Source of the DNA: a virus | Lineage: Duplodnaviria > Heunggongvirae > Uroviricota > Caudoviricetes | Virus record (IMG/VR): IMGVR_UViG_2529292830_000010 | Reading direction: 5' to 3' (one strand) | DNA length: 10,016 nt | Shown here: one piece after another, positions 1 to 10,016 of the stretch | Position numbering within the stretch: position 1 is the first letter of the stretch | How the letters are laid out: each line of letters starts with the position of its first letter | Position numbers and translations under genes: made by a program | The notes under the pieces: generated by a model | Told to the model about the DNA's origin: nothing | The model's database searches: none | The model's input: the letters and a program-made list of their open reading frames with translations, nothing else

Positions 1-1
1 G

Positions 2-850
2 CAGACGATGCAGGGGCGGGTACTTGATGGTGATTTAATCACTGGATGGGAAAAACGCCAGGTGCTTAAAGAGGACAACGGCAATATTTCGCAAACCGCA
101 AAATCTCCTGCAGAGCGCAAGAGGGCGCAGCGAGAGAGGGAAAGAAAGCGGGAACAAAATGGCGATTGTCACGGCGCGTCACGAAATGTCACGCATATGT
201 CACGACGAGTCACGACAGATAAAGATACAGATAAAGATACAGATCAAGAAGATCAAAACACTATGGTCCATGGCGTAAAAAACGCCACGAACCAGGCAGG
301 GGATGTTCAGACCGTCAATCTTGGTCAGCCAGCAGGCACGACACCGGAAGCCGATTCAGCGTATGCGCTGAAAGCCGATTCGGGCGCTGTGCAGCAGGTG
401 ATGACCGCAAGGCCGGAGCAATCACACCAACTGCAGCAGCCCGAAGCCGATTCCGCCATTCAGCGGGAAGCCGATCGGGTAGTCCCGGAAAACACCGGGC
501 AGTCTGTGGGACGAGTGGATTATCCGGATGTGTTCGAACAGGTCTGGCGGGAGTACCCGTTGCGTGCCGGAGCAAACCCGAAGAAATCCGCTTTCAGTGC
601 CTGGAAGGCCAGATTACGCGAGGGGGTGCCACCAGAGGCCATGCTGGATGGCGTGAGGCGTTACGCAAGATACTTGGCGGCTACCGGGAAAACGGGAACG
701 GAATTTGTTCAGCGAGCGACGACGTTTTTTGGACCGGACCGGAATTTTGAGAACCCCTGGTTGCTCCCGGTAAGCGGCACGAACAACCAGCGTTGTGTGA
801 ATCATATTTCTGAACCGGATAACGAAATTCCGCCGGGCTTCAGGGGGTAA
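2..850 (+). CDS. Phage replication protein with DnaT-like (primosomal protein I) C-terminal domain; probably 5'-partial, continuing upstream of the window (first in-frame ATG at 8)
   Basis: Long ORF in frame 2 with no stop from position 2. C-terminus ...NHISEPDNEIPPGFRG closely matches the recalled E. coli DnaT C-terminus ...VSEPDSQIPPGFRG. Internal PEADSA-type peptide repeats. Iteron-like array inside the gene at 168-214. Confidence 0.7.
   Translation, partial: QTMQGRVLDGDLITGWEKRQVLKEDNGNISQTAKSPAERKRAQRERERKREQNGDCHGASRNVTHMSRRVTTDKDTDKDTDQEDQNTMVHGVKNATNQAGDVQTVNLGQPAGTTPEADSAYALKADSGAVQQVMTARPEQSHQLQQPEADSAIQREADRVVPENTGQSVGRVDYPDVFEQVWREYPLRAGANPKKSAFSAWKARLREGVPPEAMLDGVRRYARYLAATGKTGTEFVQRATTFFGPDRNFENPWLLPVSGTNNQRCVNHISEPDNEIPPGFRG
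168..214. repeat. Five direct GTCACG repeats spaced 10-11 bp apart (iteron-like, candidate origin/initiator binding array)
   Basis: GTCACG at 168, 178, 188, 199 and 209, giving one repeat per helical turn, embedded in the replication gene. Confidence 0.5.
215..253. repeat. A-rich tandem repeat (ACAGATAAAGAT x2 plus a degenerate third copy) directly after the iteron-like array
   Basis: Perfect 12-bp tandem duplication at 215-226 and 227-238, followed by acagatcaagaagat. Encodes TDKDTDKDTDQEDQ. Resembles the A/T-rich unwinding region that follows iterons. Confidence 0.45.
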
Positions 851-890
851 GTGTTAATTTCTGGTCATGAGGTAATTTTCAGGAGGGCTT

Positions 891-1313
891 GTGGCAAAAG
901 TTTTTACACAAGAAGAGCGGGAAAAAATTAAAGGGCAGGTTGTTGAACTCGTACGCCAAAGTGGGCGCGAGACGTTACGACAACTGGAAACTAAAACTGG
1001 GGCAACAAGATATCTGATGAGCGTTCTGGCCAGAGAGCTGGTTGCCAGTGGCGATGTATACAACTCTGGTTACGGGTTATTCCCGTCTGAACAGGCGCGT
1101 AAGGACTGGCAAAATGCCCGTAAAAAGCTCTCAAGGGCAAAGCCGAAGAAACCATCTGCGGTTGATCCGGACCTAATCTGGTCATTACCAGACGGAGAAA
1201 TACGCCGCTACGACAGGCGCCTGAATATAATCTGTCGCGAGTGCCGGAAGAGCGAAGCTATGCAGCGTGTACTGGCTTTCTATCAGGGTAATTTTCAGGA
1301 GGCGGTACTGTGA
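891..1313 (+). CDS. Hypothetical phage protein (140 aa), possible helix-turn-helix
   Basis: ORF with GTG start at 891 preceded by AGGAGG (881-886). Basic C-terminal half. No family recognised with confidence. Confidence 0.55.
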   Translation: MAKVFTQEEREKIKGQVVELVRQSGRETLRQLETKTGATRYLMSVLARELVASGDVYNSGYGLFPSEQARKDWQNARKKLSRAKPKKPSAVDPDLIWSLPDGEIRRYDRRLNIICRECRKSEAMQRVLAFYQGNFQEAVL

Positions 1314-1727
1314 GTGAAATTAGCTATCAGGCTTCAATTGCCGCTGGCATTCGCATCAAAGGAGAGGAGCATGGAAATAAAACCAGAGGATTAGTTAAGC
1401 AATATCGTTTTATTTCCGATAAAAGAGGATGACCCTCGTAATCAGGTTAATTTTCTTTATGAGCCATCGGAAAGACCATATTGCCATCACGCTTCTGTCC
1501 GGGTTGACGAAAAAGAGCGTCAGGTCCGCTGTAAAATCTGCGGTGCAGTTGTGGAGCCATTTGACTGGATGCTCTCTGTGGCGAAAAGAGAAACCAGACT
1601 GGCAGATGATGTAAGGCTCTTGCGCCAGGAGGAACGGGAAAGGCGAAAAAATACAGAAAAGCTAATTCAGATTGAGCGTAACGGGAAAGCGTGGATACGC
1701 AGGGTGACAAAATCCAAAACTGAATAA
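1310..1727 (+). pseudogene. Frameshifted small phage gene: N-terminal part in frame 2 (1310-1432, VSEISYQ...), remainder in frame 0 (1395-1727, with CHH...CKIC zinc-ribbon-like motif)
   Basis: GTG at 1310 with AGGAGG at 1297-1302. Frame 2 stops at 1430-1432. Frame 0 is open from 1395 to TAA at 1725-1727 and reads like real protein but has no ATG/GTG/TTG start before 1549. N-terminus is paralogous to the ORF at 2169. Confidence 0.4.
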
Positions 1728-1820
1728 TTAAATTTAGCACTGTTAAAAATTTAATCCTTAACCGGAGGGATTTCTGCACCCTCAGAACAGCAGGAGGCCA
1801 CCCGAAAGGGCGGTAGTGAA

Positions 1821-2003
1821 ATGCGAAAGTTCAAAATAATTATTGAAACGGGAATGGCTGGTGGAGATTTCGAGGATGAATTCGAAGTGGATGCTGATGC
1901 GACGCCTGATGAAATACATGACGAAGCAAAAGATATTTTCTTTAACTACTGCAATTACTCATATCACGAAATAAAAGACGAAGAGGAAGAGCAAAATGGC
2001 TGA
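1821..2003 (+). CDS. Small highly acidic protein (60 aa)
   Basis: ATG ORF with about 18 Asp/Glu against 5 Lys/Arg. Stop overlaps the next ORF start (ATGGCTGA). Confidence 0.5.
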   Translation: MRKFKIIIETGMAGGDFEDEFEVDADATPDEIHDEAKDIFFNYCNYSYHEIKDEEEEQNG

Positions 2004-2172
2004 TTTTGGTTCAACTAAATACAACGTCAGTTTTGAAAAATGGCATGAACTGTTAATGGACTATGCAGAGTTACGTGGTGGCAGTGCTGCTGATGCTGAA
2101 GCATGGCGTGATGATTATGAAGCAGGAAAAAATCCGGTCGAAGCATATTGTGATGAGTGGGGCGATGAATGA
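1996..2172 (+). CDS. Small acidic protein (58 aa; MADFGSTKYNVSFEKWHELL...)
   Basis: ATG at 1996 overlapping the upstream stop. Its own stop overlaps the next ATG (ATGA at 2169-2172). Below the 60-aa cutoff of the ORF track. Confidence 0.4.
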   Translation: MADFGSTKYNVSFEKWHELLMDYAELRGGSAADAEAWRDDYEAGKNPVEAYCDEWGDE

Positions 2173-2456
2173 GCGAGATTAATTATCAGGAAGGGTATGA
2201 AACGGCGGAGCAAGCAAAACCAGTGGCATGGCGATATCGCTACGTGAAAAAAGGCGTTACGGACTTTCAGGAGAAGTAGTGGTCTGTTGACTGGAAATAT
2301 GTACCGAAAAAAGAGGATTGTAACGACAGGCCGAACTATCAAATTCAGGCCTTATTCACTGCCTCACCAGCCCTGGTTACATCAGAAGAACTGGTTAAAG
2401 CTGTGCACTTTTATGAACAACTAAAACGCGAAAATCCACCAACATCCGGCAACTAG
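2169..2456 (+). pseudogene. Small phage gene with in-frame amber (TAG at 2277-2279); N-terminus MSEINYQ paralogous to the ORF at 1310
   Basis: Single frame open from ATG 2169 to TAG 2454-2456 apart from the internal TAG at 2277-2279. No plausible restart codon after the TAG. Shares the KED-containing motif with frame 0 of the 1310 gene. Confidence 0.4.
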
Positions 2457-2710
2457 ATTAATGGGTTAACTATGTCGGTTAAACGACCAGCCAACTGAAA
2501 AAGCGGAAACCTGATTATAGGTTGCCAGATAAGGCAATAAGCTACCTGGCGCGGAACGGACTGATAAGTATGGGGAGTGTTTTACGATGAACCTTTAGAC
2601 TAAAGAGTTTGTAACGCTATGTAAGTGATTTTTTCTAGTTTAGATATTTATATGTCCGGCCAAATTGAGGTGTGTTTAAATGTAATTGCACATTGATTGT
2701 AGGAGGAATA

Positions 2711-2890
2711 ATGAAAAACGCATTGCAGTTTTTGTTTGTTGCGTTCTGGTTGTTCGTATCATGTATGCCCATCATCTTCACAGCAAGGTATATGGAAAAA
2801 GTTGATGTTTTGATATTAATATTTGGATATATAAATGCCCTTTTTTTAGGGGTGTTCATGGCGGTCATGTGCATTGAATACTGGCGGTAA
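2711..2890 (+). CDS. Small membrane protein with two predicted TM helices (59 aa)
   Basis: ATG at 2711 preceded by AGGAGG (2701-2706). Two hydrophobic stretches (LQFLFVAFWLFVSCMPIIF and VLILIFGYINALFLGVFMAVMCI). AT-rich island. Confidence 0.5.
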   Translation: MKNALQFLFVAFWLFVSCMPIIFTARYMEKVDVLILIFGYINALFLGVFMAVMCIEYWR

Positions 2891-2945
2891 ATACAGCGAA
2901 CTCCATTGGTTTAGTTGGATATTTATTGTGCTGGACAAAAACGGT

Positions 2946-2973
2946 TTGCGGGGAAATCTTAGTTAAGTAGAAT
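2946..2973 (+). promoter_or_regulatory. Candidate sigma70 promoter for the hok mRNA (-35 TTGCGG, 16-bp spacer, -10 TAGAAT)
   Basis: Hexamers at 2946-2951 and 2968-2973. Predicted transcript from about 2980 to the terminator at 3397 is about 420 nt, typical for hok mRNAs. Confidence 0.3.
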
Positions 2974-3091
2974 GACTGCGGGTGCTTGAGGCTATCTGCC
3001 TCGGGCATGAACACCAACGGCAGATAGAGAAAAGCCCCAGGTAACATTACGCGTCCTGCAAGACGTTTAACATTAATCTGAGGCCATATCT

Positions 3092-3151
3092 ATGCGACAC
3101 ATAGAGATTAGCCTCTTACGGACCGAAAGGTCAAGGAGAAGCAGGCTATGA
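3092..3151 (+). CDS. mok-like upstream ORF (19 aa) whose stop overlaps the hok start
   Basis: ATG 3092 with GAGG 8 nt upstream. TGA at 3149-3151 overlaps the hok ATG at 3148-3150. Confidence 0.3.
   Translation: MRHIEISLLRTERSRRSRL
3105..3134 (-). promoter_or_regulatory. Candidate sok antisense promoter (minus strand: -35 TTGACC, 18-bp spacer, -10 TAATCT)
   Basis: Reverse complement of 3129-3134 and 3105-3110. The predicted antisense transcript would start near 3098 and cover the mok start and SD (3079-3094), as expected for Sok. Confidence 0.3.
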
Positions 3152-3303
3152 AGCAGCAAAAGGCGATGTTAATCGCCCTGATCGTCATCTGTTTAACCGT
3201 CATAGTGACGGCACTGGTAACGAGGAAAGACCTCTGCGAGGTACGAATCCGAACCGGCCAGACGGAGGTCGCTGTCTTCACAGTCTACGAACCTGAGGAG
3301 TAA
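3148..3303 (+). CDS. hokD: Hok family type I toxin (51 aa), HokD/RelF-like
   Basis: Translation MKQQKAMLIALIVICLTVIVTALVTRKDLCEVRIRTGQTEVAVFTVYEPEE is near-identical to my recollection of E. coli HokD (RelF). Single TM helix plus the conserved C-terminal Cys-containing periplasmic tail. Confidence 0.85.
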   Translation: MKQQKAMLIALIVICLTVIVTALVTRKDLCEVRIRTGQTEVAVFTVYEPEE

Positions 3304-3373
3304 GAGACTTGGCGAGGGAGAAATCCCTCGCCACCTCTGATGTGTCAGGCATCCTCAATGCACCCGCACTTAA

Positions 3374-3397
3374 CCCGCTTCGGCGGGTTTATTTTAT
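3374..3397 (+). terminator. Rho-independent terminator at the hok mRNA 3' end
   Basis: Stem CCCGC / GCGGG with loop TTCG, followed by TTTATTTTAT. Confidence 0.6.
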
Positions 3398-3579
3398 CTG
3401 TAAATATTTTTATAAAAATAATGCCCACACACAGCATAAAACAAAAAGTATCACAGATAAAAAAGGAGCGTAATGTGCAGATTTGTTGTTTTCCATATTT
3501 ACTCACTTTAACATAATCAATATTGATATGGTTGTTGTTTCGGTGGTTTCAAACGAGATGTTATGGTGATCTGGTAAAA

Positions 3580-3608
3580 TTGCATAACATTAAAATTTAA
3601 TTTATCTA
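3580..3608 (+). promoter_or_regulatory. Candidate promoter in the AT-rich intergenic region (-35 TTGCAT, 17-bp spacer, -10 TATCTA)
   Basis: Hexamer match only; lies upstream of the rem-like/DUF968/rusA/Q gene block. Confidence 0.25.
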
Positions 3609-3761
3609 ATCGCTTTTAATAATAAGCGTTGTGTTTATCCCAACAATCTGTTGTTTGACTTTTATTCCATTAATGTAGGGGCTTTACACTGGAACCAGTT
3701 TATTTATACTTTATACGCCAGCCTGAACAACTGGCACCTGCTGCGCCAGCAGAGACAACCG

Positions 3762-4040
3762 ATGGCGCACGATACCAAATTACACAATTCTGATGATTCT
3801 GCCGTCTTTGCCAGCAGGTGCGGACGGCGTTTTCATGCATTCAAATCGGACTGGTTCCAGCATCCACCATGCACTGAAGAGCAGGCTGAATGGATAATTC
3901 AGTGTTACCGCAGGCGCGGATACGAGGTTAAAAAAGCCCTTAGCCTCGACTACCGTCACTGGATAATCTCAGTCAGATTGCCTTACTCCGAACGCCCGCC
4001 GCGTCCGTCCCACACATTCCAGCAACGCATCTGGAGGTAA
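3762..4040 (+). CDS. Hypothetical phage protein (92 aa from ATG 3762; the ORF is open from TTG 3651), at the position occupied by rem upstream of ydfU in Qin
   Basis: Its stop TAA at 4038-4040 lies inside the RBS region of the next gene (GGAGG 4033-4037, GTG 4042), i.e. translationally coupled. The start is uncertain. Confidence 0.5.
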   Translation: MAHDTKLHNSDDSAVFASRCGRRFHAFKSDWFQHPPCTEEQAEWIIQCYRRRGYEVKKALSLDYRHWIISVRLPYSERPPRPSHTFQQRIWR

Positions 4041-4041
4041 C

Positions 4042-5090
4042 GTGCGGGTATTACTTCGACCTGTTCTGGTACCGGAACTCGGGCTGGTGATCGTTAAGCC
4101 GGGCCGTGAATCCATGCCGGTATTCCACAATACCCGGTTACTGGTGGAGCCGGAACCGAAAAGCATGCGTAATCTGCCGTCCGGGGTCGTTCCTGCCGCT
4201 CGCCAGCCGCTGGTGGAAGACAAAACATTGCTGCCGTTTTTCAGTAACGCACGGGTGATTCGTGCTGCTGGTGGTGCTGGTGCATTGTCTGACTGGCTGT
4301 TGCGCCATATTAAATCCTGCCAGTGGCCACACGGCGATTATCATCACAGCGAAACCGTCATTCACCGTTATGGTACCGGCGCAATGGTGTTGTGCTGGCA
4401 CTGCGACAACCAGCTGCGTGACCAGACATCCGAATCACTCGAGCAACTTGCTCATCAAAACCTGTCAGCATGGATGATTGACGTCATCGGTCACGCAATA
4501 AGCGGTACGCAGGAGCGTGAATTATCTCTGGCTGAATTATCCTGGTGGGCGGTCCGCAATCAGGTGGCGGACGCGCTACCGGAAGCGGTATTACGTCGTT
4601 CGCTGGGGTTGCGTGCGGAAAAATCCGCTCAATGTACCGTGAAAGCGACATCGTACCGGGAGAGCAGACCGCCACCAGCATACTGAAACAGCGCACAAAA
4701 AATCTTGCGCCGCTGCCTCACGCCCACCAGCAACAGAACCCACCACAGGAAAAGACGGTGGTCAGCATTGCCGTTGATCCTGAGTCTCCGGAATCTTTTA
4801 TGAAACGACCTAAACGTCGCCGCTGGGTTAACGAGAAATACACACGCTGGGTGAAGACACAGCCGTGTGCGTGTTGTGGTAAGCCAGCCGACGATCCCCA
4901 TCACCTGATTGGTTATGGTCAGGGCGGAATGGGGACAAAATCTCACGATATTTTCACGCTACCGCTGTGTCGGGAGCATCACAACGAGCTTCATGCGGAT
5001 CCGCTGGCGTTCGAAGAAAAGCATGGTTCTCAGGTTGATTTAATTTTTCGTTTTCTTGATCACGCCTTTGCAACTGGCGTGCTTGGGTAA
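4042..5090 (+). pseudogene. DUF968 (YdfU-like) protein gene split by a frameshift at an A5 run (4619-4623); would encode about 349 aa if repaired
   Basis: Two overlapping ORFs (4042-4686 frame 1, 4545-5090 frame 0) that together match the DUF968 architecture. C-terminal part has the Cys/His-rich motif CACCGKP...HHLIGYG...CREHHNELH. Confidence 0.65.
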
Positions 5091-5102
5091 AAGAGGTGAC
5101 TG

Positions 5103-5459
5103 ATGCTCATAGATTTGGTTTTACCTTACCCGCCGACGGTGAACACTTACTGGCGACGCCGTGGCAGCACATATTTTATCTCGGAGGAGGGAAAGCGTTA
5201 TCGCCGGGCCGTGGCGCTTATTGTTCGCCAGCAGCGGCTGAAATTAAGCCTGTCCGGAAGGCTGGCGATAAAGGTGATTGCAGAGCCACCGGATAAGCGT
5301 CGTCGCGACCTGGACAATATCCTGAAAGCACCGCTGGATGCGCTGACGCATGCGGGAGTGTTAATGGACGATGAGCAGTTTGATGAAATCAATATCGTTC
5401 GTGGTCAGCCAGTATCTGGTGGACGTCTGGGGGTGAAGATTTACCCCATAATGCATTAA
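5103..5459 (+). CDS. rusA: RusA-family Holliday junction resolvase (118 aa)
   Basis: ATG 5103 with AGAGGTGA RBS. Conserved motif RRRDLDN and similar length and layout to E. coli RusA. Confidence 0.9.
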   Translation: MLIDLVLPYPPTVNTYWRRRGSTYFISEEGKRYRRAVALIVRQQRLKLSLSGRLAIKVIAEPPDKRRRDLDNILKAPLDALTHAGVLMDDEQFDEINIVRGQPVSGGRLGVKIYPIMH

Positions 5460-5473
5460 GAGCAGGTCAAAAA

Positions 5474-6295
5474 ATGAAACTGGAAGATTTACCGAAATAC
5501 TACTCCCCAAAATCCCCTGGCCTGACCGATGCATCGGCCTCAACGTCAAAAGATGCGCTGAGTATCACTGATGTGATGGCCGCGCAGGGCATGACACAGA
5601 ATCGGGCTGAGATGGGTTTTTCTGCGTTCCTGGGGAAAATGGGCATCAGTATGAATGACAGGGCGCGGGCAACAGAATTACTGGCAGATTATGCACTCAG
5701 TCGGTGCGATCGTGTGGCGGCGTTGAGAAAACTTCCGGCAGAAATAAAACCGGTAGTGATGCGCATTATGGCTTCGTACGCTTTTGAGGATTATGCCCGT
5801 AGCGCAGCGAGTAAAAAGCAGTGCCCTTGTTGCTATGGGGAAAAATTTATTGAAAGCGTAGTTTTTACAAACAAGGTCCAGTATCCGGATGGTAAGCCGC
5901 CGGTATGGGCAAAGTGTACGAAAGGTGTGTATTCGTCTTACTGGGAAGAATGGAAAAAAGTCAGGGAGGTGGTAAAAGTTGCCTGTCCGGAGTGTGGCGG
6001 AAAGGGTGAGGTTTCCACCGCCTGTAAGGATTGCCGTGGGCGTGGTGTCGCCATTCATCGTGAAGAGTCGGTAAAACGTGGTATGCCTGTTATCAGAGAC
6101 TGCCAGCGTTGTGGTGGTCGTGGCTATGAAAGACTACCATCAACGGAGGCATTTAATGCTATATGCGAGGTGACAAACCAGATAACACGCGCGTCATGGG
6201 AAAAAACAGTTAAGAAATTCTATGATGCGCTGGTGACCCGGTTTGATATTGAAGAAGCATGGGCTGAGCGGCAGTTAAAAAAGGTAACTAGGTAA
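5474..6295 (+). CDS. Late-gene antitermination protein Q (large QuuQ/YdfT-type, 273 aa) with DnaJ-like CxxCxGxG zinc-finger motifs
   Basis: Sits immediately upstream of a PR'-like promoter and terminator. Motifs CPECGGKG, CKDCRGRG and CQRCGGRG. Resembles my recollection of E. coli QuuQ (YdfT). Confidence 0.85.
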   Translation: MKLEDLPKYYSPKSPGLTDASASTSKDALSITDVMAAQGMTQNRAEMGFSAFLGKMGISMNDRARATELLADYALSRCDRVAALRKLPAEIKPVVMRIMASYAFEDYARSAASKKQCPCCYGEKFIESVVFTNKVQYPDGKPPVWAKCTKGVYSSYWEEWKKVREVVKVACPECGGKGEVSTACKDCRGRGVAIHREESVKRGMPVIRDCQRCGGRGYERLPSTEAFNAICEVTNQITRASWEKTVKKFYDALVTRFDIEEAWAERQLKKVTR

Positions 6296-6300
6296 CAAGG

Positions 6301-6328
6301 TTGATTTTTCCGGAATCTGTGGTAAATT
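6301..6328 (+). promoter_or_regulatory. Late promoter PR'-like (-35 TTGATT, 16-bp spacer, TG-extended -10 TAAATT); the Q-utilisation site is expected to overlap it
   Basis: Hexamers at 6301-6306 and 6323-6328 directly after the Q stop and upstream of a short-leader terminator. Confidence 0.5.
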
Positions 6329-6377
6329 CGTCATAACAATGGGCTTTTTATGCCTGACGTTAGAGGAGTTTCTACAA

Positions 6378-6400
6378 CCCGCCGCCGAGCGGGTTTTTTA
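6378..6400 (+). terminator. tR'-like rho-independent terminator
   Basis: Stem CCCGC (6378-6382) / GCGGG (6389-6393) followed by TTTTTTAT, about 50-60 nt downstream of the PR'-like promoter. Confidence 0.6.
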
Positions 6401-6438
6401 TTGCGGAATTAATTACGGACCGTTATTATTCTGCTCCC

Positions 6439-6514
6439 GGCCCTTTAGCTCAGTGGTGAGAGCGAGCGACTCATAATCGCCAGGTCGCTGGTTCAAATCC
6501 AGCAAGGGCCACCA
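6439..6514 (+). tRNA. tRNA-Ile (anticodon CAU, lysidine-type; ileX/ileZ-like), CCA encoded
   Basis: Cloverleaf folds by hand: acceptor GGCCCTT/AAGGGCC, T-arm GCTGG-TTCAAAT-CCAGC, anticodon loop CTCATAA. Near-identical to recalled E. coli ileX. Confidence 0.9.
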
Positions 6515-6614
6515 TCACAAACCGCCATTAGCTTATCAGGAAGAGCAGACGACACGATAACAGGGTTGTTGGTGCGGGGGCGGGTCCCCGATGGCGGTCC
6601 ATTATCGGTATTCA

Positions 6615-6688
6615 GCGTTGTTAGCTCAGCCGGACAGAGCAATTGCCTTCTAAGCAATCGGTCACTGGTTCGAATCCAGTACAGCGCG
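6615..6688 (+). tRNA. tRNA-Arg (anticodon UCU)
   Basis: Acceptor GCGTTGT/ACAGCGC, D-arm GCTC...GAGC, anticodon arm ATTGC-CTTCTAA-GCAAT, T-arm ACTGG-TTCGAAT-CCAGT. CCA not encoded. Confidence 0.85.
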
Positions 6689-6801
6689 CTATATTCATTC
6701 TTCCAGATTCCTTCCGGCAGAGCCTTATACTGAAATATACCTGGCTCAGGATATTGTTGAAAATATTTTATGTTTGTCAAAAATAAAAGTTCTGTTAAGT
6801 A

Positions 6802-7155
6802 TTGATTGAGTGTTTGTTATACGGTCTAATGGTTTTTTCAGCATTAAATATTTATCATTCATATGGTGTGGGTAGAGTGAATATTGATGAGGCGTCGGGG
6901 TGTTTCATCCTTAGGCAGCGTATTGATATAGTCAATGCAGGACGAGCAAAGGCCTTCAGCCGTTTGACAGTTTTGTTCTGTACTCCTGATCGTCTTTCGG
7001 GAAGAGACGTTATTATTCTGAATAGTGATGCTATACAGAGGGTTTGCGATGAGTTCATGGTTGCTAATTCAGAATTATTTGCTCTTGTTCAGGAGTACAA
7101 CAGAATAGCCAGGACCTGTGGTATGGATGAACTTCGGATTACTCATCTGGGGTAG
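6802..7155 (+). CDS. Hypothetical moron ORF (up to 117 aa; start uncertain among TTG 6802, ATG 6829, GTG 6865)
   Basis: Open frame in the AT-rich region downstream of the tRNAs. No convincing RBS and no family recognised. Confidence 0.3.
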   Translation: MIECLLYGLMVFSALNIYHSYGVGRVNIDEASGCFILRQRIDIVNAGRAKAFSRLTVLFCTPDRLSGRDVIILNSDAIQRVCDEFMVANSELFALVQEYNRIARTCGMDELRITHLG

Positions 7156-7548
7156 ATACATATCTGGATTATCACTTGTTACGGTAAAAAGTGATTGCTT
7201 ACTGTTTTTGTGAGTGGCATTGCAGCAGCCGGATAATGTCAGTGCTGGCTGACGGTGTACTGGTGGCGGGTGTGGTGGTTGTTGCTTTCCCGTTGCTGAA
7301 AAAGAAAACGCCAGACTGTTAGCCGGGTATCAGTTAGCGGGAGAAATTTTTAAATACTTCACAATTCAGGCGGTTGACTGTTGTCTGGTTTGCGGGGAGT
7401 TTGTTAAAAGAAACTGGCATGGTGAATCCCCCTGTGCGGAGGGGCAATCAGCGAGTAGGTATATGGGATAATCGCGGATTCAGGTGCTGGTACTGAATTC
7501 ACCGGGAGGCACCCGGCACCATGCAATGGCACATAGCGCCACTCTCCA

Positions 7549-7575
7549 GCCCCTCTCCGGAGGGGCTGTTTATAT
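7549..7575 (+). terminator. Rho-independent terminator (GC hairpin plus T-rich tail)
   Basis: Stem GCCCCTC (7549-7555) / GAGGGGC (7560-7566), loop TCCG, then TGTTTATATTGATTTTGT. Confidence 0.5.
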
Positions 7576-7602
7576 TGATTTTGTCAGATGTGAGTAAACT
7601 CC

Positions 7603-7938
7603 TTATGGACTTTGTTGTTTTAGTCCATAAGGACATATTTGCAGAGTGCAACGGTTATTAAAGCATTCATTCAATACGTTATCTGTATTTGTAGGACATT
7701 CCTGGCTGTTTTTGATTAAATTCCAGAATGTTTTATTGAATGGTACTACGTTGTAAATGGTTACAGGTAGCACTTTGTTATTGAGCATGATACCTGTGTG
7801 AGTCAGTGTAAATATACTTTCAGGAGGTAAGAAAGCATCCGATTGATACCAGATTATTAATTTTATTTTACTCCATATGACTGAAAAAGATATTCCGCAT
7901 GATGGCTGGATAACTGTATCAATCACAATCCACTTCAT
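7603..7938 (-). CDS. Hypothetical moron protein (111 aa), AT-rich, Cys-rich C-terminus
   Basis: Minus-strand ATG (7936-7938) with AGGAAG RBS. The stop is embedded in an 11-bp perfect inverted repeat (7601-7611 / 7622-7632). About 30% GC, unlike the flanking phage genes. Confidence 0.45.
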
Positions 7939-8183
7939 TTAGCTTCCTTGTTTATGCCTTGCTGGTGATGTTCTGAAAAGTATAAATGATATTTTTGAAT
8001 ATAAACCATAGAGCAGAATTATTTTTCTGATGTTGTTTATTGTTTATTTAAATGCAGGGTGGTTTATATCTCGTCTTGTAGTTTATCCATGCATATCTGC
8101 TTGATGATCAGGTTTCTATTTAAGGTATGGTTTTGTGTTTTTTCTGTGTTACATGTCTGGTATTTTAAAGAATTATTTTTCAG

Positions 8184-8387
8184 ATGGTGGAAAGAACCAT
8201 GGCATTTAAACACTATGATGTTGTCAGGGCGGCGCCGCCGTCAGATCTTGCGGAAAAGCTGACACATAAACTGAAAGAGGGCTGGCAGCCGTTTGGTAGT
8301 CCGGTGGCCATAACCCCTTATACCCTGATGCAGGCGATTGCAGCAGAAGGTGATGTGGTGGTCAGTGGTGCAACTGAGCCCGAGTGA
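8184..8387 (+). CDS. DUF1737-like small protein commonly found just upstream of lambdoid lysis genes (alternative start ATG 8199)
   Basis: ORF MVERTMAFKHYDVVRAAPPSDLAEKL... at the conserved position before the holin. GGTGG RBS fits the 8199 start. Confidence 0.65.
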   Translation: MVERTMAFKHYDVVRAAPPSDLAEKLTHKLKEGWQPFGSPVAITPYTLMQAIAAEGDVVVSGATEPE

Positions 8388-8630
8388 TACTACGTCATCG
8401 TACTGGCCCGGCATTCCAGGCCATAAAAGACAGTCTGGCAGTGGGACTAAATGTACTGACGCTGACGGATATTACCAAAAATGCAACGTATGGCGTTGAG
8501 ATAGAAAGTCTGGTGCTGGAGATAAATGCACCGGCATCATCATAAAAAGTGAGCCAGTCAAATGGAAGGTATCGTTAAACTCACCGGTAGTGTCAGTGGA
8601 TCGTCTGAGACGCTTGCATGAGTTATCAGA

Positions 8631-8660
8631 GCCATCAGTAGTTAACTGGTGGCTTTTTTA
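8631..8660 (+). terminator. Candidate rho-independent terminator upstream of the holin gene
   Basis: Stem GCCATCAG / CTGGTGGC (one G-U pair), loop TAGTTAA, then TTTTTTA. Confidence 0.35.
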
Positions 8661-8694
8661 TTGTTGTCAGCTTCCGGATAACGGGAGACGGGGT

Positions 8695-8910
8695 ATGGAC
8701 CAGATGGAAAAAATCACAACAGGTGTGTCATACACCACGTCAGCGGTGGGAACGGGCTACTGGTTCCTGCAGTTGCTGGACAGGGTTTCCCCGTCTCAGT
8801 GGGCGGCAATAGGCGTGCTGGGGAGTCTGCTGTTTGGGCTGCTGACATATCTGACTAACCTGTATTTCAAAATCAGAGAGGACCGTCGTAAGGCGGCACG
8901 GGGAGAGTAA
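8695..8910 (+). CDS. S: Phage-21-type class II holin (pinholin, 71 aa) with dual-start motif (Met1 and Met4)
   Basis: [71 protein letters not shown] is near-identical to the recalled S21 pinholin. GGGAGACGGGG RBS. The track ORF from 8590 is an in-frame upstream extension. Confidence 0.9.
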
Positions 8911-8914
8911 TTCA

Positions 8915-9265
8915 ATGACTCAAAACTATGAACTGATTGTGAAAGGGATCCGCAATTTTGAGAATAAAGTTACGGTAACTTTAGCGTTACGGGACAAAAA
9001 ACGCTTTGACGGTGAAATTTTTGACCTGGACATCTCGCTGGACCGTGTTGAAGGTGCCGCGCTGGAGTTTTATGAGGCAGCAGCCAGAATGAGCATCAGA
9101 CAGGTCTTCCTGGATGTTGCTGCCGGGTTATGTGAAGGGGATGAGCAGTCGCCGGAAAAGCGCCCCGTAATTTTAGAGGCGCAGAATGTATGGATAACCT
9201 ACAAAGGAAAGCTACCGGGAAGAATTACTGGTTCTCTGAAGACTCCTCCGGAATCACAACCTTAA
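8915..9265 (+). CDS. Hypothetical soluble protein (116 aa) between holin and endolysin
   Basis: ATG 8915 five nt after the holin stop, with GGGGAGAG RBS. No TM segment. Not a recognised lysis-cassette component. Confidence 0.55.
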   Translation: MTQNYELIVKGIRNFENKVTVTLALRDKKRFDGEIFDLDISLDRVEGAALEFYEAAARMSIRQVFLDVAAGLCEGDEQSPEKRPVILEAQNVWITYKGKLPGRITGSLKTPPESQP

Positions 9266-9328
9266 GTCACTGACCGGAACAGATAAACCTGTCCGTGGGC
9301 AGAAACCGATAAATCCTGATAAATATCC

Positions 9329-9649
9329 ATGAACGCAAAAATCAGATACGGCCTGTCGGCTGCCGTTCTGGCACTGATTGCCGTCGGTGCGCCCGCGCCT
9401 GATATTCTCGACCAGTTTCTGGATGAAAAAGAAGGTAACCACACAACGGCATACCGCGATGGGTCCGGCATCTGGACCATCTGTCGGGGTGCCACGATGG
9501 TGGATGGAAAACCCGTTTTTCCCGGTATGAAACTGTCGAAGGAAAAATGCGACCAGGTCAACGCCATTGAGCGTGATAAGGCGCTGGCATGGGTGGAGCG
9601 CAATATTAAAGTACTACTGACCGAACCACAAAAAGCGGGTATAGCGTAA
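9329..9649 (+). pseudogene. R: SAR endolysin (phage-21 R-like GH24 lysozyme) truncated after about 106 codons by IS insertion
   Basis: N-terminal Ala/Gly-rich SAR segment (YGLSAAVLALIAVGAPAP). Catalytic spacing E-x8-D-x5-T in EGNHTTAYRDGSGIWT. Reading frame ends at a stop formed at the IS boundary (GCG|TAAGCG), roughly 60 codons short of a full lysozyme. Confidence 0.8.
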
Positions 9650-10016
9650 GCGACTCGTCAGAACCGTATTGATATTTACTGAGAGCTCAGATCAACTTTC
9701 CAGGGCAACAGATCGCGTACCCGGTTTGCCGGCCAGTCCTGGATATGTTCAATGACGTAACGCAGCCACTTTTCTGGCTCCACATTGTTCAGACGGCATG
9801 TGCCGATCAGCGAGTACAACACCGCCGCATGTTCACCACCGCTGTCGGAACCCGCGAACATCCAGTTTTTCCGGCCTACGGCCACTCCCCGTAAGGCGTT
9901 CTCTGCGATGTTGTTGTCGATTTCCACCCAGCCATTACTGCAGTACACGTTCAGTGCATCCCACTGTTTCAGCAGGTATGCGAACGCTTTTGCCGTATCT
10001 GAGTGACGCGACAGTG
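9646..10016 (-). mobile_element. IS66-family insertion sequence, one end only (element continues beyond window end)
   Basis: Terminus begins GTAAGCG at 9646 (characteristic IS66-family end) and the element encodes an IS66-type transposase C-terminus on the minus strand. Confidence 0.8.
9676..10016 (-). CDS. IS66-family transposase, C-terminal portion (N-terminus outside window)
   Basis: Minus-strand frame open to the window edge. Translation ...HSDTAKAFAYLLKQWDALNVYCSNGWVEIDNNIAENALRGVAVGRKNWMFAGSDSGGEHAAVLYSLIGTCRLNNVEPEKWLRYVIEHIQDWPANRVRDLLPWKVDLSSQ matches the conserved C-terminal region of IS66 transposases. Confidence 0.85.
   Translation of the reverse strand, partial: LSRHSDTAKAFAYLLKQWDALNVYCSNGWVEIDNNIAENALRGVAVGRKNWMFAGSDSGGEHAAVLYSLIGTCRLNNVEPEKWLRYVIEHIQDWPANRVRDLLPWKVDLSSQ

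Follow-up and report, generated by a model that had tools for sequence, protein, structure and literature searches.

A candidate two-part iteron replication origin within the initiator gene of a Qin-like lambdoid prophage

Introduction

Short GTCACG repeats follow one another at the pitch of the DNA helix inside a gene of an Escherichia coli prophage. Do they mark the place at which the prophage starts its replication, or do they reflect the peptide encoded by the gene in which they reside? The window analysed here is a stretch of DNA of 10,016 bp, which matches the chromosome of E. coli NCCP 13717 with 100% identity. A first-pass annotation, made on the window letters, had proposed that the repeats are a candidate prophage origin organised as that of phage lambda. 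The repeats, the gene which hosts them and the homologous loci of other bacteria and phages have been compared, and the results are described below.

Results

The prophage and its initiator gene

The window belongs to a Qin-like lambdoid prophage, marked to the left by dicB, dicF and ydfABC. The genes follow in the order repressor/cro pair, YdaT/cII-like gene, initiator gene, DUF977/LygF. The copy of the prophage residing in the source genome is decayed. The initiator gene measures 356 codons; the window open reading frame (ORF) spanning positions 2–850 corresponds to the last 282, and the first 221 nt are off-window. Features of the region are listed in Table 1.

Table 1. Position of the initiator gene and of the proposed origin elements in the window
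Feature	Position	Strand	Remarks
Initiator gene, 3' 849 nt (residues 75–356 and stop) of 1071 nt	2..850	+	ORF; PHROG match
Basic-helix region (AERKRAQRERERKRE), residues 100–128	77..163	+	Just before array 2
Iteron array 2 (five direct GTCACG cores)	168..214	+	Proposed initiator-binding sites
AT-rich, purine-rich tract, ACAGATAAAGAT x2.9 then CAAGAAGATCAAAACACT	215..262	+	Proposed DNA unwinding element
Imperfect inverted repeat TGGTCCATGGCGT-AAAAA-ACGCCACGAACCA	264..294	.	13-pair stem, far side of AT-rich tract
C-terminal tail ...NHISEPDNEIPPGFRG, residues 333–356	776..847	+	Shared with host DnaT C-terminus

The initiator matches phrog_3729, "replication initiation protein", from end to end (E = 1e-257). 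It is named "phage replisome organizer" by NCBI, and is labelled "hypothetical protein" by RefSeq in the source genome. The protein is widespread. The cluster formed at 90% identity includes 5786 sequences, most of them of E. coli or Shigella origin, and the family defined by the N-terminal domain (N-domain) is made of 2305 clusters at 50% identity. Phages Tritos, Evi and vB_EcoS-640R1 carry the initiator at 95–98% identity, and in the complete genome of Tritos this is the only recognisable replication gene.

Scanning the full-length initiator against Pfam, with E values up to 1 accepted, retrieved three weak families only, either unrelated or sub-threshold. Phage_rep_org_N (PF09681) stayed below its gathering threshold (12.8 bits vs 23.3, E = 0.12), with residues 5–122 aligned to profile positions 1–118. 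PHROG families of replisome organizers were matched weakly (4e-6 and 2e-4).

An AlphaFold model built on 40 homologues features a confident N-domain (residues 1–95; helices 4–14, 16–25, 29–45, 56–63, 67–77, and a hairpin at 78–87), followed by a basic helix (110–126), a disordered linker (128–243, pLDDT < 50), a helical C-terminal domain (C-domain, 245–330) and a flexible tail. No fold-level relative of the C-domain was found when its profile was compared with PDB and Pfam; a designed repeat protein was matched, and the match was taken as spurious. The codons which host the repeats, for residues 130–146, open the disordered linker set between the folded regions 1–95 and 245–330. The array is therefore inside the initiator ORF, between the N-terminal part and the C-terminal domain, and its assignment to the low-complexity linker of a replication gene, as initially proposed, is borne out by the model. 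The same linker includes a true in-frame duplication of 96 bp (344–379 and 440–475), in which four AAGCCGAT octamers share one codon phase; one unit of this duplication is absent from a 324-aa E. coli variant.

GTCACG repeats cluster in two arrays

A position search located five GTCACG cores on the + strand, starting at 168, 178, 188, 199 and 209, exactly where the first-pass annotation had placed them. Their spacings are 10, 10, 11 and 10 bp, and the cores are set apart by spacers of 4–5 nt of low information content. The whole array, called array 2, fits within 47 bp, is read in frame 2 of the ORF 2–850, and codes for C130–T146 of the 356-aa protein. An array was regarded as in helical register when at least three direct repeats were so spaced, and array 2 has five.

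Elsewhere in the 10,016-bp window GTCACG was found at 4417 (minus strand) and 4490 (plus strand) only. The comparison of the count with chance, which had been suggested as a check, gave a divided answer: the total (7 copies vs 3.5 expected) is unremarkable, but the clustering is remarkable. In 1000 dinucleotide-preserving shuffles of the window, the longest run of a single hexamer at 10–11 bp intervals consisted of 2 units in 984 cases and of 3 units in one; chains of 4 or 5 units were absent from all 1000. No Rfam family matches the array region. Inside array 2 the minus strand gave a weak promoter-like match, which is at chance level and was rejected.

A second group of repeats, called array 1, is located in the off-window 5' part of the gene, about 260 bp upstream of array 2, with about 210–250 bp separating the two. 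It includes GTCACG at gene offsets 129, 139 and 160, i.e. 93, 83 and 62 nt upstream of window position 1, and GTCACA at offset 149, 73 nt upstream. The same part of the gene hosts an inverted copy, CGTGAC, at offset 192, 30 nt upstream of window position 1, and the whole group extends from 93 to 25 nt upstream. Array 1 encodes the end of helix 29–45 and the loop 43–55 of the N-domain. The genome of phage Tritos (46 kb) carries 25 GTCACG copies vs about 21 expected, and these cluster only at the two arrays of the initiator gene.

The arrays are conserved as DNA

Homologous loci were sought in one genome per species by means of peptide patterns located at residues 5–23, outside the arrays, and 66 loci were obtained. 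A scan of viral contigs for the N-domain gave 80 loci, which were 99–100% identical copies and unusable for measuring conservation, and the species-level set was used instead. Loci in this set are related by descent, and numbers given below hence do not count independent events.

Both GTCACG arrays are present at unchanged offsets in about 25 loci, and nearly no copies were found in the flanks. Hosts include Shigella, Rahnella, Serratia, Aquitalea, Bordetella, Pseudomonas, Acidovorax, Stenotrophomonas, Chromobacterium and Gilvimarinus, among others. In homologues of this class adjacent cores are 10 bp (105 cases) or 11 bp (30 cases) apart, never 9 or 12, and spacer positions carry at most 0.8 bits. 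The inverted CGTGAC at offset 192 is kept in about 15 of the 25 loci.

The peptide encoded by the repeats is not constant. The five cores of array 2 are found in codon phases 1, 2, 0, 2 and 0, and are read as C-H-G, S-R, V-T, S-R and V-T; given the 10/11-nt period and the three codon phases, the array is no peptide repeat. The Pseudomonas phages phita81A and P7869 encode an N-domain 69.5% identical to that of the initiator, followed by an unrelated C-terminal half, and the neighbour gene downstream codes for a primase-helicase. In phita81A, GTCACG is found at offsets 129, 139, 149 and 160, with the inverted copy at 192. Array 2 of this phage has cores starting at 388, 398, 408 and 418, i.e. 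four cores spaced by 10 bp, and CTAGATAAAGATACAGAAGAAGAG comes next. The linker peptide is DDVTQCHAESRNVTLDKD in phita81A, GDCHGASRNVTHMSRRVTTDKD in the window protein.

Synonymous sites tell the same. At conserved residues of 23 GTCACG-class genes, the mean synonymous entropy is 0.21 bits in the cores of array 1 vs 1.52 bits outside (9 codons with the third position in a core, 35 codons outside; Mann-Whitney p = 5e-6). The contrast is repeated in a class of homologues featuring CGAACG cores (0.23 vs 1.34 bits, p = 4e-4). The codon for Arg49 may be CGA, CGC, CGT or CGG when it falls in a spacer, and is CGC in 16 of 16 cases when it falls in a core.

Repeats are thus conserved as DNA beyond what the protein needs. 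The alignment of homologues, advised at the outset, revealed that the hexamer and its 10/11-bp spacing are kept as the peptide, the codon phase and synonymous sites elsewhere change. A peptide kept with loss of the hexamer or of its spacing had been set in advance as evidence against an origin, and the opposite was found across many Proteobacteria. Judged by these alignments, both arrays are shown to be kept by selection on the DNA itself, and the peptide which the array specifies in the linker is best described as a by-product of the DNA element.

An AT-rich tract and a hairpin follow array 2

The presence of a 12-bp tandem duplication and of A-rich DNA next to the array, as first reported, has been confirmed. 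Tandem Repeats Finder identified 2.9 copies of ACAGATAAAGAT at 215–249 (95% matches), and a second repeat search the same three copies at 215–250. GC content reaches its minimum for the gene in a 40-nt window which starts at 219, immediately past array 2; it drops there to 25% vs 55% in the whole gene, and 75% of residues on the + strand are purines. An AT-rich region, a possible unwinding element, thus adjoins the array.

Tracts starting with AGA were found 2–4 nt past the last iteron in about 45 of 53 homologous array-bearing loci. Their purine content is 0.7–1.0 over 30 nt, and they are made of AGATAA, ACAGAT or AGAAGAG repeats. The codon phase of the tract differs among loci, where it is read as DKDK, QIREE or RLDKRR; the tract is thus kept as DNA composition, not as peptide.

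The inverted repeat located on the far side of the tract may fold into a hairpin of -8.7 kcal/mol (DNA parameters). In many homologous loci a hairpin is found at the same relative place, 25–60 nt past the last iteron, and the sequences are unrelated, as in TCTACCCC-TGAC-GGGGTAGA and AATATCACC-TAAC-GGTGATATT. The energy of the best 36-nt window at this place averages -7.7 kcal/mol vs -6.4 elsewhere in the same genes (Mann-Whitney p = 2e-4), and perfect stems of at least 6 bp were found in 51% of loci vs 11% of shuffles. The hairpin is possibly a third origin element, less secure than the arrays and the AT-rich tract.

Iteron classes change along with the initiator

Repeats of distant homologues have been sorted into classes by considering cores of the NNNACG type only, setting aside AGATAA repeats and the purine-rich codons of the basic helix. 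Cores are CGAACG/GAACGC in about 18–20 loci, GTAACG in 6 and GTGACG in 1. Arrays 1 and 2 feature the same core in about 49 of 50 array-bearing loci. Comparable arrays are absent from seven loci (L111, L113, L128, L130, L131, L132, L145).

Protein columns separating the GTCACG and CGAACG classes map in the loop at 45–55, which is encoded by the iterons, and at residues 100–115, which are not. Mutual information with the iteron class is 0.86–0.99 bits for columns 101–115, and 0.71 bits for column 100. The putative winged-helix body (56–95) has no columns among the top-ranked class separators. Residues 100–115 are a candidate specificity determinant, since they separate the iteron classes without being encoded by the iterons.

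The loop 43–55 surrounds an invariant Arg49-Gly50 pair, and reads NVT-RG-H with GTCACG, ATE-RG-RT with CGAACG cores. That this surface loop, written by array 1, helps to read the iteron, so that the binding site would be also the reading element, is a speculative idea to which little credence is given. If true, a change of the iteron would alter its reader in one step, and the self-encoding loop would be an inherent means by which co-resident prophages acquire new origin specificities, independent of one another.

Gene context and the DnaT-like tail

In the 23 GTCACG-class loci examined, with flanks of 1.5 kb at either end, no ORF family other than the initiator is common to all. The gene which follows codes for a lambda-P homologue in E. 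albertii, Gilvimarinus and a Pseudomonas, for a DnaB-type helicase in Stenotrophomonas, and for a primase-helicase in phita81A; in a Serratia locus it gave a weak, sub-threshold Toprim-like match only. No helicase or helicase-loader (P) gene was found in the window prophage, in which DUF977 alone follows the initiator. As indicated by this gene order, the initiator gene is shown to hold the "O" position of a lambdoid early operon. Homology with an E. coli O157 variant, featuring a PF17948 C-domain, stops at residue 144, at the end of array 2; the origin would therefore be the joint of exchangeable modules, as in lambdoid O genes.

The initiator had been credited with a DnaT-like C-terminal domain. 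The likeness holds for the last ~23 residues (ISEPDxEIPPGFRG), and the rest of the C-domain has no DnaT match. The DnaT profile NF002770 aligned to the initiator at profile positions 156–179 only, with 18 bits vs a cut-off of 201. PDB entries 6aep, 2ru8 and 9zbt were matched by the tail only (E = 0.015–0.06), and the likeness to DnaT was again confined to the tail when the C-domain profile was compared with PDB. The motif SEPDxxIPPGFRG is present as ISEPDNEIPPGFRG in the initiator, as VSEPDNHIPPGFRG in 6aep and as VSEPDSQIPPGFRG in 2ru8. The DnaT DNA-binding domain (PF17948) was not found in the initiator by the Pfam scan with E up to 1; sister variants with the same N-domain do carry it. As a candidate motif, the tail might recruit host proteins of replication restart or of helicase loading. 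The contacts made by the extreme C-terminal tail of DnaT are not stated in the DnaT cryo-EM paper (PMC13377028).

Discussion

A probable two-part iteron origin

The GTCACG array is likely to be one half of a two-part iteron replication origin located inside the initiator gene of the prophage itself, and array 2 is very probably the protein-binding half of such an origin. The proposal of a lambda-like prophage origin is supported by the comparison of homologous loci, in which the core and its spacing are kept, and the initiator gene holds the "O" position, next to genes for P-type loaders, DnaB helicases or primase-helicases in other species. That the initiator would be the protein which binds the repeats is supported indirectly, by cores which change with the initiator lineage and by the lack of any other gene common to all loci examined.

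The origin may work as follows. The N-terminal parts of the initiator (the putative winged-helix domain and the basic helix) would bind neighbouring cores next to one another, along a single face of the helix, and bound initiators may bridge arrays 1 and 2. [quoted passage not shown] In relatives of the prophage this could be provided by the neighbour gene, in the form of a lambda-P-type loader, a DnaB helicase or a primase-helicase. For the window prophage, in which no loader or helicase gene is found, a route through host proteins is proposed, possibly via the DnaT-like tail.

Alternative explanations

The arrays might be initiator sites used for autoregulation or copy control, by roadblock, titration or handcuffing, with replication starting elsewhere. 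Two separated arrays resemble the control iterons of plasmids, and array 1 is early in the initiator coding sequence, where bound protein could block transcription. A precedent is given by phage SPP1, in which G38P binds a second, distant site, oriR (PMC5737612). This explanation is nevertheless improbable, though less so than those which follow. The AT-rich purine tract set 2–4 nt past array 2, often along with a hairpin, is what characterises an unwinding site rather than an operator, and the complete Tritos genome has no other cluster of cores, and thus no alternative origin with such sites. Autoregulation and origin roles are compatible with each other.

Sites might be bound by a different protein, of the phage or of the host, acting in packaging, partition or recombination at the module junction. 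The stop of sister-variant homology at the end of array 2 is in line with this possibility, as is the match of the neighbour gene DUF977/LygF with a DNA-binding PHROG. However, among the 23 GTCACG-class loci the initiator is the sole shared gene in the 1.5-kb flanks, and DUF977 is missing from Pseudomonas phages which carry the arrays. A host factor fits poorly with cores which change with the initiator lineage in hosts ranging from Enterobacteria to Burkholderiales and beyond. Binding by another protein is accordingly rated as a distant prospect.

Slightly lower still is the chance that the repeat works at the mRNA level, with GUCACG copies serving, for instance, to bind a translational regulator. 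In favour of such a role, copies in the arrays are all on the coding strand. Against it, the strict 10/11-nt register equals the helical repeat of B-DNA and makes no evident sense for single-stranded RNA, and the inverted CGTGAC at offset 192 is retained in about 15 of 25 loci of the class. No Rfam family was matched, and the AT-rich tract and the replication-module context fit an element working as DNA.

An artefact of coding or of low complexity, a peptide repeat of the linker produced by slippage, or chance is effectively refuted: the region does encode a disordered linker, linkers gather repeats, and this one holds the in-frame 96-bp duplication at 344–475, but a 10/11-nt period in three codon phases is impossible for a peptide repeat, the core is invariant in homologues with different peptides, synonymous sites are frozen inside cores only, no shuffle reached the observed chain, and the 96-bp duplication differs from the array in having all copies in one codon phase.

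Implications

The two-part origin proposed here would assign a concrete candidate origin to a very common replication module. At least four iteron variants appear to change jointly in the two arrays and with the initiator, subject simultaneously to the demands of coding and of binding, and this series makes the evolution of initiator-origin specificity testable by simple swaps. The DnaT-like tail, in a phage devoid of a loader, suggests a testable way in which host helicase loading could be hijacked. The arrays may be used as a marker for annotating origins, and for predicting cross-activation among co-resident prophages. Plasmids carrying arrays could block the phage by titrating its initiator.

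Comparison with known origins

No description of an origin for this initiator family was found in the literature covered, from which subscription journals are mostly excluded. Its parts have counterparts in several known systems.

The closest layout is that of ori-lambda, which resides in the middle part of the O gene. It combines direct repeats, to which the N-terminal part of O binds, with an AT-rich tract located after them, and the number of repeats varies between phages, such as lambda, P27 and 933W (PMC7466680). The candidate origin similarly is in the middle of the initiator gene, has repeats followed by an AT-rich tract, and is made of DNA encoding an inter-domain linker. The C-terminal domain of O pairs with a loader encoded next door, and several relatives of the prophage have a lambda-P neighbour. 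Lambda iterons measure about 19 bp, have internal symmetry, are bound by dimers and lie about two turns apart; cores described here differ in being 6 bp long, asymmetric, and one turn apart. Unlike in lambda, the initiator is no O protein, no O-family match being found in Pfam with E up to 1; the second array resides in the coding sequence of a folded N-domain, and the prophage has no P gene.

In SPP1, oriL is inside gene 38, and consists of AB boxes bound by G38P followed by an AT-rich unwinding element (PMC5737612). Shared traits are the location of the origin in the initiator gene, an initiator without an AAA+ domain, and a second binding region, which is oriR in SPP1 (PMC5737612). In contrast to SPP1, membership in Phage_rep_org_N is not established for the initiator (12.8 vs 23.3 bits), and the second array is in the same gene, at ~260 bp, rather than far away in the genome. 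Unlike the window prophage, SPP1 has genes for a helicase and a loader.

Iterons of plasmids with winged-helix Rep proteins of the RepA/pi/TrfA type are usually 17–22 bp long and intergenic, and the origin of satellite phage P4 has short octamer repeats. The locus differs from RepA/pi/TrfA plasmid origins in having 6-bp cores set within coding sequence, part of which specifies a folded domain, and no relation to Rep_3 or RepA was found by the Pfam scan of the initiator with E up to 1.

In the basal unwinding system of bacterial oriC, double-strand DnaA boxes lie a short and constant distance before a strand-asymmetric A-rich repeat, which is the first DNA to melt. The candidate origin likewise features proposed initiator sites followed by an A-rich, strand-asymmetric repeat, and the likeness to DnaA boxes and DnaA-trios is offered as a lead only. 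The tract has a period of 6 or 12 nt (GATAAA, GATACA), with no clear 3-nt period; it was not adopted as a run of DnaA-trios, as no consistent 3-nt phase fits. Unlike at oriC, the initiator has no AAA+ or DnaA domain.

As far as sequence comparison goes, the layout is a known one, shared with ori-lambda and SPP1 oriL, and the initiator family is different, widespread and so far uncharacterised. By the same comparison, the candidate origin is set apart from both by the 6-bp asymmetric core repeated once per turn, by a second array laid over the codons of a folded domain, and by classes of iterons which co-vary.

Sequences flanking the iterons

Features identified in the window are listed in the table. 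Hairpins are found 25–60 nt past the last iteron in many of the homologous loci L085–L147, and are unrelated in sequence. Often the loop measures 4 nt (e.g., TGAC, TAAC or TATC) and is flanked by CC and GG. The potential to form a hairpin past the AT-rich tract, rather than any given sequence, seems to be conserved. P0140, a 302-aa E. coli initiator variant aligned to window positions ~180–340, carries a deletion which removes iterons 3–5, the AT-rich tract and the linker following it. If the assignment of the origin to this array is right, replication of the P0140 prophage should be impossible.

Features of the prophage region
Feature	Window position	Strand	Remarks
Hairpin	264–294		just past the AT-rich tract
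In-frame 96-bp duplication	344–379 and 440–475		initiator's linker
Initiator tail	776–847		last 14 residues, ISEPDNEIPPGFRG
hokD, type I toxin gene	3148–3303		RefSeq annotation of identical genome
DUF968 (YdfU-like) gene, split	4042–5090		overlapping ORFs 4042–4686 and 4545–5090
tRNA gene, anticodon CAT	6439–6514		Met by ARAGORN, tRNA-Ile in RefSeq
tRNA gene, anticodon TCT (Arg)	6615–6689		
iraM, anti-adapter gene	7603–7938	(-)	RefSeq annotation of identical genome
ISCro1 insertion region	~9647–10016		end of similarity

Each copy of the linker duplication includes two AAGCCGAT octamers, located at 348 and 372, and at 444 and 468; a count of four was reached in 0/200 shuffles. All the octamers are read in a single codon phase, encoding (P)EADS or KADS, and exactly one 32-residue unit of the duplication is missing in a 324-aa E. 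coli initiator variant. The duplication may be a repeated short peptide motif within the disordered linker.

Decay of the prophage and accessory genes

The two DUF968 ORFs match consecutive stretches of the Pfam profile, and the gene is flagged as frameshifted in RefSeq. Similarity to insertion-free E. coli genomes stops at 9647, where the endolysin gene is interrupted in the source genome by ISCro1, an element of the IS66 family; this prophage copy is therefore probably defective for lysis. The Q antiterminator gene (5474–6295) is located upstream of both tRNA genes. hokD and iraM both reside inside the late-early region of the prophage, according to RefSeq.

Modular organization of the initiator

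The same N-domain and iterons are fused to differing C-domains across homologous loci. In the O157-type variant, homology to the initiator ends at residue 144, which corresponds to the end of the array. The gene downstream of the initiator encodes a lambda-P-type loader, a DnaB helicase or a primase-helicase in other loci (L086, L097, L108, L099, L003 and L101, the latter with a weak Toprim-like match); in the window, a DUF977/LygF gene (891–1313) is found alone at this place. The initiator ends in 14 residues (ISEPDNEIPPGFRG) that show near-identity to the extreme C-terminal end of the host primosomal protein DnaT, and no relation to DnaT could be detected in the remainder of the C-domain. 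Such near-identity, being confined to the tail, suggests that a phage lacking a helicase loader mimics a docking motif of its host.

Follow-up and report, generated by a model that had tools for sequence, protein, structure and literature searches.

Among the small genes in the stretch of phage DNA analysed here (10,016 nucleotides, hereafter the window), two begin in almost the same way, at positions 1310 and 2169, and both seem to be broken shortly afterwards. An earlier note on this DNA regarded them as paralogues interrupted at a homologous position, one by a frameshift and the other by an in-frame amber codon, and asked whether both are decaying pseudogenes or whether truncation, with occasional read-through or frameshifting, is itself the selected state. 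The sequence positions on which that question was built are correct, and most of the reading placed upon them is not. Of the two alternatives, decay is supported and a selected truncation is not, and most of what the note had listed as grounds for refutation has been found. The explanation that we hold to be very probable is a simple one, where ordinary and independent loss-of-function mutations have affected two unrelated accessory genes of a mosaic cryptic prophage. The significance of the case is small: an apparent recoding candidate is cleared away, and a local gene model is corrected.

The locus and its features

The element that carries both genes is a defective lambdoid prophage of E. 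coli (Qin/Rac-like, lambda-like). Its features between the DUF977 gene and the end of gene 2 are collected in Table 1. Neighbouring genes are tightly packed, with the TGA stop of the DUF977 gene and the GTG start of the mini-ORF joined in a GTGA overlap, and the stop of the 58-aa gene and the ATG of gene 2 in an ATGA overlap. All the PHROG families that were matched are annotated as “unknown function”.

Table 1. Features of the locus, in positions of the window
Feature	Positions	Strand	Basis or remark
DUF977 / Ren-like gene	891..1313	+	Pfam PF06163, E = 1.6e-29; phrog_142, Ren-like exclusion protein; RefSeq annotation
Mini-ORF “MSEISYQ...”	1310..1432	+	ea22-type head 1310-1342, tail 1343-1390 (AGIRIKGEEHGNKTRG)
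Shine-Dalgarno AAGGAG of gene 1	1359..1364	+	read from the sequence
Gene 1, zinc-ribbon / basic coiled-coil protein, 118 codons	1371..1727	+	phrog_1621, E = 1.5e-56; intact orthologues
TAG replacing GAG, codon 8 of gene 1	1392..1394	+	alignment to 640R1; allele-specific 55-mers
DUF7167 small gene, intact	1821..2003	+	Pfam PF23768, E = 4.8e-14; RefSeq annotation
58-aa gene, phrog_519, intact	1996..2172	+	ORF, RefSeq and PHROG comparison
Gene 2, pseudogene, phrog_660 family	2169..2590	+	RefSeq “frameshifted; internal stop”; 237 homologues
A6 homopolymer	2247..2252	+	A8 in the 640R1-type sister lineage (alignments)
First amber of gene 2, codon 37	2277..2279	+	sense codon in relatives
Second amber of gene 2, codon 96	2454..2456	+	CAG in intact relatives
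Approximate frameshift site relative to the longest relatives	2486..2503	+	three-frame translation against P0005 and L010

A shared head and the remnant of an ea22-type gene

The resemblance between the two starts is real. The one at 1310 (GTGAGTGAAATTAGCTATCAGG) and the one at 2169 (ATGAGCGAGATTAATTATCAGG) are identical at 18 of 22 nucleotides, giving MSEISYQ and MSEINYQ, and a degenerate pattern covering both finds these two sites and no other in the window, with none expected from 200 shuffles. The paralogy that had been read into it does not hold, since BLASTP between intact relatives of the two genes (118 and 119 aa) gives a non-significant E value of 1.4. The second motif that they were said to share, FP[IK]KED..N, falls in that same non-significant alignment and fails a proper one. 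The PHROG families differ as well, with phrog_1621 for gene 1 and phrog_660 for gene 2.

The 22-nt head itself is common to lambda ea22 (MSEINSQALRE) and to two genes of phage ArgO145, gp18 (VSKIDYQELRE) and gp13 (MSEIDYQALRE), whose products match Pfam Ead_Ea22 with E values of about 1e-39. The second of these, gp13, occupies the slot of gene 2 after the same upstream gene, and its homology with gene 2 stops directly past the head, at window position 2190. Judged by these comparisons, genes 1 and 2 are not homologous, with nothing in common beyond a 22-nt head of the ea22 type, and both MSEI[S/N]YQ starts are the conserved head of the Ead/Ea22 family, which carries differing bodies in different phages. 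Since the seven shared codons are the standard head of this family, they point to ordinary gene decay instead of a designed interruption.

In lambda, ea22 (Ead/Ea22-like, PF13935) is a pro-lysogenic gene of the exo-xis region, and in the Ea22 proteins the N-terminal part is conserved, the C-terminal domains vary, and the last residues are again shared, as a K/RGE end (PMC7093339, PMC10834534). This published description fits the mosaic picture of the locus. Lambda ea22 starts with GTGAGCGAAATTAAC.. and ends with GCTGGCATTCGCATCAAAGGAGAGTGA (MSEINSQALRE and AGIRIKGE*, respectively). The head of the mini-ORF at 1310 (GTGAGTGAAATTAGCTATCAGGC) matches the lambda start (GTGAGCGAAATTAACTCTCAGGC) at approximately 21 of 26 nucleotides, and its segment GCTGGCATTCGCATCAAAGGAGAG (AGIRIKGE) is identical, at 24 of 24 positions, to the last 24 nucleotides of lambda ea22 before the stop; the C-terminal end of ArgO145 gp18 likewise reads ..AGIRIKGEEHGNKTRG*. 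The mini-ORF thus consists of the head of a lambda ea22-type gene and its final codons, and the body is missing. Since it is the DNA of this head and tail that matches lambda ea22, the mini-ORF is the remnant of an Ead/Ea22 family member and not itself a member, a parentage that was traced through DNA comparison with lambda ea22, ArgO145 gp18 and 689R5. Unlike lambda Ea22, it lacks the whole body (27 codons in its ancestral form against 182), and the 40-aa product encoded in the window has no Pfam match, Ead_Ea22 (PF13935) included. When this 40-aa product was compared with a set of 5.8 billion proteins, 12 small ORFs were recovered, with no protein of Ea22 size among them. The ancestral 27-codon form is present in L002 and L005-L008, and its head-tail junction occurs in 1196 genomes. 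The position of the module also differs from that in lambda: it follows the replication and DUF977 genes instead of sitting between exo and xis. As for gene 2, its first approximately 17 residues (MSEINYQEGYETAEQAK) resemble the lambda N-terminus (MSEINSQALREAAEQAM), although its body belongs to another family, phrog_660.

Lesions in two unrelated genes

An ORF does run from 1310 to 1432, as the earlier note reported, and a second frame is indeed open from 1395 to 1727. This second frame was taken to be the displaced continuation of the first one, without a start codon; in fact it is part of a distinct gene that has an ATG and a Shine-Dalgarno sequence of its own and is interrupted not by a frameshift but by an amber at codon 8. 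For this reason the interruptions of genes 1 and 2 do not lie at a homologous position: that of gene 1 is the eighth codon of an unrelated gene. The annotated 118-aa orthologues begin at window 1371, with ATG in ArgO145 gp17 and GTG in 689R5, and the same Shine-Dalgarno block, which in the window falls within the ea22 tail, in its K-G-E codons (1358-1366), precedes the annotated start in both. Because the DNA of ArgO145 and 689R5 upstream of approximately 1343 is unrelated to the window, MSEISYQ is not the N-terminus of gene 1. The ArgO145 orthologue (gp17, YP_009907882.1, phrog_1621), a hypothetical protein known from Stx phages and other lambdoid ones, agrees with gene 1 in length, start and stop, and likewise follows the tail of an Ea22-like gene. 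Over its 118 codons, it differs from the window by seven amino acids and by the TAG at codon 8. In Pfam, gene 1 gives only a weak Zn_Ribbon_TF match, below the cut-off.

Intact homologues, which the earlier note had suggested for comparison, exist for gene 1, whose 118 codons form one unbroken ORF in ArgO145 gp17, 689R5, 640R1, L005-L008 and L010. In 640R1, which is 96.7 % identical to the window across the region, and in six sampled E. coli loci, codon 8 is GAG. Roughly 2600 E. coli genomes match the locus. Among 5426 complete E. coli genomes, the TAG allele occurs in 91 and the GAG allele in at least 1418, counts which, like all those made here with allele-specific 55-mers for both genes, are lower bounds that miss copies with a second SNP within 27 nt. 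The lesion is absent from all phage orthologues too, and the amber of gene 1 is a rare derived allele.

A single G-to-T transversion at 1392 accounts for this appearance. The base belongs to two overlapping frames: in gene 1 it turns GAG into TAG, and in the other frame it removes the stop of the mini-ORF, whose ancestral TGA at 1391-1393 reads TTA in the window, so that its 27 codons become 40. One change in an overlap has thus killed one ORF and lengthened the other, mimicking a frameshifted gene, and hence the impression of a MSEISYQ gene carried on in a second frame; the false look of kinship between genes 1 and 2 comes from the ea22-type deletion remnant. RefSeq models here a 40-aa ORF and a 108-aa ORF initiated at ATC 1404, both as intact genes; what the DNA contains is an ea22 remnant and a 118-aa gene inactivated by an amber. 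A truncated gene 1 product may still initiate past the amber, for example at that same ATC.

Gene 2 starts with an ea22-type head (2169-2190), followed by the core “AWRYRYVKKG...KRENPP” of its family. In all the sampled genomes of the window type, RefSeq annotates gene 2 as a pseudogene. The 237 homologues are mostly intact, with lengths of 119-157 aa, and its relatives match phrog_660. With proteins of this family (WP_005069274.1, 138 aa; P0005, 141 aa; 689R5 URC08893.1, 119 aa) it shares the core AWRYRYVKKG...DWKYVP.KEDCNDRPNY.IQALF...KRENPP at 75-95 % identity, and differs from them by its pair of ambers and its shifted 3′ end. Intact versions exist in 689R5 (119 aa), L013/L014 (138 aa), P0005 (141 aa) and L010 (171 aa); in an intact relative, Pfam finds no domain, Ead_Ea22 included. 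Mosaicism extends to the family as a whole, whose N-termini come in at least three alternative forms and whose C-termini come in several.

The in-frame TAG at 2277 is present as described. At this codon, L010 has CTG and L013/L014 have TTG, and 689R5 (L004), alone among the sampled relatives in sharing the flanking codons, has CAG. A second amber at 2454 and a frameshift further downstream had been overlooked. At the second site, P0001 and L013/L014 read ..SGNQINGLTM.., and by 55-mers for this codon 572 genomes carry TAG, against 25 with CAG. Past it, frame 0 of gene 2 ends at a TGA (2496-2498), and the homologous tail (..PDYRLPDKAISYLARNGLISMGSVLR*) runs in another frame to the TGA at 2588-2590. 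Gene 2 carries, then, two ambers and a 3′ frameshift. In both genes, translation would end at the ambers and the products would be lost, and the lesions presumably persist because the prophage is cryptic, so that selection has ceased to act on the genes in those lineages.

Decay against recoding

The reading most worth weighing against decay is that of a selected leaky termination, where rare read-through would supply a useful low dose of the protein or the truncated peptides would themselves be functional. The ambers of gene 2, common to hundreds of genomes, give it some footing, as does the identity of the three premature stops, since TAG is of all stop codons the one most readily suppressed. 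That the stops at 1392, 2277 and 2454 are all amber is in itself mildly unusual. The gene 2 ambers dominate their own haplotype, with TAG-2277 in at least 299 complete genomes against none with CAG (a count that L011-type copies escape despite having the amber) and TAG-2454 at the ratio given above; taken alone, this could be read as conservation. Within the wider family of 237 proteins, these ambers are a derived state which dominates one haplotype clade. The 640R1-type sister lineage shares TAG-2277, and there the A6-to-A8 insertion and a 57-bp deletion put this amber out of the frame of the start codon, and the region holding TAG-2454 has been deleted. Since the ambers were inherited by a clade that adds lesions heedless of the frame, they reflect the shared descent of a dead gene and not selection. 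The amber of gene 1, for its part, is a minority allele.

Rates of substitution, on small counts, lean the same way, with purifying selection visible in intact copies and not in the interrupted copies of the window. Pairs of intact gene 1 copies give pN/pS values of 0.03-0.17, apart from L004/L006 at 0.32, and intact gene 2 copies 0.19-0.26. Set against L005, the intact relative closest to it, the window gene 1 shows no synonymous, five non-synonymous and one nonsense codon over 118, and gene 2 against other interrupted copies gives 1.1-1.6 from very few substitutions; the contrasts for interrupted copies are based on 5-7 substitutions. No synonymous excess is thus seen in the interrupted copies of the window. 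Other interrupted gene 2 pairs fall at 0.27-0.40, and some of them (L005 vs L011) are as low as intact pairs.

The tRNAs encoded in the window are Met-CAT and Arg-TCT only, so a phage-encoded amber suppressor was rejected for this stretch, and to our knowledge amber suppressors are generally absent from natural E. coli isolates. An alternative code with TAG as glutamine was discarded on the same lack of a suppressor tRNA in the prophage, and because interrupted copies carry other frame-breaking lesions; one putative ORF of the window (6802-7155) ends in TAG. Altogether, we consider selected leaky termination very unlikely, and independent decay remains our reading.

Less credible still, and highly improbable, is a programmed +1 frameshift that would lead from the MSEISYQ frame into that of gene 1 past the amber (1395-1429), producing a fusion of an Ea22 head and a zinc ribbon. 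Such fusions occur naturally in frame, joining an Ea22 N-domain to the zinc-ribbon body in P0125 (202 aa) and P0164, and in one genome (P0158) a 1-nt deletion joins mini-ORF and gene 1; in the window allele, moreover, the mini-ORF does extend beyond the amber. However, the common allele of the mini-ORF ends at 1391-1393, so that the overlap permitting a shift is limited to the derived allele of 91 genomes, gene 1 has its own initiation signals, and in L010 the mini-ORF is merely the tail of the DUF977 gene. Inspected by eye, the stretch 1395-1432 shows no known +1 slippery motif preceded by a stimulatory Shine-Dalgarno. Programmed recoding is known from the +1 frameshift of prfB, the -1 frameshift of dnaX and the read-through of the Qbeta coat gene. 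The resemblance to such systems is superficial, an ORF that seems to continue in another frame and some in-frame stops: here diverged relatives do not keep the interruption, related copies lose the frame by different routes, translation of the downstream ORF has a start site of its own, and no recoding signal was seen in the stretch inspected.

Errors of sequencing or assembly in a single genome, for which only the indel-prone poly-A at 2247-2252 speaks, are effectively refuted and of negligible probability because the alleles recur across independent assemblies: the three stops are substitutions and not homopolymer indels, independent complete genomes carry them in identical form (91, at least 299 and 572, respectively), so that the lesions are not unique to one genome, and five records are 100.0 % identical to a 1251-nt query from the locus, with strain ATCC 43886 matching at 100 % throughout 1250-2500.

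A modular head and tail

The decay of these two genes leaves one wider point, the modularity of the ea22 head and tail, which is in line with the established mosaicism of lambdoid genomes. A speculative and rather doubtful extension is that the head (RTGAGYGARATT..TATCAGG) and the tail (GCTGGCATTCGCATCAAAGGAGAG) could act as recombination linkers, with which lambdoid phages swap gene bodies in fixed slots. Were this so, the 27-codon mini-ORF of about 1200 E. coli genomes would be an “empty slot”, and a second slot would be filled in one case by gene 2 and in another by ArgO145 gp13; the ambers would still be plain decay. It would also explain the K/RGE end of the Ea22 proteins, the significance of which has been stated as unknown (PMC7093339). 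In the window, the ea22 tail GCTGGCATTCGCATCAAAGGAGAG doubles as the Shine-Dalgarno sequence of the next gene.

Interrupted genes in a mosaic prophage

The window is a portion of an E. coli lambdoid prophage that encodes, among others, replication and lysis functions, two tRNAs and a DUF977/Ren-like protein. The interruptions of its two small genes are ordinary pseudogenisation; the prophage is cryptic and mosaic, and nothing in them departs from known biology. The earlier note had described two paralogous MSEI[S/N]YQ genes interrupted at a homologous position, either by decay or as a selected state, and this observation stands only in part. Both 22-nt gene starts hold up (a degenerate pattern written to cover them matches these sites alone, against none expected by chance), as do the ORF 1310-1432, the open frame 1395-1727 and the TAG at 2277-2279, and the alternative of decaying pseudogenes is supported. 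The framing as paralogues interrupted at a homologous position is rejected: gene 1 and gene 2 belong to different PHROG families (1621 versus 660), intact relatives give a BLASTP E of 1.4, and the later motif thought to link both genes is not significant.

The segment 1250-2500 is 100 % identical to the chromosome of several complete genomes, such as ATCC 43886; among 5426 complete E. coli genomes, 1048 match it over at least 80 % of its length. Related phages, free or induced, include vB_EcoS-640R1 (96.7 % identity), 689R5, and ArgO145 with other Stx2a phages.

Features of the window, with positions in window coordinates
Feature	Position	Remarks
ea22 remnant (MSEISYQ ORF)	1310-1432 (+)	
ea22 head	1310-1342	
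ea22 tail	1343-1366	identical to lambda ea22 tail
K/RGE codons, AAAGGAGAG	1358-1366	AAA GGA GAG
AAGGAG	1359-1364	precedes gene 1 start
Gene 1	1371-1727 (+)	zinc-ribbon protein, phrog_1621
Gene 2	2169-2590 (+)	starts MSEINYQ, phrog_660
Gene 2, first A6 tract	2247-2252	A8 in 640R1-type lineage
Gene 2, lesion 1	2277	TAG at codon 37; CAG in 689R5, the only sampled relative that shares the flanking codons
Gene 2, second A6 tract	2306-2311	
Gene 2, lesion 2	2454	TAG at codon 96; CAG in intact copies
Gene 2, lesion 3	2588-2590	shifted 3' end; homologous tail in another frame, to this TGA
hok-type ORF	3148-3303	by eye; related loci have hokD annotated
rusA-like and Q-like ORFs		by eye
tRNA-Met(CAT) and tRNA-Arg(TCT)	6439-6514 and 6615-6689	downstream of Q-like gene
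Lysozyme-like ORF	9329-9649 (+)	by eye, translation
Putative IS66-family fragment	9676-9948 (-)	by eye, translation; resembles transposase C-terminus

A nonsense codon in gene 1

The extent of gene 1 is indicated by its phage orthologues, ArgO145 gp17 and that of 689R5, which are annotated with an ATG and a GTG start, respectively, at the position of window 1371; both span 118 aa, up to the position of 1727. Upstream of ~1343 the DNA of these two phages is unrelated to that of the window, so MSEISYQ is not part of gene 1. A G→T change at 1392, which sets the window apart from 640R1 and six sampled E. coli loci, converts codon 8 from GAG to TAG, and gene 1 is therefore nonsense-mutated, not frameshifted as had been proposed. 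Alleles were counted with allele-specific 55-mers centred on the SNP, across whose mismatch megablast is unable to seed, and among complete E. coli genomes TAG occurs in 91 and GAG in 1418.

Intact copies of gene 1 are under purifying selection (pN/pS of 0.03-0.17, with one pair at 0.32), and the window copy and its nearest intact relative, the sampled locus L005, differ, apart from the nonsense codon, by five changes, all of them non-synonymous. The first canonical in-frame start past the amber, GTG 1551, would cost half of the zinc ribbon; RefSeq calls an ATC start at 1404. A 140-aa variant found on 15 contigs (P0121) is 99 % identical to the window gene 1 and has its lineage-specific residues except T94; its N-terminal 30 aa are unrelated, and the join falls precisely at LSNIV, the first codon past the amber position (window ~1395 onward); this junction may reflect a rearrangement or insertion at that point.

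An ea22 remnant and its shared head

Lambda ea22 starts with GTGAGCGAAATTAACTCTCAGGCACTG (MSEINSQALRE...) and ends with ...GCTGGCATTCGCATCAAAGGAGAGTGA (...AGIRIKGE and stop), and gp18 of ArgO145, an Ead/Ea22-like protein (Pfam E = 7.6e-40), shares with the MSEISYQ mini-ORF the exact same ending, ...AGIRIKGEEHGNKTRG followed by the stop. By these matches at head and tail, the MSEISYQ ORF is an ea22-type gene of which only ~11 codons at the start and 16 at the end are left. The head-tail junction is found in 1196 complete genomes, where the remnant usually ends after 27 codons at TGA 1391-1393. With T at 1392 this TGA becomes TTA, and the remnant grows to 40 codons through the very SNP that kills gene 1; the remnant is a RefSeq CDS only in genomes with this T. 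In the E. coli isolate AF20 (locus L010, 1006-1497), the frame of a variant DUF977 gene continues through the remnant, which there forms the tail of a longer annotated DUF977 protein.

The same head starts lambda ea22 and ArgO145 gp18 and gp13; the latter, also Ea22-like, lies in the gene 2 slot behind the same upstream gene, and its homology to the window stops at 2190, directly past the head. Ea22 proteins have been described as conserved in their N-terminal part and divergent in their C-terminal domains, with a K/RGE end in common (PMC7093339; PMC10834534), so MSEI.YQ is a family head joined to different bodies by mosaic recombination, and its presence in both window genes is no evidence of paralogy between them. 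The zinc-ribbon body of gene 1 can itself act, and circulates, as an Ea22 C-terminal module, since it occurs naturally fused, in frame, to an Ea22 N-terminal domain in P0125 (202 aa, E. marmotae) and in P0164; in these two the DNA itself is fused, and recoding plays no part. The mini-ORF and gene 1 are joined by a 1-nt deletion in one genome (P0158).

The sole loosely interesting by-product is that the head and tail of ea22 are modular, and that the K-G-E codons of the tail overlap the Shine-Dalgarno of the next gene. The significance of the K/RGE tripeptide has been stated as unknown (PMC7093339). Its codons, also present at 1519-1527 in 689R5 (L004) and at 551-559 (- strand) in lambda (L015), double in the window as the Shine-Dalgarno of the next gene, which starts with ATG 1371 here and with GTG in 689R5. 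Lambda, however, has no gene at that spacing behind them, so this may explain the tripeptide in some phages only.

Old lesions in gene 2 and the prophage around it

In the large protein set, 237 proteins make up the gene 2 family; they are mostly 119-157 aa long, with a shared core and alternative N- and C-termini. Compared with intact copies, the window gene carries three lesions (see table), and all sampled genomes of this type have it labelled 'frameshifted; internal stop' in RefSeq. At least 299 genomes have TAG-2277 and none matches the same 55-mer with CAG in its place; at 2454, TAG is found in 572 and CAG in 25. These counts indicate that the ambers are old and clade-inherited. The 640R1-type sublineage has an extra A6→A8 insertion upstream of the first amber and a 57-bp deletion that takes out the second, so that the ORF from the start codon reads 85 out-of-frame codons. 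Values of pN/pS are 0.19-0.26 for intact copies, 0.27-0.40 for other interrupted pairs, and 1.1-1.6, on few substitutions, for the window versus other interrupted copies.

The alternative that read-through or frameshifting is the selected state at both genes fares poorly: the gene 1 interruption is a rare allele, that of gene 2 falls out of frame in sister lineages, no recoding signal was seen on inspection, and the tRNAs of the window are limited to Met(CAT) and Arg(TCT), with no suppressor among them.

A6 tracts lie on either side of the first gene 2 amber, and three database proteins (P0017, P0027 and P0029) are out of frame from the first tract to the second or just before it, a pattern that suggests repeated homopolymer slippage. 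In E. coli O43 RM10042 (L011, 295-477), an internal stop is annotated in the adjacent DUF7167 gene as well, and the locus has IS fragments on either side; in this lineage the entire module is in decay.

The tRNA pair presumably resembles the tRNA genes that Stx phages and lambdoid phages related to them have beside Q, and the CAT tRNA may be of the Ile2 type. At the far end of the window, the lysozyme-like ORF seems to stop abruptly beside the putative IS66-family fragment; ATCC 43886 has instead a complete IS66 at the position of window ~2668, so different copies of the prophage are marked by different IS66 insertions.

Follow-up and report, generated by a model that had tools for sequence, protein, structure and literature searches.

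The DNA analyzed here, a 10,016-nt stretch of a Caudoviricetes virus record (IMG/VR IMGVR_UViG_2529292830_000010; hereafter the window), is part of a lambda-like (Qin/Rac-type) prophage of Escherichia coli. It carries two small overlapping genes, ORF1 and ORF2, which together are referred to below as the cassette (Table 1). The initial annotation had assigned them to an early, nin-like region, and this placement was borne out by synteny with annotated relatives, in which a replication gene, DUF977, the cassette, hok/sok, DUF968, RusA, and Q follow one another. The sok RNA and the Hok-like ORF of the window together make up a hok/sok type I toxin-antitoxin locus (2980-3303). In GenBank record PP818812.1 ("Actinobacillus phage vB_Apl-pPE4"; recorded host, Actinobacillus pleuropneumoniae), the region is ~90% identical to E. 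coli prophages at the nucleotide level, and its genes, hok among them, follow the order usual for E. coli lambdoid prophages; the Actinobacillus host assignment of this record looks doubtful.

Table 1. Features of the window, and the ORF2 relative on plasmid NZ_AP027644.1
Feature	Coordinates	Strand	Remarks
Replication gene	8-850
DUF977/Ren-like gene	891-1313
phrog_1621 gene	1310-1727		Frameshifted, split into 1310-1432 and 1551-1727; adjoins ORF1 on the upstream side
ORF1 translation-initiation region	1792-1820	+	AGGAGG 1792-1797, hairpin 1798-1813, 7 nt, then ATG
ORF1	1821-2003	+	60 aa
ORF2	1996-2172	+	58 aa
Downstream gene remnant	2169-2279	+	36 aa, internal stop; pseudogene in the window
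sok RNA	2980-3150		Rfam RF01794, 100.8 bits
Hok-like ORF	3148-3303		51 aa; hokD in annotated relatives
DUF968/YdfU-like gene	4042-5090		Frameshifted, apparently two frames (4042-4686, 4545-5090)
RusA	5103-5459
Q antiterminator	5474-6295
tRNA, anticodon CAT	6439-6514		Downstream of Q; Met per ARAGORN, Ile per RefSeq
tRNA-Arg(TCT)	6615-6689		Downstream of Q
STnc100 gammaproteobacterial sRNA	7388-7577		Full-length match to RF02076, 132 bits; located after the tRNAs and before the lysis genes
Lysis genes			3′ of the two tRNAs and STnc100
Lysozyme-like ORF	9329-9649		Ends at 106 aa
90-aa ORF	9676-9948	-	By eye resembles the C terminus of an IS66-family transposase
ORF2 relative, 84.5% identical	NZ_AP027644.1 30434-30610 (L105 9001-9177)

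The genes that flank the cassette are broken. The phrog_1621 gene on its upstream side is intact in E. coli 042, where it encodes 118 aa with a weak zinc-ribbon match, and the gene behind ORF2 is likewise intact in that strain (119 aa). In the closely related prophage of ATCC 43886, whose cassette copy is 100% identical, RefSeq calls the gene after ORF2 a pseudogene ("frameshifted; internal stop") and does the same for the DUF968/YdfU-like gene. With only 36 aa left of the gene after ORF2 and with a split DUF968/YdfU-like gene, the prophage of the window looks defective, though ORF1 and ORF2 themselves are intact. At the far end, the short lysozyme-like ORF with the transposase-like ORF behind it suggests that the lysis cassette is interrupted by an insertion sequence.

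As first described, ORF1 and ORF2 are joined by a stop/start overlap of 8 nt (ATGGCTGA, 1996-2003, + strand), which places the ORF2 start codon within the terminal codons and the stop codon of ORF1; 81 of 82 closely related loci overlap in this same register. The ATGA overlap reported between ORF2 and the next gene is also present (2169-2172), but that next gene is here the pseudogene remnant. From these overlaps we infer that translation is coupled. At the front of the cassette, a Shine-Dalgarno sequence (AGGAGG) stands 23 nt 5′ of the ORF1 start codon and is separated from it by a 6-bp hairpin (CCACCC-GAAA-GGGCGG) with a GAAA tetraloop, which is present in both the minimum-free-energy fold and the centroid fold. 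The stem is a perfect CCGCCC/GGGCGG in most alleles, has G-U pairing in two variants, and contains an A-C mismatch in the window; some loci have a different upstream sequence, the switch falling exactly at the hairpin. By analogy, the hairpin may draw the distant Shine-Dalgarno sequence close to the ORF1 ATG, forming a "split" ribosome-binding site of the kind that reportedly involves a hairpin in T4 gene 38. No promoter-like or terminator-like sites were found on the coding strand between 1300 and 2700, so the cassette is probably part of the early rightward operon, within which it would be transcribed and then translated by coupling.

Selection and acidity of the two genes

Conservation of the reading frames in related prophages had been named as decisive for the two genes, and the frames proved to be kept. 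Among 29 distinct DNA alleles, pairwise pN/pS values ranged from 0.02 to 0.21 for ORF1 and from 0.09 to 0.24 for ORF2, and 17 of the 20 variable sites of ORF1 fell at third codon positions; when the two alternative frames were considered, almost only nonsynonymous change was seen. Low pN/pS, third-position variation, and the diverse homologues described below thus show that both ORFs are real genes under purifying selection. Their exact window protein sequences each occur on at least 1,000 public contigs, and the cassette is present in 1,909 of 5,426 complete E. coli genomes (35%), always with a hypothetical annotation. K-12-like copies (~89% identity) contain internal stops in both ORFs, which is consistent with decay after the death of the prophage.

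The initial annotation had also counted roughly 18 acidic against 5 basic residues in ORF1 and 14 against 5 in ORF2, with aromatic residues in both, and had suggested a charge and pI calculation. The recount gave 19/5 and 15/5, i.e., one more acidic residue in each. ORF1 has 8 Asp and 11 Glu versus 4 Lys and 1 Arg (net charge, -14; pI 4.06) and 8 aromatic residues, and ORF2 has 7 Asp and 8 Glu versus 3 Lys and 2 Arg (net charge, -10; pI 4.17) and 9 aromatic residues, so that both are strongly acidic. Among the 56 window ORFs of at least 50 aa, they rank first and second in acidity, with net charges per residue of -0.233 (ORF1) and -0.172 (ORF2) versus -0.045 for the next ORF, and they fall within the most acidic 0.24% (ORF1) and 1.1% (ORF2) among 2,095 distinct ORFs pooled from the compared loci. 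This acidity is far beyond chance.

The same property was seen across the families to which the two proteins belong. The median net charge is -13 in the ORF1 family and -10 in the ORF2 family (pI ~4.1 to 4.2), and 14 columns of the ORF1 family alignment and 7 columns of the ORF2 family alignment are occupied by Asp or Glu in at least 70% of the sequences. In ORF1, a conserved acidic patch comprises columns 19, 22, 24-26, 30, 31, 34, 35, and 38. The family-wide median charge and the acidic residues at fixed alignment columns argue that hyperacidity has been selected in both families and is not incidental. Compared with the commonest allele, the window carries I12M and D25A in ORF1 and E15K and T46N in ORF2, of which D25A and E15K each remove a conserved acidic residue. 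Given the loss of these two positions and the broken flanking genes, the window copy may be under relaxed constraint.

Families, predicted folds, and known DNA mimics

ORF1 is a full-length member of Pfam family DUF7167 (PF23768), with 52.6 bits versus a cutoff of 24.4 and with residues 2-53 aligned to profile positions 1-60 of 60; it also matches phrog_1997 (E = 1.3e-29), and RefSeq already names it "DUF7167 family protein." It keeps the near-invariant DUF7167 positions I8, T10, G14, E22, D26, A27, T28, I32, A36, and E50, and the near-invariant D25 is an Ala in the window; the two allele-specific substitutions, I12M and D25A, are the sole difference between ORF1 and DUF7167/phrog_1997. A profile search returned 221 relatives, down to ~40% identity, from Escherichia, Klebsiella, Citrobacter, Pseudomonas, and metagenomes. 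AlphaFold2, run with the family alignment, yielded a model with a mean pLDDT of 85.2, with strands at 2-8 and 17-23 and a helix at 29-43; the acidic C-terminal tail (52-60) was modeled with low confidence. ORF1 is thus predicted to be a small alpha/beta domain, composed of a beta-hairpin and a helix, that bears a conserved patch of acidic residues and ends in a flexible acidic tail.

ORF2 matches phrog_519 (E = 5.1e-22), and a Pfam scan assigned it to no family. When 1.8 billion representative proteins were searched exhaustively, 60 homologues were recovered, nearly all of them 50- to 65-aa proteins that share the motif FEEW..L...A...GGSAAD..AWR.DY.aGkTP.eAW.dEW; two long repetitive matches in that search (P0144 and P0153) were discarded as low-complexity artifacts. 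All 29 sequences of the family alignment (ORF2 plus 28 others; alignment A1) match phrog_519. F13, W16, W37, Y41, and G44 are conserved in ORF2, the most conserved positions of the family being the aromatic F13, W16, W37, and Y41. The AlphaFold2 model obtained with the family alignment (mean pLDDT, 87.9) has helices at 13-27, 34-42, and 47-55, giving a predicted three-helix bundle in which, besides the highly conserved aromatic residues, seven acidic positions are conserved. One GenBank record labels a Morganella phage relative "DUF5419," an assignment that the Pfam copy used did not reproduce. Some Kuttervirus members of phrog_519 have been flagged as anti-CRISPR candidates by a machine-learning score alone (PMC9409062).

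The initial annotation had likened the two proteins to anti-restriction DNA mimics such as Ocr and ArdA. The likeness is one of early expression and strongly negative net charge per residue, and the combination of small size and strong negative charge that characterizes the DNA-mimic class is found in both ORF1 (60 aa, -14) and ORF2 (58 aa, -10). However, the two are about half the size of Ocr or ArdA or less, and unrelated to them in sequence and predicted fold. For the Ocr (T7 gp0.3) family, there was no Pfam match at E ≤1, and neither phmmer nor profile searches against the complete set of PDB sequences returned an Ocr chain at E ≤10; the architecture of Ocr, a long helical dimer in the shape of bent B-form DNA, was not seen in ORF1 or ORF2. 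The ArdA family gave no Pfam match either, and no ArdA chain was found in PDB sequence, profile, or fold searches. Overall, phmmer and profile searches of all PDB sequences returned chance matches only (E >0.1), the PADLOC-DB models of anti-phage defense systems gave no match at E ≤1, and an NCBIfam scan yielded nothing relevant. By the structure prediction that had been suggested for the two proteins, both are predicted to be compact (pLDDT 85 to 88), and both are unlike Ocr, ArdA, or any solved structure.

A closer parallel in size is T7 gp5.9, a small RecBCD-blocking DNA mimic of which residues 1-49 have been modeled (PMC9836394). It resembles ORF1 and ORF2 in size, in a pI of ~4, and in its many surface Asp and Glu residues (PMC9836394), and thus a mimic as small as ORF1 or ORF2 is possible. 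However, gp5.9 is a parallel coiled-coil dimer, whereas ORF1 is predicted to be an alpha/beta domain and ORF2 a three-helix bundle, and there is no sequence similarity, since gp5.9 chains were absent from the PDB search matches. Small size and acidity are tied to DNA mimicry but are not diagnostic of it (PMC9836394; EVADES preprint). In the literature searched, we found no functional study of DUF7167, phrog_1997, phrog_519, or DUF5419 and no evidence of anti-defense activity of either protein. Membership of ORF1 and ORF2 in the known DNA-mimic families is therefore rejected. What stands of the original DNA-mimic reading is that these are genuine small genes with family-wide conserved acidity and an accessory early location; a sequence or fold relationship to Ocr, ArdA, or any solved DNA mimic or anti-defense protein does not. 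As candidates for a DNA-mimic or anti-defense role, both proteins are plausible.

Distribution of the two families

In all 82 close relatives of the locus, the ORF1 and ORF2 genes are adjacent, and this adjacency reflects one cassette being copied among E. coli lambda-like prophages. ORF2 relatives were found within 3 kb of none of 57 loci carrying diverse DUF7167 genes (29 distinct sequences), and no DUF7167 gene was found in the contexts of ORF2 relatives in Enterobacter, P2-like phages, Kuttervirus, a Morganella phage, or IncI2 and IncU plasmids. Because the families never co-occur outside the one E. coli cassette, the comparison indicates that ORF1 and ORF2 are two independent stand-alone genes and not a functional pair. 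An obligate two-gene module, such as a toxin-antitoxin pair or a two-component inhibitor, is ruled out by the lack of co-occurrence across divergent relatives. A search for a conserved gene partner of either family found none; the sole recurrent neighbors are Ead/Ea22-like genes, in lambdoid prophages. Neither ORF1-ORF2 fusions nor fusions to Ea22-like proteins were found, in that no domain match lay inside a larger ORF, and the longer database entries of either family look like upstream start calls or read-through.

The accessory regions that carry the cassette contain many small overlapping ORFs together with Ead/Ea22-like genes, and lie after the replication genes and also in the leftward early region of Stx phages, where the cassette sits among Ead/Ea22-like genes in the leftward early operon. 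Relatives of ORF2 are spread more widely and are not confined to early regions. In Enterobacter prophages, the ORF2 relative lies directly 3′ of an Ead_Ea22 gene, and in P2-like phages it lies immediately 3′ of replication gene A (gpA). The order in P2-like prophages (positions 4001-5348 of loci L098 to L101) is ORF2 relative, 62-aa ORF, a variable two-gene insert encoding 227 aa (Terminase_6N-like match) and 104 aa, and portal gene; the insert occupies what we take to be the position at which P2 carries its tin/old cargo. A Morganella phage also carries a relative, as do ~180 Ackermannviridae genomes; the Kuttervirus copy stands just 3′ of the major head gene, outside any obvious early cluster.

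On plasmids, ORF2 relatives were found in 554 cases, 516 of them conjugative; in more than 400 plasmid records the relative has 80 to 90% amino acid identity to ORF2, the listed examples being ~60 kb in size with 84.5% identity. The plasmid examined in detail, NZ_AP027644.1, is a conjugative IncI2 plasmid that carries mcr-1, and its gene order is CaiF/GrlA regulator, DUF1187, ORF2 relative, SPFH, and NfeD. Here the relative has an 8-nt start/stop overlap as in the window, but with the DUF1187 gene, and it lies ~15 kb from the presumed transfer origin, after repA. Conservation of both families extends across genera and element types, at identities that fall to 30 to 45%.

Candidate functions

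We tentatively propose that ORF1 and ORF2 are two independent small, compact acidic binding modules that block basic surfaces of host or rival-element proteins, a reading that we regard as a real possibility, if somewhat short of probable. It is drawn from the compact predicted folds, the position-specific acidic conservation, the accessory location, and the spread of ORF2 over phages and conjugative plasmids. Each would block a host or rival-element protein by binding it stoichiometrically at a basic surface, probably one that contacts nucleic acid; the outcome would be host takeover or counter-defense inhibition, and ORF1 and ORF2 need not share a target. Compact, confident predicted folds (pLDDT 85 to 88) speak for binding modules rather than disordered spacers, and the presence of the ORF2 family in lambdoid and P2-like prophages, Ackermannviridae, and plasmids fits a target common to enterobacterial hosts. 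Against a blocking inhibitor stand the lack of similarity to any characterized inhibitor, the Kuttervirus relative behind the major head gene with no obvious early cluster, the position of the IncI2 relative outside the leading genes that enter a recipient first, and the window alleles that have lost D25 and E15 amid broken flanking genes. Small acidic proteins, moreover, have many unrelated roles.

A more specific version, which we consider quite unlikely, would make phrog_519 a pan-mobile-element inhibitor with a novel three-helix, aromatic-core DNA-mimic fold directed at one conserved enterobacterial hub, and DUF7167 a second, unrelated inhibitor with its own target. The hub would be one of DNA-binding immunity or of the nucleoid, e.g., RecBCD, a type I restriction enzyme, BREX, MukBEF, or H-NS, and the carriers would be temperate phages, virulent Ackermannviridae, and IncI2 and other conjugative plasmids.

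For the prophage copies, the serious rival to the blocking modules is that the two proteins act like the exo-xis/Ea-type developmental modulators, tuning lysis-lysogeny or induction via host transcription, replication, or the cell cycle; as an overall explanation we judge it unlikely. The small proteins of the lambda/Stx exo-xis region (orf60a, orf61, orf63, ea8.5, and ea22) share with the cassette the Stx-phage neighborhood, small size, and early accessory nature, and exo-xis genes reportedly affect lysogenization and induction (PMC3824215, PMC7093339). The neighborhoods point the same way, with the Stx-phage cassette among Ead/Ea22-like genes of the leftward early operon and Enterobacter ORF2 relatives directly behind an Ead_Ea22 gene. 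In addition, of the 66 DUF7167 loci, among which are a few E. coli cassette copies, 44 have within 900 bp downstream an ORF from a single cluster of related sequences, the representative of which is annotated as an Ea22 protein in phage vB_EcoS-689R5. However, the ORF2 family also occurs in virulent Ackermannviridae and on conjugative plasmids, where there is no lysogeny decision, and neither protein has a sequence relationship to the characterized exo-xis proteins or a DNA-binding or zinc motif. Nor does the window cassette stand between exo and xis: it belongs to the rightward operon, behind the replication genes. The exo-xis modeling paper does not include ORF1 or ORF2 among the ORFs it covers.

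That the proteins are anti-restriction mimics of the Ocr/ArdA type, which would imitate the B-form DNA backbone and occupy the DNA groove of type I restriction-modification or BREX enzymes, is improbable, and much less likely than the general blocking module. Net charges per residue of -0.23 and -0.17, a pI of ~4.1, the conserved acidic positions, the early accessory genes, and the precedent of gp5.9 for a mimic of similarly small size agree with it; charge and size are its sole positive evidence. There is similarly little likelihood that they are partner or antidote subunits that neutralize or chaperone a basic neighbor protein, e.g., an Ea22-like, DUF1187, or toxin-like protein. ORF2 relatives do nearly always overlap the preceding gene or sit 1 nt away from it (DUF1187 in IncI2 plasmids, Ead_Ea22 in Enterobacter prophages, gpA in P2-like phages), and one GenBank record names a relative "antitoxin." That single label is without support, however, the neighbor is different in every context, which leaves no conserved partner, and in the window the neighbor of ORF2 is itself acidic. 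Finally, nonfunctional open frames kept by linkage in decaying prophages, as the frameshifted upstream and DUF968 genes, the truncated downstream gene, the stops in K-12-like copies, and the two acidic residues lost from the window allele might suggest, are highly improbable and, at the family level, largely refuted by strong purifying selection across intact alleles, conservation across genera and element types, and the abundance of the exact window sequences.

Both families are already catalogued and extremely common, and from a discovery standpoint the finding is ordinary; ORF1 and ORF2 are a well-founded entry in a candidate list for experimental screens, not a discovery. The two proteins are part of an abundant, uncharacterized "dark matter" whose reach is wide: the hosts of the cassette include Stx2a-converting phages, and beyond the plasmids, at least one of them with mcr-1, ORF2 relatives extend to the Ackermannviridae, which include phages studied with therapy in view (PMC9409062). 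If either one neutralizes a host defense or DNA-handling hub, this would add a new minimal inhibitor fold and would bear on phage host range, on prophage induction in pathogenic E. coli, and on the establishment of plasmids.

Follow-up and report, generated by a model that had tools for sequence, protein, structure and literature searches.

Positions 2946-3397 of the window (the whole stretch of DNA analyzed, 10,016 nt) very probably encode a hok/mok/sok type I toxin-antitoxin cassette that is intact, belongs to the hokD/hokW subgroup, and runs as a moron from promoter to terminator. It lies in the nin region of an E. coli prophage that is lambdoid, Qin-like, and defective, and we assign its mechanism by the plasmid R1 paradigm. 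All sequence and structure elements of a hok/mok/sok locus are present, the Sok unit as a predicted one, based on direct reading, family models, folding, and comparison with homologs (Table 1). We observe the presence, arrangement, conservation, and covariation of these elements. An earlier note on this DNA had described a complete-looking module that has a promoter of its own, a leader ORF, an antisense RNA, a terminator, and a fold-back pairing. This description is supported by the family models, the folds, the covariation, and the comparison with K-12, and every feature listed in that note lies in the sequence where it had been placed or a few bases away.

Table 1. Elements of the hok/mok/sok cassette, with their positions in the window
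Feature	Positions	Strand	Evidence
Putative hok/mok promoter: −35 TTGCGG (2946-2951), 16-nt spacer, −10 TAGAAT (2968-2973)	2946-2973	+	direct reading
tac element, 5′ end GGGTGCTTGAGG	2980-2991	+	folds, covariation
Predicted full-length hok mRNA, ~418 nt	2980-3397	+	Rfam model start at 2980, terminator at 3372-3389
Predicted Sok antisense RNA, ~68 nt	3031-3098	−	positional homology to annotated sokW of 933W; fold
ucb (upstream complementary box, anti-SD of mok)	3032-3040	+	folds
mok Shine-Dalgarno (SD) GAGG, 8 nt upstream of the mok ATG	3080-3083	+	direct reading
mok leader ORF, 19 codons MRHIEISLLRTERSRRSRL plus a TGA stop (3149-3151) that forms ATGA with the hok start codon	3092-3151	+	direct reading, comparison of loci
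Putative sok promoter: −35 TTGACC (3134→3129), 18-nt spacer, −10 TAATCT (3110→3105)	3105-3134	−	homology
hok SD AAGGAG	3133-3138	+	direct reading; K-12 hokD homology starts inside, at 3134
hok (hokD-type) toxin gene, 51 aa	3148-3303	+	Pfam HOK_GEF, RefSeq annotation hokD
CTACGAA, with Tyr47 codon TAC (3286-3288) in TACG context	3285-3291	+	alignment
3′ UTR stem-loop GGCGAGGGA-GAAA-TCCCTCGCC	3311-3332	+	in MFE folds
fbi (fold-back inhibitory) element CCTCAATGCACCC	3353-3365	+	folds, covariation, shuffles
Intrinsic terminator: stem of 7 bp (5 of them G-C) with a TTCG loop, followed by TATTTTAT	3372-3397	+	terminator scan

The hok product matches the Pfam family HOK_GEF (PF01848; E=2.6e-22, 78.6 bits against a cut-off of 22) and PHROG 251, annotated as “MokW-like host killing” (2.8e-32). 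Its match to the NCBIfam Hok subfamily falls under the cut-off of that model (45 vs 73), and RefSeq calls the identical protein HokD. The ORF had been assigned to HokD/RelF on sight, and it is indeed a single residue apart from K-12 HokD (A46V, 50/51 identical). The TACGAA sequence at the Tyr47 codon is unchanged in 32/32 homologs aligned. This TACG context presumably resembles the tRNA-Arg anticodon loop that is recognized by TadA. According to a summary in bioRxiv 10.1101/2025.08.07.668861, recoding of Tyr to Cys by TadA raises the toxicity of HokB, with “a similar phenomenon” in hokC/D/E. Position 47 is a Tyr and not a Cys here, so full Hok toxicity may hinge on TadA editing; the window Hok may thus be an editing-dependent toxin. 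The HokD coding sequence is reported to be toxic (bioRxiv 10.1101/2025.08.07.668861).

The Rfam family RF01794 matches 2980-3150 on the + strand with 100.8 bits (gathering score 59), over the full model (1-157). This family bears the name “sok”, and what it models is the hok mRNA leader. Folding of 2980-3397 gave an MFE of −174.9 kcal/mol (z = −8.0 vs shuffles), and it predicts the long-range pairing between the 5′ and 3′ ends that the earlier note had recognized as a complementarity like that of hok mRNAs. The stem-loop in the 3′ UTR is likely the protective 3′ hairpin of the processed mRNA, going by the R1 model (PMC9841398). The proposed terminator was recovered by the scan as a hairpin at 3372-3389 followed by a T-run, the sole terminator-like site in the scanned region.

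Several lines of evidence support the fold-back pairing. In the MFE structure of 2980-3397, tac pairs with fbi (2980-2991 with 3353-3365, one bulged U) at pair probabilities of 0.90-1.0. The duplex has an energy of −21.1 kcal/mol, compared with −12.5 ± 2.2 for a dinucleotide-shuffled 3′ UTR (4/2,000 shuffles reached it), and the fbi site is the best match for the tac 12-mer in the whole 10-kb window. The alignment used here comprises 32 diverse homologs (Escherichia, Kluyvera, Citrobacter, Photorhabdus, Pantoea, Erwinia, and Kalamiella). Of the cells in the tac/fbi helix, 89.6% are paired, compared with 38-52% after shifting the partner by 1-3 columns. Compensatory changes occur in 5/12 pairs, including a change from U-A to C-G at pair 4 in Photorhabdus, Pantoea, and E. 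tracheiphila (locus L128). The mutually exclusive tac helices are 95.1% paired in the same alignment, with six compensatory pairs, and the tac/ucb helix is 96.8% paired.

The competing pairings depend on how much of the RNA is folded. In the full-length MFE structure, the partner of ucb (3034-3040) is the mok SD region (3078-3084). The MFE structure of the leader alone is tac/ucb, with 3032-3038 paired with tac. In the first 40 nt, tac is predicted to pair with 2998-3008 in a metastable hairpin (−19.0 kcal/mol). The fold of the 3′-truncated RNA (2980-3350) has a 5′ hairpin of this metastable type and no tac/ucb stem, unlike the leader alone, which leaves the predicted energy balance between these states uncertain. 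As predictions backed by covariation, the folds reproduce the alternative states of the R1 model in the summary form in which PMC9841398 gives it.

Both putative promoters, for hok and for sok, are weak matches to the consensus. The −35 hexamer of the hok promoter agrees at only 3/6 positions, as does the −10 hexamer of the sok promoter, which has an 18-nt spacer. Neither strand of 2850-3450 yielded a promoter in a strict sigma-70 scan, and the promoter calls therefore rest on position and homology and not on consensus strength. The hok hexamers, read where the earlier note had put a promoter, are identical in 933W. In all distant homologs with a row reaching that far, a −10-like hexamer is found ~6-9 nt upstream of the conserved GGG(T/C)GC 5′ end, amid otherwise unrelated sequence. 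The sok promoter block, CTCCTTG(A)CC…GTAAGAGGCTAAYCT, is conserved from Escherichia to Erwinia, with 933W included. Mutations in the sokW promoter sequence (the −10 region in Fig. 1E of that study) relieve the repression of HokW toxicity, and sokW supplied in trans partly restores it (PMC8621323).

The convergent promoter had been proposed as the source of an antisense RNA over the mok start, and the conserved −35/−10 block, a hairpin with a U-tract, and positional homology to sokW are consistent with such an RNA. From the position of sokW as annotated in 933W, we place the start of Sok near 3098; both ends are predicted. The predicted Sok is complementary to the mok SD and start codon. It folds (−23.5 kcal/mol) into a short 5′ segment with a weak 3-bp hairpin in the MFE structure, a long hairpin, and a U-tract that ends near 3031; a slightly longer version has z = −3.9. 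The predicted loop of the target is CGACA (3095-3099), which contains no U, and the YUNR U-turn motif is absent from it. This motif is reportedly important in the Sok-target loop, a view that goes back to Franch et al. in 1999. The loop is CUGA in 933W and hokC, and several other natural alleles are also without YUNR; the motif is therefore not universal in the family.

The mok-like ORF had been reported to end on the hok ATG, and it does so by an ATGA overlap (Table 1). We surveyed the mok frame in about 125 fetched loci. The mok ATG lies at −55 to −58 in the large majority of them, and all three frames occur. In about 95 loci mok is in frame with hok, as annotated for mokW, so that the frame in the window differs from the majority allele. 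The window type, 19 codons ending on the hok ATG, was found in 19 loci, and mok in the third frame, overlapping hok, in 6. We take the third-frame class to be the R1 type, R1 mok being out of frame with hok. The indels behind the window type are not the same in hokD-type loci, hokC-type loci (E. ruysiae, E. whittamii), and Erwinia/Kalamiella loci. Because these indels differ between separate lineages, the short mok is recurrent and not one lesion. R1 mok, like the window mok, has 19 codons ahead of the hok start. Hok is lost in R1 when a stop codon is placed before that start, and translation past it is dispensable (PMC9841398). We consider the short mok to be functional, probably coupled to hok by termination-reinitiation, which fits the R1 mutagenesis.

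We infer the transcription, processing, toxicity, and biological role of the window cassette, and we model its mechanism on plasmid R1. The weak constitutive promoter would produce a stable hok mRNA of ~418 nt, with the 5′ tac kept in a metastable hairpin during transcription. In the finished RNA, tac would pair with the 3′ fbi and free ucb to sequester the mok SD, so that the full-length RNA would escape both translation and Sok binding. As the 3′ end was slowly trimmed, fbi would be lost, after which tac would pair with ucb and the mok SD and start would become accessible. The short-lived convergent Sok (~68 nt) would normally pair over both, and the duplex would be destroyed. Once Sok production stopped, ribosomes would translate the 19-codon mok and terminate at the TGA over the hok ATG; hok would be opened and initiated because of this overlap. 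The 51-aa inner-membrane peptide Hok would then depolarize and kill the cell.

In K-12, hokD (relF) is the third gene of the relBEF operon in the cryptic prophage Qin, and relB-relE lie directly upstream. The prophage type and the slot, upstream of DUF968/ydfU and Q, are the same as in the window. The K-12 locus shares only 3134-3390 with the window (97.3% identical), which covers the hok SD, the CDS, the 3′ UTR with fbi, and the terminator. It is without promoter, tac, ucb, mok, and sok, whereas the window has all five. This boundary agrees with the view in the earlier note that K-12 hokD follows relBE and lacks regulatory elements of its own. The window cassette was said not to be attached to relBE; consistent with this, tblastn with K-12 RelB and RelE gave no match in the window, and the full leader is present.

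The contrast with K-12 is a real difference, but it is not novel. We searched 5,426 complete E. coli genomes with the leader (2960-3147, ≥80% coverage) and found it in 3,410 (63%), with up to six copies per genome. The K-12 relE-hokD junction occurs in 1,167 of these genomes (21.5%), which makes the intact form ~3x commoner than the truncated relBE-hokD form. K-12-type loci are only two (L061, L065) among 80 IMG/VR loci. In addition, mokW, hokW, and sokW are already annotated in the 933W record. The hok/sok system is a textbook type I toxin-antitoxin system, and the enrichment of hok in prophages has been published. The module type was thus already known, and effectively so was the element itself. 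The earlier note was surprised by an intact cassette because it took K-12 as its reference; the observation is correct, but ordinary. Only two features are mildly unusual, the short out-of-frame mok allele and the Sok-target loop without a YUNR motif. A search for the name “sokD” returned no relevant literature among the matches listed.

The mokW/hokW/sokW locus of the Stx2 phage 933W and the Sakai prophage Sp5 has ~91% nucleotide identity to the window over 2926-3375. HokW of 933W is identical to the window Hok at 47/51 residues, and the two loci share the promoter hexamers, tac, ucb, fbi, and the sok promoter block. In 933W, mokW is in frame with hokW and has 70 codons as annotated, whereas a 2-nt deletion and a 1-nt insertion place the window mok out of frame, with its stop on the hok ATG. 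The two loci also diverge in the 3′ end past fbi, and the aligned 933W segment shows no terminator homologous to that of the window. [quoted passage not shown] 2021).

The plasmid R1 locus (parB) has the same architecture and the alternative RNA structures (metastable hairpin, tac/fbi, ucb/mok-SD, and tac/ucb; PMC9841398) that are only predicted in the window. Sequence identity is low, and HokW is 44% identical to R1 Hok (PMC8621323). The R1 mok is a 70-aa ORF that overlaps the hok CDS (PMC9841398), whereas the window mok stops at the hok start. The R1 cassette is plasmid-borne with a demonstrated role in post-segregational killing, whereas the window cassette is in a prophage. The chromosomal hokC/mokC/sokC (gef) loci belong to the same family and have the same leader (76% nucleotide identity, L096-L103), with the mok start at −56 or −57. 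Unlike the window, they have a shorter Sok-target hairpin region, owing to an 18-nt deletion, and lie in the core chromosome and not in a prophage.

The whole window is 100% identical to the complete chromosome of E. coli NCCP 13717. Prophage genes dicB, ydfC, ydfB, and ydfA are upstream of the hok cassette, and the + strand carries DUF977, hokD, a DUF968 gene, RusA, antiterminator Q, two tRNAs, a holin, and a lysozyme. The prophage is defective, with a frameshift in the DUF968 gene and an IS66-family element inside the lysozyme gene. The cassette shares its strand with the early genes upstream, with RusA, and with Q, and we found no terminator-like site between the upstream genes and hok. Phage mEp460, a viable lambdoid phage, uses this nin-region slot as well (replication genes, hok, rem, DUF968, RusA, Q). 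RefSeq annotates the hokD CDS alone and leaves the leader region bare.

In the hokD/hokW clade, 88/88 CDSs are intact, with 9/6/17 variable sites at codon positions 1/2/3. The 88 loci have a mean pairwise identity of 98.4% for the CDS, with lower values for the leader (90.6%) and the 3′ UTR (90.9%). Directly outside −175 and +250 the identity is ~58%, a value taken as background for this scoring. Because identity falls at the transcript borders, what is conserved is the cassette from promoter to terminator; a mobile moron under selection would be expected to show this pattern.

The role of the cassette is most likely killing or lysis once sok transcription stops, for example upon prophage induction or loss of the element, judging from the homolog hokW-sokW. 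Addiction, phage exclusion, and induction-coupled lysis are all candidate roles, and only the last has direct experimental support in a close homolog. [quoted passage not shown] PADLOC matched 0 defense families; its library seemingly has no Hok model, and the result is therefore of little weight for function. It is extremely improbable that the window was wrongly assembled or is a version of the K-12 relBEF operon whose third gene, hok, would be expressed only together with relBE. We found no evidence in favor of this reading and rejected it on the missing RelB/RelE match, the presence of the leader in 3,410 genomes, and K-12 homology that begins only at 3134. A corrected assembly could have placed relBE immediately upstream, and the identical complete genome excludes this. 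A functional module whose main job is to help lysis upon induction, rather than addiction or abortive infection, is a possibility that we hold tentatively. Located in the pR→Q operon, it would have its sok silenced or out-competed by induction, and the release of Hok would make lysis and phage release faster. In Sp5, mitomycin C causes a RecA-dependent loss of sokW RNA and the accumulation of HokW in the inner membrane, and ~2x as many phages are released when hokW-sokW is present (PMC8621323). The orientation of the window cassette with the early genes, RusA, and Q and its slot in mEp460 also fit such a role. Given this orientation and the lack of a terminator upstream, read-through on induction could interfere with sok, which is speculation. 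On the other hand, hokW in Sp5/933W lies beyond the late genes, unlike the window cassette, and the argument from operon context is our reading and not a result of that study. Transcriptional interference is likewise something that we only infer, and with its lysozyme gene broken by IS66 this copy cannot now serve productive lysis.

A more specific proposal joins two parts: that the short mok is a recurrent, independently arisen allele without defect, which would show that mok needs only to bring ribosomes to the hok start (termination-reinitiation), and that induction switches Hok on by read-through colliding with the convergent sok promoter, which would explain the loss of sokW RNA in Sp5. 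We think it unlikely that both hold. It is quite improbable that the locus is structurally intact and physiologically silent, present through hitch-hiking and the recent spread of prophage mosaics, with no killing or stabilizing effect in a single-copy chromosome. Silence would fit the weak consensus promoters, the target loop without YUNR, a Tyr47 that may need editing, and the decay of the host prophage, and the chromosomal hokA, hokB, and hokC are reported to be without post-segregational killing in a summary within bioRxiv 10.1101/2025.08.07.668861. Selection on the locus is nevertheless suggested by the intact CDSs with variation mostly at third positions, by conservation that drops to background exactly at the transcript borders, and by compensatory changes in both alternative helices. 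Single copies can also act: R1 hok in one chromosomal copy is lethal without Sok (PMC9841398), and hokW-sokW is active from a single-copy prophage (PMC8621323).

The mok ORF and the Sok RNA have been left unannotated in thousands of genomes, and the practical value of the cassette is in annotation. The mok start, kept in position with all three frames in use, amounts to a small natural experiment; it agrees with R1 in that translation of mok matters and not the Mok peptide. The K-12 picture of hokD, a gene without regulators that is a passenger of relBE, represents a minority, derived state.

The start codon of the mok leader frame, at −55 to −58 from the hok ATG, is conserved in position across genera in about 125 related loci. 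The frame of mok relative to hok varies within this set: it is in frame in about 95 loci, stops on the hok ATG in 19, and occupies the third frame in 6. A recent large Hok survey explicitly places mok outside its analysis (bioRxiv 10.1101/2025.08.07.668861).

Three of the related loci carry an E. coli-type hokD sequence in unexpected assemblies: an Acinetobacter idrijaensis contig of 275 nt (L099), a Xanthomonas pisi contig of 431 nt (L104), and a metagenome-assembled genome (L130). In each, hokD lies on a very short contig and has 91-93% nucleotide identity to the window; most likely these represent contamination of the assemblies and not true hosts. Two Photorhabdus loci have tandem hok copies spaced by a few hundred bases, at 1501 and 2131 in P. 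temperata (L112) and at 1110 and 1501 in P. khanii (L120). This arrangement is consistent with the clustered Photorhabdus hok/sok loci noted in PMC1635323.

Features of the window within and downstream of hok
Feature	Position	Strand	Details
CTACGAA motif	3285-3291	+	inside hok; spans Tyr47 codon TAC (3286-3288)
DUF968/ydfU-like gene	4042-5090	+	split into overlapping ORFs 4042-4686 and 4545-5090
tRNA gene 1	6439-6514	+	tRNA-Met (CAT) by ARAGORN; tRNA-Ile by RefSeq
tRNA gene 2	6615-6689	+	tRNA-Arg (TCT)
STnc100 sRNA family (Rfam RF02076)	7388-7577	+	full-length match, 132.4 bits vs gathering score 47
iraM ORF	7603-7938	−	RefSeq: anti-adapter protein IraM (RpoS stabiliser)
Lysozyme gene stub	9329-9649	+	106 aa
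IS66-family (ISCro1) transposase, C-terminal end	about 9650-10016; ORF 9676-9948	−	interrupts prophage lysozyme gene

The prophage genes around the cassette are partly decayed. RefSeq treats the DUF968/ydfU-like gene as a frameshifted pseudogene, and the lysozyme gene is reduced to a stub where the ISCro1 element cuts it. Sister strains have either an intact lysozyme gene or IS21 or IS66 insertions at other prophage sites.

Both tRNA genes adjoin the Q antiterminator gene on its downstream side. The first, on which the two annotations differ, is presumably a lysidine-type CAU tRNA, and the pair looks like the rare-codon tRNA set of Stx-type lambdoid phages. Between these tRNAs and the lysis genes is the STnc100 match, opposite the iraM gene region. 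The iraM ORF is an opposite-strand member of a late-region moron island; a Pfam search with this IraM-annotated ORF returned no matches.

Within hok, the heptamer over the Tyr47 codon is the same as the anticodon loop of tRNA-Arg(ACG), a TadA target; it is a candidate editing site. The TACGAA portion is unchanged in all 32 aligned hok homologs. According to a recent preprint, hokB undergoes Tyr-to-Cys RNA editing and hokC/D/E show something similar (bioRxiv 10.1101/2025.08.07.668861).

Follow-up and report, generated by a model that had tools for sequence, protein, structure and literature searches.

A close relative of the locus analysed here lies in the potB prophage of the uropathogenic E. 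coli strain CFT073, where Hryckowian et al. (2014, mBio; PMC4045071) named iraL as the gene for an anti-adaptor of RssB. IraL prevents RssB-mediated delivery of RpoS to ClpXP, and it raises both the level and the half-life of RpoS in log phase; for the CFT073 protein, RssB binding and stabilisation of RpoS have both been shown (PMC4045071). The gene is active from its native promoter, delimited as the region from -100 to +33, and its mRNA begins 5'-ACATCACCAGCAAGGCATAAACAAGGAA; in JJ1886, iraL has a -35 variant of unknown activity (PMC4045071). A second member of the same family (NF007393) is IraM of K-12, which is encoded next to the e14 prophage. The two anti-adaptors differ in that IraM touches both domains of RssB whereas IraL touches the N-terminal one only, and in the conditions under which they are active (PMC4045071).

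Stx2a phages such as LC567834 share a backbone order in which the cargo, stx2AB, is followed by STnc100, an iraM-like gene and nanS-p. STnc100 is a prophage small RNA (sRNA) related to PasD (Zhu, Shabalina, & Storz, 2026, preprint). One copy lies 75 nt downstream of stx2B, and the RNA has been detected by RT-qPCR in vesicles of STEC (PMC12370729). The tci genes provide a further point of comparison. In phage P1 they form the series tciA-tciB-tciC beside tRNA genes, and in the lambdoid phage JLK-2012 a tciA-tciB pair occupies the slot of interest here, between the tRNAs and nanS-p. The functions of these proteins are annotated by homology only, and a literature search for tciA, tciB and DUF3927 returned almost nothing but unrelated papers on Trypanosoma.

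The window, that is, the whole stretch of 10,016 nucleotides that was analysed (IMG/VR record IMGVR_UViG_2529292830_000010), is a lambdoid prophage of E. coli, the principal features of which are collected in Table 1. The segment under study, positions 6700-8180, recurs at 100% identity in several ETEC chromosomes, for example that of ATCC 43886, and at least 80% of it is carried by 863 of 5,426 complete E. coli genomes. It had been described in the earlier note as AT-rich DNA preceded by Q, tR' and tRNA genes and containing a plus-strand ORF (6802-7155) and a convergent minus-strand ORF (7603-7938). All of these elements were located, and the GC content is indeed 0.32-0.45 across most of the segment as against about 0.5 in its flanks. 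The tR'-like terminator can be taken as the marker for the start of the late operon leader. Downstream of the segment lie a DUF1737 fragment, a P21-type holin gene, a YdfR/DUF1327 gene and a lysozyme gene. [quoted passage not shown] The two prophages differ in that CFT073 has three tRNA genes rather than two, and an IS200 element after Q that is absent from the window, where an IS66-family insertion in the lysozyme gene is found instead. The segment is therefore very probably the place where a lambdoid prophage of the CFT073 potB type carries its variable cargo; it is made up of two cassettes and shared backbone, and its main parts are already known.

Table 1. Features located in the window and the evidence for each; the last three rows give the points at which homology with related phages is interrupted.
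Feature	Position	Strand	Evidence or remark
Q antiterminator gene	5474-6295		PF03589, 6.3e-55
tR'-like intrinsic terminator downstream of Q	6376-6395	+	Terminator scan: 7-pair stem, T tail
tRNA, CAT anticodon, ileZ-type	6439-6514	+	ARAGORN; Rfam tRNA 72.5 bits; NCBI pipeline call tRNA-Ile
tRNA-Arg(TCT)	6615-6689	+	ARAGORN, Rfam; variable cassette begins at its 3' end
Unannotated gene, 92-aa acidic two-helix hairpin protein, phrog_2873 family (start most likely at 6877)	6877-7155	+	Profile match, dN/dS, homologues
DUF3927/TciB-like 43-aa peptide, one hydrophobic helix	7191-7322	+	PF13064, 1.7e-27
STnc100 sRNA gene (Rfam RF02076), own intrinsic terminator included	7388-7577	+	cmscan
Perfect hairpin spanning the iraL stop codon	7600-7633	-	Arms 7600-7611 and 7622-7633, 12 nt
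iraL, IraM-family RssB anti-adaptor, 111 aa	7603-7938	-	NF007393 over residues 1-110, 162 bits (cutoff 121)
iraL leader (33 nt), transcription start 7971, predicted sigma-70 promoter (-10 TATACT)	7939-8010	-	Published 5'-RACE sequence located
nanS-p esterase gene remnants, right-hand backbone flank	8184-8545	+	DUF1737 N-terminus 8184-8387, C-terminal fragment 8384-8545
Stx2a phage LC567834	Homology ends 6699, resumes 7359
Phage 640R1	Homology ends 6656, resumes 7359
Phage mEp460_ev081	Homology ends 7525

The convergent minus-strand ORF can be identified, from its sequence, as IraL, the anti-adaptor characterised experimentally in CFT073. The predicted protein is 100% identical to that of CFT073 (WP_000871291.1, C_RS06710), and the same accession is annotated in ATCC 43886. 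Identity to K-12 IraM is 62% over 107 residues, and the protein also matches PDB entry 8twd, an IraM chain; the K-12 gene is set in another genomic context and differs in its 3' hairpin, and the C-terminus of its product is four residues shorter. The 5' end determined by RACE in CFT073 is present on the minus strand with its first base at 7971, which would give the leader listed in Table 1. The region from -100 to +33 differs from that of CFT073 by four substitutions, at -30, -1, +29 and +31, the first of which adjoins the predicted -35 element. Hexamers of the form TGTTTA are repeated upstream of iraL; a reading of these as a PhoP box was set aside, since reports describe log-phase expression of IraL driven by a sigma-70 promoter.

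Between the two ORFs the earlier note had described a stretch, 7156-7600, without an ORF of more than 60 aa. No ORF of at least 60 aa is present there, but the interval is not empty, as it holds the 43-aa DUF3927 gene and the 190-nt gene for STnc100. The latter scores 132.4 bits in cmscan (gathering score 47; E = 1.1e-29), covers model positions 1-206 of 206 and has a predicted fold of -74.6 kcal/mol (z = -2.3). It matches the Rfam family over its full length, terminator included, without structural difference, and it has the prophage late-region site, often with several copies, that is typical of the family. The published qPCR primers for STnc_100 (PMC12370729) match the window exactly at 7418 and 7491. 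A strong terminator that had been noted at 7549-7575 proves to be that of STnc100 itself, with a stem at 7547-7568 of nine pairs, seven of them G-C, followed by a T-rich tail (-20.3 kcal/mol, z = -4.3). The NCBI pipeline places a minus-strand pseudogene at 7407-7532, entirely within STnc100; this was rejected as a gene and is probably an artefact of protein homology. In relatives, copies of STnc100 terminate other cargo cassettes: STEC1585 has four such copies, 640R1 has two and mEp460 has one.

Comparison with related phages placed the breakpoints of homology at 6656 or 6699, at 7359 and at 7525. In LC567834, homology spans 6399-6699 and 7359-8418 of the window, and stx2AB lies between the matching points, the published spacing of 75 nt between stx2B and STnc100 being reproduced in this phage. 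Flank identity to the window is 88% over the tRNAs and 71% from STnc100 through iraM to DUF1737, and in the Stx2a phage an iraM-like gene of 73% identity comes after stx2B and STnc100. As judged from these alignments, only 6700-7358 is allelic to stx2AB, with STnc100 and iraL belonging to shared flanking DNA. Stx2a phages thus differ from the window in carrying stx2AB where the window has the genes for the 92-aa and DUF3927 proteins, and in having nanS-p intact rather than in fragments. The proposal that the whole segment stands at the position of stx accordingly holds in part: it is a variable cargo site with the tRNA cluster on one side and the lysis cassette on the other, and 6700-7358 exactly replaces stx2AB, but iraL is outside the stx slot, its iraM-like counterpart being downstream of stx2B in Stx2a phages. 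The slot is therefore narrower than had been assumed, at about 660 bp here. In the relatives examined, stx2 has conserved neighbours in STnc100 and a gene of the iraM family, and thus a regulator of RpoS stability is encoded in the prophage region adjoining the toxin slot. Of the three breakpoint positions, two lie at or within STnc100; the sRNA gene may therefore act as shared homology for the exchange of cassettes, as the alignments suggest.

What the 660-bp cassette encodes bears on the suggestion that the segment is novel toxin, defence or anti-defence cargo, highly expressed from a Q-antiterminated late transcript. In its favour, the position is allelic to stx2AB, the 92-aa protein is without an assigned function, resistance to tellurite or colicins is the phenotype given to TerB/Tci modules in homology-based annotation, and a small hydrophobic peptide such as the DUF3927 protein could act on the membrane. 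The latter is a strong match to PF13064 (95.6 bits against a gathering score of 25) and to the 'TciB-like' family phrog_1470 (7.8e-13). It consists of a single strongly hydrophobic stretch followed by KKK, has a GRAVY of 0.95 and is annotated by the NCBI pipeline as WP_000562553.1. Against the suggestion, PADLOC returned no match for any of five ORFs at E values up to 0.1, and no defence or toxin model matched the segment. The largest and best-conserved element, iraL, lies on the opposite strand, has a promoter of its own and encodes a regulator of the host stress response; it is not a late gene driven by Q. STnc100, for its part, is a known sRNA. The earlier note had recognised none of the products; IraL, Pfam DUF3927 and Rfam STnc100 have now been identified, leaving the 92-aa protein as the one product without an assigned function. 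Its AlphaFold2 model (pLDDT 88, from an alignment of nine sequences) shows two long helices (residues 3-33 and 50-81) packed antiparallel, with a conserved TPDR motif in the loop that joins them. Foldseek comparison of this model with PDB and BFVD found generic helical hairpins only, the best E values being 0.14 and 0.23, respectively, and no significant match was obtained with Pfam or NCBIfam, or with PDB sequences using either the single protein or a profile. Candidate matches to RHIM (E = 0.09) and to GapR/UPF0335 (E = 0.06, not significant) were rejected. Novel cargo of this kind is an improbable account of the segment as a whole; it is a weak possibility for the 660-bp cassette and is unsupported for iraL and STnc100. 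Neither ORF encodes a known structural or housekeeping protein and neither looks like a degraded remnant, yet the description as unknown cargo largely falls away, and the proper label for the locus is iraL, STnc100 and tciB-like.

The erosion of this prophage also has to be weighed. The copy is defective: the IS66-family element splits the lysozyme gene, and a frameshift disrupts the DUF968 gene. All that is left of nanS-p is two fragments (PF08410, 4.2e-17), which align with positions 1-58 and 582-632 of the 634 in phrog_143, the N-terminal piece being labelled a partial pseudogene by the NCBI pipeline. Expression of late genes driven by Q may no longer matter in such a copy. Together with the four substitutions in the iraL promoter relative to CFT073, and with the lack of tciA relative to two other loci described below, these lesions could be taken to indicate that the whole region is inert debris of a cryptic prophage, kept by linkage alone, so that matches to known elements would imply no activity in this strain. 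However, the IraL protein is 100% identical to that of CFT073, which is functional and expressed from its native promoter in an equally eroded context (PMC4045071), STnc100 matches its full model with the terminator intact, and the 92-aa gene is under purifying selection. A region that is wholly inert is thus quite improbable, and the reading of the segment as a variable cargo region of the CFT073 potB type is preferred.

The gene for the 92-aa protein is absent from the NCBI pipeline annotation of ATCC 43886, CFT073 and STEC1585 and from the depositors' annotation of phage mEp460_ev081, which was the single record matched by tblastn in a phage collection. The plus-strand ORF, delimited mechanically, begins with TTG at 6802, and it matches phrog_2873 over positions 1-108 of 108 (3.5e-70, 234 bits). 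From the homologues and the distribution of substitutions over codon positions, the gene most likely begins at GTG 6877, which is preceded by a weak Shine-Dalgarno sequence, giving a product with a pI of 5.7; the upstream starts TTG 6802 and ATG 6829 were rejected on these same grounds. An exhaustive profile search yielded 21 representatives, several of which are 91-95 aa in length and, when aligned, cover positions 26-117 of the ORF as delimited mechanically, and full-length homologues of this size, down to 32-40% identity, are found in Citrobacter and other contigs. When the gene is compared with a copy of 72% identity, the part from codon 26 onwards shows a dN/dS of 0.27 and 24, 23 and 43 changes at the first, second and third codon positions, whereas codons 1-25 show a dN/dS of 0.6 and 11, 10 and 12 changes, without an excess at the third position. 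Two further comparisons gave dN/dS values of 0.25 and 0.24 for the gene, and the third-position excess recurs in all three. The reading frame is intact in all 80 near-identical viral contigs, with six synonymous and five non-synonymous polymorphic sites; DUF3927 accompanies it in 78 of the 80 and iraL in 57. It is highly improbable that the ORF is a chance frame or a decayed remnant, which would explain its omission by the pipeline in line with its absence from four annotations, its TTG or GTG start with a weak ribosome-binding site, the lack of coding constraint over its first 25 codons and a few truncated or frameshifted variants (P0008, P0013 and P0017), because the dN/dS of 0.25-0.27 and doubled third-position changes from codon 26 onwards in independent comparisons, the full-length divergent homologues, the approximately 950 member sequences in intact clusters and the confident structural model all speak for a protein. 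The pattern of substitution thus argues that this is a real gene under purifying selection which has been overlooked by annotation, and to which no family library assigns a function.

The only functional lead for the hairpin protein is its synteny with the Tci genes. A scan of genome contigs for the 92-aa family yielded only three loci. Two relatives, L012 in a prophage of Citrobacter braakii and L011 on an E. coli-like contig, have the hairpin gene followed in turn by genes for a TerB-domain protein of 141 aa, a DUF3927-like peptide and the holin, and the TerB-domain protein is 87% identical to TciA of P1. In the window, tciA is absent: just 35 nt separate the 92-aa and DUF3927 genes, and there is no TerB ORF. 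The window resembles the Tci modules of P1 and JLK-2012 in that its DUF3927 peptide matches the TciB-like PHROG, and differs from them in the lack of tciA; P1 and JLK-2012, for their part, have no annotated gene in the position upstream of tciA that the hairpin gene takes in L011 and L012. STEC1585 has a 56%-identical hairpin gene after an AraC-type regulator, and the tciB frame is not kept there. Given the absence of tciA here and the loss of the tciB frame in STEC1585, the hairpin gene and tciB are not obligate partners, and the two could be a decaying remnant. From gene order, the arrangement in the window looks like a reduced form, without tciA, of a three-gene module hairpin-TciA(TerB)-TciB upstream of holin.

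A broader proposal is that the 92-aa protein, together with the rest of phrog_2873 and its relatives of 91-95 aa, is the first member of a conserved module of this composition, lying directly upstream of holin in enterobacterial prophages and having a real membrane-directed function. This is advanced as a doubtful possibility, and it is with low confidence that the hairpin protein and the TciB-like peptide are regarded as a late-expressed, membrane-associated accessory module. If the proposal is true, candidate roles for the module would be the control of lysis timing, superinfection exclusion, or resistance to tellurite, colicins or phages, and the hairpin-Tci module would offer the stx slot a functional substitute for the toxin genes. 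A more modest new point is that a small gene under purifying selection and linked to Tci genes is unannotated in the four genomes inspected, though the segment is present in some 860 complete genomes of E. coli. The gene merits addition to the annotation.

The arrangement of these elements suggests how the locus might work. In the first cassette (6700-7358), occupying the slot filled by stx2AB in Stx2a phages, the hairpin and TciB-like genes lie on the late strand, where Q-antiterminated transcription from PR' would reach them, perhaps with weak transcription of their own as well. The second cassette consists of STnc100, the terminator of which is predicted to end the plus-strand unit in the lysogen. 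The convergent iraL has its own sigma-70 promoter, from which it would be transcribed in the lysogen independently of Q, with tR' and the STnc100 terminator probably insulating it from antisense transcription. Upon induction, Q-modified polymerase would be expected to read through both and to continue antisense across iraL.

A final observation concerns the inverted repeat at the stop codon of iraL. The repeat is perfect, as had been reported, with arms of 12 rather than 11 nt. This GC-rich hairpin was considered as the intrinsic terminator of iraL and rejected, the minus strand being without a U-tract. It is particular to the iraL allele of the window, the 3' ends of K-12 iraM and of the iraM gene of the Stx2a phage being without it, and its predicted folding energy is -17.5 kcal/mol (z = -6.0).

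The small RNA STnc100 (Rfam RF02076; plus strand in the window) recurs in related prophages in association with different neighbours. The STEC1585 prophage (L008 3575-6256) carries four copies, three of them in near-tandem arrangement, and phage 640R1 carries two (L001 2066-2723), and in both a different cargo gene precedes each copy. In this arrangement, STnc100 resembles a reusable 3' cassette end. Some annotations of a 'hypothetical protein' or pseudogene lie wholly within STnc100 copies, on the minus strand at window 7407-7532 and at L001 2466-2678, and these protein calls are probably annotation artefacts that have been spread by protein homology.

In STEC prophages, the homologue of the hairpin protein (the 92-aa product of the window gene at 6877-7155) has a regulatory neighbour, since a 241-aa AraC-type helix-turn-helix regulator is encoded 21 nt upstream of it (L008 4164-5261; L006, another STEC prophage locus, 164-1261). 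A prophage AraC-like regulator, AppY, is the subject of a published study that also mentions IraM (PMC10057817).

Upstream of the cargo, window 6296-6402 forms a short leader that runs from the presumed PR' to the tR' terminator, the position from which the StxS sRNA arises in Stx phages. A scan of this leader against Rfam returned a single match, to Trp_leader, that is weak and ascribed to chance (E = 0.22). The two tRNA genes that follow are approximately 100 bp apart, and whereas CFT073 and Stx2a phages have a third tRNA gene (Arg) between the two, the window does not. The spacer (6520-6610) is thus probably the site of a lost or decayed tRNA gene, as judged from this comparison.

Several protein-coding genes of the window's prophage are broken. 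The lysozyme reading frame (region 9329-9948) encodes only 106 aa, with a stop at 9649, and the gene is 534 bp and intact in ATCC 43886 and CFT073 by comparison of annotations. Because this frame stops early and the C-terminus of an IS66-family transposase adjoins it, the lysis cassette is interrupted in this prophage copy. The DUF968 gene (4042-5090) is divided between a reading frame at 4042-4686 and a second one, overlapping the first, at 4545-5090, and its ATCC 43886 equivalent is labelled as frameshifted by NCBI's pipeline. All that remains of nanS-p (9-O-acetyl sialic acid esterase; 8184-8545) is a DUF1737 segment from the N-terminus and some 50 aa from the C-terminus, corresponding to positions 1-58 and 582-632 of the 634 in phrog_143, and the survival of these two ends implies that about 1.5 kb has been deleted from the interior of the gene.

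Finally, on the strength of its RNA and protein family matches, window 2980-3303 is a type I toxin-antitoxin locus, hok/sok.

Coordinates of toxin-antitoxin and transposase features in the window
Feature	Position	Strand	Match
sok RNA	2980-3150		Rfam RF01794, 100.8 bits
HokD	3148-3303		PF01848
IS66-family transposase C-terminus	9676-9948	minus

Follow-up and report, generated by a model that had tools for sequence, protein, structure and literature searches.

The 116-aa open reading frame (ORF) that separates the holin and endolysin genes in this stretch of DNA (10,016 nucleotides analysed as a whole, hereafter the window) almost certainly encodes a member of the YdfR/DUF1327 family. With a rough probability of 0.45, ydfR is best explained as an Escherichia-restricted accessory cargo gene that lambdoid prophages would carry within their late lysis operon, the site being a probable recombination hot spot between the P21-type pinholin gene (S) and the RrrQ-type SAR endolysin gene (R). 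On this explanation, the N-terminal domain of YdfR would be a small host-factor-binding module co-produced with S and R at a late stage of infection, for which the catalytic N-terminal half of RNase E may be the best available candidate target. The genes are arranged in the order P21-type class II holin, soluble 116-aa ORF, spacer and SAR-type lysozyme, and the features of the locus, in coordinates of the window, are as follows.

8628–8656, plus strand: putative terminator-like hairpin with T-run in the leader just 5′ of the holin start (consensus scan)
8695–8910, plus strand: P21-type class II holin (pinholin type), 71 aa, Met1/Met4 dual starts (PF04971, PHROG holin families, hydropathy)
8900–8907, plus strand: Shine-Dalgarno sequence GGGGAGAG inside the last holin codons (sequence; junction comparison of 23 loci)
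8915–9265, plus strand: ydfR-family gene (DUF1327), product of 116 aa, soluble and acidic (PF07041; RefSeq name; 319 homologous clusters)
8915–9139, plus strand: conserved N-terminal domain, aa 1–75 (AF2, variant comparison, dN/dS)
9140–9262, plus strand: variable tail module, aa 76–116, PEKRPVILEAQNVWITYKGKLPGRITGSLKTPP and ESQP (AF2; replaced or extended in other variants)
9266–9328, plus strand: 63-nt spacer, the 5′ leader of R (alignments, junction table, fold z-score)
9329–9646, plus strand: RrrQ-type SAR endolysin (GH24 lysozyme), truncated 5′ fragment of 106 codons (PF00959; identity to an intact lysozyme)
9647–10016, minus strand: end of an IS66-family element, ISCro1 (PF03050/PF13817; RefSeq annotation in locus L001)

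In the homology search proposed for it, the 116-aa protein scored 142.4 bits (E 5.3e-42, residues 1–112) with the Pfam family PF07041 (DUF1327), where the cut-off is 25. RefSeq annotates the protein as "YdfR family protein" (WP_000193264.1), and it also matched PHROGs 2091, 406, 1085 and 2735, all of unknown function, while NCBIfam returned no family match. This is a tiny family, to which 64 of 1.84 billion representatives belong, and its homologues form 319 clusters, of which the named ones are almost all from Escherichia/Shigella. A match to the 3128-aa repeat protein P0161 (E 3e-9 in the representative search) was discarded as the sum of weak matches to G2F repeats of ∼29 bits each. The initial annotation had described an extra soluble gene between an S21-type pinholin and its SAR endolysin, and the ORF is indeed devoid of hydrophobic segments (maximum 19-residue Kyte-Doolittle score 1.03; pI 5.2). 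It was also examined as a possible spanin or other standard lysis component and rejected, as it showed no transmembrane segment, no lipobox and no homology to lysis families in Pfam or PHROGs; Rz ("lysis protein," PF03245)/Rz1 are found downstream of R in intact relatives. The novelty implied for the gene did not hold, as the existing annotation of E. coli K-12 (essQ-ydfR-rrrQ) and of many Stx phages includes the gene, its family and its site between holin and endolysin; ydfR is a minor discovery as such.

The holin matched PF04971, "Bacteriophage P21 holin S" (E 9e-33), and is named "class II holin family protein" in RefSeq (WP_000372595.1). Counted from Met1, it consists of 71 aa with the second Met at codon 4; TMD1 (residues 8–28) is weakly hydrophobic, with 52% Gly/Ala/Ser/Thr, and falls under the hydropathy threshold, and TMD2 (residues ∼36–56) is strongly hydrophobic. 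The HMM match, the length of ∼70 aa, the two TMDs with a SAR-like TMD1 and the dual Met are those expected of a P21-type pinholin, to which class the protein is assigned on sequence grounds. The Met1/Met4 dual-start antiholin motif was kept by all holins in the junction comparison of 23 loci, with or without YdfR.

The endolysin matched PF00959 and showed a Gly/Ala-rich hydrophobic N-terminal segment at residues 7–24 (YGLSAAVLALIAVGAPAP; 50% Gly/Ala/Ser/Thr), and E35, D44 and T50 are present at the positions of the E-D-T catalytic triad. The domain, the SAR-like N-terminus and the triad point to a SAR-type GH24 lysozyme. The coding sequence is incomplete, as 106 of the 177 codons are left, and it is annotated in RefSeq as an incomplete pseudogene (locus L001); its product matches residues 1–106 of the complete lysozyme WP_000992097.1 (177 aa) of a relative (locus L002) with 100% identity. 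The gene is cut at ∼9646 by ISCro1 (IS66 family), whose transposase C-terminus lies at 9676–9948 on the minus strand, and relatives without the IS cease matching at 9647. Two points had been missed by the initial annotation, namely, the family of the ORF and the reduction of the endolysin to a 106-codon fragment by ISCro1. The prophage in the window is defective, with the IS-cut endolysin, a frameshifted DUF968 gene and a DUF1737 fragment.

The tight placement of the ORF after the holin was confirmed: the holin stop TAA occupies 8908–8910 and is separated by 4 nt (TTCA) from the following ATG at 8915, and this 4-nt gap is kept across every YdfR-bearing variant. The GGGGAGAG sequence within the last holin codons is the Shine-Dalgarno sequence of ydfR, and the equivalent GAGGTGA serves R in uninterrupted cassettes, where the ATG of R overlaps the S stop as TAATG, TGATG or TAGTG. 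That R directly follows S in phage 21-type cassettes was borne out by the TAATG overlap at the DLP12 essD/rrrD junction and by the contiguity of S and R in phage 434, PA-2 and 73 further phage records. In insert-bearing cassettes, R is always found behind an AU-rich leader without a Shine-Dalgarno sequence, and the insertion of ydfR puts R behind a conserved leader of this kind.

The spacer is 63 nt long and carries three GATAAA motifs as initially described, but the range given for them did not stand, since the first motif lies at 9282, 4 nt before 9286; the other two are at 9308 and 9318. Two of the three fall within the conserved R leader, and GATAAA occurs 15 times over both strands of the window vs. 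6.3 expected. The segment ∼9270–9328 is common to the window and an E. ruysiae locus, and 9305–9328 (ACCGATAAATCCTGATAAATATCC) is common to most of the insert-bearing cassettes examined. The leader contains a 10-nt tandem repeat, GATAAATCCT/GATAAATATC, and the GATAAA cluster is best regarded as belonging to this conserved leader; no support was found for a binding-site array. Neither a Shine-Dalgarno sequence nor a significant RNA structure was seen in the spacer (fold vs. shuffled, z −0.46), and an RNA element was rejected because the fold was no better than shuffled and neither promoter nor terminator was found.

ydfR-like DNA was present in ∼80% of complete E. coli genomes (4314/5426), with up to 9 copies per genome, and the protein was found in 101 Escherichia phage records. 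The suggested survey of S21-R21-type cassettes was carried out with the P21-type holin on 74 loci, one genome per species. YdfR was restricted to Escherichia/Shigella and three MAG contigs binned to unrelated taxa, which are possibly E. coli contamination. Outside Escherichia/Shigella, wherever a lysozyme was detected, its start overlapped the holin stop or lay within ∼13 nt of it, with the exception of one Pseudomonas locus (∼61 nt). Every YdfR locus examined showed the order holin, YdfR, lysozyme, the lysozyme being always of the RrrQ type. The alleles of the holin, the YdfR N-domain and R assort independently; phage 86, for example, is 99, 56 and 93% identical to the window in these three, respectively. 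In other strains, the S-R junction is occupied by unrelated ORFs of 185 and 209 aa or by antisense ORFs.

Comparison with known systems places the window close to the K-12 prophage Qin, in which YdfR (b1555, P76160, PF07041) likewise starts 4 nt after a 71-aa P21-type holin (essQ) and is directly followed by the RrrQ-type lysozyme and then by Rz/Rz1. However, the K-12 protein is shorter (103 aa vs. 116 aa), and its tail, beyond about residue 76, is unrelated to the PEKRP...TPP tail of the window protein; in addition, the K-12 ydfR stop overlaps the rrrQ start (ATGA), where the window has the 63-nt spacer. A DUF1327 protein is also encoded between S and R in BP-4795 (Stx1; ORF47), Stx2 phage 86 (orf5), many Stx1a/Stx2c phages, mEp460 and YYZ-2008. 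The Stx-type phages together with mEp460 and YYZ-2008 are functional inducible lambdoids that have both the tail module and the conserved R leader in common with the window, but their N-domain allele, of the KKKYE... type with an EAKKQAK helix, is just 52–56% identical to that of the window. Unlike the window gene, orf5 of phage 86 encodes 268 aa and is followed by the antisense orf6. In cassettes of the phage 21/DLP12/434 type, the holin has the same length of 71 aa and the same dual-start motif family (the window holin is 80% identical to DLP12 EssD), and the endolysin is a SAR-type GH24 enzyme with E35/D44/T50 at the same positions. Here, R starts at the S stop with no gene in between, whereas the window carries ydfR, and the endolysin is of the RrrD/R21 type (165 aa) as against the RrrQ type (177 aa when intact).

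The first ∼75 aa, the N-domain, are common to all YdfR family variants, the window N-domain being 80% identical to that of K-12. Residues 1–70 were modeled by AF2 with block-mean pLDDT of 76–92 as three β strands and one long α helix (βββα), and the domain carries E46-G47-x-x-L50-E51-x-Y53-E54 as a conserved motif. The model gave no informative structural relative, and PDB sequences searched with the profile of the family gave nothing better than E 0.28. The dN/dS of the N-domain was 0.22–0.30 (∼0.25) in most pairs, up to dS of ∼1.5, indicating purifying selection. On account of this and of the intact copies in the functional phages BP-4795, phage 86, mEp460 and YYZ-2008, ydfR is a real protein-coding gene under selection, and the refutation offered with the initial annotation, loss or decay of the ORF in close relatives, did not apply, as the ORF is intact in them. 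The tail (AF2 pLDDT ∼40) is swapped among variants: that of K-12 differs, the long forms (176–196 aa) carry an extra module of ∼65–80 aa, and protein P0146 consists of tail modules without the N-domain.

The only functional data on the family come from a single study, in which residues 1–72 of K-12 YdfR bound Rne(1–597/598) in two-hybrid and co-purification experiments (Goepel et al., 2026; PMC13232886). In the same study, DNase-resistant nucleic acid co-purified with K-12 YdfR, a contaminant as the source of the RNA not being excluded by the authors. RNase E may be regarded as the best candidate because of this binding and the co-purifying RNA. If RNase E is bound, YdfR would tune RNA turnover, either at a late lytic stage or in lysogens, and would not act on the envelope. 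Binding or modification of RNase E has been reported for the small phage proteins T4 Srd, T7 gp0.7 and phiKZ Dip (gp37) (PMC4980113); the target of Srd is the catalytic N-terminal half, which K-12 YdfR reportedly binds as well, and Dip uses acidic patches, the YdfR N-domain being likewise acidic (pI 4.8). However, this pI is atypical for a direct RNA binder, and overproduced K-12 YdfR altered few transcripts, which fits poorly with a global modulator of RNase E (PMC13232886). The interaction was observed with an overexpressed, tagged K-12 protein whose allele differs from that of the window. RNase E or RNA as the physiological target of YdfR is possible but doubtful. The Keio ydfR mutant appears as a CPRG hit in Paradis-Bleau et al. 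(2014); a link of ydfR to envelope integrity was set aside, as a polar effect of the kanamycin cassette directly upstream of rrrQ would be the simpler explanation. In the literature on ydfR/DUF1327, no study of a role in lysis was found; DUF1327 is mentioned in a single paper, and most matches to "ydfR" referred to a melanoma cell line.

Among the roles proposed initially (a lysis regulator, an accessory factor or a moron exploiting late expression), the evidence leans to accessory cargo exploiting late expression, as equally related S-R cassettes of other genera do without YdfR, the gene has a lower GC content than both neighbours (47%, GC3 47%, against 54 and 65% in the holin and 53.5 and 57% in R), its alleles are independent of those of the holin and endolysin, and other cargo occupies the same junction. 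The distinct composition and the presence or absence among collinear relatives are those of a moron. However, no sigma-70-like promoter or intrinsic terminator was detected around 8911–9328 in a consensus scan and the Shine-Dalgarno sequence is borrowed from within the holin; with neither signal found, ydfR is not a classical moron. It is probably non-essential cargo and not a core component of lysis. Since S-R pairs of similar identity elsewhere lack it, ydfR seems dispensable for pinholin/SAR-endolysin lysis as such.

The position right after the holin and the tight spacing fit a lysis-related role equally well. YdfR could be a cytoplasmic regulator of lysis timing, acting like an antiholin on the C-terminal tail of the pinholin or restraining the SAR endolysin. 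Besides the constant 4-nt gap and the Shine-Dalgarno sequence within the holin, such a role would be in line with the predicted co-transcription of ydfR with S and R, without a promoter or terminator of its own, and with its occurrence exclusively alongside RrrQ-type endolysins. P1 LydB is encoded beside its holin, and LydB and T4 RIII are small soluble modulators of holin triggering, but YdfR has no homology to either. Both LydB and the cytoplasmic RIII are soluble antiholins according to PMC9025707 and PMC8385771; the holins beside YdfR keep their own dual-start antiholin irrespective of YdfR. A lysis regulator is nevertheless unlikely, as pinholins of 55–80% and RrrQ-type lysozymes of 62–83% identity do without YdfR in many genera, and no co-variation was seen, N-domains of 52–56% identity being paired with holins of 92–99% and lysozymes of 91–93%. 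Unrelated ORFs can also fill the junction instead, and YdfR lacks homology to lysis families.

It is equally conceivable, though not probable, that YdfR is cargo with another host or phage role, such as anti-defence, superinfection exclusion or lysogen fitness, the binding of RNase E being an artefact of overexpression. The narrow host range, odd composition, modular tails and hot-spot site are typical of accessory or arms-race genes, the gene is multicopy and widespread in E. coli, and it is intact even in heavily decayed prophages (K-12 Qin, and the window with its IS-disrupted endolysin). But PADLOC gave no match for the window protein, the long YdfR forms or the antisense ORFs, and the N-domain is under purifying and not diversifying selection. 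Moreover, the site in the late operon implies that the gene is essentially silent in lysogens, with almost no reads in K-12 (PMC13232886).

There is a slim chance that the insert acts mainly in cis and that the protein is of minor importance: by uncoupling R from the Shine-Dalgarno sequence in the holin and from the stop/start overlap, it would yield less or later endolysin relative to holin. The overlap in uninterrupted cassettes, the AU-rich leader lacking a Shine-Dalgarno sequence in insert-bearing ones and the variety of cargo ORFs that can take the site would agree with this. However, the N-domain is under purifying selection over large synonymous divergence, YdfR is predicted with confidence to fold compactly, and the K-12 variant restores the coupling to R by its ATGA overlap, all of which indicates that it is the protein that is being maintained. 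A non-functional remnant or chance ORF in a decaying prophage, as the defects of the window prophage might suggest, is effectively refuted by the conservation data (Pfam E 5e-42, hundreds of intact homologues including those of inducible phages, and dN/dS ∼0.25).

Escherichia-restricted cargo with a late host-factor-binding module hence remains the preferred explanation. A more specific proposal, which is improbable as it stands, is that YdfR is a late-expressed effector of temperate phages that would bind the catalytic half of RNase E (and RNase G) through its acidic N-domain and reshape RNA decay as the lytic cycle ends. Such an effector may protect the long late transcript, including the S/R and, in Stx phages, the nearby stx messages; alternatively, it could couple RNA turnover to lysis timing, with the interchangeable tails retargeting or tuning it. 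If true, lambdoid/Stx phages would have their first described RNase E effector, and a y-gene present in ∼80% of E. coli genomes would gain a function. Most E. coli genomes, often with multiple copies, and Shiga-toxin phages carry DUF1327 within the operon that determines the timing of lysis and hence of toxin release. The swappable-cargo hot spot, the R leader without a Shine-Dalgarno sequence and the restriction to Escherichia provide a framework for knockout work, and an effect of YdfR on RNase E or on the timing of lysis, if there is one, could alter burst size and the release of Stx.

The lysis cassette of the window was laid out as follows.

8695-8910, plus strand: P21-type holin ORF, 71 aa from Met1 (PF04971, 'Bacteriophage P21 holin S', E 9e-33)
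8915-9265, plus strand: 116-aa ORF of the ydfR family (PF07041, DUF1327)
between the 116-aa ORF and 9329: spacer of 63 nt, read from the raw sequence
from 9329, plus strand: lysozyme ORF (PF00959, phage lysozyme)

The soluble 116-aa ORF placed tightly behind the holin (S) by the initial annotation, and the spacer ahead of the endolysin (R), were both present. The holin stop codon (TAA, 8908-8910, in the ORF list and the raw sequence) is separated from the next ORF by 4 nt (TTCA). The three GATAAA motifs claimed for the spacer region were also recovered, at 9282, 9308 and 9318, the first lying 4 nt before the range assigned to them. The holin has two possible starts (Met1/Met4), a weakly hydrophobic segment 1 rich in Gly/Ala/Ser/Thr and a strongly hydrophobic transmembrane segment 2, and the lysozyme carries a Gly/Ala-rich hydrophobic segment at its N-terminus together with E35, D44 and T50. 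These sequence features fit a pinholin plus SAR-endolysin pair, and the cassette is a Qin-type variant, with an RrrQ-type lysozyme, of the phage-21 pinholin/SAR-endolysin system. In the late-operon leader, ∼40 nt ahead of the holin start, a terminator-like hairpin with a 12-bp stem precedes a T-run (8628-8656); the structure may act as a terminator subject to read-through by Q-modified polymerase.

The middle ORF matched PF07041 with 142 bits (E 5e-42) and is named 'YdfR family protein' in RefSeq (WP_000193264.1). On every feature tested, the insert almost certainly belongs to the YdfR/DUF1327 family and occupies the position usual for that family. The Qin cryptic prophage of E. coli K-12 shows the same order, i.e., essQ, a 4-nt gap, ydfR, rrrQ, and rzpQ/rzoQ. 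However, ydfR of K-12 encodes 103 aa and has an ATGA overlap with rrrQ, whereas the window ORF encodes 116 aa and is followed by the 63-nt spacer. The novelty implied for the extra gene was thus lost, as gene and arrangement are already annotated in K-12 Qin and RefSeq. Of 5426 complete E. coli genomes, 4314 carried DNA similar to ydfR, at up to nine places per genome. YdfR is also encoded by 101 phage records, exclusively from Escherichia phages, among them many Stx1a/Stx2c phages, BP-4795 (ORF47), Stx2 phage 86 (orf5), mEp460, and YYZ-2008. The family is very small, with 319 clusters at 90% identity (the named ones almost all Escherichia/Shigella) and only 64 representatives among 1.84 billion proteins clustered at 50%.

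The expectation that R directly follows S in phage 21-type cassettes was borne out in DLP12, phage 434, PA-2, and 73 other phage records; DLP12 has a TAATG overlap where the window has ydfR and the spacer. A survey was made of 74 loci encoding relatives of the window holin, from a collection of one genome per species; the lysozyme and any YdfR homologue were located in each, and a direct S-R junction was scored only where a lysozyme was detected. In Enterobacter, Kluyvera, Phytobacter, Kosakonia, Klebsiella, Raoultella, Pantoea, Citrobacter, and others, the lysozyme overlapped the holin stop or lay within about 13 nt of it, the exception being one Pseudomonas locus with a gap of about 61 nt. 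Direct junctions were seen for both RrrQ-type and RrrD/R21-type (DLP12/phage 21-type) lysozymes. YdfR was confined to Escherichia/Shigella loci and three MAG contigs that had been binned to unrelated taxa and could represent E. coli contamination; at the survey loci, the lysozyme downstream of YdfR was always RrrQ-type. Holins 55–80% and RrrQ-type lysozymes 62–83% identical to those of the window occur without YdfR. That such relatives operate without it speaks against a core role of YdfR in pinholin/SAR-endolysin lysis, and YdfR is read here as dispensable cargo (probability about 0.65).

The GC and GC3 contents of ydfR are both 47%, against 54 and 65% for the holin gene and 53.5 and 57% for R. 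Phage 86 shares with the window a holin 99% and a lysozyme 93% identical, but a YdfR N-domain (the first ∼75 aa) only 56% identical, whereas another related locus (L005) combines an 80% identical holin with a 97% identical YdfR. In these comparisons, holin, YdfR, and lysozyme alleles assort independently, which fits recombinational shuffling of an accessory module; they gave no sign of co-evolution of YdfR with holin or lysozyme. An accessory gene exploiting late expression, among the roles suggested initially, is the best-supported option, but the gene was rejected as a classical moron, since neither a promoter nor a terminator belongs to it. A cytoplasmic regulator of lysis timing, favoured by the location right behind the holin and by the existence of soluble antiholins, is a less likely alternative, as YdfR is absent from related cassettes, the holin retains its dual-start antiholin, and YdfR alleles do not co-vary with the lysis proteins.

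The junction is itself mosaic. When K-12, long-form loci, E. ruysiae, E. albertii, and BP-4795 were aligned to the window, all YdfR variants proved to have the first ∼250 nt (aa 1 to ∼76) in common. Beyond this point K-12 ydfR has an unrelated tail, a 'PEKRPIILEAQNVWITYKGKLPGRITGSLKTPP' module is present in the window and in many other loci, and long forms (176–196 aa) have an additional module of ∼65–80 aa. The protein P0146 has the tail modules and lacks the N-domain. Likewise, some Escherichia/Shigella loci (L013, 2720-3277; L069/L070, 2720-3349) have between S and R an ORF of 185 or 209 aa that is devoid of the DUF1327 N-domain and has only tail modules in common with YdfR. Since these ORFs carry the coiled 'NEIAELNKKLS...SEDEKKRRDEQFAAF' module of long YdfR, the tail modules act as independent units. 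In the 176- and 183-aa loci examined, a gap of ∼320 nt after ydfR holds an antisense ORF of 86–88 aa. Antisense ORFs in the ydfR-lysozyme gap were located as follows.

L004 (related locus), 3479-3745, minus strand
L018 (E. ruysiae locus), 3031-3309, minus strand
L087 (phage 86, orf6), 2632-2946, minus strand

These ORFs (86–104 aa) had no Pfam or PADLOC match and could represent additional cargo of this hot spot.

The window YdfR is soluble (maximum 19-residue hydropathy 1.03) with a pI of 5.2, and its N-domain has a pI of 4.8. Pairwise Nei-Gojobori dN/dS for the N-domain was 0.22–0.30 in most comparisons, even at dS values up to ∼1.5; for the tail, the number of sites was too small for an informative estimate. 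AlphaFold2 modeling from a 34-sequence alignment gave a confident N-domain (block-mean pLDDT 76–92, residues 1–70), with pLDDT <50 from residue 76 onward and a tail mean of ∼40. The modeled N-domain consists of three antiparallel strands (5–14, 18–27, and 34–43) and a 24-residue helix (50–73). The most conserved residues, E46, G47, L50, E51, Y53, E54, and A57, group at the strand 3/helix junction and may form an acidic interaction surface. Foldseek with the model returned no match at E < 0.1 in PDB or at E < 0.01 in BFVD, and a profile search of PDB sequences found nothing; the homology and structure search proposed initially yielded the family (PF07041) and no informative fold match.

Goepel et al. 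(RNA Biol 2026; PMC13232886) was the only report found to treat YdfR in any substance. In that study, ydfR codons 1–72 were recovered three times in a bacterial two-hybrid screen, full-length YdfR gave signals with Rne(1-597), and Strep-YdfR co-eluted Rne(1-598). DNase-resistant nucleic acid co-purified with YdfR, a contaminant not being excluded by the authors; overexpression changed few transcripts, and ydfR was essentially silent in K-12 under standard growth (PMC13232886). The N-domains of the window and K-12 proteins are 80% identical. Other phage proteins are known to act on RNase E, namely T7 gp0.7, phiKZ Dip, and T4 Srd, the last binding the catalytic half of the enzyme (PMC4980113). 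On the favoured reading, ydfR is lineage-specific cargo of the late operon, translated from a Shine-Dalgarno sequence embedded in the holin, with interchangeable tails and a conserved acidic N-domain that would bind a host factor. RNase E is the one candidate to which experiments point, and the assignment of RNase E/RNA as true target is tentative. Another cargo function, e.g., anti-defence or exclusion, is a less favoured possibility. Paradis-Bleau et al. (2014; PMC3879167, supplementary files 2 and 5) list the Keio ydfR deletion with the CPRG-positive (envelope-defect) mutants; as the resistance cassette immediately precedes the lysozyme gene rrrQ, a polar effect may be the simpler explanation.

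The right boundary of the insert is a conserved AU-rich leader, ACCGATAAATCCTGATAAATATCC-ATG (window 9305-9328), without a Shine-Dalgarno sequence. Most of the insert-bearing cassettes examined have it next to the start of the RrrQ-type lysozyme, among them L004, L008, L018, L052, L069, L086, and L087; K-12, L012, L013, and L016 share only its last ∼8–18 nt. Two of the three GATAAA motifs fall within this leader, and the third is common to some relatives. The whole spacer matches the L018 region except for a ∼270-nt segment present in L018 and absent from the window. RNA structure in the spacer was not significant (fold z -0.46), and no promoter or terminator was found in it. In uninterrupted cassettes, the R start overlaps the S stop and R uses a GAGGTGA/GGGGAGAG site inside the last holin codons, whereas in insert-bearing cassettes this site serves the inserted ORF and not R. 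The insert would thereby alter translation of R; that it acts purely in cis on R translation is unlikely. The conservation data rule out a junk ORF.

A Qin-like prophage of E. coli NCCP 13717 (locus L001) matches the window with 100% identity. In the region of endolysin and IS (window 9329-10016; L001 13329-16569), the endolysin is a fragment, an IS66-family element (ISCro1) having inserted after codon 106, with the terminal repeat GTAAGCG at about 9646 and tnpC/tnpB/tnpA on the minus strand. The 3' part of the lysozyme gene, followed by Rz and iss/bor, lies 2.7 kb further along the genome; in IS-free relatives, an intact lysozyme gene (177 aa) precedes Rz ('lysis protein') and iss/bor. Because ISCro1 splits the endolysin gene, the prophage has a dead lysis cassette, with holin and ydfR still intact. 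Two tRNA genes (6439-6514 and 6615-6689) were seen downstream of the Q antiterminator gene (5474-6295). One is tRNA-Arg(TCT); the other has a CAT anticodon, assigned to Met by ARAGORN and to Ile by RefSeq, and is probably a lysidine-modified ileX-type tRNA. Such a pair, which serves rare codons, is a typical feature of lambdoid phages of the Stx-like kind. Other features of the prophage are as follows.

3148-3303, plus strand: hokD
4042-5090, plus strand: DUF968 gene, frameshifted
7603-7938, minus strand: IraM/PmrD-like anti-adapter gene, other cargo
8184-8545, plus strand: DUF1737 gene (incomplete pseudogene in RefSeq), then a separately annotated 53-aa ORF
9676-9948, minus strand: C-terminus of the ISCro1 transposase

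The gene and its arrangement are already known. The remaining value of the finding lies in the role of a gene that is very common in E. coli and Stx phages.
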